Below, in pieces: positions 1-64,000 of a stretch of DNA of 64,000 nucleotides (positions are counted from its first letter, which is position 1; every line of letters starts with the position of its first letter). Source of the DNA: Camelus dromedarius (taxonomy: Eukaryota); contig NC_087436.1 in assembly GCF_036321535.1 (NCBI RefSeq), positions 27,096,001 to 27,160,000 of the forward strand, read 5' to 3'. Below the pieces are notes generated by a model. The model was not told the origin of the DNA and did not search any database. It saw only the letters and a program-made list of their open reading frames with translations. The position numbers were made by a program, and so were the translations under genes.

Positions 1-1869
1 TCATATCAAGCCTCATTGGTGACATATTTGTTACTCCAAAAGAATGCAAATATTGGAAAGTTAAGGCACTGTGAATAGTTCCCAGATAACTGTCATATCT
101 CCCAATGAGCAGGTATCTGGCACTGACAATGTTTCATTAGCTCCTTAAATTATATCAAGAGCCTGCTAAGCACTCTACATCATCAAGGGGTAGAAGATTT
201 TCAAAAAGCTATTGTATGTCAGTGCTGTACTGGACTATAAAATAAGAAGATACAGTTGATGGATAGAGGAGAAATTAAAAACATATGTATACCTCAAGTC
301 TCAGGAAACTTTGCATTAAAAGTTAATATTTAATATTATACGAAAAATAAGGATTTGAGGGCATTGGGCATGTTAAGTATATATGGCATTTAATTTTAAA
401 TATCAAATAAAAATTTAATTGCTTAAAATATTTTGCAATCCTGAATAAACAATGAACATGAAAATGCCATATCCTAGAGTTACATATTTTTTGTATTTGA
501 TGTCATAGTATCTCATGCTTGTAAATTCCAAAGGAGTATTTTGACTCCTGAAAAAGTCTCAAATTTCTATTAGGGACATTATTTTCTCTTATTCATGAAT
601 CCTGCCTTAATCTATTATGAATATCAAAAAAGAAAAGAAAATGATAGCTCAGTAGGAAATGAAAACTCTCCTTGTGTACATTTCCCAGTAATTTCTTAAT
701 TTTTCTCAAATCATTGGTATGTAAAGAAAGATTGTTAGGGGAATGAAGTGTCTTTGCCAACAGAGATTATAACTTTAATACACATAAAAAGTCTATCTTG
801 ATGTCTGCTATGCCACCATGAGTATTGAGGTCTATGCTGTTTGAAAGGTGATGCATGTCATATCATTTTACTTGAGTAATATGTTTCCTATTTAAATAAC
901 ACACAATAAAATTAAAAATGGTGGGAAGTGAAGTCATAAATAATATTTTTAAAGTCTGTGTATCATAATGAAGTGATGTATTCTTTGGTCAGATTCTGCA
1001 CATTATAGAAATGGAATTTTTGATAAAGAAGGAAATTTAGAGCAACTTCTATAGAAGCCCTTTGCTATACTCTGCTTGATTATATTCACCTGTTTATATA
1101 TTTGGTTAATACTATTTGAAGACCTGCTTTGTACCAGGCCCTGTTCTAGGCACTAACTACATTAGTGAAACAAAACAAAGACCCTGCCCTTTTGGAACTT
1201 ACATTTGAGAATGGAGGGAAAAAAGAATATTAGGCATGCAGCAGACAGCACTACTGCTGAGCTGTGTGGGAAGGGGCATACAGGTACGTACGTATTAGAA
1301 TACATCAAATATTTCTAGTACTACTTAGATATTATGACACATTCAGAAAGCAGGTAAGACATTCTCTATCCTCATGACTTTGTAACATAAAAGGGGTACA
1401 AAAGAGTAACTTCTCAATGAGTTTAACTAGTCAGTAAAACAATGTCTGACAATTATTTGTAAATGTCCTAGTTTGATTTGGTGTAAGATATGCTCTCTCT
1501 ATCACTTTTTAATAATTTGTTTTTAATACAGTCATTAACATTAACATTTTAAATATCTGTCCATATTCTTATAAAGCAAAAATTAGCAATACATTTCTTC
1601 TCAGCAGATTCAAAACGATCAAATTGTTGAGAGAGTAATATATAGTTAATTGCTACTAAAAAATACATTGATGAGGATTCTGTGACTGGCATCAGAGAAA
1701 AAGGCAAAAAAGTATGCTACAAACTTCAGAATAAAAAGCATCGTCTTTAATGAAGCATTTTATATAAGAATCATATTCTTGTTCAACACTCTGCTCACTC
1801 TTGGATCATATTTCCTGTGTTAAACTTTTCTGCTTTGTTTATTTGCATAGGGTACTTCTGTATTATTAT

Positions 1870-2050
1870 TCCAAAAATTCTCAACCTTAGCTGCACATTA
1901 GATATTTCCTTGGGGTTAATTTTTAAAACATATGGAAGAAGATTCTCCACATGTGATTCTCTTTTGTAGACCTGGGTCAGTCCTATGTATAGGTGCATTT
2001 CCAAACCTCCCCAGGTGATTAAAACGTGCATCTGGGTCTGAGAACCATCA
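1870..2050. mobile_element. MER5-like hAT-Charlie MITE remnant
   Basis: TCTCAACCTTAGCTGCACATTAGA...CTCCCCAGGTGATT...TGAGAACCA resembles the MER5A/B consensus; boundaries approximate. Confidence 0.7.
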
Positions 2051-2319
2051 GTCCTCTCATTTTCTACTGTTCATTTTTCTCTTCAGTCTTCTCTGTCAGT
2101 TTTTAGTCATCATAATCGTACCAATTCTTTATTGTGTTCTACTTAATTTGACTCCTCCCGTAATTCAACATTAGCATTTATTTTGAGTTTTCCAAGAGTT
2201 TTAAAATATAATTGGTCAATTTGTATGATTGATAAAACATTCAAACTTGTGATTAGGTAAATAAACACCAAAACGTGACTATGACTGTACTCTGGTTATC
2301 CAAGTTTTGTCTGAGTGAT

Positions 2320-2790
2320 CTCTTAGGGGTCCTTGAGATCCTTTTAGAGGGTCATCAAGATCAAAATTATTTATTGTAATAGCAAGATAGACATATATAC
2401 CTTTTTAACTCAGATTCTCTCATGAACTTTCTAGAAACTGTAACTTTTTAAAAAATTTCAGATACAGTTTAATTTATTGTATACATTACGGAACATTTTC
2501 AAATTAAAACAGTATTATCATAACTTCCACCATATTCCAGAAATGTATCCTGAGAAAAATGATTGGTATATGATGTCTTCTATCACAACCAGTTGAATGC
2601 AGAACCAGAGGTGAGGATGCAGCTGTCTCCTAATACATCAGACGTTAAAGGTATTTGCAGAAAAGTACAATAATATCCCATTGCTCACTGAACATATTTT
2701 ATTTGGGAAAATATAGCTAATTTTCATAAATGTTATATTATTTTTATTAACATATAATGAGTTTATTATTGTTATTGTTAAATGAAATTA
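2320..2790. mobile_element. Charlie1-like hAT DNA transposon fragment
   Basis: GGGGTCCTTGAGATCCTTTTAGAGGGTC and TTGAATGCAGAACCAGAGGTGAGGATGCAGCTGTCTCCTAA...CAGAC resemble the Charlie1 internal consensus. Confidence 0.55.
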
Positions 2791-3344
2791 CATACCTTTA
2801 CATGCGGAGAAGATGGTTCTGATTTCTGATAAATGTTGGTATCACTCCTATCTGAATTCCCACTACTCAAATTATAAGCACTCACTTGCCTGCCTTGCTA
2901 AGTAATTTTACTAATTTTATCTTTTCTACCATTGCCACTCACAATTAACCAACTAACTCAAAATATCAAAAAAGTATTAAACATTATAAATATATTAAAT
3001 ACATATTTTTAAAAAGGAATCTCGTTTACATCTACAGCACTGAGACTTCCTAAGGTTATAATTTGAGGCATTAAACATAATAAACATAAAGAATTATGTT
3101 GTAAGTGACTTTTGCAACAGGAAGTGTTGAGAAGTGAGGCAATGGTATACCTTTTATTCTTACCTTTTAAGAATTCATATTTAGTCAGTCATAGACATCA
3201 ACAGAATTTAGTGTTAATGCGGACTGTTGTGAGCATTGCCTACTTCATCATCCTCAAATTATAAAAGTCAGAATTAGAACTGTGAAGTCAGCAAAATCTC
3301 AATTGAATTTTGAGAGTACTGTGGCTTCAAAAATTGATAAGTAA

Positions 3345-3555
3345 TGTACAAACCCATGAGTAAACCCTATGGGAAACTGCAGACTTTGAATAATTATGTG
3401 TCAATATAGGTTCATCAATTGTAATAAATGTACCACTCTGGCCACTGATAATGCGAGAAACTATGCATGTGTTAAGTCAGCTTGTATATGGGAAATATCT
3501 GTACTTTCCTCTCAATTTTAATATCAAGCTAAAACTGCTATAACAATAATATTTT
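3345..3555 (+). mobile_element. Old L1 (L1MC-like) 3' UTR fragment
   Basis: GGTTCATCAATTGTAATAAATGTACCACTCTGG...TATATGGGAAATATCTGTACTTTCCTCTCAATTTT...CTAAAACTGCT is a typical L1MC 3' end. Confidence 0.75.
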
Positions 3556-6500
3556 TAAATGGATAATTAAACAATAACTTTGGTGATAATGAAATAATCT
3601 TACTTTCTTGAAAAGATCTTATTTTCTCTTTTCATTGAGGTTTCTATTACATTCAGTAAAAATTATTTTAATTGAAAGTTCCACAAAGTTTGCTAATATC
3701 TCAAGAATATTGCCATAGGTAATTATATACATTTAACAAAATCAACCTAAGAAAATGCAGATTTCATAAACTTACCAATGTTCCTTATTCATAAAATACT
3801 AAAATATATAAATAAAAACACATCTGACTCAGAGTTAATAGGTACTGATTTTTGTCTTTGAATAGAATATTGCTTCCACCTTAAGATCAAAATAATGTGA
3901 AATATTTCAAGAAAGCTCATACATGACATGGAACCTCAATTCCTTTACATTGAATATGACATTGTTGAATATACTAAAGAATCTGCCAGTTACCTTTCTT
4001 TGAAATATGAATTGCACCAAAGAATGAAAGCATTACTAACATTGAATAAAATTTCTATCCAAAATTCCATGAAGCAGAGAGAAGTAATTCCACTCAGTCA
4101 ATGAATTATGATACAGAAAGAGGCAAGGAAATGATGCCCAAACTGAGATCAATCATCAGGAAGATGCAATTGAACAGAATCTGTTAATAAACGAAGTTAA
4201 CCACTTTGCTTCCCCATATGTGCTCCCAGTCAGGTCAGTAAAGAATTGCGTTTTATCTTTGCTCCATGGGACTTCAGAAAGTGGCTTTGTGTTACTCTGT
4301 TTTCTACCATAATATGGTAAAATTAAAAGTATCACAACAAGTTTACTTGAATCTTTGTCAGATGAATGTGAGGCAGATGGGGCATGTTCTGTTAGCCTGA
4401 TTTTACTGACAGTGAAATCAAGAAACAAGAAGTTTAAATCCCTTGGTAAAAGTCACGTGACTAGGAAATGTAGTGTTAAGACTAGAGCTCGAGTGTTTAT
4501 TCTGTGATCTTTAAAAAAATGTTTTCAATGGTAAGTTGTATGAAGGCACTTAGCATTTACTGGGTGCATACTTCATGACAATCTTCACAGTGCCCTAAGT
4601 CACCTACAGTTGCTCAGTAGTTTCTATCTCACAGAAATTCTATGTACAAATGAGAAAACTGAAGGACAAGGCTCAAAGCTACTAAGTGTTAGTAGGTGTT
4701 AGACGTGACAAGGTGGTATCATCTAACGGGCAATTGGGAGGAATACATTCTGAACAACAAAATCAAAACACTCTTAAAAGAGCATAAATTCTAAGATGAT
4801 AAAACATTAAAAGGATGCAAATAATCTTAATGGAAAAATAGATGGTAATATAAGGAAATGCAGGCATAAAGTACAAATTCTGAAAGCAATTTTTTTCATT
4901 CATGTTGTATATTGTAAAAGTATTTGGTTTTTAGTTTCTCTTTTCTCTCCATCCTTTCCATCTTCCCCTGCTCTCCTCTTCACTACGTGTTAGTTTCTCC
5001 AGTACTTCAGTAGCTAAGGACACTAATTGTTATCTCAATTAATTGCTTATTCCAAATAGAAATTTAATAAATAGGTAAAATGAGGTTTGAAAATTTGGCA
5101 TTATTTCTCTCACAATTTAATTAATGTATTTGTTAAATAGCTATTTATTCAAGGCATTATGCTAGACACTATAAGTAAATGGAAGTGGGCCTTCCTCTAA
5201 GTCTATTAAGTATAAGTGTAAAAGTCAGTTTTTACCTCTAAGTTTATTTAACTTTGTGATTATTTCCCTATTTCACTTTTATTTCCCACTTTCCTTATTT
5301 CCCTCCATAAACTTTTTGTGATTTCTTTTTATGATGTTCTATAAAGGATAATGTTGTATCAAGGCATGCACTATGCCCTGTGACTTCAGTTTTATGGAGA
5401 GGTATTAGAAAATGTTTGATGTTTCATTCAGATCAGTATGTTTTTTTAAATATTTATCAAAAAGTAGAAGTTATATCTGGGTATAAAATCTTGGGAATGG
5501 GTAGGAGGTTTTGTTTGTTTGTTTTAAGGTGACAATGTACATTAAATCTAAATTAGTACCCTTGGAGAACAAGGTAGAAAAGTCAAAGGCAAAAATAGTA
5601 AGTTAATGATTCATTGTTTAAAGATAACAAAATTCTTCATAAATAAAGGTGCAGAGTTTTTATGTCTAATTCTATCTCAATCATTAGGAAAGTTTTCAAA
5701 AATATAAATTTGTTAAAAACAAATTATCCCTTGATATGAGCTAAAATACTCTTTTTATGAAATAATGATCTTATACTGTATATAACAATTTATATGAGTA
5801 AAATAAAACGTGATCATTGCAACTTAGCTATAAGAAATTTAGCATGTTTTACAATACATAAAAAGCAAATTGATTTTGATATATTATTTTAATATAATTT
5901 TTAAAATATGAGTTTTTAGAATCCAGTTTGTATATGAATAAGAAAATTAAAAATTTATAAACATTATTATAGATTAATGCATTAAGGAAAAAATATTTCC
6001 TGCATCCTTGAAGTAGCACTCTCTTCTGGCATTTGTCTCCACTACCTTTCCCCCGACTCTTCACTAAAGCAGTGTCTTTCAGATTTTGAGTTGCCATCCA
6101 CAGGCTATGAAATCAATTTAGTTGGTTATTATATAGAAATGAAGTGAATAGGAAAGAAACTTCAAGAATGAAACACAGATGTAGTTTTAGTTTTTAGTGT
6201 GTTTCCTTTGATATTTTTGTAAGTGTGTGTCTGTATTCTGGGTTGTGATGTATAATCTTTTTCTTACTGATAGTACAAGTTTTTAAAAAAGTTTGAAAAT
6301 CACTAATCTTGAATCTGAAAAATCTTCTTGTCTTTCTTATTCTGCAAAACATTTGTGATCAATTTTCAGTGAAAATCCCTCATTCTTTCATCCACTCTAA
6401 TCCTCTCTGCTGAATTCCTGAATCAACCACTGTAGGATTAGAAACAAACTTCAGTGCTCTCTCTTATTCCTCTCAAACAGGGAGCCCAGGCTTCCAGGGT

Positions 6501-8711
6501 CGAAAGAAAGACACAAAATATGCCTTGGTCCCTCCAACTGCTTGCTCACAGAGAATAAAGGTCTCATTCTATTCTGGATCTCACTTTCTTCACCTTTTTT
6601 TTTTCCTCTTGAGAGTATGGGGAAGGTTATGTACCACTCTCCGTAAGCAACATTTCCCAGTTATCCGCTTGAAGATAATCCCTGTGGTGATCTTTTTAAA
6701 GAAATTCCCACAATTAAGCATGATAGTTGCTTTTGCTTAGAGCATTCCTTTTCACAATTTACATGGCACATTGTTTCTAAACAGGTGAGAATTATGATAT
6801 AAAATATTCCACCAACCGCACCCCATGCCCTCCAGGCAGAAGGTGTGAGATAAAAGTGGAAGGGGTGTACCATCCCATTTGGTTTTGGAGGCATGGTAAA
6901 AAAAAAAAAAAAAAAAGACAAAATGAAATACAAAGTGAAACTGTAGCAAGAAATTGAAGTGGAAAAGTGCAGTCCTGGCTATGATTGAAAGATCAATAGC
7001 ATTCTTCCAAGAAAATGTAGAATCCATTCCATATATGAGCTGAGTTGAAAACAGATCTCTCTCTCATTGAAAACCACACCCTCAGAACATTCTGTAGACA
7101 GATACCAGTAAGTACAATGATTAAATTTCAGTTGTAACTATATATTACTTGAAAGTAAGGATTTTAATGTGATTTTTTTTATATCAGAAAAACAAAACAA
7201 ATAATAGTAATTAATGGGTGATATTCACCCATTATTACCTCTTCTGTACATTGTCTATGTGGGATTCTTCTATTTAATCTAAGTCCCATTAGTTTGAAAA
7301 ATAAGTATGCAGCTATAAGTTGTGTATCAATTTCAAATCACAATTTTTTTCCTGCTGAGTTTAAAAAAAAAAAACAGTAAACAGAAGCACAGTGAAAAGA
7401 AGACTATGACAAAAAGAGAGAGAGAGAGAAAATCTCTCTGGTATTTTGTCAGCTTGGCATTCAGTAATCCTTAGGGGAAACTTGACTTCTGAGTTCAACT
7501 TAATAGAAAAGCCCCTATGAACCCTGTCATGGGAATAACTATTACTGATTTTGACACAAGTGTAGACAAGTGGGATCATTGCAGCAGAAAATCCTATAGC
7601 AATAAACTGAAATTTTTCTTGACGTAAGAAATCTAAGTTTGGTGATTATCAATTAGGCAGCTAGAAAAAGCTGATGGGACAGTAAGCTTGAAGTGTAATT
7701 CTCCTTAGTGTGAAGGAGATGGAAAAATATTTCATTCCTGGTGAACGATTTGAATCATACATAAGAGCAATTATTATTAGACTACTCAGATTATTATTTC
7801 AGCTTACTAGAATAGTCATTTGTGTGATATAGTACACATGAATTGGAAAAAAATCAATGTGTTATATATATTTAAAAACATGATGTTACATCTGGGCAAT
7901 ATATTGTAAAACAATAAACAATAAAACAATTCTTTACAATAGTTTTAAGCAATGTTAATGGTACAGATAACCACCCTAGAGCCTATAGACTAGTTTAAAA
8001 AAATTCTTCTAAGTGTGAGGAAATTAAAATATTGAAAATACTGGCTTGTGATACAAATAGGCAATGATCAAATTATCAATCCCCTCTAATACCTAAAATA
8101 GAGGAAAACAACATCATGCTAAGATCTACGTGGACAAAATAAACTGCTTACGTGTTAATTTTTCACACTACCAGCAATTTGAAAGCAAATTTCTAGACTT
8201 AACAGGTCTTACTCTGTTAAGAATGAAAAGGTCTAAACCCTACATATAAGCTAATAAGTTAGCCCAGGATAATGGATGCTATAGAAGACTTGAGACATCA
8301 GGTCAAAGGAAAAAGAGTTTTATCACTTGCAGCAATACCAGGAGCTATAGAGTCAGCAATTTCCTAAATGGCACCAATTTTCTGTGCCCCAGTATCCACA
8401 GAATGACACCATAATTGCCAGTTGACACCTGCACATACAGTCAGTTGCAGTACAGTAGAGGGACTCAAAGCAAGTATGTGGCCCATGGCTTCAAAAGAAG
8501 ACACTCTATTGCAAGGCTGTTCACCATATATACATTATTGAAAAGACAGGCAAAAAAAATGCTCAGTCCACCTTCTGTTCACAAAGTGTACAGAACTCTG
8601 GAGACCCATTTTATTCACTAGTGTATTGTTTGTGTTGAATAATAGAAATTCCACCTTTTATATGTCCAGTTCTAAAATTTTACTATTTCTTTACTTTGCC
8701 TTGTGTTACAT

Positions 8712-8935
8712 CAGTAGATCTCAACCTTTTTTCATTGTCATTCACTCTCAAGCTGCCTCTTAAGATATTTTTTATTAACATAATCTCATCAAATTTTAAT
8801 GCCAAGGATATACTGTGCAACTGCTTGTGTATTTATATGTGTATTTCTGCTTTCTGCATAAAGAGAATAAATTTTTTTACACCTGGACACCCAGTTTTAC
8901 TTCCTTGTAGGTGATATTATCTCTCAAGGATGCAC
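8712..8935. mobile_element. MER96B-like hAT MITE remnant
   Basis: TCTCAACCTTTTTTCATTGTC...AAATTTTAATGCCAAGGATATACTGTG...CATAAAGAGAATAAATTTTTTT resembles MER96B. Confidence 0.55.
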
Positions 8936-10849
8936 ATGTTGCACTAATAAAAATTAATGCTTACATTGTGTCCCACTAATAAAAACTAATGATCAACATT
9001 AAAGGGAATTTCTATTCAATTCTATGTAAATTCTAATCCTTAACCTAACAATTTTTATAGTTTATTCATGAGGAATTTCTGTAAAGGCAATAAAGAAAAT
9101 ATATTGTTTCACTGACTCCTGACAATTACTATTCCAGTTACAGAATATTATTATCATTATTTAACAGATGAAGAAAATGAGGGACAGTTTCCATATTTTC
9201 TATTTCCTCACCCCTAATAAGTTGGTAAGTGAGAGGTAGTAGGATCTAAGCCAGAAAGGCTGGTCCGTATCCCATAATCCCTATATTACATAATTGATCA
9301 CCTAAACACAATGTATTAATTATATTTTGTCATACCCATGCTAAATCTCAATCTGATACAGCTTCCGACAAAAATAAAAGTGATTTTACTCGTGTAAAAT
9401 TTATTTTAGGGAAGATGAAAGGGTAAATAAAAACCTACAAAGATTAAGTGAAAAGGCAAAAGAGGAGCAAAGTTCAACTTTATCGGCTTTAGCATCAAAT
9501 TATTTTTCAAATTATGTAGCATGCTATGTCATATCTGAGTTCCTCCTTTCCCTTAGAAGGGAAGCTTTTTGATAAAATTTTCTCTAGGCCTTTTTCTACC
9601 ATTGGTGCATCCTTTTCAAGAGTCCACCTCTCTTCGCAGATAATGCCATTGTTCCTTGAACAGTATTCTGTGTGTTTCTTAACCTCAAAATGTTACCAAG
9701 AAAACAATTCTGACTAGATGTTATTATATACTTTGAAAAAGAGAGAAATCATTTAAAATCTTTGACAGTTTTCCAATTAATTTCAACCTTTCAAAAATTT
9801 TCTAAATTTTCCAAAGCCTTTCAGTATCTTTGTTTAGAAAGACTAACCCATCAAAAAATGAACATAGCCAGCATGAACATTTACAGCTTAGCAATATTTT
9901 TTCTACTCATAAATATCTGAAACTAAAATAAATAGAAATCTGTATTATTGAGACATTATTATATGGGGAAAAAAAGGCCATGAAAGTTTTTTCCTTTGAG
10001 ATCCATGAGATGTACATAGAAATTTTTCACACGTCTCTAATAATGGTTGTTTACTCTTTTCTTCCAACTTGATTTTCATGAGTATAAAAAAAAATGAGAA
10101 AAGAGGCATAAAAGAAACAGTTTAAACAAAGAATCAGCATAGGGAAAGATAAAAAAGCCGTGGAGAAAAATCTGACAGGAACTACTGTTAAAAAGTGTCT
10201 AAGCTGTCAGAGCTGACAGGGTTGAGAATCCCCACAGAGTACTGTATCCTCAGGAATGTCTAATAAAGGTGATGCTGTTGGGCCTATCAAGATTGTTGGG
10301 CTTTTTCCTATGGCAATAAGCCTAGTTAATGCACCTTTTTAAACCATGCATTGACTTTATTTTAATAAATTATGAAAGGTATTATACATATGAAATATGG
10401 TATATAGTACCTATGTACAAGGAGAGAATACAAATAAATACTAAGTCGCTCATCACTCAGCTGAGGAAATAGAATATGATCAATATCTTTGAAGTCCTTT
10501 ATGTTTACTAGACCCTTCTAAAGTAATATATTAGGAAGATTACTGTAGAAAAAGGGTCATAGCATTTGTCAGTCTAATGCTATCTAAATCTATTATTTAC
10601 TTAAAAATCTCAAGGTCACAGGTCTGGAATTGAAGTAAGGCAGTAAAAATAAATCTTTAAAAGGTATGACAAACCATTTGATAGATGGTATGTAATGATT
10701 CAATAAACCGCAAGATGAAGATTCTAAGACAGCATGGAATTATTGTGTCGTCGGACCATACTTTGTATATGAAATATAACTCTTGGTTAATCAAAAGAGA
10801 GACAAGTGTTATATCCTACAAGCATAGCTCTTGTGACACCATATTTAGT

Positions 10850-11143
10850 AGAAGAAGGCATTGAAGATCAAACAAAAGAGGAGAAGATGATGTGAAGATG
10901 GAGGCAGAGGTTGGAATGATGCAGCCACAAGGCAAGAATTGCCAGCAGAAGTTGGAAGAGGCAAGAACAGTTTCTCCCCTAGAGCCTCCAGATCAAGTGC
11001 GATCCCACCAACACGTTAATTTTGGCCCATTGACACTCATTCTGGACTTGTGCACTACAGGACTGGGAGGTAATATGTTTCTATTGTCTTTAAGCCACCC
11101 TGTTTGTGGTAATTTGTTACAGAAGCTACAAGAAACTAAAGCA
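10850..11143 (+). mobile_element. MaLR LTR 3' half (MLT1B/C-like)
   Basis: GTGAAGATGGAGGCAGAGGTTGGAATGATGCAGCCACAAG...TTCTCCCCTAGAGCCTCCAGA...TAAGCCACCCTGTTTGTGGTAATTTGTTACAG. Confidence 0.85.
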
Positions 11144-12111
11144 CATTTTGGCATTGATTAGAGATGCAGAACATGGCAGAAATCTGTGTTGTTTCCATCT
11201 GATATATTCAGGGTGCAGAAGACTGCTAATTAAGAGAACTGGTTAGAAGCATTTTTTCCCCCTAATAAAGCATGTATTATGTTTGTCCTATAGAAACTAA
11301 GAGTCAAAATCTAGTTACATTTGATGGTAACCAAGCACCTTGTTCATTATAATAGGCATATTCTATCACATATCAGAAAGATTACCCAGAGGGAGTGGAT
11401 TTATGCATAAAATTTCAGATTTTGAAACTGAAGTCTCAAGTCATTCTGACAAGGGAGAAATTTTGAGGCTTCGTTGCTATGGAAATATCTCATGGACAAG
11501 TATCAAAAAGTTAAGCATTTTGATCATTGTCAAAAACCCTTCAAATAGATGAGAGTTAATAAAGCCAGTTGAAGCTGATAGCAAAGGAGTAATTTAGGTA
11601 AGAAACAATTAACGTTATTGTTTGAAAGATTACTTGTCTTGTAATTTGCCCAGATTGAACAATGTGAGAACCCAAAACAGACTTGCTAATAATACATGGA
11701 CTTGAGAGCTTAGTCAGGAAACAACATATACCGGAAAGCAGGTAACTTTAGAGTGATTAAATTCAGACACTGGATGAAGCTGATTGGAAAGGGAAAAGGT
11801 AGGGAGACTTGGGAGAGACTTTCTACATGACTGTATAAGACACACAGCACCAACTGGATGGACACCTACCAAGAACTGTAAGTTACTGCTTGCTCCATCC
11901 TTCAGACCTAAGGTATCTTCTTGGTCAACTATAAATAAAAGTATGTTTTGACTTGATTGATTAAACCTATTACTCTTTCCTGACAATCTAGGCATAAAGG
12001 AATGTTCACAGTACATTTGAGTCTAACACCTCCTGATAGAGAATCTGATTTAAATCCTTAATTTTCAAGACTACCATGTTCATATATTATATCTTGCTCT
12101 AAATTTGTTTT

Positions 12112-13030
12112 ATTGAAGTATAGTCAGTTATAATGTGTCAATTTCTGTTGTACAGCAAAATGTCTCAGTCATGTATATATATGCACATATACTCATTTTC
12201 ATATTCTTTTTCATTAAAAGTTATTACAAGATATTGAATGTAGTTCCCTGTGCTATGCAGAAGAAATTTGTTTTTTATCTATTTTACATATGGTGGGTAA
12301 TATGTACAAATCTGAAACTTCTAAATTCATCCCTTCCTACCTCCTTACCCCCTGTAAACATAAGATTGTTTTCTATGTCTGCAAGTCCAATGAAGACATA
12401 CAAATGACCAATATGCACATGAAAAAATGCTCAATATTGCTAATTATCAGACAAATGCAAAACAAAACTACAATGAGGTATCACCTCACACCAGTCAGAA
12501 TGGCCGTCATTCAAAAGTCCAGAAACGCTGGAGAGGGTGTGGAGAAAAGGAAACCCTCCTATGTGGTTGGTAGGAATGTAGTTTGGTGCAGCCATTATGA
12601 AAAACAGTATGGAGATTCCTCAAAAGACTAAAAATAGACTGACCATAAGATCCAGCAATCTCACTCCTGGGCATACATCTGGAGGGAACTCTAATTTGAA
12701 AAGATACATGCACCCCAATGTTCATAGCAGCCTTATATACAATAGCCAAGACATGGAAGCAACCTACATGTCCAATGACAGATGACTGGATAAGGATGTT
12801 GTGGTATATATATACAATGGAATACTACTCAGCAATAAAAAAGAATAAAGTAATACCATTTGCAGCAACACGGATGGACCTGGAGATCATTCTAAGTGAA
12901 GTAAGCCAGAAAGAGAAAGAAAACTACCATATGATAACACTCATATACGGAATCTAAAAAAAAAAAAAAAGAAGAAGAAGAAGAAAAAAGAGGACACTAA
13001 ATGAACTCATCTACAAAACAGAAACAGACT
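12112..13030 (-). mobile_element. 5'-truncated L1 with 5' inversion (3' UTR on minus strand 12112-12381; ORF2 C-terminus and proximal 3' UTR on plus strand ~12386-13030)
   Basis: ORF2 C-terminal peptides on + ([48 protein letters not shown]); L1 3' end on -; duplicated TAAATTTGTTTT at 12100-12111 and 13032-13043. Confidence 0.93.
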
Positions 13031-13129
13031 TTAAATTTGTTTTTTAATAGTGAATTTTCTACACTTCTTAAAGTGACAAACTTACTCCAAAGAGGATGAT
13101 ATATATTTATTTACTTAGTGATCTATTGA

Positions 13130-13680
13130 ATAAATATTTAATAGGCGACTTTTATTCAACAAGCACTCCTGGAGCTGACATTCTAACATATCTTTGCAAA
13201 ACAGAAATATACAAATAATGTATATATTATATTTGTGTATGTTAAATATACAAATAATATAATATATCAGATGCAGATAAATGTGACAGAGGAAAAGAAA
13301 GTAGGTAAGAGTAATGATGACATGGTGATGGGTGTGGATGGGCAGGCTGCTCTTTTAAAAGGGGTGCAGAGGAAATTTCTCCCTCAGGAGGTAATATTTG
13401 AGTCTGTCCCAAGGGCAATGAGTTAGTCAGCCTAGCTACTCCCCAAGAGGAGCATTCCAGCCAGGGAAGTGCAGTTGAAAGGACATCTGGTGACAGAGGA
13501 CTGGGTTTAGAGGGACTGCAGGGAGGACATGGGTTGGACTGGAGTGAGCAAGTGAGAAGAGGTAGCAGATTAAATCAGAAGTGCAGGAGGTAGTGCCTGT
13601 GAACATTGTAGGGCTTTGGCTTTGATGCTGAATGAGATTCACTAGTGCAATATTTGAATAAGGAATGATATTATGTAACC
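13130..13680 (+). mobile_element. L2 LINE remnant
   Basis: GAGCATTCCAGCCAGGGAAGTGCAG...GGACTGGAGTGAGCAAG...ATTGTAGGGC...TTTGGCTTTGATGCTGAATGAGAT resembles the L2 3' region; strand as commonly read, may be the complement of the consensus. Confidence 0.65.
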
Positions 13681-15615
13681 ACCAAAGGTAAAATTGTTCT
13701 CTCCAGGTCAGATCTAGAACTACAGTGTAAATACAATGTGTTCTACCTACATCATCATGTATTCACTCTGGAAAACATTTCTTTAGAACAACTGTTTTTT
13801 GGGTCTTTTTTCCTCTCATTTCTTTTCAGTTATTTGTGCTTATTTTTACCTAATGAAATATGTAGTATATCTTTCACATGCTGCTACTTCTCTTCACTTA
13901 AATTAACATGATCAATTCTCATCACAGGCCAACTAGCTATGCTTTTTTTTGGTACAGTTATTTCAGTAGATACATTGTGAGGATTTTAATAACATTTTAC
14001 CACTTTAATACCAATTCATCTCTATACCTGAAGTGAAACTCTCTCAATACATGTACTTGCCATTAGTTGATACCTAAACTCTAAAACTATTTAAATTTTC
14101 TTTGATTTCATAAAGCAATTAAAACTTTATTTATTATAGATCTGATCTCTATATAATAAAATAAAAATAAAAAGGAAAAAAGATACAATTTCTTATCAAT
14201 AAATATTCATCTGGCACTCAGTAGGTTTTTACTGTCCTGGCATGGTATCCTGTGTTGATATAAGCTTTGTGCTAACTAAGGTATTGGGCACATAGGGGTC
14301 TCAAACCAGTTTGGCTGATGAATGATCATGTTTTTGTTCAAAGAGAAGAATCATAAAGGACAATCAGGCAGTTGGTGTATTTTGCACAGAAATTAACCTT
14401 GTTTGAAGTTCTGCTTCATTTTCATAGTTTATAAGATATATTTGGAGTAAATAAAGTTTTCCATCAAAACAAATCCCCAGGCCAAAATAAAACCCAGTGT
14501 TCACTTGTCAGGAAGACATCCATTCCTATGAGAAAAACTGCTGAATTTTCAATGTGCTTGATTGTACTATTTTCAGATCACACATTGACAAGCATTTTGC
14601 CCTGAAGATGGTATGGTCAAGCCTGTTTAAAATTCATAGGTATTTTTCTCCTTACCAAGATGAATAGCTCAGCATTGAACACTTTATGTAGGTTAAAGCA
14701 CCCCTCCCCAAATTTTAAATGTTCCTGGCAGCCTTCTTATCATGTAACCTGAACAACTTTGACAACATTTCCCTACTTGCCAGAATCTCATTACTACTGG
14801 CCAAGGTACACCATTTAATTTAAGATTTGCACACTGTGTTGGTCTCTTGCATGTGAACTTTCACTTTCCCTGTAAACTTGTGGAGTGGGATTCATTGATT
14901 AGAAGTTAATCTTTTATACTTTTCTATAAATATATACAGCATTACAAAATATTGATCTAGGATTGATCTTTAAGAATTCAAATTGGGTTGTTATAAAGTT
15001 TAAGCCTTTTATCATATAGATAATGTTGTCATTCAAACTTACTATTGTTTTAAAATCTGACCTGGAAAATTTTGTTGTAAGAAGTATCGTTTAGCTGGTT
15101 TTGCAGACCCTAAGCAAAGGCAGACACTTTTCCATTTATGACAAAAGAAAGGTCAACCAGTTTAGGGACAACAGAACTTGAGACTTTGAACACTAATAAA
15201 GTGTATGATGAAAACCTTGGGTTTACACTCTGAAAATAGAACTTTATAGATTACATAGATTTAAAAACTTATTAATAAGCATACACATATACATCTTCTA
15301 AAAGGATATACAACAGACTACTATAATGAATTTGTATGTGTATATAAATTATATATATAAATATATATTATATATTTATATATAAAAGAAAAAGGTAAGA
15401 ATCCCTGGTCAGTATGGTTTAGAGAGGAGATCAAAATCCAAATATTTACATGTTTAACCTAAATGAATGAAGTGTCCAGTGTGGAAATGTGACAACTGCA
15501 GTGATCATGTCTCATCTACCCATTGTGCCATGCAGAAAAAATTCCAGATTTTCCAAATTTTTTTTATTCTACCAATTAAGCCAATATTCCTATTTTAAAA
15601 TTAAATAACATTATT

Positions 15616-16755
15616 GCATTCATTTTCTATTACTGTATAAGAAGTTACCACACAACCTAGCACCTTAAACAACACTCATTCATTAGTTCTACAGGTCAGG
15701 AATAAGTTAGCTCATCAAAAATTCTCTGCATATGGTCTTATAAAGCTGAAATCAAGGTGCTGATCAGACTGGTCTCTGGGAGGTTCTGGGGAAGAATCTA
15801 CTTCAAAATGTATTTAAGTGTTTGACTGAATTCATTTCCTTGTGGTTATAGCGTGTGATTCCTGTTTCCTTGCTGGCTGTCAGCTCGGGGTTTTACTGGG
15901 CATGTAGTGTCTATCCGCATTCCTCATGATAGGGCCCTCGCATCTCCAAGTGAGCAACAGCAGGTCAAATCCTTCTCATACTTGGAACCTCTGTGACTTA
16001 TGCTGCTGCCAGCCAGAGAAAATTAGAATGTTTAAAATTCCTTTTAAAGGGTTCACGTTGTTGTTGGCAAGAAGGTTCTGGTCTTGTCGCAGAAAGAATT
16101 CAGAAACAAGACATGGAGGTCAAGAAAGTAAAGCAAAGATTTATTAAGGAATAGATAGTACGCTCTCAAGGAAAGAGCAGGCAGACCCAGGTAGGTAACT
16201 TCCCCGAGTTTCTTTGGCAAGCTGGTTATATGGGTGTAAAAATGAATGGACAGAATATTCATTCGCAGGAATGGGTTTGGGGTAATCTTTCCTGATCTTC
16301 ACCCCAGCTCCACCTTCCTAGGGGTGAGGGGAGGGATTTCTTGTCCTTATTTAGTCTTGATTGGGAAATCAGATGAGGTCATGATGAACAAAAAGCTGCA
16401 TTCAGACAGAGGCCATAATGAACCTCTGTCCAAATACACAAATTGTGATGATTTTAACAAACCTTTTCTGCCATTTGGCCTGTGTCCCCCTTTCTCTGCT
16501 CATATCTAGCTAACTACCTGCTTTAACAATGTGATTAGATTGTACCCACCTAGATAATCTCCTTATTGATTAGCTAAAAGTTAACAGATTAGAAACCTTA
16601 GTTACATCTGAAATATCCCTCACATCAGAAAAATCTCTTTTGCCATTTAAGGTAACATATAGTCATGGCTGTGATATCTATCATAGTTCAGTCTTGGAGA
16701 TTTAAGTGGGAAATTTTCGAAGTGGGGATGCTGTTTCAGAATTCTACCTACCACA
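15616..16755 (-). mobile_element. MaLR LTR (MLT1E-like) split by a younger LTR
   Basis: GCTGAAATCAAGGTG...GGTTCTGGGGAAGAATC...TTCCTTGCTGGCTGTCAGC, then TTTTAAAGGGTTCAC / ATGTGATTAGATTGTACCCACCTAGATAATCTCC...TTCTACCTACCACA on either side of the insert. Confidence 0.8.
16059..16528 (-). mobile_element. Solo ERV LTR (ERV1-like), 470 bp
   Basis: TGTT...AACA termini, minus-strand AATAAA at 16140-16145, 4-bp flanks ACGT (16055-16058) / ATGT (16529-16532); interrupts a contiguous MLT1 sequence. Confidence 0.85.
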
Positions 16756-17429
16756 ATTCCCTAAGACACATTTATGAGCTAAACAAAACAAATTTTCATA
16801 GAATATGAGGTATGTTTTAGACTTCTGAGAGCAGGATGTTTGCCCTTGTCCACCCATACTTACTTCCTCATTCTAGAGATGCCTCGGTATGTGCTACGAG
16901 TCTTCTGGGATCTTATATTGTTCTTGACAAACATTCTCATTCTCACTTTACAATGTTGCCTGTTTGCTTTGACTTTTTATTTCTGAGTTTACAATCTTTA
17001 AATCTTCAAATGTCTAATGACCACTTATGTTTCTTAAGTATAACATTTTTATAACAAATATTACTCTGTGCTATTCTCTACAAAGAGCTGGCTGCCTGGA
17101 CTTTTGGAAATTCTCGTAAAGGCTTTGTCTTATTTCTTTGGCTTCCAAGTGTTCTTTCTACAAAAGAAACAATTATTTTACTTGTGTTTTCTGCCCTATT
17201 ATTCTTTGTTCTTCTGGAGCAACTAGGAGTTTTACTTGCATTTTGACATAAGAGGTCACTTCTGATTTAAGCCTTAAATGAAAATAGATTACTCTCTCCC
17301 AACCTTCACCATCTGTAGGTGACCTTGTCTTCTACTTCTCAGAAAAAGAAAAGCAAGAATCCATTAGTTGAGGGGAAAACACTCAACTTGCTATCAACAA
17401 GTCTCTCCATCTCTACCTACATTCCCCAC

Positions 17430-18090
17430 TTATAATGTACGTCTCTTGTATGCCAAGTACTGTTCTAGTCCATGAATAAAAAACTATGGCCAAAAATATA
17501 ACCCTTCTGTCACTGCTTCAAAGGTTGCAGAAGACAGCAGACAGTAAATAAAGCAATTCAGTGTGTATAATGTCAAGTTGGATAAGTATATGAGGAAAAA
17601 AGATAATAAAGTAGGACGAGAAACAGAAAATAGTATCATGGTCGGATGAGGAGGGTTGTTCTGTTAAATGTGGTGTCAGGCAAGTCCTCTCCAAGAGAGT
17701 AATAACTGGGAGAAGGCTTGCAGGTAAAGAGGAAATGAACAGTCAGCACTTCTCAGGGAGGGGCTCCCAGTCAGAGAACAGGCTTCCTGTTCTCTGAAGC
17801 TGAAGCATGTCTAATGTATTTGAGGAAGAGTTTGGAGGCTCATTTGGTTACAACAAACTGTTGAAGAGAGAAAAAGAGAGTAACAGAGTCTGGATTGTTC
17901 AGGAATTTGTGTGCCATAGTAAGGACTTTAGCTTTAATTCTGAGTGAAATAGGAAGTCATTGGAAGATTTTAATCAAAAGGTAATGTGATCTGATGTCGT
18001 TTTTAAGGAATCACTTTGGGTGCTGTTGAAAACACAATGTAGGCAAAAGACAGAAGCAGGGATATTAAATGAGTGCCACAGCAATTATCC
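17430..18090. mobile_element. L2 LINE remnant
   Basis: TATGCCAAGTACTGTTCTAG...GCCATAGTAAGGACTTTAGCTTTAATTCTGAGTGAAATAGGAAGTCATTGGAAGATTTTAA...GTGATCTGA...TTTTAAGGAATCACTTTGGGTGCTG. Confidence 0.8.
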
Positions 18091-20075
18091 AGAAATTGTG
18101 TTGGTCAATATTGCTGTCATATTTTTGGTATAAAATCTGGGGAGAAAATCATTGCAATCTGGGTTTAAACTTTTCACAGAAAAGAGGTAACTGGAAACCA
18201 TACGTGAATTTTGTATTTTTTATAGCTCAGTGTTAAATTTTATAATCTAGGTTGAGTTATAAGAAATGACAATGTAAAATTCCAAAGCACTTCATTGTTT
18301 CTAAGGAGAAAGACACATAAGTTTTTCCTTATTAAAAGGGATTAGCCCAATAACAGTATCCTTGAAGATAAGAATGATTTTCATGACTGAGCATTGATTT
18401 GACTCTCAACATTTCTCTAATCATTCTGACTATTGAACATGAGTGAATACTAACTACATACACAATGCCAGTAACTTAGTGCAGATCAACAACAATTCTC
18501 GGGTAGATAATTATTGAACAAGTGTCTAATTGGTCTTCCTGTCATCCATTCATTCTTCTGAACAACAGAGAGAATTATTCTTCTAAACCCTAAAGTACTG
18601 CTCTACTTAAAATCTTTATCTGGTCCTCTCTGCAGAAAATTTGAATTCCTTAAAATGTTGTAAATAATCATTCATGATCTTATCACTTTCCTTCATAAAT
18701 ACTTTTAGAATCCCCTGTGCCTTCCCTGGTAGCACCAATTAGAATAAAATAAATCAGTTTATATAAGTTATTAGTTCTGTTAAAGTATATATGTTTATTA
18801 CTGAAATGTATTAGACATTTTAAAATTATTTTGAGTAGACCAAAATCATTGGTCTGTATTTATATATGTATGTAATTAAATAGATATTTATGACTACCTA
18901 TAGATGTTCTAATTCTAATATTCTAATATTATTTGTTTACATTATCTAGACTTAATTGTACAGCTCTATGTATTATAAAGTTAAGTACACATTTATTTCA
19001 AACCAAATACTAAATGTATTTGAGAAAATAGTAGATTAAAATCAAGTGCCCTTTTAAGTACGCTATGTTGAAAATTACGTACACCACAAGCTGATTCTAA
19101 TAGTATTCATTATAAAACAAAAAATATGAATTTGACCCTTTTTAGATCAAATTTAAGATAATAGGCTACTGAGATAACAAATTACCATAATTATGATTTG
19201 GCTTCACCTACAAAGCAATTCCATGCTGGAATTTGGATGGCAACTTTAAAATCTGTTGTACTTTCTAATGCATTTGAACACCATTGTGGGATTTATTTCT
19301 TCAAAGACATTGCTCTTGTCTACAAGGAGTAAGCATAGATGAGCTTACTCTATTAATAGAGTCCTGAAATAAATCATTGTGACCCACATAACTTGCATTC
19401 CCTTTCAGAAATGTGTGTAATTTCTCAAGGGATCACGTGAAAAGCTGCAGAGTGCCAAACAGCACTATATGTCTAGATGATAATGTCTATAGATTCATCC
19501 AGAAAAAAAATGTGATACAGATACTATGGGAATGGAAAATAGAGCATTTAAGGTCACTTTGGTGGTGATGAGAGTGCTGAGTTGGATAGCTCTGCGGGTC
19601 ACATCTAATGTCATGCCATATGATTCTTTGTCTCCATCTGAAATGATGAGATTGGCCTCATTATCTTGGAATTAATAGGGCATCATAAACTAGAGATTCA
19701 GGATTAAAATTTTGAAGTCAGAATCACATTAAGTAGTGTATTATTCGATTTCATGTATATTGTGAGCAGAAATGTTTTTCCCGAAACCTGTATTTAATAT
19801 GCTAGTTTAGAGAAATCTATGAATGAAATATTTAATTATTGGATTTCATATTTTTGAGTTATAACTTTGTGCCAAACTTTTTCTCTAATATGTTTCTCTA
19901 ATATGTCTTTGCAGACATATTTTCAAATGTAGCTACTGGAAATGGGTCTTTTCCTTTTTATCCTCATCAATTGTATTAAATTTGGTTGGTTACAAATATT
20001 TTGCATTACATGTCATCATGGGCTATCATCTGTCTATCTAGGTAGATAGATGCATAGGTAGACTGCCTCCTCTAG

Positions 20076-20085
20076 ATAGATAGAC

Positions 20086-20150
<65 letters not shown>

Positions 20151-20158
20151 TTGATAGA
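20076..20158. repeat. (GATA)n tetranucleotide microsatellite
   Basis: Uninterrupted GATA run ~20086-20150 with degenerate flanks. Confidence 0.98.
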
Positions 20159-21509
20159 TTGGATAAAGAGTAATTACAAAACACTATATATATACTTTGA
20201 ATCCTTGCCATGCTTCAAAATTTTTCACCACCATACTCATGTTCCAGATCATAGAAAAAAGGAAAAAGCAGATGTGAAAACCACTCTTATTCTTTTTAAG
20301 TAAAAACCTGCCAAAGTCTGATTGTTAGTTTCTGTTGTTCAGGAGATAGTGCTATATAGCAAGGAATACTAGGAAATACAGTCTTTACCCTTTATAAATA
20401 TGTGACCAGATAAACCTGAGGATTTTAATGCTAAATATGAGAAGAGAGAATGGATTCATATTTGGGAATAAGGGGCAATCTCTGCACAGACTTATGTCCC
20501 CAGACTATTGAGGACAGGATGCAAAATAATAATAATTATGACAAAATACCAAAGATAGAACTGAAGGAATTTAAATAAAATGGACAGTGATCTAGATCAT
20601 TAAACTATGTAATAATATTTAATAAAAAATAGCCTCTGCTATTTCTCTTCTCTGGCTTAAGAATGCCTATTGGAAAGATACTGAAATTGCTGAATATGCT
20701 ATTAATGTCACTTAACATTTCACTCATATTTTTTCTGTTTTTTTTTTCTCTTTTTTTCTGTGTTTTGGGGAAAACTTTAACTTCACTTTTCCAGTGAATA
20801 ACTTTAATTTTTATCCTGTATCTGTCCTATTATTCAACCCACTTATTAAATACAGTTTAAAAATTAGCATCATATGATTAAACTGCCACATTTTATAGCA
20901 TCCTGTTTTGTTTATTAATTTGATAAGTATAATACTTTTCACTCCTTACCTGAATATCAATGATATTTAGTTTAGAACTTTAACTTCATTATCTTTATAA
21001 TTTCAACTGATATAACAAATTGATTAATTCTCAGTGATTAATTTTGACTTCAGTGTCCTCAGACCGTTGATTTTCCTCAAAAAATTGTTCACCATCTTTT
21101 TAAAAGGGTTCAATTTGACCACATTTGGAAACTAGATTCTGATTTCTCAGTCTAAATCAGAATCCCTGTCTGCATGATGATGTTTGGATGCTAAATCTGA
21201 TTACAGGCACTTTGCCTCCAGGGCATGTGAAAGCACTAGAGTGATAATGAAAGACACATGGAGTCTGGGAACAGGACCAAAGTATCGCCCTGGGCCCTGT
21301 CCAACATCTCTATTGTCACAACCATTTCTGCATCTGTGATAACTCCCATGACAGAGAGTTCTACCTGGGGCTTGCCTGCAGTCTGGTGTTCCATGTTGAA
21401 TTCTACTACTCCAAAATGAGGGGAAATGCTAAGTGGTTTTGTTGCCCTATGAGTAATTTCCTAGTGGAAGACCCTTGATTCTCTAAGCATCAAATTTCTT
21501 ACTTTGGGG

Positions 21510-21738
21510 CAGAGTTTCTCAGCCCCTGCAGTACTTACATTTTGGGCCAGGTAATTTTTTGTTGTGAAGGGCTTTTCTGGAAATTTTAGGACTTTCTTCA
21601 GACTCCCTGACCTCTAGGGTCTAGATGACACTAGCACCCATCACCCCACTTCCATGCCTAGTAATTACAACTGAAAATGTCTTTAGACATTGCCAAAGGT
21701 CCTGTAGGAAGCAAAACAGCCCCAGCTGAAAACCAGTG
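21510..21738. mobile_element. MER20 hAT-Charlie MITE
   Basis: CAGAGTTTCTCAGCC...ACATTTTGGGCCAGGTAATTTTTTGTTGTG...AAAATGTCTTTAGACATTGCCAAA...TGAAAACCAGTG with degenerate terminal inverted repeats. Confidence 0.88.
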
Positions 21739-24296
21739 CTTTAAGGATTATACAGGGGTAGGGGGAATGGAGAAGTGGGGGAGAAGGTTACTCATAAAAA
21801 ACATGTTTTGTGGCAAGATATATTGTTGTCACGCTGGGGTGCTTGGTGCTTATCTTCTAATTTTGTGTCAGTCATTTTGTTTTCAGTAAATTCTGACTCA
21901 TCTTGCTATTAAGAGCCACTGTTCCAGAGTTTTCCGGTTACCTGCTTTTACATAATTAACTTCACATCATCATTTTATAACACTGACCTCTTATAATTCT
22001 CTTTTCCCTTCAATTATAGAGCACATTCCCTCCTCATTTTTCTTCTGTGCCATTTCTTCTTTGCTTCCGCAGTGTTGCCTTTTTTCCAACACTCCAGAGC
22101 CTCCCCTCCAGTCCCAGTTTGCTCTGGATACTTCTGCTCTGTTGCCATAGCACCCTGAGTCTATACTCTTTGACTGCAGGTTCTGGAGTGAAAAAGCCTA
22201 GATGTAAAATGTATGGGCTCAGCAAGTCTTAAAATGATCTAAGGCTCATTTTTCCACAAGTGAGGTGTGGGTTTGTAATAGACACCTCATCATGGGGATT
22301 TTTTTTTAAATGTTGCATGCAATTCACTTAACACAGATGCTATCACATAGTAAGTACTCCATAAATGTTGAATTGTATTTGCATAGTACTTATGATTTTC
22401 CATTGAAATTGAAGAGTTGCTTGTGTCTCCACTAGATTCTTAGTTGTTTGAGAGCTAAGATTTTGGGCTTTTTAGATATAACATTTCAAATTACTAACGT
22501 ATTGTCTAGTCCGTAAGAGACTTTGACTCATGTATATGTACATATAATGAACAGAGTTACCTAAGCCTGAATTAAAAAACTATTAGGATAATTAAGAATG
22601 AAAAATTATTTCATGTGTCATTAATATTTAACTTTCCCAGAACTGTCCTTGATAAGTCAATTAATGTGTAAAATATGCCAAATTACAACAATAAATGTTC
22701 CTTTCCTTGGATTATTATATTTCTCATATTTGACAAAAAGGACTAATACTTTAATTGTCTAACAAAAATATTTAAACATTTAACAAAAAATGGTAATTTT
22801 TTAAATCTTCAAAATGTGAACTTAAGAAGACTCTTACACGTAAAGCAATACTATAATAATGACACTATTAATAATGTAAAATGCATTTTTATTCTTTGCA
22901 ACAAGTATTAATTGTAAGAGATTTCCCTAGACTATGAAGCATTTAAATATGAGTCACATATATCCCCTACTCTTAAGTAGTTCACAATTTAGAAAGAAAA
23001 TCATTTATTGAAAATAAAGAATGGATTGGAAGAGAATAATCTTGGACTACAAAGAAAAGAGAAATTAATTTAACCACAGAGTCTCAGGTAAACTTGATAG
23101 GGTCAATTTAACTCAAGTTTGACAAATGGTAAAATGTTTTCCAGGAATAAAATGTACATTAGTTGTAGGAAAAAGACTTGAGTCAAGGTATGAATTGTAG
23201 AAAAGCAGTTCATATCCACGAAATGTAGTTCAGGGAATGAGTGTAGAATTTGTGAAAGGAGACAGTGGAAAGAGACGGCCAGAGAGATTATAATCAGTTC
23301 CTATGGGACATTGAAGAAGAGGATGGAGGTGAGAAAGCAGGGGAGGCTGATCAGCAGGAACTGATGATGACATCAGTCAGCAGCCCATGATCTAGAATGA
23401 AGGATCAATGAGGCAAATTGAGAATAATTTAATAATTTACACATTTGCATGTAGGTGCTGAAAGACTGGTACTTGTCATTTTAATTGCTATAAAGTTAAT
23501 ATTGAGGCAAAAAAGAAACAAATCAACTCATTATTAGGACTAATTCTATGAAAGTCTCTTAAAGAAAATATTTTGATAGATTTTCCTAATCTAGTAGAGA
23601 TAGGGAATAAAATATGGACAAAGATAGAAAAGATTGTGGTTAGATGAAATGGATCTTTGCAAAACATCAGAAACTTTTAATCATTATAATGTGTTACAGT
23701 TAGAAACTGATGAAAAAGTGATATGCTTTAAAAGCCCATGAAAAATGTTTTCCTAATGTTTCATAACATCTGTATGTTTATCAGCAATTCCCAGCAATCT
23801 GTATGGCAAAATATAAATATGAAGATATCACAATTCTTAAAAAGCTTGGAATAACTTTCACTGATTGTTGTTTTATTTAACACTATATCATAGAGTTTAT
23901 ATTAACATTAGCAGTGCTAAGCTTTTTTTGCAAGCAGATGAGATAGCATTATGTATTTAATGATATCTTGACAGTATATTGATGATTGTGTAGCAACATG
24001 TATATGGGGAGATAAGCATTTTTAATCTGCTGTCAGATTAAACTAGTTGAAGAAAAATGTGCTAGAATGTTCCACTGTTACTTTATATGTCTTTGACATC
24101 GAGCTTCAGAACAGCAGCATTCAGTGACTTATAGCCTGCTCTACTTTAAATGTTTGTAAAGAAATGTATGATTCAATTAAGTTTCCAAAGGCTTATTTCT
24201 GTAGACAAAGTACATTGTCAATTGCTGGATGTCTGTTGACACAAATATGAAGTCATAGTTATGGTTACATTCTTATTTGCATGCAACAACTCTTTC

Positions 24297-24640
24297 GTTT
24301 TTAACAACTTTATTTTTTAGAGAAATTATAGGTTCACATCAACTTCAACTGAAGGTACTGAGATTTCCATGTACCCTCTACCTCCACACATGTGCAGCCT
24401 CTCCCATTATCCACATCCCCTACCAGAGTGGTTCATTCAGGACAAGTGATGAACTTGCACTGACACATCATTATCACCCAGTGTCCATAGTTTACATGAA
24501 GGCTCACTGTTGATCTTGTACATTCCATAGGTTTGGTGAATGTACAGTGACATGTTTCCACCATTATAGTATCTTACAGAGTAGTTTCACTGCCCTGAAA
24601 ATCCCCTGTGCTCCATCTCTTCATCTCTCCTTCCCCTGTA
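24297..24640 (-). mobile_element. Old L1 (L1MC1-like) 3' end
   Basis: CTTTATTTTTTAGAG...AGGTTCACA...CCAGAGTGGT...ACTGACACATCATTATCACCCA...GTAGTTTCACTGCCCTGAAAATCCCCTGTGCTC. Confidence 0.85.
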
Positions 24641-25649
24641 CCAGCTCCCTTTAAATGGTGTAAATAAATAACATGATAATCTTTTATATAGCAGTAGTAC
24701 CAAAATAAGAAAGGTAAAATGGATAAAATAAAATAAACAAATCATGGCCATTCCTGTGGAAGTGATGAATTAGTGTAATTGTATCTTAACAAATGTTAAT
24801 GATAATTTATAGATCAACAGATCTTTATGATGATTTAATGCTTTTATAAAAATGAAAAAGTCCTAAAATTACAATTCTTTGCCACGATTCTTATGCCAGA
24901 ATTATAAAGATATAAAATGCAACATGAAAAAATGGTAGCATATTACAGTAATGTATGCCTTTGCCATTTTAACAGTAGTGCCAGAATTTCAGATATTTGT
25001 TTTGTTGGATGAACAAATCATTTGAAGCATCGGAACAGTTAATTCAATTGCAAGTAGTGTTGCCGTTTATTTGAAAAATAAATATTTATTTTAATATAGA
25101 TTAGAATTAATTTTCAATTCTGTTTTAGTCATGCATAAAACCATGTATGAAATATAGTAACAAAAACAAAGCATCTCAATGTCATATAATCTGTCTCAAA
25201 TAGATGCTATTTAAGTATATGTTCTTTGACATTGCCATTGGAATATAAGTCTGCCAAGACATAATTTTCCTCAAAATTTAATCAGAGTTCTTTCAAACAC
25301 CAAAGTTAAAAATAACTGCTATTTTTTATATTGATTTAGGCCTCATTGAATCCCATAGAGGTTTTAATGTTACATACATATTATATGTACATATATACGT
25401 ATGTATAATATGTAATGTATATATAATATATATGCAATAAAAACATGAAAAAGGAATATAAACATAAAATTGAAGATGCAGACAAAAAGTAAATTTAGTT
25501 TTGAGTCCCACTCAGATGTAAAATGTGGAATGTGAGCAAAAATGTTTTAGTCTCTTCCTGTAAGCTTTTAAAAACAAAATATGAATCATCATAATTTATA
25601 GAATTAATGTTAAGTAAAAAGAAAATTATGTCAATTCCAGAGAGGGACC

Positions 25650-26710
25650 TTCAAAACATCTCTCTAATCAATTTTGTTCTTTCTCTGTCTTACACTAGCA
25701 CAAGTCCCAGCATCTTGCATGTAGACTATTAAAGTAGCTTCCTAATCGGTGGTCTCCTTTCACTTTTCAGAACTCCTATGCATACATATAATAGATTCTC
25801 TACTGAAGAGTTTGATTCTTTAAGAATGAGCATATATTATGTCATTTCTTTCCAACAAACTTCCACTGGCTACCCTAAACCCTTGGAATAAAATCTGAAT
25901 TTCTTTATCTCATGTGTCCATACACTATTTGGCTTTTGAAGGTAACTATGACTCATTTAACAGTTGTCTGATCTCTTCTTCATTCCAGTTACATTGAACA
26001 TTTCCACCATTCTGAAGCACTCATAAAAGCCCTTAAATCAAGGACCTGACACTTGCTATCTGCAAACATGCAACACACGTAATTCTGATATGTAAACGTC
26101 TTGCTTTCTTGTTTCATGTCTGAGCGGTTCAGAAGTCTTTTCTTACGAACCTTCATTTTTAAAAAGCAACCACATTTGAGTTTTGTAGATATCACCTTCT
26201 CAGTGACGGCTTCTCTGACTACCACCTCACTCCCTCTCCAACTTCCTTGATTTATTTTTCTCCATGGCATTTGCCTCCTTCTAATATACTATTTCACTTA
26301 CTGTTTCTGTTTCTGTCTTTGTTTCCTTTTTTGTCTATCTCTCCCTAGAATGAAAGCTCTTTGAGAAAAGAAATAGGATTTTTTGTATGCTTTGTTCAGT
26401 GCTGTATCCCCAGTGCCTAGAACCGTCTCTGGCACCTACAGTTGCTAAATAAACATTTGTGGACTGAGTGAAAAAAGTAAATAGATTTTCAAAAAAGTGA
26501 CCCCAGTCTTTCTCTAGTCTCCCTCCTCACCCTACTTAATTTTTCTGTATGACACTTAATGTTATCCATCATTGTACATTTATTGATTTTTTTTATCTTC
26601 TCACTGGAATTAAGCTCTGTAAGCTAAGGAACTGTTTTTATCTACTCTGGGACCACTGGACACAACACATATTGGGAAGTCAATAAAATTTTAGCTAATA
26701 AATGAAACAA
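25650..26710. mobile_element. L2 LINE remnants (at least two 3' ends)
   Basis: CCCTAGAATGAAAGCTCTTTGAG...TTTGTTCAGTGCTGTATCCCCAGTGCCTAGAACCGTCTCTGGCAC...AATAAACATTTGTGGACTGAGTGAA; a second degenerate tail at 26500-26705. Confidence 0.8.
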
Positions 26711-28084
26711 TTAATAATTGACACAAAAACATAGTTTTTTTTTTCTGTCACTTATAACTGAATTTATCAAAAGGTTCTCATAAGGGAGACTACAATGCCT
26801 TTCAATATCTGCAACAATTTACCTAAATGGTAGAATAGTCAAGTTTGTAAAATTGTTTAGTTTAGCGTTTGTAACTATAATCCAAGATATAATTTCAAAG
26901 CGTAACTCAAGAGAAGCCATACTTTTGTGGCAAGGCATAAGGGAAAGACATGTAAAACAATGTGATCTAAATTGCAGATTTATACAATTCCAGCTTGGTC
27001 CCCGTATAATAAATAAATTAGAAGAATGGTTGATGATGCCCTCCATACACTGGCCATAAATTTCTCTCAAAGGGGTTTTTGATCAAAGCTTGGCAATAAA
27101 AATCTAAGGTTACATTTTGTGAAAAGACTTGGGAACATTAAATATAGTATTAAACCCATACCAAGAAGAAAATGAATTACAAATCACATAAATATATTTT
27201 ATTTAAAATATTTTTCATAGTTTTGAAGTTTCAAATTCAAACTTAAAAATGATTTCTATCTTTGTAATTGTCTACTGTGGTTAAGAGCATTCCCTATAGA
27301 TCTGAGCTGACTTTTCAACAGCAAAGATATCTTTGCATGGAAGACTAATATCAAAAATGATGTAGAAGTGTGGAGGCACTGTAGAACATTAATTTATTCC
27401 ACGTTGGCAACTGCTTCTGAATTTTAAATCTCATCTTAAAAGCCGCTCAAGATTCTATCTAAATATGGAGTCTCTAAATATCTTAGTTAGAAGTATGTTT
27501 TTTTAAACTCAAAATTTGATTATTAGAAAAATAAAAATAAAAGTTACAGATTTTATGATAAATGGTGTTTCTCTTTCCACCTTGCCCTTTATACATTTAT
27601 TCCTGGTACTTTTTTAAATATAATAAAGCCCTCAAGGTCAGCATCATATTTCTTATGCTAACTTTTCTTATTGTGGGCAGTAAAGAAAAAGGCTGTCATT
27701 TTTTTCCACACAGCCCCATTTCTGGATTGGCCAAATGTAAGAAGAAAAAGCTTCAGAATTTATTCTAATGGTTAAAATGATTATAGTTTAAAATCTGATC
27801 AGATAGAAAATCCAAAGTTTTTCTTAAAGTAGATATTTCTTTTACAAGGCAATTAGAGCTACAAGTAATCCATCAATATTTAATGATGAATCTCAGTGAT
27901 ATAAAGCAACAGAGAAATGATGGTGATATGTGCTGAAGATACCATGGATGATTGCTTTAAAATTGTAGTCAATAGAGTCACAATACTAACTTGATATTTT
28001 GCTAGTGTATTACCCTTAAATACTACTATTTTTATAGGTAGCAAAAATAATGGAAATGACAGTCTTGTCTGCATTTGTTAATCT

Positions 28085-28195
28085 TTTATTTTCCTTAATT
28101 GCTTTTTCTCGAAGCCAAACAGAAGTATTGGGGACTGAACCCAGGACCTCATGAATGCTAGGCAGGCACTCTGCCAATGAGCTATCTCTCTCCCC
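28085..28195 (-). mobile_element. tRNA-Ala-derived SINE (Vic-1-like, camelid)
   Basis: Minus strand reads GGGGAGAGAGATAGCTCATTGGCAGAGTGCCTGCCTAGCATTCATGAGGTCCTGGGTTCAGTCCCCAATACTTC (A and B boxes, degenerate tRNA-Ala body) followed by an A-rich tail. Confidence 0.8.
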
Positions 28196-28509
28196 ACATT
28201 CTGTATATTTTAAACAGCATTTTTGTTTGTTGTGATATTCAATGTAACATCAGTTTCATGAGCTGCATCACACAAAAAAAGGGAGAACTCTATAAAGCTG
28301 TAATATCTACACTATATTCCTCATTTTGGATAGTCACCAACACATTAGCACATTAAATGTTATTAAAATTTTGTGGATATTCCAATTACTGAAGAAAGAC
28401 AACCCGATTTACGTGTCATGAAAGTTATTATTGTCCTTGGAACGCAAACTAACTGGGAAATGGAGATGGAAAGTCTTCCTCTCACATACATTAAAAAAAA
28501 AAAAAAAAG

Positions 28510-28719
28510 CACTCTTGAACAACACAGAGGTTAGGGGGACTGACCCTCCATGCAGTGGAAAAATCTGAGTGAAATTACAGTTGGCCCTCTGTATCCAGGA
28601 TTCTGCATTCTTGAATTCAACCAACGTCTAATCTTGTAGTACTGTAGTATTTATTGAAAAATATCAATTTATAAGTGGACTTGCACAGTGAAGACGCATG
28701 TTGTTTAAAGGTCAACTGC
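28510..28719. mobile_element. TcMar-Tigger MITE (Tigger2a/MER8-like)
   Basis: CTTGAACAACACAGAGGTTAGGGG...ATAAGTGGACTTGCACAG...CATGTTGTTTAAAGGTCAACTG; terminal inverted repeat remnants. Confidence 0.8.
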
Positions 28720-29109
28720 ATATACACACACTTGCTTTACTTTCTGTAATGTCTACTCTCTTAAAAATAAAAACTTTTAGTCATTTTACAATGTTGTATC
28801 AAATTCTAGTGTAGAGCACAATTTTTCAGTTATACATGAACATATATATATTCATTGTCGCATTTTTTTTTCACCATGAGCTACCACAAGATCTTGTATA
28901 TATTTCCCTGTGCTATACAGTATAATCTTGTTTATCTTTCTGCATTTTAAAATCCCAGTCTGTCCCTTCCCACCCCCCGCCCCCTTGGCACCCTCAAGTT
29001 TGTATTCTATGTCTATGAGTATGTTTCTGTTTTGTATTTATGGGTTTTTTTTTTCAGATTCCACATATGAGCGATCTTATATGATATTTTTCTTTCTCTT
29101 TCTGGCTTA

Positions 29110-29421
29110 CTTCACTTAGAATGACATTCTCCAGGAACATCCATGTTGCTGCAAATGGCGATTGTTGTCGGTTTTTGTGGCTGAATAGTATTCCATCATA
29201 TAAGTATACCACTTCTTCTTTATCCAGTCATCTGTTGATGGACATTTAGGCTGTTTCCATGTCTTGGCTGTTGTAAATAGTGCTGCTATGAACGTTGGGG
29301 TGCAGGTGTCATCCTGAAGTAGGGTTCCTTCTGGATTTATGCCCAGGAGTGGGATTCCTGGGTCATATGGTAAGTCTATTCCTAGTCTTTTGAGGAATCT
29401 CCATACTGTTTTCCACAGTGG
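29110..29421 (-). pseudogene. L1 ORF2 C-terminal remnant
   Basis: Minus-strand translation [32 protein letters not shown]...[33 protein letters not shown]. Confidence 0.92.
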
Positions 29422-29564
29422 CTTTCCTTGCTTCCTTCTCCCAGTCTTAATTATTTAGATGTCTTCTTTTACAATTTTGTCTTTAATCTTTTTGTAATTC
29501 ATGGCAGTTATCTCCTTTCCAGTCATGAGTTTCTCATTTTTGTGGCATCCTGCTGCTTTTCTAT

Positions 29565-30464
29565 TTAGAGTAGACCTGTCAATATTTCTTTTAGCATGGG
29601 TTTAATGTTGCTAAACTTTTTTAGTTTTTGCTTGTCTGTGAAGTTCTTTATCTCTCCTTCTGTTCTAAAGGATAGCCTTGCTGGATAGAGTATCCTAGGC
29701 TACATCTTTTTTTCATTCAGGACTTTGAATATATCTTGCCCCTCCCTTCTGGCCTGTAGTGTTTGTGTAGAGAAATCAGCTGAGAGCCTTACGGGGGTTC
29801 CCTTGTAACTCACTCTTTGTTTTTCTCTAGCTGTCTTTAGGATCATTTCTTTATCCTTGACTCTGGCCATCTTGATTATGATATGTCTTGGTGTGGGTCT
29901 GTTTGGGTTCTTCCTGTTTGGGACCCTCTGCATCTCCTGTACTTGGATATCTGATTCCTTTAGGTTTGGGAAGTTTTCAGTCATGATGTCTTCAAATACC
30001 TTTTCAATCCCCTTTGTTCTTTCTTCACCTTCTGGAACCCCTATTATGCGTAGATTGGCACGCTTTATATTATCCTATAGGTCCCTTAAATTGTTTTCCT
30101 TGTTTTTTATTTGTTTTTCTCTCAGCTGTTCTGATTGGGTGCTTTCTGTTGTCCTGTCTTGTAGGTCACTTATTCGTTCCTCTGCATTATCTAGCCTGCT
30201 TTGTACAGCCTTTATATCAGCTCTCATCTCAGCAAATGAGTTTACTAATTCTACTTGGTTCTTCTTTATAGCTTCTATTTCATTTTTGACATATTTTATA
30301 TCTCTAAACACTATTTCTTTAAGTTCCTTCAGTACTTTGATCAGTCCTTTTTTGAGATCTTGATCTAGTAGGCCATCAATGTCTATTTCCTTGATCATGC
30401 TTTCAGGGGATTTCTCTTGATCTTTTAATTGGGAGTGGTTCCTCGGCTTCTTCATATTGCTCAT
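29565..30464 (-). pseudogene. L1 ORF1p (300 codons including stop), two in-frame premature TAG stops, no frameshift
   Basis: MSNMKKPRNHSQLKDQ...coiled coil...RDL*DNIKRANLRIIGVPEGEE...RPTPRHIIIKM...KGTPVRLSADFS...KM*PRILYPARLSF...LKEILTGLL*; stops at 30075-30077 and 29700-29702. Confidence 0.95.
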
Positions 30465-31800
30465 ATCTCTCTGGCACTGTGGCTTAAGGAGTATCAGTTA
30501 TCTAGTTCTCCTGGAGATGGTGTGCTCTTAATGATTTTATCAAGAGGTCTTTGTGTCTTCGCTCTGTTTTGCGAACTCAGCTTGCTGTTTTCAGAGGCCC
30601 TCTGTTGGCGCCTTCATCTGCGCTGCTCCAGTGCCTGTCAGCTAGCAGTTTGCACCTCTCCTAATACTGGGTCAGGTGCTGAGCCCTTACCCAGTTGGCG
30701 GGTGGGTCACTCCCCCTCCTGATGCCACAGTCAGATGCTGCGCTCCGGTGAGGCAAGTGGGCGGATTGTGCCCCCTCCCAGCACTGTGGTCAGGTGCTGC
30801 CTTCCTGCCAGGAAGGTGGGGGGCCGCCCACCCTCTCCCAGCGCCAGTCGCTCCACTGCTCTGTGCATGTGCCCACTCCGCCTCGGGTCAGAGCTCTGAA
30901 GTTGGGCTCGAGGAAGACTGCAGAACGGCCCCGCCCCTGCTCTGTGCCAAATCTCAGCTCCTTGTTTGTCTTGGCCTGGCCGGCGTGAGTTCTCTGAGGT
31001 GCCAGGGCAGAAAGATCCTATCTGCCTTGGGCTGTAAACAAGTCTCAGTCCTGCCTAGGAGGTTGCGGAGCCCCGGGGTATGGATTCAGGGCTTGGCCCC
31101 ACCCCCACCTGGGTGCTGCGCACAGGAGATGGTGGCTGTGGCTGCACCCTGCCTCTCTTCATGGGAGAAGCGCCAGTAATGGCGGCGCAGGTCTGAGGAG
31201 ACAGAGGCTACGGCGCCCTTCCCCCTAGGGCACACCAGCCGTGTTGCTTTGCTTTTTTCACAATTTATGGGGGACTGAGGTTGTTCTGCTCCATATCCCC
31301 TCCCAGCCACGGTGCGCAGCACCCTGCAGTCCCCCAGGGCTGTCTCAGTGCAGCCGCCCCAGTCCTCCGCCCGGCTCCGGAGGCCTGTCTCAGCCCCCAG
31401 CTGCCTGCTCACGTCTCGGGCTGGGTGTCGTGGGGACCCTTTGTGCCCATTTAACTCAGTTCTGTTGGTCAAGGGGTGCTCAAGGCAGATCTGAGCCTCG
31501 GAGGCTCCCCCTCCGTCCCGCTGGCCTCTCCGTTGGAGGGGGGAGACCCAGCGAACGAGCGCCAGCCCTCCTTTGCAGCTCCCTCCCCGCAGGACCAGTC
31601 CCGCACTGTTTTGCTTTTTCTTCTTTCTTTTTTCCTTTTCTCCTACCAGAGTTTTTGCGTCTTTGTCTTTCGAAGAGGACGATGTTCTGTCGGAGTTCGG
31701 CAGGTGCTCTGGTTGACTGAGTGGGTCCGTAGATGTGAGTTTTGGTGTATTTGTGGGAGAGGGTGAGCTACAAGCATCCTTCTACTTCGCCACCTTGCTC
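30465..31800 (-). promoter_or_regulatory. L1 5' UTR, GC/CpG-rich internal promoter region
   Basis: The only extended CpG-rich stretch in the window; lies upstream of ORF1; minus strand begins GAGCAAGGTGGCGAAGTAG (variant of the CAAGATGGCG YY1 motif). Confidence 0.85.
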
Positions 31801-31909
31801 TAAAAACTTTTATTTTATTTTTAAGTTTTTATTAATACTTCTTTCTAATAGAGGGTGTATTTGCAATGTATAGCCAAAAGTAAGAATAGCTACCTCTTAA
31901 AGAAAATTC

Positions 31910-32090
31910 AATATGCATTAGGTACTGGGCAGAATTCTTAAAATGTGTATCACATTTTAGTCTCTTTAGAATTCTACCAAATGGAGGAACTGAGGCTTGG
32001 TGATATCAACTAACTTGGTCATGGACACTCAGCATGTCATCAGTGGAGCTTAGATAGGGTAACATTGAAGTATTATTTCCAAACACTACA
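31910..32090. mobile_element. MIR SINE remnant
   Basis: AAATGGAGGAACTGAGGCTTGGTGATATCAACTAACTTGGTCATGGACACTCAGC...AGTGGAGCT resembles the MIR core. Confidence 0.65.
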
Positions 32091-32550
32091 GTATGTGGTC
32101 TCTAAGATCTCAGGTAAATCCATTAATTTATCAGATGTTTATTGAGTACTTACTTTGTACCAGGTACTGACTGTTCTAAGTGCTGTTGAGAGGGGAGACA
32201 CTATTAAAATCTAATAATAAAGCTATGAACAAAATATACAAACAAACAAACAAACTAGCTTTTGTGGAGCTTAATGAAGAAAAACGTACAATGCAATGAA
32301 TACTTTGCAGGGTATTTTAGAAGGTATAAGCTTTGGAAATGCATAAAAATGGATAAGGAGGGCCAAGAATGATAAGGGAAGGGTAGTGGTGAGAGGGACA
32401 TAATTTGGATATAAAAATACACTTTTCTAATTTACAGAATGGAAAACTAGCAGTTGATGAATTATTCAGGTTACAATTCTTATATCTCTTATTCTGGTTA
32501 AGAGTTTAATTTATGAAGTAAAGGAAGAGTAGAAAAAGACATACTGCTAC

Positions 32551-34620
32551 TTATTTATTTTTACTGGTAAAAAATATGTATTCCCCATTTTAACCATTTA
32601 TAAGTGTACAGATCTGTGGCATTGAGTACATTCATAATGTGGTGTAACCATCACCCCTATCCACCTCCAGAACATTTTTTGTCAGAACATTGTCATCATC
32701 ACAGAAACTCTGTGTCTATTTAACAGTCATGCCCCATTTCCCCCTCTCTGCAGCCTGTGGTAACAACTACTCTACTTTCTGTGCCTGTGAATTTGGCCTA
32801 TTCCAAGTACCTCATATAAGTCATGTCGTACAATATTTGTCCTTTCGGTCTGGCTTATTTTGCTTAGCACAAGATCATTAAGGTTCATCTATATTGTAGT
32901 GTGTATCAGAATTTCACTGCTTTTTAAGGCTGAATAATATTCTATTCTATGTATATACTCCATGTTGTTAATCCACTCATCCATCACTGGACATTTGGGT
33001 TGTTTCTGCCTTTGAATTTTGTTAATAATCCTGCTATGAACATAGATATACAAAAGTCTGTTCATGTCTCTGCTTTTAGTTCTTTCTGGTATGTAATCAA
33101 AAGTGGAATTGTTGGCTCTCATGTTAATTCTATGCTTAATTTTTATGAAGAACCATCATACGTTTTCCACAGTGGCTGTACCATTTTGCATTCCCACCAG
33201 TAATGCACAAGGGTCCTAATTTCTCCACATCCTTGTCAACATTTGTTACTATGTCTTTTTTTTTAACTGCATTTATCTAATGATTTGTGATCTTGAATGT
33301 TGTTACATGTGCATTAAGCAATATTTACATGCTATAAGTGCAGTTATCATTGTGCTTATTAGCAATTTGTGTATCTTCTTTGAAGAAATGTTTATTCAAA
33401 TCCTTTGCCCATTTTAATGGAATTTTTGTTGTTGTTTGTGTTTGCTGAGTTTTAGGAGTTTTTTTGTTTTGTTTTGTTTTGTTTTTACATTTTGGAGGTT
33501 AATTCCTTATGATAGATATGATTTGCAAATAATACTTCCATTCTGTGGGTTGCTTTTTCAGTTTCTTAATAGCGTCCTTTCATGAAAAAAACTTTTTAAT
33601 TTTGTTGTAGTAAAATTTACAGTTTTTTCTTTTTTTAACTGTACTGTTGGTGTCATATCCAAGAAATCATTGACAAACTCAATACCATGAAGCTTTTCCC
33701 TTTATTTTCTTCTAAGCATTTCATAGTCTTAGCTTTTACATTTAGAAATTTAATCCCTTTCTAATTATTTTTTGAATATGGTGTAAAGTAAGGGTCCAAC
33801 TTTATTTTTTCAATAATGATACCCATTTCTCCTAGCAACTTTTGACTGCCCTTTCCTTTTTGAGTTATCTTGCCACCCTTGTCAAAAATCATTTAATCAT
33901 ATGTGTGAAGATTTAGTACTGAGTTCACTATTCCATTTTATTCCATGCCATTCATCTTTAAGTTTGTCTTTATGCCAGTCCAACACTGTTGCAATTACTG
34001 TAGCTTTGAATAGGTTTTGAAATCAAGAAGTGTGATTGATTTCATGAACTTTGTTCATCCTCTTCAAAGTTACTTTGAGTAGTTTGAGGTCTCTTAAGAT
34101 TCCATATAAATTTTAGTATAGGTTTTTCTGCATCTGCAAAGAATACCACTGGGTTTTGATAGAGATTACATTGAATCTGTAAATTGTTTTGGGTAATATT
34201 GACATCTTAAAAATATTAAGTCTTCTAGTTTATGGACATGGAATGCCTTTCCATTTATTCATTATTTCCATTTAATGACTTTCATCAGTGTTCTGTAGTT
34301 TTCATTGCACAAGTTGTTTACTTCCTTGATTAATTTTTCCTAAGTAGGTTTTTTATTTTAAATGTTTTTGTAAGACGGATTGTTTTCTCTCTCTTTCTCT
34401 CCTTTTTTTTTTCTTGCAGTTTTCATTGTTTGTATAGAAATGTGAATGAATGTGCTGATTTTGTGTTCTAAAACCTGTTGAATATATTTACAAGGTTTAA
34501 CAATTGTGTCTCTGTGTGTGTGTAATCTTTAGGCATTTTTTATTAATAAAATCATATCATCTGTAAAAAGAGATAATTTTACTTTCTTTGCAATTTGGAT
34601 GTCTTTTATTTATTTATTGC
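32551..34620 (-). mobile_element. Old L1 (L1MB-like) 3' ~2 kb
   Basis: 3' UTR CCATTTTAACCATTTATAAGTGTACAG...GGCATTGAGTACATTCA and degenerate ORF2 (KQPKCPVMDEWIN...EYYSALK). Confidence 0.9.
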
Positions 34621-35440
34621 TCTTTCTGAAATTTTCATGAAATGCTTGGAGAAATCACTTCTCAACTGCCTCTCTTTTTTGAAGGAGGCCTAGGAGCCCT
34701 GAATCTGACATTTACAGACATATGTAAAGGACAGGTACTTTCTGAGGGTCCTGAAGGTAAAAAATGATGAAGGTAGATGTTAGAGAGGTTCAGACAGAGC
34801 TATAAGGACTTGTGTCTGAGAGATTAGTGCCTGAGTCCAGTGGGAAGGTGCACCTGATGTCTCTGTCTCTGTACACTACAACTCCAAGCTCTGTGATATT
34901 ATAAATTCAAGAACTCTGTCACCATGGTCCCAGTTATTCTGTGGTGAAATACCTGTGGAAAGTCTTGTCACACAAAGGAGATGGATTTTCTCTATTAAAG
35001 GTAAAGGGAAAAGTTTACTTTTGATTGGAAGTTAAAAAACAGATGGAAGAGGCTGATACAGCAAGTCCATTGATCACCTGTGATTAACAGAACCACTGTG
35101 ACCTTAAATGGGTCTATGATAAGAGTGGCCCCCAGGTCTGGACTGCAATTACTATGAGCATTTGTGAGAAGCTCCCTCTCCATGATGATAAGAACCACAG
35201 ATTCCTAGAGGGAACAACTGAACAGCAGCACCCAAGAAAGAAGATTCCTGCTAATTAAGTAGGTATAAGTTCTAAGCATTCAGAATTGAACTGTTCAATT
35301 AAATGTGAACAATTTGTAAGTAATATGGTTTAAGAAAGTAAAGACCAGGATGTAAAATTTAAGTTTACAAAGAGAGTCATTCTTAGGAAGAAGATATACA
35401 AAATTTTTCACAAAAAAAAATTCAAAATACCCTAAATCTC

Positions 35441-35832
35441 TGTAATGGTTAATTTTATGTATCGACTTGGCTGAGCCATAGTATTTAGATTTTTGGCCAA
35501 ATGTCATTCTGGATGTTTCTCTGAGGTGGTTTTTGCATGAGACTTTGAGAAAAGGAGATAACCCTCTAGAGTGTGAGTGGATGTCACCCAGTCAGCTGAA
35601 GACCTACACAGAACAAAAGACTGACCTTCTCCAAGCAAGAGGAAATTCTGCCAACAGACAGCCTTCAGAATGAATTGCAGCACTGGCTCTTCCCTGAATT
35701 TTAGCCTGACAGCCTATCATACAAATTTGGAACTTTTCCTCCATAATTGCATAAACCAATTCCTTAAAATAAATCTCTCTTTAGATACACATCCAATTGG
35801 TTCTGCTTCTCTCAAGAATCCTGACTGTTACA
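35441..35832 (+). mobile_element. ERVL LTR (MLT2C/D-like)
   Basis: TGTAATGGTTAATTTTATGTATCGACTTGGCTGAGCC...CCAATTCCTTAAAATAAATCTCTC...TTGGTTCTGCTTCTCT...CCTGACTGTTACA. Confidence 0.88.
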
Positions 35833-37929
35833 AGCTCCAAATGTAGACTAGAGACAAAGTGGACATCATAACAGCTATTTCAGGACAGATAGGAAATGCA
35901 GAGACAACTTCGGGAAGCATGAAGATGCTAACATATAGAGCAAGAGGTTATAGTAGTAACTCACACTAAGGTGGGGAGGACAGCAATCTGTGTAATGTGG
36001 GCTCTTGCTGCCACAAGAGACTAATGAGTGCACTTGTGACAATACCGCTCATTAATGAGTGCAGGGGAAATCAATTTAATACATAAAGCAGGATTATCAA
36101 ATAAAATAGTGACTTGTAGATTCAATACAGTGGGAAACTGAATAAGTTTATTAAATGCACAGCTGATAAATTCTCCTATATAAATAAAAAGAATATTAAC
36201 AGGATGAGCAAAATGATGAGAAGCAAAGAGTACATCCAGAAGAGCCAATAACTATATAAGACAAACTCCAGAAAGAAAGCACAGTGTAGATAGAGGAGAG
36301 TAATTCTCAAAGTAAAATTTAAAAAAAACAAAAAGTAATGATTTGAAAACTGACACAAACTTACAAAATGAGTCTTTCGATTACAAGACAACCAACGGAA
36401 AAAGGTGAATCCTCTCCAGTGTACCCTCCTCACCACCACTTACACACACACGAGCAGTGCTAGCATTTACTGACAATTTTATTTTTAATTTTAAGGGTAA
36501 AGAAAAAAATCCATAAGGCAAAAATATACACAATGCCTTATATTTCATACTGAAGAGGTCACATTTGTATATAAAGTTGAAAATAATGCATAATGACTCT
36601 GGTATTCAAATGTTTCCATCAAATAGTGTTTTAAAATTTTATTGTCACTTTAATTATCCAGTTATAACTACATCTGTATCTATCTACCAATCTATCAATA
36701 TATCTATCTATTGATATATCTTTGCAGTTTGTCATTTACTTTTAGTTTTTCTTTTCTATTAAATTCCTGAAAAAGATACTTAGTAAATATATACATATAT
36801 TCCATAATAATAATGTAAGCAGTATTCATGAATGTTGTCTCCTGAGCAGATAGAAAGGATTTATTTATTTTCCTTTTATACTTCTCACTATTACTTATTT
36901 ACTTATATTACTATTATCATTATTTACTTATTATTTTACTTATTATCACATTTTTAATTTTAAGCATTTATCATTTGTACAAAAACAATCAAGTCATTAT
37001 TCTTTGAAGGAAAATGCCAAAGTTTTACTCAAGGTTTTTACTCAAAAAAAATAGTTTTATAATCTAAAAAGAAGAGGCTAAGTGTGAAACTCGAGGTGTT
37101 ATTTTTTTAGAGTTACAAAGTAATTGTAACAAAAATATAAATGATAACATAGCACAGAATATTATAATAAATTATAGTAAAATAGCAAAAATAAAACAAA
37201 TCCTGTAACTGTCTCTAAAAGGGCTAAAATTTTTCTGAGATCACAAACCTAAAATATAAAAATAACTAAGAAAAATTGAAAATAATCAATGGGCTAATTT
37301 CTCCTCAAAAAAGTTTAAAAAGTCAGTGATTTTAATGATTCAAAAGGAGTCTTTAATATTTTTAATGTATAGATGAATCTTGTACTCAAATTTTACAGTG
37401 CCAAATCATAAGAGAGGATAGGAAAGCATTCTTTTTACTTTAAGGTAGCATGATTACTTCCAAAACTTGTCATATACTGCAGAGGCAGACAGACAAAAAG
37501 AGAGTTACAGAGAAATGTTCTAAAAACTTCCAATATATGTGAAAATAATAGTTCCCATATGATCTTTTTTCAATAATTCAATATTACTTATTTAACAGAT
37601 TATCAGATCAACAGAGAAAAACAATATAGTGTTCTCAAAAGCTGCTGTTAGGGATTGTCATATCTGTCCTTCTGCAAAGCCACCTACTTACTGGCATTAG
37701 TAATGATTTCTATTTAGAAGCTAATAGAAATTTCACTTTGTGGAATTTTCAGGTAAGAGTGAACAAAGTTTATCATCATGGAATAAAATGCTTTTCTTAC
37801 ATTGCTAAAATTATCAAGTTGGGATCAGTAAAAATATAAAATCTGAACTAATTCAGGTCTAAAGTAATTAGGTGAATTAATAATGATCTGATTTGGGGTA
37901 CAGCAGGGATTTGTTTTTTTTTTCACTTT

Positions 37930-38234
37930 TGCATTGTATTCCATTTCCACCTGAGACCTTATCAGAAGGACTTTTATGGTCCATATTTTTACCGACATTC
38001 TGTTCAGGATCACTTAGGTATTCTCCAAGATGCATGAGGCTTTCTCTATAGCTCTCTCCCTCTCCTTCTCGGCCCTCATGAGAATCACCTTTCACAGTCC
38101 ATTCATGGCAGTGTAGGCTTTTTCTAGTATGCATCTCAAAATTCTCCCATTCTCTGTCAATTACCCATTTCCAAAACTGTTTTCCCTGTTTTAGATCTTT
38201 GTTATAACATCCCTACTTTTCAGTGCCAGTTTTC
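37930..38234 (-). mobile_element. MaLR internal sequence (MLT1A-int-like) adjoining the LTR
   Basis: Minus strand continues from the LTR end as GAAAACTGGCACTGAAAAGTAGGGATG...TTTTGGAAATGGGTAA...GAATTTTGAGATGCATACTAGAAAAAGCCT. Confidence 0.75.
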
Positions 38235-38592
38235 TGTCATGGTCTGGGCTGCTAAAATAAAATACACAGACTGGGTAGGTTATAAACAGAAATGTATTTC
38301 TCACAGTTCTGGAGGCTAGGAATTCCAAAACCAAGGCTCCATCATGGTCGTATTCTGCTGAGGGCCCTCTTCCTTGTTCATACTCGGCACCTTCTTCCTG
38401 TGTCCTCACATGGTGAAAAGAGGTTAGCAAGCTCTCTGGGCTTCTTTTATAGGGAGACTAATCCCATTCATAAGGGCTCTACCTTCATGATCTAAGCACC
38501 TTCTAAATGACTTACCTCTTAATATCATCACATCGGACATTAGGATGCCAACAAATGCATTTTGGGTGGACCTAAACACTCAGACTATAGCA
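38235..38592 (-). mobile_element. MaLR LTR (MLT1A0-like), complete
   Basis: Minus strand TGCTATAGTCTGAGTGTTT...ATGAATGGGATTAGT...CATGTGAGGACACAG...GCCTCCAGAACTGTGAGAAATA...GACA. Confidence 0.9.
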
Positions 38593-38679
38593 CACTGTGT
38601 GAGCGTATCACAAATCATCTGTCATTTGTACCAGTGACAGTGTTGTTTTCAAACTGGGACATCTGTGAATTATACAGTT

Positions 38680-39165
38680 ATAAACATTCCAGTTCACTTC
38701 TCTTATTTTGTATAAGAATTGCTGGTTCCTCAAGTATATGTATATATGTGAAAATTAGTAGATAATACCAGAAAGTTCCCCCAAGTATTTACATCAATTT
38801 ACACTCTTACTACCTTTACATGAAAGTTATCTATGCTTGTTTACTTTTGATATTTCCAAGGATTGTATTTGGATATTCTGAGTGTATAAAGATGGATCTC
38901 ATTGTAATTAATTTGCATTTACCTGATGAACAATGAGGTTGAGCATCACTGTATCTTTTTTGACCATTTGAATATCCTCTTTAATAAACCACTTGATCAT
39001 GTCTTTCGTTCATTTGTTTTTTTCTGTTGCTTTTCCCTCTGTTGATTTACAGGTGTTGTTCAGAGAGGCTAGACTATATTTGGCCCACAAATTCTTTTAC
39101 CATTATTTATATTTAAAAATGTCTTCTCCAAATTGTAGTTTGTACTTTTATACTCTAATGATCTT
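38680..39165 (-). mobile_element. Very old L1 ORF2 3' fragment
   Basis: ATCTCATTGTAATTAATTTGCATTTACCTGATGAACAATGAGGTTGAGCATC...GACCATTTGAATATCCTCTTT. Confidence 0.7.
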
Positions 39166-40103
39166 TAAAAAGGAAAAGCAGTAACTTTACTGAGATATAA
39201 TTTATATAACATTGAATTCACGTTTTTAAACTGTAGCAATACAATTTTTGTAGTATATTCAAAGAGTTGTGAACCATTACATCACCCTGATTTTAGAATA
39301 CTTACATCTCAAGACAAGAAGCCTCTTATCCATTAATAGTCACTCCTCATCTACCCATCCCAGTAGTCCTAGGCAACACGAAGCTATTTTATGTCTCTAC
39401 AAATTTGCCTTTTCTGGACATTTTATATAAAAGGAATAATAAAATATGTGATCTTTTCTGATTTTTTTTTTCATTTAGCATAATATTTTCTGGGTTCATC
39501 CATATTGCAGAATGTGTCAATACTTCACTCTTTTTTTGTTGCCAAAATGCATTCATTGCATGGCTATGCCATGGTTATTTATCCATTCATCAGTTGATGG
39601 TTTGAGTAGTGTATAATTTTTGGCTATTATAAATAATGCCATTTTGAACATTTATGCATACATTGTTTGTGGACTTATATTTTCATTTCTCTTGGGTAAA
39701 ATTTTTAACTCTTAAGTTTTTGAAGAACTGACAAACTGTATTCAAAAGTAAGTGCACAATTTTGCATCTCTGCTAACGATATATATAAAGCTCCAATTCT
39801 TCACATACTTGTTGTCAACACTGACATTTTGACCAGTGCATTCCTAGTAGGTGAGAAGTTGTATTTCATTGTGATTTCTGTATGCAGTGCACTAATGACT
39901 AATGATGATGACCAACTTTGTATGTTCATATTACATACCCCTTTGGAGAAATGTCTTTGCATATAATTTACCGTATTTAATTATTTACCTTTTTATTATT
40001 GAGTTGTAAGAGTTCTTTCTAGATACTGGATACAGGTTCCTTATCAGATAACATGACTTTCACGTGTTTTTTTTTTCATTCTGTGAGTTGCCTTTCACCT
40101 TTT

Positions 40104-41345
40104 TTTTCTTGTTTTGTGCCCACTTTTAATTCAGTTTTACATTTTTTATTTTTATTTTTTATTGAAGTATAGTCAGTTTACAATGTTGTGTCAATTGCTA
40201 GTGTAAGACATAATAGTTCAGTCATACATATAAATACATATAATCATTTTCACATTATTTTTCATTATAGATTACTACAAGATATTGAATATAGTTCCCT
40301 GTGCTATACAGTAGAAACTTGTTTATCTGTTTTATATATAGTAATTAGTATCTGCTAATCTCGAACTCCCAATTTATCCCTTCCCACCCTCTTCACCTCC
40401 TGGTAACTATAAGTTTGTTTTCTATGTCTGGAGTCTGTTTTGTAAATAAGTTCATTTGTCTTATTTTTAGATTCCACATGTAAGTGATATCATATGGTAT
40501 TTTTCTTTCTCTTTCTGGCTTACTTCACTTAAAATGACAATCTCCAGGTCCATCCATGTTGCTGCAAATGGCATTATTTTACTATTTTTTATGGCTGAGT
40601 AGTATTCCATTGTATAAATATATCATAACTTTTTTATCCAGTCATCTGTTGATGGAATCTTGGCTATTGTAAATCATGCTGTTATGAACATTGTATTGCA
40701 TGTATCTTTTCGAATTAAAGTTCCCTTTAGATATATGCCCAGAAGTGGGATTGCTGGATCATATGGTCAGTCTATTTTTAGGCTTTTGGGGAATCTCCAT
40801 ACTGTTTTCCATAGCAGCTGTACCAAACTACATTTCCACCAACAGCATAGGAGGGTTTCCTTTTCTCCCCACGATCTCCAGCATTTGTGGATTTTTGAAT
40901 GATGGCCATTATGACTGGTGGGAGGTGATACCTCATTGAAGTTTTGATTTTCATTTCTCTGATAATTAGTGATATTGAGCATTTTTTCATGTGCTTATTG
41001 ACCATTTTATGTCTTCATTGGAGAATTGCTTGTTTAGGTCTTCTGCCCATTTTTGGATTGAGTTGTTTGTTTTTCTTTCTTATTAAGTTGTGAGAGCTGT
41101 TTATATATTCTGGAAATTAAGTCCTTGTCAGTCTCATCTTTTGCAAATGTTTTCTCCCATTCTGTAGATTGTCTTTTTGTTTTACTTACGGTTTCCTTTG
41201 CTATGCAAAAGCTTATAAATTTAATTAGGTCCTATTTGTTTATTTTTGCTTTTATTGCTATTGTCTGGGTAGACTACCCTAGAGAACATTGCTAAGATTT
41301 ATGTCTGATGTTTTGCCTATGTTTTCTTCTAAGAGGGTTATAGTG
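40104..41345 (-). mobile_element. Younger 5'-truncated L1 with 15-bp TSD
   Basis: TGCCTTTCACCTTTT at 40089-40103 and 41346-41360; ORF2 peptides [23 protein letters not shown] and [18 protein letters not shown]. Confidence 0.93.
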
Positions 41346-41415
41346 TGCCTTTCACCTTTTGATGGTATCACTTGCAACATAGAAGTCTTTAATTTTGATA
41401 AAGTCCATTATGTAG

Positions 41416-41417
<2 letters not shown>

Positions 41418-41452
<35 letters not shown>
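41418..41452. repeat. (AC)n microsatellite
   Basis: Perfect AC run. Confidence 0.97.
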
Positions 41453-41455
<3 letters not shown>

Positions 41456-44400
41456 TATTATATTGCTTTTGCTTTTGGTGATTTTTCCAAGAAGACTTGC
41501 CTAAGGTTAAAAAGGTCTACTCCTATCTTTTGGCCTAGGATTTTCATAAATTTAACTCTTACATTTAGATCTATGATCCATTTGGGGTTATTTTTTTGTG
41601 CATGGTATAATTTAAAGGTCCAAATCCATTCTTTTGCATGTAGATATCCAGTTATTCCAGAATCATTTATGAAAAAGACTATTTTCCTCCACTGAAATAT
41701 CTTGGCACCTTGTTAGAAATCAATTGACTAAAAAAGTAAAGATTTATTTCTGGACTTTCAATTCTGTTAGATTAATCTATAGGCCTGTTCTTACACCACA
41801 CAACCTTAAATACTGCAGCTGTGTAGTAAGCTTGAAATCAGAAGTGTGAGGCTCTAATTTTGTTGTTCTTTTTCAAGATGGTTTTTACTCTTCTGGGTTC
41901 CTTACATTCTCATATTAACTTTAGGGTCAGCTACATGATTTCTGCAAAATTGGCAGATTATTTTGATAATGATATCATTGAATCTGTGGATAATTTGGGG
42001 TGTATTGCCATCTACTAACATTGTCTTTTAGCCATAAACATAGAATGTCTTTCTATTTATTTAGGTCTTCTTTAATTTCTTTCAATAATGTTTTCTATTT
42101 TTCAGTATAGTTTTGTACTCCTTCTGTTAAAGTTATTCCTAAATATTTTCTTTTTGATGCCACTGGAAATAGAATTGTTTTCTTAATTTATTTTTAGGTT
42201 TTCCATATATAAAATATATAAATACAATTTTTGTGTATTTATTATTTATCCTACAAGATACTTATCCTTCCTTAAAACCCATGATTTTACATATCCACAT
42301 CTGTACATCATATTCAAAGCTTATGCCTAAATTATTGTATGTATTACAGGTAGAATTTCTTTTTGTGTGTTTTCAATCAGTTAGCTGCTCCTAACTTACT
42401 TCTTATATAACAAGACTGATGTAATTGTATATGGAAATTAATGTTGAAATAGAAGTGTAAATGAAGAAATAGAAGAAGAAGGGAACTAGTTGACAACCTG
42501 AGGACAGGTCTTACAAATCTCAGTAATACATACTAGCTTCCCTCTTGTTCTTAGCATCAACTACTTCCTCTAATCATGGGATAGATGAGATAATAATAAT
42601 ACAAGTTAGTGCACAAGAATTTTTCAGTGCATAATATTTTTTAAAGGTTTAAATGATGATACACATCACACAGAAAGAAACAATAATAGTTATATTTTTT
42701 AAATATATTATGCCACACAATCTAAGAAAAAGTAAGAAATTAAATCTTTTATAGGAATCAACATTTCCTAAGTTAGCTCTCTTAACCTAAATTGTACATT
42801 CTCTCTAGGTGATTATCTTCTTTTAAACTCTATCACTAGTAATCATGACATTTGACCCCTAGATAAACATTAGGCTCATCTCAGGATATTCCTTCTATCT
42901 TTGAGTCTCTGTTACTCAGTATAAAGTCTAAAGAAGTTCAAATTAAATGATGCTTGATAGCTTTTGGTACTCTGACAGCTTATTTTTGTCCCCTTCGATG
43001 TCTACTTATTTTTGGTACAGAGCAGGAAAGAAAAGTTTGAGAGCAGGCCTATGCACAGTTACTCCCTAGCCAGGAGTTTTTGGGGAATGAATGCTCTTGA
43101 TCAGACATCCATCCCTCAACACACAGTAAGTAATGGTATTTACAAAAAAGCGTGAGCATGCGTATAATATGTTTTTCTTTTAATCAGTTTATACAGGCAT
43201 CTATTTAGATTGTTTGTGGAAAACAAACCTGAAATTTGTGGATTTATGAAGTATGTAGAATAGGGATGGTCACATAGGCTGTGTAATTAGTGGAGAATAA
43301 AATGAAGATATTGCAAGACCAAAATATCTCCCTTCTATATCAGTGTTTTTACATACATAATTTAAAAACTTGTCTGCTTTTCCCCAAAGTAAAAAAAAAA
43401 AAAAAATGCAGAGGAAAAAGACAGCTTTTTAAGGGAGGTTCAGCAGACTATTTTGGGGTTTCTCCGGGAAAAACGTGGCACATATGTTCATGATACATGC
43501 CTGCCACTTTTAAATTACTAGTAAAACTTGATGTAGGTAAGATATATAATTTTCCTGAGTTAACTTTAACAATTTGACTCTTTCTGTCAACATGCAGGGA
43601 TACATTGTCCATTGTTCACATTTCTTTGAGTTAGTGTTTCTTTGAGTCAGCTGTAAAACTCATATATAGCCTCTCTTAGGATAAAGATAGTCTCAATGAT
43701 ACTCTAAATCCAGTGAGGCAAAAAGAAAGAATAGAGTCTTAGAGACACATGACTTAATACATGTATACAATTATCCACTTACCTGGGAAATCCTAGCACT
43801 CAATGATGATAGACATCAGCAGTAGTAGTGGTGGTGGAAATGGTAAATATATCTTTGTTATATTAAGGACAGATTCCAAATTTCAAAAATTGGCCTAGAG
43901 ACAGGCCTGGGGATCATCATTAGTCTACTATAACCTGTGGTGCCTCAGATGATAGCTGCTGGTGAACCGAATTAACACCTCTTCTTTTTCACTTACATCA
44001 TAGGCATGGAATGATTTTAACTTAATGAGGTATTCTAGTTCAGTGATATCTTAATTAGTGTATACATTTGCATTTTATTAAACAGGAAAATTCAATCTGA
44101 AAACCTGTACACTAATAAGTGCATTTTAATTGTTGAAAATACAGGATTACTAGCCAGAGAAAAAGAGTATCACCTTCTAGATATATTCATGACAGGACAA
44201 TTTTCAGAATTGAAGGGGTGTGTCAGACACTGATAAATAACAGTTAGCATCCATAAAAATTCTGAACATACCATCAGGCACTAATATCCTGCCCACATTT
44301 TTTGCTGATTTCTGTGCATTCCTTCATGCAATGTAAAATTCTATAAACATTTGGACTGACTGGGCAACATTTATACAAATAACAAAATTAATTCAAATAC

Positions 44401-45884
44401 CCAGAAAGTTTAGGGGGAAGAAAACCAATTATTCATTTGTGTCTAGCCTTCTGACAACTCCTTTTAATAGATAATAGAGTTTTTTAAATTAGTAATATGA
44501 CAACATAAACATCTTTCACACAAGCCATTCTTTTGTTAACTGTATTCTTTTATCTACTACATACATAGTTTTAAAAGAAACATTTGTAGAAGTGGATATA
44601 TTTAAAAGACACTTAGAATTATCTAGGTATATGGGTAGATATAAAAACTCAACCAGAGTTGTGATACATTATTATCAGAAATCCTTGTAAAAATTTATAT
44701 GCCTTCCAAGAGGTAGTTTAATAGAAATTCAGGTATTTTCTCAACGAGTTATGTCCATTAATCTAGTTAATAGAAATTTCAGATTTTTTCCCAGATATTT
44801 AATGTAAAAACCAGATATTTACTCACTAAGAATTTCATATTTTTTTCACTTAGCATTACAATAATTTATGTATATTGCTTTATTTCCCAGAAAGTCATCA
44901 TTAATCCAGCCACAGATTTTCAGAGTACTTCTAAAGTAGTACATTTTAAATATAAATGAAAGAGAATTCTTTAAAAGGTATAACAGACATTTCTGATGAA
45001 AATATCTGCTAAAATGAATCACATTTTTCACACTTACTAACTCCACAAGTTAAAGATAGACACAAATTAGAAATTTCAACTATTTTCATTCCACCACAAA
45101 AATTCCTTAATGCATAAAATAAAAATGAAAAGTATTTTAACTTCCCATGGGAATATATCTCTCAAATCATCCATTTTGGAGTCAGAGCTCAACACTTACA
45201 CTCCCACTGAGAGGTTAAAATACCTTTTTGTATATATATTGCAAGGAAAGTTTGTAAGAAAGTTTGAATTTTAGCAATTTCCAACTTTTCAGTTGTTTCT
45301 TTATTAACTTTACTACAGAAGTCTTCTCTAATTATATCTGTAGATAACTTCTTTAAGCTCAAATATCCCATTTATGAAATTGAGCTGATTCTACACAACT
45401 CACATAATTTAACAAAATTAACTAGGACTATTAGTCACTGTACATAATTTAGTTTTAAGCAGGGTATCATTCATGTAATTAAGCTAGCCCAGAATTTGTC
45501 ATATAGATGATGATCAAAAAAGGTCAATTGCTTCTTTCAACATATGATCAAACAAGTTACTCATGCTGGTGGTCTATACAGCAGATCCAGCAACATTCTC
45601 AATCTCAGCCCACATAACACTGTTGAGCAAGATGATCAGGGGAAAAAGTTACACTATCATAATTGGAATTAATATAAAATTATTGTGATTTTTATTAAAG
45701 AATATATGAATCAATTAAAATATTTTAATAACATTTTATAAAATTATATTCACTGTGTTATTAGTGAAATTTGCAAAGTAGGCCTTTTAGAAACATAAAA
45801 AATAAACTAAACTGGCTAGATCCACTTATCTATTCACCTATATACCTACCAAACTAACTAAATAAAATCTGTTGAGAATGAGTA

Positions 45885-46220
45885 TTAGTAACAGCTAGCA
45901 GTGCTTCTAACATGCCAAGTGCTCCTCAACAGTGCTTTACATTCAACACTTACTTTCGCCCAGTGAGATAGTTACTATTAGGATCCTTATTTTCTATAAA
46001 AAGGAAATTGAAGTAGGGAGAGGGTAAATCCCTTCTACAAAATCACATATATAAAGAAAAATATCACATATATAAACAAAAATTGAGCTAATTAATAGTA
46101 AGATCCCAATTTTGTATAAGAAATTAAAGCAAAGAGAGGGTAAATGTATTCCCTCAAATCACATATGTAACAGCCAAGGTTTGAATCCAGGGCTACTCTT
46201 CCTCAAGGGTAGGGTTTTAA
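45885..46220. mobile_element. MIR remnant with duplicated core
   Basis: Two copies of GATCC..ATTTT.TATAA..GAAATT.AAG...GAGAGGGTAAAT...CAAA(A)TCACATAT followed by GCCAAGGTTTGAATCCAGGG. Confidence 0.65.
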
Positions 46221-47809
46221 CCATCACACAGTACTGCTTCTGCATGAAATCTGCATGAAGTATTCCTTATTTCAGTAATATAATTATTCTATGCAGTATC
46301 ACCTTTTACTGATTGCTTATTACTCATGATAACATTCTTTTCTAAACTTGATTCCCCACAACTTATCTGTCCCAAGTCCCATTTTATTAAATTTCTTTTG
46401 ATCCATCATAATGGATTGGAGAAAGGGTAGCCAAATCAACTGAACTTTAGAAAATTAATCTTCTAATTACAAAGAAAAGTTCTCCATCAAATTCCGTAGT
46501 GTCTAATATAGGTTATTTCAAGCAATATGGCAGGCTTGAGTCAGGTGATCTAAAGTCTCTTTAAAACATGCCATGTAAGTCTCTAAAGAATATTAACAGG
46601 TTATGAAAGTTATATGTTCACACATTCTAGGGAGGACAGGGTGATTAGCTGTGTTTATTTGTTGATAGCTGAAGAACAAAGAACAATAAAATGTATTTAA
46701 TGCTATTCTAAGGAAAACATAACTCCAGAAATTTTAATAGGAACAATGGGTATTGTTTTCTCTAAACAGAAAATTAAACTTCACCGTAGCATTGTGCTTG
46801 TCTGGGAATTTGTGTACCACATGTGGTCATTTCTACAATAAATGAAAAGAATAGAAAAAGCATAGAATTTGGCACATAATAAACATTCAATATTTGTTAG
46901 CTACAATGATATTGATGATGTACACAAAAATTTGAATCTGCTTTGGAAGTGTCTAAATTGTTCTAAGTAATGCACTAAGTCTGTAGAGAAATTTTGGAAA
47001 AGATCATGATGTTTGTGCTGGGTTATAGTTTTCTTCAGAATTGAAAGTCACATTTTGTCTTGCCTTAGAAACTTTGCTACAGGTGTGTCCTGGTAGCTGA
47101 GTTTTATATAGAATAAATATAATGATCCCTCTTTATTCTGGTATATTTTCTATCTGCAATAAGTTGAACAAATGCATTTATATGAAGGACTTTTAATCAG
47201 AAAACAAATCATCAGTCCTTCCTCATCTTTGTATATAGAATATTTAAATGCATCAAGTTGCTCTGTGCCCGATGACTTTCATTATGTTGGTATGTTCTAT
47301 CGTAACAACAGCTTTACACTATGTTGACTCCTATTTTTTTTTTTATATTAACAAATGGGACTTTGGGATTAACGAACTATTGATTTATAGCATTTATAAT
47401 TGTTTATTGAAACTCACTCTTAGGCTTTAAGAACGATGAGGAAGAGCATAAAGTCTGTTTGTAAATTTTCCCAGAAACTTTCATAGTGTTTTTCACCAGG
47501 AAGCCTAAAAATATTTATATATTGAACAAACGGATGAAAGTCACATAATAACTTTCAAGATACAAACCCAAGTCTATGCTCATTCTGGCAATGACTGGAA
47601 GTGTAACTTTTATGTGCATGAGATGAAATTAAATTGAAAACATGCAATGGGAATGGATATTTTTCACTATTTTGATCAGTGAAATGATAAGCTGATACTA
47701 TTCACCCCACAACTGTGAGCTTCCCTACAAAATTATAGCTGCCAGCTTAAAACTTAATACCACTATCTCTACATGCCATCACTCTCTTTCTCTTCTTCTT
47801 ACAACAGCA

Positions 47810-48150
47810 AGTTAGATTTCCAGAGAACAAGTTCTGAGATTCTGAGATTTTTGTTCTGAAGGTTAATTGAATTGTTCCCTAAGGAAAAAACCAAAATCTG
47901 AAGGTTGAAGGAAGCAACCAGAAGGAGAAATTGAACTGTGATACAGTTGCAACTAAAAAGGAGCTCTGGCCCAGTTGGGATGGTTCTGCAGGGTGGCCTC
48001 AGTTGTGAACATGGTTCTATGGGTTTTTATAATCTACCATCTACTGATCATTTGCTGTGGGCTGCCTCCAAAGAGGGAAGCAGGACCTTTGGAGAGGTGG
48101 CTGACTCTCTTAGGCTGAAGATAATTGCTGGAGAGGGACTTAACTGAAAA
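47810..48150. mobile_element. Old ERVL LTR fragment (LTR16-like)
   Basis: AGAAGGAGAAATTGAACTGTGATACAGTTGCAAC...GGAGCTCTGG...GGGATGG resembles the LTR16 family. Confidence 0.5.
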
Positions 48151-48754
48151 TGAAGTCTGTGTGCCTTAACACAGCGTACACGAGGAGTTTTAGCAACCTG
48201 TTAAATGACAAATGGTGTTGATTGCATCAGCAAGTCCAGTGGAAGTCATGTGAAGTCTTAGGGCACTGACAGATGTTACTATTTCTGGGCACTTCTTATA
48301 AGAAGTGCTGGATGCTATCAAAAAAATGCCTCCTCATCTTATTATGGGAAACAGAGTTTACATAACTGCCTGGGAGCAGGATATCATATGTATATGATAA
48401 TCATTCAAGGTGGTGCTAGAAGAACTCCTGGAAACATTTTTCAGCATTGTGTCTAGAAGTTGATAAAGGAATTATCGTCACTGGAATGATATCTGAGTGC
48501 TCTGTTGATGATGACTCTAGACTTAGCTCCAGGGCATGGCCATTTGTGTTATTTTCTTTGCTTCAAGGTCCCTGATTTCCATCTCTGGAAATAAGAACCC
48601 AACATTTCTTTCCCTGTAGTCTATTTCAATTAGAACCTTTCTACATACAATCTCATAATACTTATTATTGCTATTAATAATACTAGTAATGAGTGAAAGA
48701 GTCAACAGTATGTGACTGGAAATTTTCTAAGGGATTTTCATGTAATAGAGTATA

Positions 48755-49205
48755 TTAATTGGGGCCAAGCTAAGCTATTAAAACAAAAGAACTCAAATTA
48801 TAGTAGCATAAAGACAATGAGTTTACTTTTCTCTTGTGTAACAGTCACAGTATGAGTGTTCCCCCTCTCAGGAACATTTCTGATATTCATGATTATTCAG
48901 AAATTCAGCTTCCTTTGAAGCCATTGTTCCACCACCATTGAGAGAATTGCCATCCTCTGCATGATGGAGGCTTCATTGCCACTCTCTCGTGACAACTGGA
49001 GGACGTGTGGGTGGAGGATTTACTCCTGATGTCTCCATTCCCAGACTGGAAATGGCACCTATCACTTCTGCACAAATTCCGTAGGTAGTTACTTGCTTAT
49101 AAGTAACTGCAAAGGAAGCTGGTGTGAGCCGACTGACTTGGCAGAAATGTGTCTGGCCATAATTGTCATGAAAGAAAGAAAACCAGTTTGGGTGGAAAGC
49201 TAGCA
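48755..49205 (-). mobile_element. Old MaLR LTR (MLT1J/K-like)
   Basis: CTGGAAATGGCACCTATCACTTCTGCACAAATTCC...TAACTGCAAAGGAAGCTGG. Confidence 0.6.
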
Positions 49206-52200
49206 GCTCCATTGGCAAATTCACTAGTGGCTTTTCCAATTCCATTACCTGTCATTTTTCTTCCCTTTTCCCAGGCTCAAAATAAAAGTTTTCTAGTCTC
49301 TGAGGGAAACCACACTCTCTTCAAATGATAATTATCACAAATACTTTTCTATGGATCCTGTCCTTTGTCTTCCTATTGTGAGGAGAGTATTTGGAAACCA
49401 AAATCAGACTTCTGTCTTTTATGTTTTATGTCCTGTGACCTCTTTTATTCTGAATCAGTGTCCTTAGTGCCAGCTTTCTAAATTAAAGGGAGAGTAGTAA
49501 GGATAAAAAACCTAAGAGACAAAAATACACAAAAGTTAGTGCTACAAAAGTATTGTCCTGCTATAAAACCCCATGAGTTCCCAATATTAGAGAGGTTGTC
49601 CAGTCAACCAGTGACTTTAACCAATAGTGCAGAAAGAGAAGGAAATGATGGGAGAGGGGCTGCCACCAGTAATCATCAAACTACTTCTCTGCAACCCAAG
49701 AAAACTGAGTGTCTCGCGTTATGACTCCTACTTCTTTCTTTTTTATTAATTTATCTTTGGCTCGACTGTGCTTACATAGATGGAGTCCTCTTTAATATAA
49801 CATCAAATTCATAATTCATAAAGAGAATTAACTTTGCATAGGTCTGTGTTCTATGACTAGAAAAATATTAATTAAGACATTCTTAGCACTCTGTGTGAGT
49901 TTGTTTCAATGATTGAAAGCATTCGAGTTCAATAATAGGAGAGATCTTGGGGATCTTTCAGCTAAGCTTCATTTTAAACATTGGACCAAATTGTTAAATA
50001 GCTTGCACAATTTCACGTACGTAGCGTATTTTCTTCAGGTCAGGACTGAAGCTTGGTCTAGTGACTCATTCTAATATTCATCCTAGTACACCTCACTGCC
50101 TTTCCATTCTCTTCCTCTCTTCTTTTTCAATATAATTATCCTTGTCACCACTTTCTAGCCATCTGACATTTTAATTAACTTTTCTAACATCAGAATCTAG
50201 AAGCTGATAAGCATTCCATTTTTTTTTTTTTTGTAATTCAGTCTGTTTTAAAGTGGCATTTTCTAAAGTATGTTCAGCTCAACTCTAGCCTTGTAGAAAT
50301 GTTCCCAGTAAAATACATTTCTGGGAAATTGGTTCAAGAAATGTTGTGCATTATGACTTCTCTGAGATGCATAATATGCAATAGTGCAATAAATGCTCTT
50401 TGAAATAAACCTCTGAAATAGGAAATGATTTAACTTTGCTTAAACAATTATTTTTTTCAAATTTGTGTATATAGTCTCTTTCCCTTATCTGCCTATATCA
50501 CTCAACTGCTTTGTATACTATTTTGGAGAGTTGCCTCTGAGTTATATCCCATTACTCTTAGGAAGTTTCTCAGATTGGAGGAATGATCAGTTTGGAAATA
50601 GTGTTTCATACACTGAGACTTCCAGATAAAGTCTGTTGTCAGAATTTAAGAAGTCTGGTCAAGATACTGATCATTGATTTAGTAAAAATTTTTATGATCT
50701 CTGACAACTACTTAATCAAAATATCTGGGTTTAGGCCCAGTAATTTTTTTTTTCAAGCTCCTGAGATGATAGTGATTAAGATGTACAGAGGAATGATACT
50801 TGGCAATACAGAATTTTCTCTATTTTAATTAGAAATACATTTTTAACCAATACTTCATGTGACTATATGTCTAATTCACAATAATTTTAATATGAATTAT
50901 GATTCTTTTCAATATAAAGTTCTAAACAAATAATCAGTTATTAGCATATCTATGTCTGTTTATAGGAGACAGAAAAAAGATTTTGTTGTTGTATTTCTTA
51001 CATAGATAAAAATAATATTTTATTTTTATTCAACATTGAATTTTTTTTTATGCCATTTTAACACACTACTATAAAAATGCAAACACGATTTCCCTGACTC
51101 ATATTTGTTATGTTTGGATACATTTTCTTAACATGGTCCTTCCACGATCTGATGAGTGTCTCCCTCCCTAACTCTTTCTTTTGTCCCATCCTTCTTTAAT
51201 GTCAGCACTTCAGTAACGTGGTTTTTTTTTTTTTCAGTTTTTCTAAAGTTTCTTCAGTTCTTTCTCTTTTATTTGACTTCAGTCCTTACCCTTAATTGAA
51301 CAAGTAGTAACAATGAGTTAAATCTACATATTTTATATGATACACCAAAAATATATATCAACATACATACTTAGAGATAAACAACAAAGCAAAAATGAAA
51401 TAACTTGTATGTAAATATAATTTCTTTTAAAATTTAGCATATTTATGCATCGATTGATAACAATGTTAAAAGTTTATGTGATATTTGAATAAAGCAGGCT
51501 TTGGTATTCAGTTTTTAATGTCTTAAAGCTGGGAATATTTTAATGTGATTTTGTATTTTCCTTCAGGCATCTTCTGTTGGTTTATCTGCTCATGTTGAAA
51601 AGTGGATTTGAAATAAGAAATGTTGCCACAGCATATGCTCAAGATTTCAACCACATGTATCTTTATTTTCCCTTAAAGCATCTATCGTATAAATAAAATC
51701 TGTGATAAAGCTAGAAAAAAGATTAAATAAACAATGAACATTGAGATTTTGTTGTTTGCATTTGGAAATGTTATTTAGATCAAATAGATCAAATAGAATT
51801 AATACTTTTCATCTTTCAAATCAAATTAAGGCTGAAAAACTGTGATGCTAGTGATTACCTTCCTCTATGTGTTTCTAGATAAAAGTTGTTTTATGAGGCA
51901 TATTTGCATACTTACCATATCTTTTAAGGAATATGTTAAGGTTAACTTATCTAAAACTTGTCCAATGTGTGATATCTTAGAAAATTTTAAAGGGCAACAA
52001 AGTTAATGAAAAATATTTCATTTATTCAAATGTCACTTCAGAGTGCATACAATATCTGAAATTATGAAACTGGTTTACTAAGAATCTGTAGCTGAAGATG
52101 CTTTAAAATTAAAGGATGATTTGAGTAAAGCTTCAAGCACAAACATTAAATTACCTGAGCAGCTTTTGTCCACCATCATTTTCAATTTAAGAAAGAAACC

Positions 52201-52962
52201 TGTCATTGAGGACTCATAACCCTATCATTCAATCATCTCCTCATCTGTAATAACCTCAGGAGTGAAATCAAATGTCAGTTACAGAGTTAGGCACAATTCA
52301 AAAGATATTTCTCTTGAAAACAGCATAGAAACTCTTACCAAGACCATTTTTGACAGAGGCTTAATTATGATTCAAATTTTTCTGTTATGTTTCAAATTAA
52401 AAATGGTTCTCAATTTCACTTTCCTCATCAAAATAATTTCTTCTTACCCCTCCATCTAAACACTTCTTTACAACCTATAGGAGGCAGCTCATTGTTACCT
52501 CCTAGTATCTTTATCTATTTCAGCCCTTTTCGACTCACTGTCCTCTTAATTCTTATAGCACAGTAGCTCATGTTGCATACAAAGTACATTCAGCTCTTAA
52601 AACTTTCCTTTGTTTCATGTTCTTTGTCTTCTATCTCCAATTATTGAGGAGGAATTTTAATGACAGCAATTGTGTCTCTGATCCTTCTCCAATCCTAAAG
52701 CTATCTAATAGAATTAAATAAGTGGCAGACACCTAGCATGATGACTGGGAGAGTAATTTGAAAAACACTTTTATGGGGAACATCTGAAAAATAACTATTG
52801 GTTGCAATAAACCTAGTTGCCTTTTATATGCTTGAAAATTCAAGGTGATTTTTTTCATCCTTTTTCTACTTTTGTAACTATCAATTTTTCTATTTACCTT
52901 TATCTTGCCTATGGCATCCCTGCAATTTAGACTGATATGTATCCATTTGATCAAGGCTAATA

Positions 52963-53028
52963 TATACTTCAAATTGGGTAAATCTGTCAATGGGTTTATA
53001 CTTCAAATTGGGTAAATCTATCAATGGG
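52963..53028. repeat. Tandem duplication, 34-bp period, 2 copies
   Basis: TATACTTCAAATTGGGTAAATCT(G/A)TCAATGGG at 52963-52994 and 52997-53028. Confidence 0.95.
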
Positions 53029-53094
53029 ACATATTTATGTTATCCATGTTATGAAGCGAAAGTAAATGATACAAAAAACAGCCATTGTTATTAT

Positions 53095-53135
53095 CTTTTT
53101 TAACATTTTTTATTGATTTATAATCATTTTGCAAT
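53095..53135 (-). mobile_element. Extremely 5'-truncated L1 3' terminus
   Basis: TTTTTTAACATTTTTTATTGATTTATAATCATTTTGCAAT flanked by CATTGTTATTAT / CATTATTATTAT. Confidence 0.72.
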
Positions 53136-53963
53136 CATTATTATTATTTTAATCACTCTTTTTGCGTTGTGCTCTTTTCTCCCAAATGACTTCATGTATT
53201 AATATATTATGCCAGTCAGGCTGTATTTGTTAAGAAGTAGATAATTAACTCTCTTTTAGTATTGTTATCACTCTGAACTAATGTAAATTTAGACCAGTGC
53301 AAAATAATGTGGTATTTAAGTAGCATCCACTTGATTAAATATGTCTGTTAAGGTCAATAAAATGGTGCATGTAGTTCATTTATTTTTGTGATTTCTGGGA
53401 ATTCTGTGACCATAGAGTCAGCAATCACTGTGGAGCCTTCATAGGAGTTTTTTGTTCTCTTTGGTTTGTTTTGAATATATGCTGTGATTTAATTTAGCTA
53501 CCTTTGATAGTTACAACCTGGAAATATACTTCACAATCTTGATTTAATTTCAAATAAACAAATATATGTGTATCTGTATTTTCAGGGAGTGAGCAGGAAA
53601 AAAAGATTCAAACTTGAATAGTTGCAAATGAAATTGGTTTCTATTTCCTAGGAGTTTTATAAGTAATAGTCTTAGCTGTATATAATAAACCAGATGCTTC
53701 TGAGAAGGAGTGTTATTTTTTGGAAATAAGTGATTGGGGAGGCATCTCTTAGGTCACTAGAGTACTTTTTCATGCAATATAATAATAATACTAAATGAGT
53801 GTACTCTCCTGAAGGGTGGATGTGATTTCTTAAACATTGAACTTTCTATGGTATCCATTATATATATATATGTAAGCTGGGTAGTTGTTTCCTACTATGA
53901 TTTGAAGGTTTCAAATAAATATATAACTCTATGTTTTATGTAGGTCACATGCTATTGATAGTA

Positions 53964-54640
53964 TGATATTGACTAGGAGTGCCTGGAGGCGCTCACCAGG
54001 GGCCTTTACTAGCTGTGGTAAGTCCAAAAGCCCCATGGACATTTCCCTCCCTGGAGCCAATGCTGTGGCTGGGCCAGCCCTTGTGGCTCTTATTATGACT
54101 GCAAGATGTACCTTAGCAACCATCAGTTAGGGGACATGGGAAAAATAAGGTTTATCATTCACAAGTCCTGGAGGGTACACAGATACCTGGAGCCACAGAG
54201 TGAGGTCACAGATAGAAAGAGAAGGAGATTGAGTGAAGACATGCCTTTATGGGGTAGAGGGTGGGGTGCCTAGGGTTTCATGGGTTTATTATTTATTAGT
54301 GAAATAAAAACATAAGAGCAGGAATTAAAGCACCCGAAGGGAAATACAGGGTCACTACAGAGGTCACTTACCTAGGTCACCCAGTGCTTTCTATAAAGGG
54401 AAACTTCATGAGTTGGGTGGCCTGGCTCTTTTTCTAGTTATGTAGCTGGCAATGTGTTTATTCAAGGTGGATGACTTTGAAATGAATGCCTCAGCAATCA
54501 AAAGCTTAATGTCAGGCACTTACATTACATATATATACATATACATACATACACATATAAATATACATATACATACACACACACATATATATACATATCC
54601 ATATATATATAAAGCTAATTGTCAGGCACTTACCCTATCT
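53964..54640. mobile_element. Probable solo ERV LTR with internal AT/AC microsatellite
   Basis: Abrupt GC-richer block beginning TGATA and ending TATC(T); LTR-like composition; family and TSD not resolved. Confidence 0.55.
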
Positions 54641-55974
54641 GCTTTTTGGTGCCCAAAATTCTCTTAGCAAAATATAACTGCCTTCACACTCTGTAAAGAT
54701 ATGGTTTTTTAATCTAAATATCTTTTTAACAGATAATATATTGAAAATGTATGACCAGGGTAAATGGTATATCAAATGGGTTGAAGAGCATATTTTCATA
54801 GTAGAGGGAGTGGGGAAGGAAGAGATGGAAAGAGAATAAGAGGCTCGAATTCCTGAAGGACAGACTAAAGGAGACCCATGAAAAGAAGAACATGATTTTA
54901 AAGAAGTTGAATTCATTAAAGATGTATTATGCCAGTTTTAAAATGTTATCTTTGGTAGAGGAAGTAATGTAACTAAGGTTTAGAGAAATAATAAAAATGA
55001 TTTAAAATCTTTCAGAGAATTGATAAAGCTAATCATCCTTTTTATTGCTATAGTTGTCTGTTTTAGTGCTGACTACATGCCAGGACTATGCTTTGTGTTT
55101 TAAATAAATTATGTAATTAAATCCTATGTCATTCCTGGCTATAAGTCTCATTACTATTTTTACTACATAGATAAACATATTGGCCCTTAGAGTTCTCAGG
55201 AAAAGTATTATTAGATTATTATTTAGTAAATGGCATAGCAGAAATGCAAGTTTATACTCTTTACAAGTAAGCACTTTTTCAGAATTGTTTTTAATAGGAC
55301 ATTTAGAAAGAAAATTTAGGAAAATTTATAAAAAGAGATAATGTAAAACCCTTCCAAAATCTTTATTGAGTAACAAAAGTGGAGGGAAGACGATCACTAA
55401 ATATTCTTCTGGGGAACGTGAAGTATCATCGTGTTGCTCCCTCAGTAAGTTCCAAATCACCTATTGACTTGGAGACTTTTAGAAGCTAAATATGCATAGT
55501 CCTGCACTGGGTTGCCGGCGATGAAGCTCTTCTTAGATCCTGCTGTTCTATGTATTTGAAGAGACAGGGACTGCTTCCTAGAAAGGAAATCCAAGTCATT
55601 ATTAGAGGTCATGCTTTTCTGTAAGACACCACAAGAAACTGTTAAGTTTCTTGGCGGGAAAAGAATGCAAATAGAAGTGTTCTGGAGAAATCAAACACAA
55701 ATATGTTATTACCACATTGCTGTCAGGTAAAAGCTAGAGTCCTAAAATCCTTTCCCAACTAAGATAAAATGGCAGCTGGAAAGCTGAAATCTATTCCAAT
55801 TTAAGACCAAACCTGAAGAAATCCTTTAACCTCCCATTCCAGATCTTCCAGGAAATGGAGCTGTGATTGTGTTGAAATGACTCAGTGTCCAAAAAGCAAG
55901 TTGAGTAGAGGAGTAGAACTTAGATTTGTCTTTTGCCTCTTCCTCTGTGAAGGATTAGTCTAATTTTTTGATCA

Positions 55975-56370
55975 ACATGCATGGGTTGGGTTTCCTTGGA
56001 AACAGACTTTGAAACTAATATTTGCATGAAGGATGTTACTTGGAGAGGGATTTGGGAACAAAACACTTGTGAGGAAGCGAGGAAAGGAGGACTGTACAGA
56101 TGGAGAAGTTGAAAGTAAGTTAGGATGCCCCTTCAGAGATGTGTAAAAGGGAAACCTGGCTAATGAGCCTTTGACTTGAATTGGCCAATCATTGGATACA
56201 GGCCATATGGGAGAGGAGGAGAGGAAGTCATCTTGAACAAGGCAGCTTCCTCTTACAGAGGAGCCTCTTCAGGGAATCTCAGCTGTGAGCTATCAGCAGA
56301 CAACACTTCAGCACCTGAGGAAATTAGTTCTGAAAGGGGATTGGCGTGGTCCACCTAAGTAGCCACACCA
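55975..56370. mobile_element. Old ERVL LTR (LTR16-like)
   Basis: GGTTGGGTTTCCTTGGAAACAGACTTTGA...TTTGCATGAAGGATGTTACTTGG...GGAGAAGTTGAA...AGCTGTGAGCTATCAGCAG. Confidence 0.6.
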
Positions 56371-56391
56371 GTGAAGGACTACCAGATATAC

Positions 56392-56394
56392 GTG

Positions 56395-56427
<33 letters not shown>
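56392..56427. repeat. (GT)n microsatellite, one interruption
   Basis: Direct reading. Confidence 0.97.
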
Positions 56428-59400
56428 TTGGGAGGGAGTTGAACAAATATAATAATACCTATTGGAGGTCCTTCCATTATACAAAAAAAAACCCTGCTTT
56501 TGATCTCATAGTCGAGTTGATTTAGGCTGAAAAGATGACACTCATAAAGGTAAAAGTAATTTACACTGCATGTGGTTACTCAAGAAACATTGAAAAATCA
56601 AACCTTTGAGTTTGCACCAAAATAGCTTAGTATTGCCAAATAATGGGGTCTGTGGATTATTTGTAATCATAGGTCCCTTGACTATCTCTGCAGTTCTAAT
56701 TTCCCTGAGGTGAATTCTTCCAAATCTGCTAAAGTTCAGGTTGTGCAAAGTGTGCTGGCTGCCTCGAGGCAAAGAGTGGAAGAGTTGAACTGAATATTAA
56801 AATGTCTGCAGTAGTCAGTTTTGCTGCTTATCAGTCACTCTTGGAATAAAAAGGTGGAAAACAACGGTTGCTGAGGCTCAGCAGTTAAACTGAGGTATCA
56901 GCCATGTTCTGATGTGGACAAAGTTACATTCTGGGATTTGGGTAGATAAGCTAATTAATGGCTGTCCTAAAGCATCTCCATTCTTTCCTGCCCCAAGGGC
57001 TTTCACATCTTCAACTTACCTTTTCAGGAATTTCTATGAAATAAACTTAATTCCAAATGTAGAACATTGTATCTATCATTGGCTGCAGACCAAAGGGACT
57101 TTGTTTTTTAATGTTTCATCTATCTTGCACACATCTGTTTATAGAACTCAGACCAACATACCTATACTCAGAATTTTTTTCAGGAATGACTAGTTTTATC
57201 TCCTCATATTACAATGACAGATCCCCCATAGTCTTTAAACATATCCATTAGTATCAATGAGATCACAATGGCCAGCATAGTTAATTTACATTGCCATTTC
57301 TGCTTGTTGGAATATTCCATCCATGAATTTATAGTAAATATATGAACCATACTTTTTAAAAGTCATATATGTTACTCTGTACTAAAGTGTATCTGTAATA
57401 TCCATGTCAGCACTGGGAAGTAGAATATCTTGGACAGAAGAAACACAATAATTATGGAAGAAATAACACTGCATCAAAAGTTTCAAGAGAAAATAGAATG
57501 GGTCATACAGTAAATTTTCTGTACAAATGCAAGCTTTTCCCATCCAGTAAATTAAGAGAGATACCTAGCTCTGCCTATCTGTTGATGAGGAATAATCAAA
57601 TATTTTATAATTGTAAAATACTTTAAATATTTGGATAGATACATAACAAAAAGCATTTTGCCCTCTATGTATATCCCCATCACTTTAAAACTGGATGGTA
57701 CAGAGGTCTCATTGAATCTTGCAACTAGCGATTTGTTAGACCCCACATTAGTACTCACTGCTGTTGTTCTGCATTTAATTCTCTTTAAGGAGGTATTTGT
57801 GACAGCTTAGGGTTTTCCTAGCTGTTAAATCAATTCAAAAAGGTTAGCATTGCAGTCACATGGAAACAATAACTTCAGAGGAACATGATCATAGACAATG
57901 GCACTCTCAAATTGTAAATCATACAAATAGATCCCCAGGAATACACAGACACCCTGGGGAGGCCAAAAGAAAGAGAAGACACTGGAGGCCAATTGTGATG
58001 GCCAAGGAGACTTACAATGTAGTTGACACTAAATTCGAAGACATTGTTAGCATATATGTGTGTGTATATATTTTTTCAAAAAAATTTTAGTTAAAATAAT
58101 GTTTTAGTATTTTTTAAAGTATTGGTGAAGTATCTTAGAATTGAAAATATAAAAATATTAAAATGAGAAATAAAAATTAGATACTAAAATAGGCTCTATA
58201 TTGAGGTCAACTAAAATGGAGAACTCAAATAATTTGACAATGAATAAAATAAAATATAAAACAATCTACAAAATTATAATTCCACAGTATAATTCTTGAT
58301 ATAGTCAATGGAATATAGTAATTGAGAGACTTTAATAAAGAATATCTATGTTAATTTTAAAAAATAATTTTCCTTCAGGATGGGTTAAAAATTACTTTAA
58401 AAATTACCATTTTCCATTCACAGACATGGCTCCATTGGCATAGTATTTCCTTAAGGATAAACATCAAATATTAAGTATAACTGTATTTTTAGGTATTTGT
58501 TGCAGTATCAATTTCATATTATATATTTGGATGAAAAGTACTTTAGGTTCTTTAAATGGTGCCAGAAACCCCAAGGAAAATAAAGAAGATCTGTGTTCTA
58601 TACATTTGTACATATTCATTCATCTGGTGTCATACAATAATCATCCAGATATTTTCTGATATTTTCAATAGACACATTTTGTTAATGCAAACACTGTCTT
58701 AATATTATTTTAATAATACCTTGAAGAAGGCATAAGTTAAAAGGAAAGAAAATATGCATATATATACTTTATAGATTTGGCTTCCCAAACCATTATTTTT
58801 TCACAGAGAAAAAGGCATTTTACAATCTTTTATGCTTTACTTAGAGTGTAAATGTAACATACACATAAAATTCTAAAAAAACAGAGAGGATTTGGAAAAA
58901 TATACATACATTCATCTAATTATGCCATTTCAAAAGTCTATCACACTGATCTTCCTACTATCTTGTAGAGAAAACTTACATTTGTCATATGTTGGGATGG
59001 GCTACGGACAAAGGCTTCAATCATGCAGAAAGCTGTTTTCAAATTTCCATTAAAAAAAAGCAAGCACCATTTACATGATAAATTACTCCCAGACAAGAAT
59101 CTTAGCTGACTACCCGAGTGCTTGATTCTGTTATCACTGATTTGTCCTTCAGTCTTCAACAGAATGAAAATGAAGGACTTATAACTAATTGTGCCAGGAA
59201 ACAGAGCTAATTTCCTCATACTGCCAAAAAAAAATGCATTGTAAGCCATTAAACTTGAGTGTGAGTAATATCATGTGCAATAACGAAGTATTATTAATGT
59301 CTTTACTGTCTTACAAAGTGTCTTGATTGCTATTCTTACGTAAATTTGCTTCTGAAAAGTTCTACAGATTTTCCTAAAGAACAATGAAAACCATAGGTTT

Positions 59401-59771
59401 CAGTTAATAATGAAGTTTAAAATTTTCTGAAAGAACTTTAAAATTTTTTCACTTCAAGTTGGAAATGAAAAACTTTTCTGTATAGGATAAACAGTTTATC
59501 AGCATCAATTATAATCCTTCATTTGAAGATATATTTTTAAACTTTTAACTATAATCACTTTCTCTCTCCACTTGTTTAACCTGATTAATCATCAGTGAAA
59601 TGAAAATTGAAACCACAATGTGAATCTATTTTGTATGTGCCCAATTGGAAAAGACTGAAAATTAAGTAAAAACAATGTACTGTGAGTAATATCCCACTGT
59701 TAGTGGGAGAAACCATTTTAAAAAATATTTTGATACTGTAGAACCAAGCTAAAATGGAGTCACTTATTTTT

Positions 59772-59990
59772 AAAATCTTAATAGTATATTTTATTTATGA
59801 CCCTATATATCCAAAATATTAGTATGTCAATATTTAATTAAGTAAAATATTAATAAAATTTTTTTGTATTAAGTCTTCTAAATCTAGTAAATGTTTTATA
59901 CTTACAGCACATCTTACTTTGTACTTGACCCCATTTTGAGTGCTCAGTAGGGACACATAGCTATTGTCCATTATGTTGAAAGGCACAGTC
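59772..59990. mobile_element. MER3/MER33-like hAT MITE fragment
   Basis: TATATCCAAAATATTA...AAGTCTTCTAAATCTAG...TTTTATACTTACAGCACATCT...GTGCTCAGTAG..ACACATAGCTA. Confidence 0.75.
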
Positions 59991-60282
59991 CTAGACATTA
60001 ACAACTGTGATAATAATTAGCCATACAGATTTAACACTAAAGTAGAGAGTAAGAAACTAAGCTTTTTAAAAAATCCAGGTAAGAACAATGATTTGCCCTG
60101 TATTTCTGTGGGTGTTCATTTATGAGGCAATTGACTCTGGTTGGAAATCCAAGCTAAGGTCAAGCAAAAAGGTAACTAATTAGTCTCAATGAAAAATTAG
60201 CCTGGATCAGCAATTATTGATTATGTTGTGACAGATACACAGTAGATATATCGTATGCTGTTCTTTGATTGGGATCATAGAA

Positions 60283-60399
60283 CTTTTTTTTTTATTTTTG
60301 TTTTCTTATTGAAATGTAGTTGATTTACAATGTTAGTTCCAGGTATACAGCAAAGCAATTCAGTTATACATATACTTTTTTTTTTTTCAGATTATTGTC
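60283..60399 (-). mobile_element. Short 5'-truncated L1 3' end
   Basis: T-tract, then TTATTGAAATGTAGTTGATTTACAATGTTAG...AGGTATACAGCAAAG...TTCAGTTATACATATA. Confidence 0.85.
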
Positions 60400-61313
60400 C
60401 TAAAATGGAGTCACTTATGTCAGGGACTAAATGGAGACAGTCAATGAAGGCACATAAAGGAAACTTGACCTAAATTTACAGGTGTTTACTCCTCTTCTCA
60501 GAAATCAGTAGAGGAACTCAGCCACTCCCCAAAGTCCAAGTCTGTTGTTCAGGGCATCTCTGAACTTCCTTGTTCTCCTGACTCAGCTACCCTGATCCAA
60601 GTAGGTAAGAAGACTACTAGATAACCAATTACCTGAAAAAGCCAAATGACTTCTGCATTTACTCCATAAAAATCCCTTAGTCCGTGAGCAACTCAGAACT
60701 CATTGCTCTTACAGCCTTGAGTTTCCCGGCTTGCAGATCAAAACCCTTGCTGTAAAGTCATCTTTCTGCTTTGTTTTATTCCATGTACAGAGTTTGACAG
60801 CATTAACTCAGGCAGTTAAGTGTGACCTAACTATAATTATCCCCTGAGGAAGACACCCTGAAGAATCTCTTTGGTATATGCAGAGAGGGACTTGGGAATA
60901 TAAAGTTTTCTTTTGTTTGTTTGTTTAAATTAGGCTATGGCTACAGAGTTTTTTGGTTGATTTTCCTTTAAACTGGCCAGATAATTTTCACACATGTGTT
61001 ATATACATAATGCATGTAACAACAACAATGGAACATTTATTTTCCTTTATTTTCCTTTTCCCTTTTATGTTAAGCTAGAAAGCTGATTTACTGGAATTCC
61101 TCCAGTGAAAACCAGGGTAAATTGGTCAGCTGGAATTCTCTCATCTATAGCAGTGTCTTGATTAGGAAGGAGTGAGGCAAGACAGTATTCACCATATTTT
61201 AAAGTAGTAAAGAATAACCATTTTTATTTATAAAATACTACGTGATTTATATGTTGAATATATTTGACCTATTTACTACTTATGCAAGCATATTTGAAAT
61301 TTTATTAACACAC

Positions 61314-61756
61314 TGTATGATCAGGCCACTCATGATGGCTGTTCTCTTGTGCTCTGTCCAGCCCCTGCTTGACCAGTGCCTGCTTCACCTGTACTCTACC
61401 CACATGATTGACCTTCTGACATACTTGCCCCAGGCCCCAGCTGGTGATTGATCTAATCCAAGGGCGTGAAGGGTGTGCTTCTCTGCTGGTTTCCTTGGGA
61501 ACCAATGAGCCAACCTGACATCAATTCTCCTTATAACTGCTAACTTCCCTCTTCCCCTGGGAGCAAAGCCTGCCACCACGTCCAGCCTGCCATCCACAGC
61601 ACACAGTGGGGAGTTGCTCCAGGACCTTGCTTCAGACACGTAAGTTCCCCCGTGTCCACTAAACCACTGATGTCTCTGTCAGTGACTCCGGGCTCTTTCT
61701 TTGGTCTTGAAGCTAGGTGAGTACAGGCTTACAGGCCTGCAGGGTACAGCCTCACA
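61314..61756 (+). mobile_element. Solo ERVL-class LTR, 443 bp
   Basis: TGT...ACA termini; 5-bp TSD CACAC at 61309-61313 and 61757-61761; TATAA near 61532 and variant signal ACTAAA near 61658. Confidence 0.85.
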
Positions 61757-62552
61757 CACACTAAAAAAGAAGTTTGAGTAAAGAAGTTTGCCTACTTACC
61801 ATTTCTATATCTTAATTTTATATCTATTATACCCAGTACAACCTTCCTTCATGATTGTTTGTCTGGAGGTTAAAGTGAAATGGCATAGCCCCTGAAATGC
61901 ATACTGGTAAAAATTTATTTTCCATACTCTTTTTCAGCTAAGTTAATGTGTCTACAGAGATCTCCTTTATAAGGAAACAAACTCAAAGATGTCTTATTTA
62001 ATTATGTTGTATCTCAACCTCCCTTCAGATTTATCTACTGCAAAATACACCTATAATCTATTCAGTAAAGTTTATCTCATTTACATAGGTAAGTAACACC
62101 AACTTTGCTTATATAAATTTCCATTTATCATCTGTACAGTTTGTCTTCTGATACACATCCACACTGTGGTGACAGCCCATGTTCTTAAGGAGTTGGGACA
62201 TCAAATCTCCTTATCCCTGAAGACTTTGGGTGAAGGGAGGGAGGATTCCCTGGAATACCGTTCCCCTGGTTTCTAAGCGATCTGTTACGCACAGGAGAAA
62301 TCTTCCTCATATCTTTCCTGGGTATTATATATCTGATAAATAGCTGTACACTTCTCAGTATTACTTTTTCAGCCATTGACTTGTTACTTTTACCAATATT
62401 TATTGGCTTTGCCTGTGTGACTTCTGTGTATATTCTTCCCTACGTTCTTTTCCTTCTTTCCTTCTTTACTTTATTTTTTACTGTAACTCTGTTTTTCTAT
62501 TGGATTAGATTAATTGTTTTCATACTTTTTTCTTTGTATATTTGTTATTTTA

Positions 62553-62593
62553 TTACTTTGGGTTCTCCAGAGAAACAGAACACTCCCTCTCTC

Positions 62594-62627
<34 letters not shown>

Positions 62628-63165
62628 AAATTTTAATATATATATATAATTTTATAACAATAATAACAATAAATTCTATATATATAATTTTATATATATA
62701 TACACACACACATATATATATAATTACTATATACTATAAGGAATTGGCTGATGGGATTATGGAGGTTTAGAAGATCTTCAGTTGGCAAGCTGGAGACCTG
62801 GGAGAGACAATGGTGTAGTTCAGTCAAGAGTCTGAGTCTGAGTCTGAAGGCGGAAGACAGATGTTCAGCTAGAAGACGATTAGACAGACAGAAATCATTC
62901 TTTCTTGCTCAGACCTTTATTCAGGACTTCAACAGGTTGAATGAGGCCCACCCACAGTGGGGAGAACAATCTGCTTTACATAGTCAAATTGCTTATTTAA
63001 ATAATAATTTATTCACATGACAATTATTCAAATGTTATTTCCAGTTGCTTATTCAAATGTTAATCTCCTCCAGAAGCACATTCACAGACATACCGAGAAA
63101 TAAATTTTAACCAAATATCTGAGCACCCAGTGACCCAGTTAATTTGACACCTAAAATTACCAAGA
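62553..63165 (-). mobile_element. ERVL LTR (MLT2B-like) with expanded (TA)n
   Basis: GGGTTCTCCAGAGAAACAGAAC, (TA)n-rich 62594-62735, TAAGGAATTGGCT...GCAAGCTGGAGACC...GAGGCCCACCCACA...TTGACACCTAAAATTA. Confidence 0.9.
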
Positions 63166-64000
63166 TAGCTATAACATCTGACTCATAAAAGCTGAAATAC
63201 TTTTCTTGCTCTTTTTCAGCTTTTAACTTTTAGCTTTTAACTCGATGTTGCTTTTTTGCCCAAAAGTAATTTTTTTAATCTAATAAAATATGTCAAATAT
63301 TACTTTACAACTTCTCTAATTGCTTCCCTTGCCTAAGAATATCATAAATTCTAACTTTGGTTTTGGATTAGCTCTGCATATTCTGTCAGTGCAATTACGT
63401 ACCAATAAACCAGAGTTATAATTTGGAATTCATCAAACTGCATGCACATGTTTTTTCTTATTCCCCAATACCTTTACTTTCTTGTTATTTTTCATCCTAT
63501 TAAGGTGAAAATGGATATTTTTCAACATTTTGAGCAATATTTAAGGCTAACATGGGATTTTGAGAAATAGGTATTCAAAAAATTGGAGAACTTGACTTTT
63601 ACATGTAAAATTAAAATATAGGCTTTTACTGTATTTGCAACTGAAGAATAGTGTTGAATAAATGCTTCCTAACTGGTGATTTATGAATACCCTGGGGCTT
63701 GTAATGATTTGAAGATATGCCACAGGCCAATTACTGTTCATACTCTCATGGCACTCACCAAGCTACAGTAAACACAGGTTACTGTAATATCTTTCCAGTA
63801 AATGAAGTCCTGATAAATTCTAGTAACATTCTCTTTTCCAAATAGCTTGCATTATTATTATATGTGTAAAATATAAACAATTGAAATCAGATTTACTTTG
63901 CAGTCTGTCCTTTTTAATAAATCCAGAATAAAAGCTACAGCCAAACTAGACATATAAACATGTCAATATTTTAATATATATTTAGAGCTTGCAAAACAGC

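Follow-up and report, generated by a model that had tools for sequence, protein, structure and literature searches.

The element described here is a camelid L1 on the minus strand of a 64-kb window, the whole stretch of Camelus dromedarius DNA that was analysed. It comprises 3,021 bp between two copies of a perfect 12-bp direct repeat. The copies, at 31801-31812 on the 5′ side of the element and at 28768-28779 on its 3′ side, are identical, and the 12-mer is present just twice in the window. When the two flank stretches were shuffled 2000 times, a shared word of at least 12 bases arose in 13 cases. A first-pass annotation of this DNA had described an element of about 3.0 kb inside one perfect 12-bp target-site duplication, and these measurements bear that description out. 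Read in the sense of the element, the first 1,336 bp (31800-30465) form an L1 5′ UTR with a predicted internal promoter region, a GC content of 59%, and 52 CpG dinucleotides at an observed/expected ratio of 0.44. Its first bases match, by eye, the starts of pig L1B consensus sequences; the 5′ UTR, which had been called complete, is apparently complete. Next come ORF1 (30464-29565; 299 codons plus a stop) and the first 141 bp of an ORF1-ORF2 spacer of the long type (29564-29424), recognized by alignment to the pig L1 spacer. The spacer remnant becomes 143 bp when the shared AG is counted, in line with the earlier estimate of about 140 bp. This AG, the junction dinucleotide at 29423-29422, could belong to either side of the join. 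Beyond it lie the last 368 nt of ORF2 (29421-29054), delimited by comparison with paralogs, and 274 bp of 3′ UTR (29053-28780). An Rfam search of the 64-kb window returned no matches. Elsewhere in the window, two stretches of about 230 bp (34154-34388 and 41961-42183) are 68% identical and are probably old interspersed repeats.

The translation of ORF1 matches the Pfam families PF02994 (Transposase_22, E = 2.7e-27) and PF17490 (Tnp_22_dsRBD, E = 3.6e-21). ORF1 had been reported as a frameshift-free frame of 300 codons. The single frame stands, whereas its intactness does not: TAG codons interrupt it at codons 130 and 255. The protein is 83, 88, and 78% identical to the three best proteins from NCBI contigs and about 60% identical to pig L1 ORF1. 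Of the 242 residues on which the two database ORF1s nearest to it agree, 12 are privately changed in this protein, which indicates that the element is a decayed copy. Four proteins named Camelus dromedarius LINE-1 ORF2 match the start of the ORF2 remnant at 90-95% identity, over stretches of about 22-30 residues. By sequence comparison, the lineage of the element is that of camelid L1. A turtle-labelled protein scores equal to those four entries; its identity to the end of camel L1 ORF2 is 93%, and it is near-identical to the camel entries, which suggests contamination or a mislabelled record. Given two stops in ORF1 and an ORF2 remnant that cannot be translated, the element is a dead copy.

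The ORF2 leftover had been put at about 100 codons. The end of ORF2 is indeed present, but it is longer than that, running for 368 nt, or about 122 codons, from 29421; it is frameshifted near 29160-29171 and contains no in-frame start codon. On the other side of the junction, the final 41 bases of the spacer can be aligned gap-free with a pig spacer of the L1B type, with 28 of 41 identical by eye. A protein search with the spacer frame against 1.84 billion representatives gave one match, a protein of 41 aa that is 70% identical and ends at the same terminal stop. The stop of this short frame (29458-29568, minus strand), being common to that protein, probably belongs to the family and is not a private decay of this copy. 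It lies 11 codons ahead of the junction with the ORF2 remnant. An ORF1-ORF2 fusion protein was considered and rejected: ORF1 has its own stop, the spacer-frame stop intervenes before the ORF2 remnant, and no start codon follows.

The 3′ end of the element is irregular as well. About 10 nt before the point where two older copies in the window, those at 40157 and 12108, have AATAAA, the 3′ UTR breaks off and runs straight into the 3′ repeat. None of 12 poly(A)-signal hexamers occurs in the last 66 nt of the element, and no A-tail precedes the 3′ repeat. The copies at 40157 and 12108 carry both the signal and an A-rich tail. The missing tail is a second irregularity in the same copy as the internal join. 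Reconstruction of the site before insertion gives an A-rich target of the endonuclease type, and the repeat begins with two bases that coincide with the next ones expected in the L1 3′ UTR. The absence of a tail would be explicable by internal priming, which the accessible text of PMC5322556 describes for tailless retrocopies, or by later loss of the tail.

Other L1 copies in the window have structures of their own. Two of them, at 40157-41150 and 32889-33233 on the minus strand, are older 5′-truncated L1s that are 75% and 68% identical, respectively, to the 3′ part of the element; the first has a normal signal and an A-rich tail. The copy at 12108-12973 is an older L1 with a 5′ inversion, in which the 3′ UTR end (12108-12381, minus strand) is joined to a piece of the ORF2 end on the plus strand. 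An 8-base repeat near 12100 and 13033 may be its duplication. This arrangement suggests twin priming, with the unusual feature that the inverted piece bears the poly(A) signal.

The bases at the internal join had drawn attention in the first-pass annotation because the lost segment was said to end in CAG, like a 3′ splice site, and the retained upstream side in AAG, like the end of an exon. Both are seen. The junction AG at 29423-29422 is real, the Pro codon of ORF2 starts at 29421, and all three other copies in the window that cover the junction have CAG immediately before this codon, with exactly two upstream bases in common with the element. Pig L1A1, as given in supplement 1 of PMC6501411, has CAA at the acceptor position. 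The surroundings of this putative acceptor were measured on paralogs of older subfamilies, which are 75-82% identical to the element and are not its source subfamily. In the two longer paralogs, the pyrimidine fraction over the 18 nt upstream is 0.39, and a second AG occurs 10 nt upstream of the acceptor in both. Among the YAG sites of two paralog ORF2 ends, the tract ranks 16th of 17 and 17th of 17. Three camel ORF2 proteins that span the site read W-E-C-S-L-V/A-Q, and the C-S reading is consistent with an upstream AG in the element’s own subfamily also. A random break in these ORF2 ends would mimic a YAG acceptor in 2-3% of cases in the exact register and in 7-9% over three registers. The junction AG provides some, modest support for splicing. 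The older copy at 40.8 kb had suggested a 5-base microhomology, which was abandoned; camel ORF2 proteins of the element’s subfamily appear to imply other bases at that place.

For the donor side, spacers of pig L1 consensus sequences from supplement 1 of PMC6501411 and a pig spacer from the supplement of PMC5381506 were used as a proxy for the camel full-length spacer; they are mutually related and about 30% diverged from camel in this region. Of 37 places, 28 are listed; 26 of these are spacer passages, and the other two lie in ORF2. In the column that corresponds to the junction G of the element, the 26 listed passages have T in 24 cases, A in two, and G in none, and GT in register is found in none of them. 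In the 12 passages of the youngest type, a GT lies two bases upstream of where a donor would need it, as is also the case for the pig spacer in the PMC5381506 supplement. Because no spacer passage among the 26 listed has G in that column, the junction G more likely came from the ORF2 side, and a join with a 1-bp overlap would be the simplest reading. The pig-type GT could come into register through a slight shift in the A-run. The donor comparison leans against splicing without closing the matter.

Recurrence of the junction was examined in DNA and in protein. In the 64-kb window, the junction 20-mer and a spacer 25-mer, searched with up to three mismatches, found only themselves. A protein search with 40 residues spanning the junction gave 29 matches, 28 of which have native ORF2 before the Pro and one of which has an unrelated N-terminus; a spacer-derived N-terminus appears in none of the 29, in a test of low power since copies with this junction would rarely be called as proteins, given the stop 11 codons before it. 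These negatives, drawn from a 64-kb window and from protein matches of low power, are weak evidence on recurrence. In a search of sequencing runs, 14 of the 24 listed runs, from two organisms, share 0.72-0.77 of the words. These shares are uninformative on the junction because 0.69-0.76 is expected from nothing more than the flanks and words common to the family. When the antisense frame that crosses the junction was used for a protein search, no candidate emerged, and no camel L1 DNA was found in viral contigs or genome contigs. A scan of metagenome contigs reduced 174 candidates to four loci, all from another L1 lineage with a short spacer. These short-spacer contigs are 68-75% identical to the camel-type ORF1 end; they represent a different mammalian lineage and are probably carried-in animal DNA.

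Several accounts of the missing middle can be weighed on this evidence, and the probabilities that we attach to them are judgements rather than computed values. The best fit, to which we give slightly better than an even chance, is that the element is a single internally deleted, tailless camelid L1 that arose by a non-splice deletion at 1-2 bp of microhomology. The first-pass annotation had named deletion at a short microhomology among its explanations, and the poor acceptor context and the lack of an in-register GT in the listed pig spacers bring it to the front. It is further favoured by the failure to find a second junction in the window, by the absence of spacer-derived N-termini among the 29 proteins, and by the missing tail. 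Counting against deletion is the AG pattern itself: if an exon ending in AG had been spliced here, two shared bases and then a mismatch would be expected, and a break falls in this register by chance in 2-3% of cases. A splice would run from a donor in the spacer to the AG that precedes the Pro codon of ORF2, and the retrocopy of the resulting ORF1-only mRNA, similar to the spliced integrated retrotransposed elements known as SpIREs, would have been inserted by the ORF2p of another L1. The CAG that ends the lost segment in three of three window paralogs and the AAG on the upstream side agree with such an origin. Spliced L1 copies do exist, the accessible text of PMC5860796 giving 131 among 6,609 full-length human L1PA1-6 elements, and the camel element shares with SpIREs an internal deletion within a duplication and a lost segment that ends in AG. 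However, the SpIRE classes in that text are intra-5′ UTR and 5′ UTR/ORF1; they lose sequence there, arise repeatedly at fixed GT-AG sites, and retain ORF2. The acceptor context in the camel paralogs is among the poorest nearby and has a competing AG 10 nt upstream, and the donor, judged from pig spacers alone, has neither a GT in register nor a G at the last exon base in any of the 26 listed passages. An RNA lacking ORF2 would also require mobilization in trans, and the copy is in addition tailless. The suggestion of a spliced retrocopy, which rested on the CAG and AAG ends, therefore keeps those ends but is weakened, although not refuted, by the acceptor context and the pig spacers, and we regard it as distinctly unlikely.

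A second consideration that counts against a one-off deletion is that the copies of a multi-copy family, should there be one, would be more numerous than single events, so that a randomly met copy would more probably belong to it. Such a family would be a camelid counterpart of the non-autonomous HAL1 (half-L1) elements: a master element would have lost ORF2 by deletion while retaining its promoter, ORF1, and 3′ end, and ORF2p from full-length L1s would have mobilized it in trans. The architecture is that of published HAL1 elements, which in the accessible texts of PMC5322556, PMC2241872, and PMC5753468 have only ORF1 and lie within duplications: the camel element likewise keeps the L1 5′ UTR, ORF1, and the L1 3′ end, lacks the ORF2 endonuclease and reverse transcriptase, and is flanked by a target-site duplication. 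The nearest example, pig HAL1_SSc in supplement 1 of PMC6501411, has a 5′ UTR, ORF1, and part of the spacer. HAL1 families, where present, supply most ORF1-only copies; the rat has about 7,500 HAL1 copies according to the portion of PMC2241872 available. Against a camelid family stand the lack of a second junction in the window or in the 29 protein matches, both of them weak tests, and the absence of the poly(A) tail that PMC5322556, in its accessible text, states as a HAL1 feature. HAL1_SSc is also built differently, with non-L1 AT-rich sequence after its spacer piece (by eye, from the PMC6501411 supplement), whereas the camel element keeps 368 nt of the ORF2 end and is known as one copy. In the main text of the camel transposable-element paper (PMC8605555), the term “HAL1” occurs zero times. 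We consider a HAL1-like family unlikely, albeit less so than a spliced retrocopy. The element is built like a HAL1 but is not classed as one, since it has no tail and no second copy of the junction was found in the window or among the 29 protein matches. The least probable account is an assembly artefact, in which the middle of a full-length L1 collapsed and its two ends, each anchored in unique sequence, were connected directly. Long L1s are difficult to assemble. However, the window contains no N, and assemblers do not usually join sequences on an overlap of 1-2 bp.

The favoured internal deletion accommodates the features of the element: a duplicated target site of the endonuclease type, a 5′ end that is close to complete, a same-orientation join of spacer to ORF2 tail at 1-2 shared bases, and the lack of a poly(A) signal and tail. 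The lost segment would amount to about 3.7-3.9 kb, as estimated from the lengths of pig spacers (390-529 bp) and of ORF2 (about 3.8 kb). In the mechanism that we propose, a full-length L1 RNA would have supplied ORF2p in cis, and reverse transcription would have been primed just upstream of the tail. The middle would then have disappeared in one of two ways: the reverse transcriptase jumped along the RNA at integration, or end-joining repair removed it once the element was in place. A single copy such as this one cannot tell a reverse-transcriptase jump from later end-joining. Template switching is discussed for L1 chimeras in the accessible text of 10.1101/2025.02.02.635956.

This structure has counterparts among known L1 products. 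Internally deleted L1 copies, whether from a template jump during target-primed reverse transcription or from later end-joining, likewise show a same-orientation join at 1-2 bp of microhomology within one duplication. Tailless or 3′-truncated retrocopies, as described in the accessible parts of PMC5322556 and PMC2912911, resemble the element in having no A-tail, a clear duplication, and a two-base match between the RNA end and the target. They differ in that the published cases are mainly small RNAs and mRNAs, and the target of the camel element fits the TT/WAAAAWW consensus only in part. Twin priming was rejected for the element, which has no inversion; the deletions of that class have a median of 14.5 bp in the available portion of 10.1101/2024.08.27.596794, in contrast to the approximately 3.7-3.9 kb lost here. 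The element is thus real and probably an ordinary internally deleted L1, with a structure already known in kind. The literature searched, a body that excluded Bao and Jurka 2010, Belancio 2006, Repbase, Dfam, and the supplements of PMC8605555, yielded no account of a splice from the spacer to the end of ORF2 and none of a HAL1 in camelids.

As a single deleted, tailless, and dead L1, the element has little importance and would serve at most as a presence/absence marker in camelids. A broader proposal is that a camelid L1 spacer donor is spliced to the ORF2 end, yielding an ORF1-only mRNA that was repeatedly retrotransposed or that founded a HAL1-like family; we hold this to be very improbable. 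Recurrence of the junction at loci with different duplications would indicate a camelid HAL1-like family, and a GT at the break in the camel source as well would tie the origin of HAL1 to splicing. If spacer-to-ORF2-end splicing were true, it would provide one route to HAL1 elements and would also allow L1 to produce ORF1p with no ORF2p.
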